From Octopus sinensis (Eukaryota), in assembly GCF_006345805.1 (NCBI RefSeq), contig NW_021829228.1, forward strand, positions 1-6,600: DNA of 6,600 nucleotides, written 5' to 3'. Shown here piece after piece: positions 1-6,600 of the stretch. The notes under the pieces were generated by a model. The model ran no database searches and had not been told where the DNA came from. It saw only the letters and a list, made by a program, of their open reading frames with translations. Every line of letters starts with the position of its first letter. Positions within the stretch are counted from its first letter, which is position 1. The position numbers and the translations under genes are program-made.

Positions 1-44
1 TAGACAGATAGATAGATAGATAGATTGATAGATAGATATAGATA
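1..44. repeat. (GATA)n microsatellite, truncated by window edge
   Basis: Direct reading: tagacagatagatagatagatagattgatagatagatatagata. Confidence 0.95.
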
Positions 45-83
45 TGGACACATACGCACACACACATATATATATTTGTGTAT

Positions 84-125
84 ATGGATGGATGGATGGA
101 TAGATGGATGGATGGATGGATGGAT
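84..125. repeat. (GGAT)n microsatellite
   Basis: About 10 tandem GGAT/TGGA units with one TAGA interruption. Confidence 0.95.
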
Positions 126-141
126 GTGTGGGTGAATGGAT

Positions 142-289
142 TGGCAAAAGAGATCGATAGAATAAGCACCAGGCTTTAAAAAAGTAAATACTGGGATCGA
201 GTAATTCGACTAAAAATTCTTCAAAGCGGTGCCCCAGTATGGCCGCAGTCTACTGCCTGAAAGGAGTAAAAGATAAAAGATGAAAGATA
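142..289 (+). mobile_element. 3' fragment of a SINE-like retroelement with a short tandem (TAAAAGA)n tail
   Basis: 223-273 matches 2610-2660 of the SINE below at 43/51 nt. The GGCAAAAG..GATAGAATAAG..GGCTT block is also shared. It ends in taaaaga-taaaaga-tgaaaga. No tRNA head is present in the window. Confidence 0.85.
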
Positions 290-371
290 TTTATTTGCAT
301 ATTTATTTTGCTGGTCGCTGTAGTGTACAGTATATAGCATAAAATATGCTGCTCACCTTTTCAATACACCC

Positions 372-635
372 GGCTCGGCTCATTAGCGCACGGGAATGTG
401 CAAAACCGGTGTTTCGACATGTTTTCTCTCGTCAGAAATACTTGTACCTTTGAGACAAAACTAAACCTCTCCTATGACAGATATAAGCACTGATCAGTTA
501 ACAATATATTCGCTGAAAATATAAACAAAGCCAGTGCCTTCGTTGAGGCTCAAGAGTTAGCGAGCTTGTGGCTGGCATGACACAAATTGTCGAATTATTG
601 GTGCCCGAGAAACCCGTGCGCCAATGAGCCGAGCC
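372..635. mobile_element. MITE-like element with 23-bp inverted repeats, superfamily unresolved
   Basis: GGCTCGGCTCATTAGCGCACGGG (372-394) and CCCGTGCGCCAATGAGCCGAGCC (613-635) are 22/23 complementary around a 218-bp non-coding spacer. An outer TCAATA (361-366)/TATTGA (636-641) pair is offset by CACCC (367-371). Confidence 0.6.
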
Positions 636-1152
636 TATTGAGCACGCACTCGTCGTAAGAAGAAAAACTTATTTTCTTATGATGTACATCTTTTGCGTCC
701 GAACCTGTCTGGACGTATTAAGAATAAATATGCAGATATTGTTTCCAGAACTCGCTGTACACGGTACAAATAGCGATATTTTTTTTATAAAGAAACATCA
801 CACAACAAAAGTAGCAATATTAATAGTATCAGAAAAGAGATTTAGAAAAGAGAAGAAAAGAGGAAACGGAGATACGAATAAGGAAAAAGCATGGGAGACA
901 AACTGGAACATGAAAAAGCCTGCTCATATCTCCTCCTTCTGTCCACCCACCACCAAAATGTCGTCTGCTGCTATGAATCTGTCTATCGTCTGTTGTGTAT
1001 GGTTATCTACGTCCTACGTATTTATCTGTTTTCGTGTTCCAATTTTTTTTTCTTCTTATCTCGCTTTACCGATTTTTGTTCGATTTCTTTTTCTTTTATA
1101 TTCCTTCTCTTTTATTTCTGCCCTATATCACTTTCTGTAAAACAATATCAAT

Positions 1153-1295
1153 ATGTATATGTATATATATATGTGTGTGTGTGTGTGAGTGAGCGTGCGT
1201 TTGAGTGTTTGCGTATATATATTATATAATATATATATATATAAATATATATAGTATATATATCTGTAACTATATCTATATTAATAAGATGTATG
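1153..1295. repeat. Mixed (TA)n/(TG)n low-complexity tract
   Basis: Runs of tatata and tgtgtg read directly. Confidence 0.9.
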
Positions 1296-1353
1296 TGTGT
1301 ATGTGTCTAGATCTAATCCTTGATGCATTATTACACGCACACACGATATCCTG

Positions 1354-1368
1354 TCTATCTATCTATCT

Positions 1369-1421
<53 letters not shown>
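1354..1421. repeat. (TCTA)n microsatellite
   Basis: Near-perfect tandem TCTA; source of the YLSIYLSI pseudo-ORFs. Confidence 0.95.
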
Positions 1422-1642
1422 ATATTATATAAATATATATATATATATACACACACCACTCATCACACACACACACTCACAACACACTATATATACTGTA
1501 TGTACATATACATGCATACACACACACATATATATATATAATACATATACATACATACACACATACATACATACATACATACATACATACATACATAGAT
1601 ACATACATACATACATACATACATACATACATACATACATAC
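1422..1642. repeat. Compound (TA)n/(CA)n tract followed by (CATA)n microsatellite (about 1547-1642)
   Basis: Direct reading; source of the MYVCMYVC pseudo-ORFs on the minus strand. Confidence 0.95.
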
Positions 1643-1918
1643 AAGCACATCTATATATACTGTACGTACATAAATATTTATTTGCGAACGAAAGAAATGA
1701 TGATCAATACAAGTAGAGTTTATATTTATTAGCAATCGATCGACTGTGTGCGTATATGTGCATGTGTGTTTATTTGAGTGCGTATGTATGTGCATACATG
1801 TGCATTAAATACATATGAAGGTTTAGTTATGCGTAATAATCAAGTTATTTCGTCGTTATCGAGTTGTCAGAACACGCCTTTGTATCAATGAAAACTTTGT
1901 CCACTAAGAGAACCCACA

Positions 1919-2001
1919 ACCACACACACACACACACAAACATGCTTTCATACATACATACATACATACATACATACATACATACATACATACATACATA
2001 C
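1919..2001. repeat. (CA)n at 1919-1937 and (CATA)n at about 1949-2001
   Basis: Direct reading. Confidence 0.95.
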
Positions 2002-2056
2002 TTATATACACGAAGGGCAGCTGAATAGTTCCTGGCTTTTAATGATGTCACCAAAG

Positions 2057-2160
2057 GACTGGCTGGAGGCCCAACTTTCCGAGTTCTTTTACAGGGCTTA
2101 GAAAAACTGAAGGACCGCTGCAATAAGTGTTTGAATCTGAGAGGGGAATATGTTGAATAA
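2057..2160 (+). pseudogene. C-terminal remnant of a mariner-type transposase
   Basis: DWLEAQLSEFF (2057-2089), a 1-nt frameshift, then QGLEKLKDRCNKCLNLRGEYVE-stop (2092-2160). This resembles the G-I-x-x-L-x-x-R-W-x-K-C-I-x-x-x-G-x-Y-x-E-stop ending typical of mariner transposases. Confidence 0.8.
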
Positions 2161-2166
2161 AATCAT

Positions 2167-2384
2167 AGTGGCTGTGTGGTAAGTAGCTTGTTTACCAACC
2201 ACATGGTTCCTGGTTCAGTCCCACTAGGAGTGGCTGTGTGGTAAGTAGCTTGTTTACCAACCACATAGTTTCGGGTTCACTCCCACGCGTGGCACCTTGG
2301 GCAAGTGTCTTCGAACTATACCTCGGCCGACCAAAGCCTTGTGAGTGGATTTGGTAGACGGAAACTGAAAAAGAAGTCGTAGTC

Positions 2385-2420
<36 letters not shown>

Positions 2421-2665
2421 ATATATATATATATATATATATCCGTGTGTGTTGTTGTGTGTGTCTGTGTTTTGTCCTCCTAAGCATTGCTTGACAACCG
2501 ATGCTGGTATGTTTATGTCCCCCGTTACTTAGCGGTTCGGCAAAAGTGACTGATAGAATAAGTACTGGGCTTACAAAAGAATAAGTCCCGGGGTCGAGTT
2601 GCTCGATTAAAGGCGGTGCTCCAGCATGGCCGCAGTCAAATGACTGAAACAAGTAAAAGAGTAAA
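2167..2665 (+). mobile_element. tRNA-derived SINE (CORE-like, octopus-type) with duplicated head and internal microsatellite
   Basis: A-box-like TGGCTGTGTGG and B-box-like GGTTCA(G/C)TCCC each occur twice with a 62-bp period. CCTTGGGCAAGTG (2295-2307) resembles the CORE-SINE domain start. Internal (TA)n/(TG)n at 2386-2470; tail GTAAAAGAGTAAA. The exact family name is not confirmed. Confidence 0.85.
2386..2442. repeat. (TA)n microsatellite inside the SINE
   Basis: About 28 TA units with one TC interruption. Confidence 0.95.
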
Positions 2666-2771
2666 TACTGATCCCCCTGTATTTTCTTTTACCCAAAGCC
2701 AGGACCTTTTTCAGCGCCCCCTCGTGGATTTTCAGTGCTTGCTTCGTTTCAATCTACTCTCTTTTTCACAG

Positions 2772-2788
2772 ATATGGTAACGACAAAG
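2772..2788 (+). other. Candidate 17-nt microexon
   Basis: ctactctctttttcacAG | ATATGGTAACGACAAAG | GTatgc: pyrimidine tract plus CAG acceptor and AAG/GTATG donor. Motif evidence only. Confidence 0.3.
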
Positions 2789-3028
2789 GTATGCTTCTTA
2801 TTGTAGGTTTGCAGAGAGCTTACCATTCATTCTTACACATTCCTTCCTTTCATCATGGAATTATTCATTGAGTATTTTGTTTTTATTGGCTACGACTAAC
2901 GATAGCATGCAATAGATAACAGGCGTGGTAAGGTTGCCGGTGTAGTCACCTGCAGCCGAACCATGCGACAGGATGGACTAGTTTACACATTACTAGTAGT
3001 ACTAAGAGTTACCTGACATACATACATA

Positions 3029-3058
3029 CAGGGGTCGGACAAAATAATGGAAACACCT
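3029..3058 (+). repeat. Left terminal inverted repeat
   Basis: CAGGGGTCGGACAAAATAATGGAAACACCT, preceded by TA. Confidence 0.95.
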
Positions 3059-3211
3059 AACATCATAGCATCATAATTTTGAAATATCTATAAAACCGTC
3101 AAAAGCTTGTTTATTTTTATGTTTTTTGATTTATCATTAGTGTTGCTTAATATGTTTTGCTAAAATTGCTATTTCTTCTCAGATATTATCAGAAAAAGGC
3201 AATTCATTATT

Positions 3212-4271
3212 ATGATAGATCTATCGAACTTTCGAAGAGGTCAAATTGCTGGTGCTTGTCTTGTATAGCAGGCGCTAGCACAACGAAAACAGCCGAAATG
3301 TTTGGTGTATCAAGAAGTATTGTCAAGAAAGTAAAGACAGCCTTTGAGAAAGAGGGAAAAACCTCCTCGCCGAAACAAAGCTGCAGAAGAAAACCAAAAC
3401 TTTCAGATAGCAACCGTCGAACTCTTAAGCGAATTGTTAAAAAGGATCACAAAAGTATAACTCCCAAAATTACTGCAGAGTTTATTGACTACTTCGAGAA
3501 CCCAGTTTTCACAAAACTGTTCGCCGGGAGTTGCACAAAGCCGGATTTCACGAAAGGGCTGCAATCAGAAAACCACTACTTTCAAAAACGAACGTTACAA
3601 AGTGTTTAAAGTGGAGTAAAAACCGACAGAATTGGTCACTAGAGCAGTGTAAGAATGTTATTTTCTCGGACGAGTCATTATTTACTTTATTTCCGACCAC
3701 CAGCCGAGTATACGTGAGGAAACAGCCAAAAGAAGTATTTGACCCAGGCTGCCTTCTTTCAACTGTTAACAAGGTGGAGGATCTGTGATGATCTTGGGCG
3801 GGGGGAGGGGATATATCTTGGAAATCCGCCAGCCCAATGGTTTCCCTTCATGGCAGAATTAATAGTCAAGACAATTTAAGCATTTTATCTGATCAAATTC
3901 ATCCTATGGCTGCGGAACTGTTTCCGGAGGGAAATGCAATCTTTCAGGATGATAATGCACCAATTCACACACATAAAGTTATTGCTGAATGATACGAGGA
4001 ACATTCTAGTGAAGTTGAACAGCCTATCTGGCCACCACAGTCTCCAGATCTCAATATTATTGAATATTTATGGTACATTTCAGAAAAACAAGTAAGGAGT
4101 CGATATCCTCCACCATCATCACTACAAGAACTAGAGACTGTTTTAGCTGAAGAATGGACAAAAATTCCTTTGGAAACAATTCAAACTTTGTACAAGTCCA
4201 TATCTCGTAGAATTCAAGCTGTAATTACTGACAAAGGCAGACCTACCCCTTATTTAAATGAATTTGTTTGA
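3212..4271 (+). pseudogene. Tc1-family transposase pseudogene, about 343 aa when repaired, DD36E triad
   Basis: ATG at 3212 (MIDLSNFRRGQIAGA), HTH region GASTTKTAEMFGVSRS, RRKPK linker, D1 in IFSDES (3669-3671), D2 in FQDDNAP (3951-3953), E in WPPQSPDLNIIE (4062-4064). Lesions: CTTGT duplication 3255-3264, -1 near 3514, -1 near 3768, net +10 G-rich segment 3794-3812, in-frame TGA 3990-3992. The ancestral stop was probably near 4255; the current frame stops at 4271. Confidence 0.93.
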
Positions 4272-4278
4272 AACTTTA

Positions 4279-4308
4279 AGGTGTTTCCATTATTTTGTCC
4301 AACCCCTG
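4279..4308 (-). repeat. Right terminal inverted repeat
   Basis: AGGTGTTTCCATTATTTTGTCCAACCCCTG followed by TA; one mismatch to the left TIR. Confidence 0.95.
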
Positions 4309-4332
4309 TATATGCACTTATATGTATATGTA

Positions 4333-4346
4333 TATCTATCTATCTC

Positions 4347-4408
<62 letters not shown>

Positions 4409-4411
4409 ATC

Positions 4412-4450
<39 letters not shown>

Positions 4451-4456
4451 CATCTT

Positions 4457-4522
<66 letters not shown>
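4333..4522. repeat. Long (TCTA)n microsatellite, about 190 bp
   Basis: Tandem TCTA with a few interruptions; followed by TA/CA low complexity to about 4590. Confidence 0.97.
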
Positions 4523-4523
<1 letters not shown>

Positions 4524-4869
4524 GCATATACGTATACACACACATACACACACATATATATATATACATGTACATACACATATACATATGCAAAATGCCT
4601 TATTGTAATCAAGCCAAATTAATTTTTACAATGCTTACAATAACTTATGACTAAGCATCTTTGCTTCATTTTATCCCCATCCTTTTTATTCTGTTCTTTT
4701 CCTCTGACTAAACGTATTTTATGGTTGGTCTTCACACTTTGAAACTGTCATCTTTCCGTTCCGCTGTGAAATTTTAAAGTAGTAAATTCAATTTTCTTTG
4801 ACAGTTGTTTTCATTTAGAATATTTATGTACAAACGCTCGCGCGCGCACATTCGGTCGCACATTAGTAT

Positions 4870-4928
4870 ATGAATATATATACTCGTACGTGAGTACATG
4901 TACACATACATAAATACACATACATAAA

Positions 4929-4965
<37 letters not shown>

Positions 4966-5174
4966 GCTTGTAAATATATACACCTATATATCAATTTATC
5001 TATCTAGCTATATACAAATCTATATCTATATCTATATCCTTCTCTATATACACACGGATATGTGTATGTGTCTATATATATACACAGACACACATATATA
5101 CTATATATGTATATATATTATATATATATGGTGTGTTGTGTACATATATATATATGTACATATATAATATACAT

Positions 5175-5223
<49 letters not shown>

Positions 5224-5285
5224 TACATATATATGTGTGTTTATATATGTATTTATTTACATACACAAACGCACATATATATTTA
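4870..5285. repeat. Compound (TA)n/(CA)n/(TG)n low-complexity tract
   Basis: Includes (CA)n at about 4931-4957 and (TA)n at about 5179-5218. Confidence 0.9.
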
Positions 5286-5841
5286 TTAATAAGTGATACA
5301 CGTGAATGTGTGTGTCTCCGTTTCTCTAAGTGCATCCATACACATATAAATACCTACATACGTCCATCTATAATTGCACGCCTTGACTCATCTTAAATAT
5401 ATCATTTGTTATCGTTCTCTTTGAAAAAAAATATGCTTATGTTACACATTTGTCTATTTGACGGAACATTGTATTTCATTAGCAAAACATTTTTCTCGTT
5501 GGAAGACCAAAGAAACTAGATCACATACATAAATATATAGCTTTATGCTTGTTTTATTATATCAATATAATACTGTATAAATTGTCTCAGCCGTCCTTTC
5601 TTAAAATGTTTAATTTTATATATTGTTTAATGCTATTACGCTTCACTTAAACAATTAAGAGCGTCATATTTCTTATCTTTAAATTTATTACACACACAAT
5701 AAAAAACGAAGTACAAAAATATCAAAAAATGTAAAGATATAAAAATATAAAAAAACGACTGGCGCCATTTTTAATTTTGGTTTAGGTTTCTTTGTTTGGT
5801 TGGTTTTGGCCGACATTTTTCTTTCTGTTATTTATCTGCAG

Positions 5842-5953
5842 ACGTTTGATTTCATTAAGGGCGTTGAGAGTTAATCAGTTTCCTTTAAATAATCAACCGC
5901 CATTATAAGTTATGAAGAAAGTTTAATTTTAGGCTTATAAAATATACTTTCTG
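5842..5953 (+). other. Candidate 112-nt non-coding exon
   Basis: catttttctttctgttatttatctgcAG acceptor (AG 5840-5841) and CTG|GTAAGT donor (GT 5954-5955). Stops occur in all three frames. Motif evidence only. Confidence 0.4.
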
Positions 5954-6218
5954 GTAAGTTGCCATTTTTGTATTTTGGTCTCCTTTGCTAATTTCAAAAC
6001 AAAGACTGCACAAACGCCCACACACACAAACGCAAGTACACATACACATACACACTCACATGCAAACACGACATACATTCATGCAAACACATTAATTATT
6101 GCATACTCTATAAACATTCGTACATGAGATGCTTACCGACCTGTATTTGCTCAGTTTTCTATCATATAGGACAGCATATAGTTAAGAACCCACAAATTAT
6201 TAAAATTTACATACATAC

Positions 6219-6491
6219 ATCACGTAATCACGTGACCGACCAGGCTATCAGATGTAGTTATACATCGCTGATCACAATGCGCATTTGCATTGTTTTAGCC
6301 TTCAAATGACGCTACCCGTCTGGCTAAGCGAACAGGCCAACATTCCCCACTGATTGAAAGTAGGTGCGGGAACAAAGTGAAATGAAATGCTTTATACCAC
6401 AATATACAATATACCACCCAATCAGGGAATGGAACCCACGATCTAGAGATCGCGAGTGCAACAGCCTAAACATTAGGCCACGCGCCTTCAC
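6219..6491 (-). mobile_element. tRNA-derived SINE of a second family
   Basis: The minus strand reads GTGAAGGCGCGTGGCCTAATGTTTAGG...CGTGGGTTCCATTCCC. This gives an A-box-like TGGCCTAATGTT (6469-6480) and a B-box-like GGTTCCATTCC (6426-6436). The 3' end has a tandem CACGTGAT-TACGTGAT tail. (CATA)n flanks both sides. Confidence 0.8.
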
Positions 6492-6492
6492 G

Positions 6493-6600
6493 CATACATA
6501 CATACATACATACATGTATTTATTTACATACACATACATACATACATACATGCACACATTCATACATTCATACATACATACACGCATGCATGCGCGCATA
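6493..6600. repeat. (CATA)n degenerate microsatellite
   Basis: Direct reading; runs to window edge. Confidence 0.9.

Follow-up and report, generated by a model that had tools for sequence, protein, structure and literature searches.

The stretch of DNA analysed here, which is 6,600 nucleotides long and is termed the window, contains a Tc1-like element of 1280 bp at 3029-4308, as read from the sequence. This element is best explained, with good though not full confidence, as a dead Tc1/mariner copy in an octopod genome that belongs to a clade, termed W, lying as a sister beside the DD36E/Incomer (IC) family, and that probably descends from an old horizontal arrival followed by neutral decay. 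The initial annotation described the element as a DD36E (Incomer-type) Tc1 transposon and proposed that it could reflect horizontal transfer between fish and cephalopods. The classification is close, not exact, because the element is Incomer-like and is located in a sister clade, and a transfer from fish to cephalopods is not supported. The result is an incremental point on host range and classification, and no functional consequence is visible in the window.

Structure and decay of the element

The features of the element are summarized in Table 1. The 30-nt terminal repeats differ from each other at a single position, at which the left copy has C (3036). T is present at this position in the right repeat and in the intact contigs L008-L012 described below, and the C of the window is a mutation. 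By our own arithmetic, roughly 2e-9 repeat pairs with 29 matches in 30 are expected by chance in 6.6 kb, and the terminal repeat is not of low complexity, unlike the many microsatellite inverted repeats of the window. The terminal repeat pair is thereby set apart from these microsatellite repeats. Re-reading of the ends gives the same 1280-bp element with 30-bp terminal inverted repeats as originally claimed, with TA on both sides. When the strings of the terminal repeats were looked for in the open literature, no paper was found.

Once the frameshifts are bridged, the reading frame comprises 343 codons before the ancestral stop, in agreement with the approximately 343 aa first given for the repaired ORF. 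The stitched protein used as a query has 349 residues, because an extra residue was introduced at the third junction and five more stem from read-through, neither of which affects the spacing of the catalytic residues. The coding sequence is collinear with those of intronless relatives. The transposase remnant consists of a paired-like helix-turn-helix DNA-binding region and a DDE_3 catalytic domain, and the Pfam domains HTH_23, HTH_Tnp_Tc3_2 and DDE_3 are all detected above their cut-offs in the stitched protein. An intact relative (P0001) matches the catalytic domain of SB100X (5CR4) with an E value of 6e-43 and the DNA-binding domain of Tc3 (1U78) with an E value of 8e-4. Thus the element has the terminal repeats, the TA duplication, the N-terminal paired-like helix-turn-helix and the C-terminal DDE domain by which Tc1/mariner elements are recognized.

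In the MAFFT alignment, the catalytic triad of the element falls on D153, D244 and E279 of Sleeping Beauty. The region between the second aspartate and the glutamate (3954-4061) is 108 nt, or 36 codons, long and is read in a single frame with one in-frame TGA (3990-3992), which confirms the initial count of 36 codons, free of a frameshift, between 3951-3953 and 4062-4064. The four DD34E references require a gap of two columns in the D-E loop relative to the element in this alignment.

An intact W element would encode a transposase of 343 aa. By homology with Sleeping Beauty and Tc3, its N-terminal paired-like helix-turn-helix is predicted to bind the 30-bp terminal repeats, and its RNase-H-like domain with D...D-36-E is predicted to excise the element and to reinsert it at TA, such that TA is duplicated. 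The copy in the window is unable to encode this transposase. Alignment of the element with intact relatives, including L006 and L008, reveals six lesions (Table 1). After the loss of the stop codon the frame continues to TGA at 4269-4271, and several conserved tryptophans are replaced by C, R or L. Because four frameshifting indels, one nonsense codon, the lost stop and these tryptophan changes are present together, the copy is dead and decayed, and it is judged to be old and long inactive. Its ends are nearly intact, so that it could be mobilized at most in trans.

Table 1. Positions of the element, its coding remnant and its lesions in the window
Feature	Position	Strand	Basis
Left target-site duplication, TA	3027..3028	.	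Direct read; TA also borders intact relatives
Left terminal inverted repeat, CAGGGGTCGGACAAAATAATGGAAACACCT	3029..3058	+	29/30 positions complementary to 4279-4308
5' untranslated leader, from repeat to start codon	3059..3211	+	ATG set at 3212 by alignment with intact elements
Remnant of 343-codon transposase gene, now in three reading frames	3212..4253	+	Three-frame translation, stitching
Lesion 1: 5-bp tandem duplication CTTGT/CTTGT (3255-3259, 3260-3264), frameshift +2	3255..3264	+	Alignment with L006, L008
Lesion 2: 1-bp deletion in A run, 4 A vs 5 in relatives	3513..3516	+	Alignment
First catalytic aspartate, GAC in FSDES	3669..3671	+	Alignment with the SDE motif in Sleeping Beauty and in Incomer
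Lesion 3: loss of 1 bp from A run, AA vs AAA in relatives	3768..3769	+	Alignment
Lesion 4: G-rich insertion of ~10 bp in GGGSVMIWG box, borders ambiguous	3795..3811	+	Alignment
Second catalytic aspartate, GAT, second D of FQDDNAP	3951..3953	+	MAFFT alignment
Lesion 5: in-frame TGA vs TGG (W) in relatives	3990..3992	+	Alignment
Catalytic glutamate, GAA in NIIE	4062..4064	+	36 codons past second aspartate
Lesion 6: ancestral stop TAA changed to TTA	4254..4256	+	Relatives end ...GGPTPY*
Right terminal inverted repeat, reverse complement CAGGGGTTGGACAAAATAATGGAAACACCT	4279..4308	-	Identical right end on L001
Right target-site duplication, TA	4309..4310	.	Direct read

Clade W and its position relative to Incomer

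A search of 5.8 billion proteins with the transposase of the element (E <= 1e-10) gives 132 relatives, and the window protein is 66-78% identical to database relatives. The best full-length relatives (P0001-P0007) are intact proteins of 343 aa with identities of 66-70%, and their contigs, at 1.2-1.4 kb, are as long as a single element. The protein with an identity of 78% (P0008) is encoded by the contig L001 (ENA ERZ8879894). Over 1012 bp, this contig shows 88% nucleotide identity to the element. It shares the right end of the element, continues into a (TA)n array, and is the only close second copy of the element that was found. In the amphipod Trinorchestia longiramus, the element L006 (GCA_006783055.1; KAF2366629.1) has the end TA|CAGGTGGTGGACAAAATAATGGAAACACCT, a length of 1272 bp and an intact ORF. 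The end TA|CAGGGGTTGGACAAAATAATGTGAACACCT, a length of 1270 bp and likewise an intact ORF are found in five metagenome contigs of marine and other origin (L008-L012), two of them from Tara Oceans (PRJEB4352). The terminal repeats of these six elements, which are accompanied by the TA duplication, are nearly identical to the 30-bp repeat of the window; the left repeat of the amphipod element deviates from it at positions 5-7. The W family is thus sharply defined by a length of approximately 1270 bp, a conserved 30-bp repeat, a TA duplication and a 343-aa transposase with D-36-E.

Whether the spacing is private to this copy was a check named in the initial annotation. When the best 120 of the 132 relatives are scanned by motif, D-36-E is found in 64 of them, which indicates that the spacing is a property of the family and not of the window copy. 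Every full-length member of the clade that is readable by the scan has D-36-E (four members are unreadable by it), as does the closest second copy, L001/P0008. The named W hosts among the matches listed are the spiders Araneus ventricosus, Trichonephila clavipes and Parasteatoda, the mantis shrimp Oratosquilla oratoria, the frog Dendrobates tinctorius, the nematode Strongyloides venezuelensis and the cardinalfish Sphaeramia orbicularis, in addition to the amphipod, and several W relatives are annotated simply as 'Tcb1/Tc1-like transposase'. The named relatives and the Tara contigs share with the window element the clade, the 343-aa architecture and D-36-E, but differ from it by protein identities of 53-70% and dS values of approximately 1.0-1.2. 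The amphipod and Tara copies are intact, whereas the window copy is decayed.

DD36E/Incomer has been described by Sang et al. (2019, Mob DNA 10:45; PMC6875036) as a monophyletic clade close to DD34E/Tc1, with D-36-E, a length of about 1.2 kb (1005-1487 bp), terminal repeats of 22-32 bp, a TA duplication, and an intronless ORF for a transposase of about 346 aa (314-382). The Incomer traits given in the initial annotation (about 1.2 kb, short terminal repeats, about 346 aa) agree with these published ranges, and so does the window element, with a spacing of 36, 1280 bp, 30-nt repeats, TA and 343 codons. Incomer and W resemble each other in their length (approximately 1.2-1.3 kb), a single intronless ORF of approximately 345 aa, repeats of 22-32 bp and the TA duplication. 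They differ in transposase length (346 aa in Incomer, 343 aa in W) and in motif, which is FQQDNAPCH...LNPIEH in Incomer and FQDDNAPIH...WPPQSPDLNIIE in W. They also differ in the terminal repeat, which is CACTCACTGGCCACTTTATTAGGTACAC in vertebrate Incomer and CAGGGGTTGGACAAAATAATGGAAACACCT in the window; these repeats agree at 14 of 28 positions by our own count, a comparison that plays no formal part in the definition of the family.

Fourteen published Incomer and 10 outgroup DDE domains from Additional file 4 of PMC6875036 were combined in one alignment with the window protein and 73 relatives from the database, including proteins with spacings of 34, 35 and 38. Neighbour-joining trees were constructed on 154 trimmed DDE columns, from which mostly-gap columns had been removed, and a second tree with 1000 bootstraps additionally contained 17 Incomer-type database proteins obtained by a profile search. 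In these trees, the named DD35E/TR, DD37E/TRT and DD38E/IT references are replaced by database proteins without a family name that have spacings of 34, 35 or 38. In the second tree, W receives 99.8% support, the 31 Incomer sequences sampled receive 94.2%, and W, Incomer and one further protein (P0055) are joined at 84.5%. Across the two analyses these values are 99-99.8%, 93-94% and 84-84.5% respectively, and all of these sequences have D-36-E. The deeper nodes have bootstrap values of 4-43%. W is therefore placed as the sister of the 31 sampled Incomer sequences and is not nested among them, with moderate joint support by neighbour joining. The identity of the DDE domain between W and Incomer is 45% on average (33-53%), and that within Incomer is 58% on average with a minimum of 43%.

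These results point to W as the sister of the sampled Incomer rather than a member of it. The alternative is that the element is a plain Incomer element, such that W represents a fifth, unsampled cluster of this family and the octopus copy extends Incomer to molluscs. This alternative draws on the agreement in all structural characters, on the union of W and Incomer in one clade at 84.5%, on identities of up to 53% between them, which overlap with the minimum within Incomer, and on a two-residue insertion common to both. We consider it rather unlikely, because W falls outside the 31 sampled Incomer sequences, which comprise 17 database proteins besides the 14 published ones and are monophyletic at 94%, because the terminal repeats are unlike, and because W-type sequences are missing from the alignments of the Incomer paper in spite of the iterative TBLASTN searches used by its authors (PMC6875036). 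Neither 'FQDD' nor 'LNIIE' is present in any of the supplementary alignments of that paper, which indicates that W-type proteins lie outside the published Incomer set. The choice between a fifth Incomer cluster and a sister family as the name for W depends largely on how the family border is set. The label DD36E (Incomer-type) thus holds for the Tc1 type, D-36-E, the short repeats, the size and the ORF, but is not supported for membership in the published family.

The hosts reported for Incomer are 141 vertebrates, 4 insects and 9 arachnids, with no molluscs (PMC6875036). When a profile search was performed with seven Incomer sequences, no mollusc was found among the source-named proteins of the best 120 of 4308 relatives, many of which are nameless. 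The open papers searched contain no report of the DD36E/Incomer or W lineage in molluscs.

The other explanation of the tree position is that the spacing of 36 is convergent, such that the D-E loop of W was lengthened by two residues independently of Incomer and W is another offshoot of DD34E/Tc1. Spacer length is a poor marker of families. TLEWI, a group of Tc1-like elements with introns from bivalves, is DD36E as well (Puzakov et al., bioRxiv 10.1101/656579), although it is unrelated in motifs and structure, and DD36E spacing is also known from the literature in a Leptospira phage and an archaeon. Because these three groups share the spacing, spacer length alone is not diagnostic of a Tc1 family. 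In addition, DD35E and DD38E relatives show that the loop is prone to indels, and the deeper nodes of the tree are weak. Convergence is nevertheless improbable, because W and Incomer are joined at 84-84.5% in both analyses, because they align gap-free across the 154 columns of the trimmed DDE alignment and have their two additional residues, compared with DD34E, at the same place, and because W is nearer to Incomer than to the DD34E references, to which its DDE identity is 38% on average.

TLEWI elements are without terminal repeats, have a spliced ORF, a low copy number and the motif YQDNDSKH, are confined to bivalves and are reported to be absent from cephalopods (bioRxiv 10.1101/656579). 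TLEWI is the only DD36E group found described in molluscs in the open papers searched. The window element resembles it in the DD36E spacing and the mollusc host, but has terminal repeats, no introns and the motif FQDDNAPIH, and therefore lacks each of the three characters of TLEWI (no repeats, an intron-split ORF and YQDNDSKH). Canonical DD34E/Tc1 elements, such as Sleeping Beauty, Passport, Frog Prince and Quetzal, belong to the same superfamily and share the domain order and the TA target with the element, but show 28-46% DDE identity and have 34 residues from D to E, the number that defines DD34E/Tc1, in place of 36. The repeats of fish and frog DD34E elements are much longer than those of the window element, mostly 180-300 bp for SB and ZB (PMC9777934).

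If W as the sister of Incomer is confirmed by a genome survey, the host range of the DD36E branch within Tc1/mariner would take in molluscs, represented by cephalopods, and the published Incomer would turn out to have a sister lineage, hitherto unsampled, with a wide distribution among marine invertebrates. This bears on the delimitation of Tc1 families, for which spacer length alone is insufficient, and on the frequency with which phyla are crossed at sea. It is a real possibility, though one that we would stop short of calling probable, that W is an undescribed sister family or a fifth Incomer cluster that circulates horizontally mainly among marine animals (amphipods, stomatopods, plankton, reef fish and octopus), with the octopus as the first host among molluscs for the DD36E/Incomer lineage and the intact amphipod and Tara copies as candidates for naturally active elements.

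Divergence and horizontal transfer

The divergence of the window element from the amphipod copy (dS 1.03, omega 0.20) and from the Tara copy (dS 1.18, omega 0.14) is saturated and has accumulated under purifying selection. The divergence from L001 (dN 0.11, dS 0.10, K2P 0.117 over 995 nt) is neutral and fits two copies that have long been decaying in the same or related genomes; the age estimated from it presumes that L001 derives from the same genome as the window or a related one. The octopus lineage most likely acquired the W family horizontally, because the patchy distribution of the transposon is unlikely to result from vertical inheritance since the bilaterian ancestor. The copy in the window would then have decayed neutrally after this old arrival.

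A recent transfer between the octopus lineage and fish, in either direction, is very unlikely. W is present in a teleost and a frog. The teleost sequence, a fragment from Sphaeramia orbicularis, is the one fish relative that was found; its identity to the protein of the intact amphipod element is 94% over 103 aa, which makes transfer across phyla within the W clade plausible. ZB, a DD34E Tc1 element of fish, has moreover been reported in the squid Euprymna scolopes (PMC9777934). However, the window protein shares no more than 69% identity with the fish fragment and 66% with the amphipod protein, the dS values to the amphipod and Tara copies, which are the nearest relatives of known source, are 1.0-1.2 and saturated, and six lesions disable the copy, whose K2P distance from its closest relative, accumulated under neutral evolution, is 0.117. 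The transfer between fish and cephalopods suggested in the initial annotation is thus not borne out by a copy that is old and decayed.

TcMar-Tc1 elements are abundant in coleoid cephalopods, with expansions specific to octopus and to squid, and matches of the coleoid elements in Dfam to aquatic vertebrates are on record and were considered consistent with vertical descent (PMC8967140). For octopus genomics, in which this abundance is already known, the element represents one more dated Tc1 insertion.

Host genome and flanking sequence

A SINE-like repeat, which we take to be of a type typical of octopus, is located at 2227-2661, 370 bp upstream of the element. A database-wide search with the ORF across this repeat gives just two proteins, including 'Hypothetical predicted protein [Octopus vulgaris]', with 27 of 28 aligned residues identical. 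At the nucleotide level, 2227-2661 aligns to the Octopus vulgaris chromosome OX597830.1 (GCA_951406725.2) with 84% identity over 439 bp and an E value of 6e-130, and the 4.3-kb locus of this chromosome contains at least three further partial copies of the repeat. Because the flanking repeat is multi-copy in Octopus vulgaris, an octopod host of the element is well supported, by one repeat family and not by a unique locus, and the attribution to a cephalopod genome made from the sequence at the outset is upheld. That the element is foreign to its host genome, as a contaminant or in a chimeric assembly, is barely credible: W-type proteins do occur in short contigs labelled bacterial (Acinetobacter MAG, Gordonia), which indicates that such elements contaminate assemblies, but the window element is flanked by TA duplications, the composition is equally rich in microsatellites on both sides, and the octopus-type SINE lies in the same window.

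The contigs L004 and L005 (ENA ERZ25070786), which contain relatives of 78-79% identity, were dropped as host copies, since they are without the octopus SINE. An exact scan of JGI metagenome contigs with a 21-mer common to the window and L001 gives no further host copies; the four loci that contain the 21-mer are chance matches, because they have no similarity to the element or to the SINE. In the window, no tRNA genes are found, and a Pfam search of six flanking ORFs finds no domain. The 54 sub-threshold Rfam matches in the window (mir-297, mir-1277 and others) are artefacts, all of which lie inside microsatellites. Arrays of tetranucleotides and dinucleotides occur at high density in the window, and another fragment of the SINE-like repeat is located at 137-281.

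Relatives of the window transposase in amphipod, fish and bee

The W clade, the DD36E transposase clade that contains the window element and is sister to the published Incomer family, includes P0156 from the amphipod Trinorchestia longiramus (KAF2366629.1) and P0158 from the reef fish Sphaeramia orbicularis (A0A673AAQ8), which share 94% identity across 103 aa. Such likeness is either a candidate case of cross-phylum horizontal transfer or the result of contamination of one of the two assemblies. The more distant matches P0081, P0084 and P0086 have a D-to-E spacing of 38 residues, and the tree places them close to the DD34E references; one of the distant matches of this type is from the bee Anthophora quadrimaculata. 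These three proteins are possibly Intruder-like elements.

Bacterial-named records and the closest second copy

Some deposited Tc1 transposases of eukaryotic type that belong to the W and Incomer clades also carry bacterial names (the P0034 cluster and P0260), namely an Acinetobacter MAG (MBK5648184.1), Gordonia cholesterolivorans (WP_428832074.1) and Vibrio parahaemolyticus. The contigs bearing them are 560-1981 bp long, and the records likely reflect contamination of bacterial assemblies by animal DNA.

In L001 (ENA ERZ8879894 NODE_4445), the contig with the closest second copy of the window element, positions 1-106 hold a (TGT)n array plus unrelated DNA in place of the first 270 bp of the element, and therefore the 318-aa "protein" called on this contig, P0008, starts in non-homologous DNA.

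Repeats around the element

The window element is set among (CATA)n/(TATG)n repeats, and a (TATC)48 array begins 25 bp past its right end. Microsatellites are very dense in the window; all Rfam "mir-297"-type matches fall within these arrays at scores below the gathering thresholds and were rejected. Over 439 bp, the longer copy of an octopus-type SINE-like repeat shares 84% identity with Octopus vulgaris chromosome OX597830.1, which has several copies of it within a 4.3-kb stretch.

Repeats in the window
Feature	Position	Remarks
SINE-like repeat	2167-2661	Internal (TA)n/(TG)n array
Tandem duplicate of its initial 62 bp	2167-2228, 2229-2290	TRF period 62, 93% match
Second, partial copy of SINE-like repeat	137-281	73-79% identity to copies in L003
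Microsatellites	1354-1425, 1508-1643, 1924-2010, 4333-4521, 5094-5256, 6493-6590
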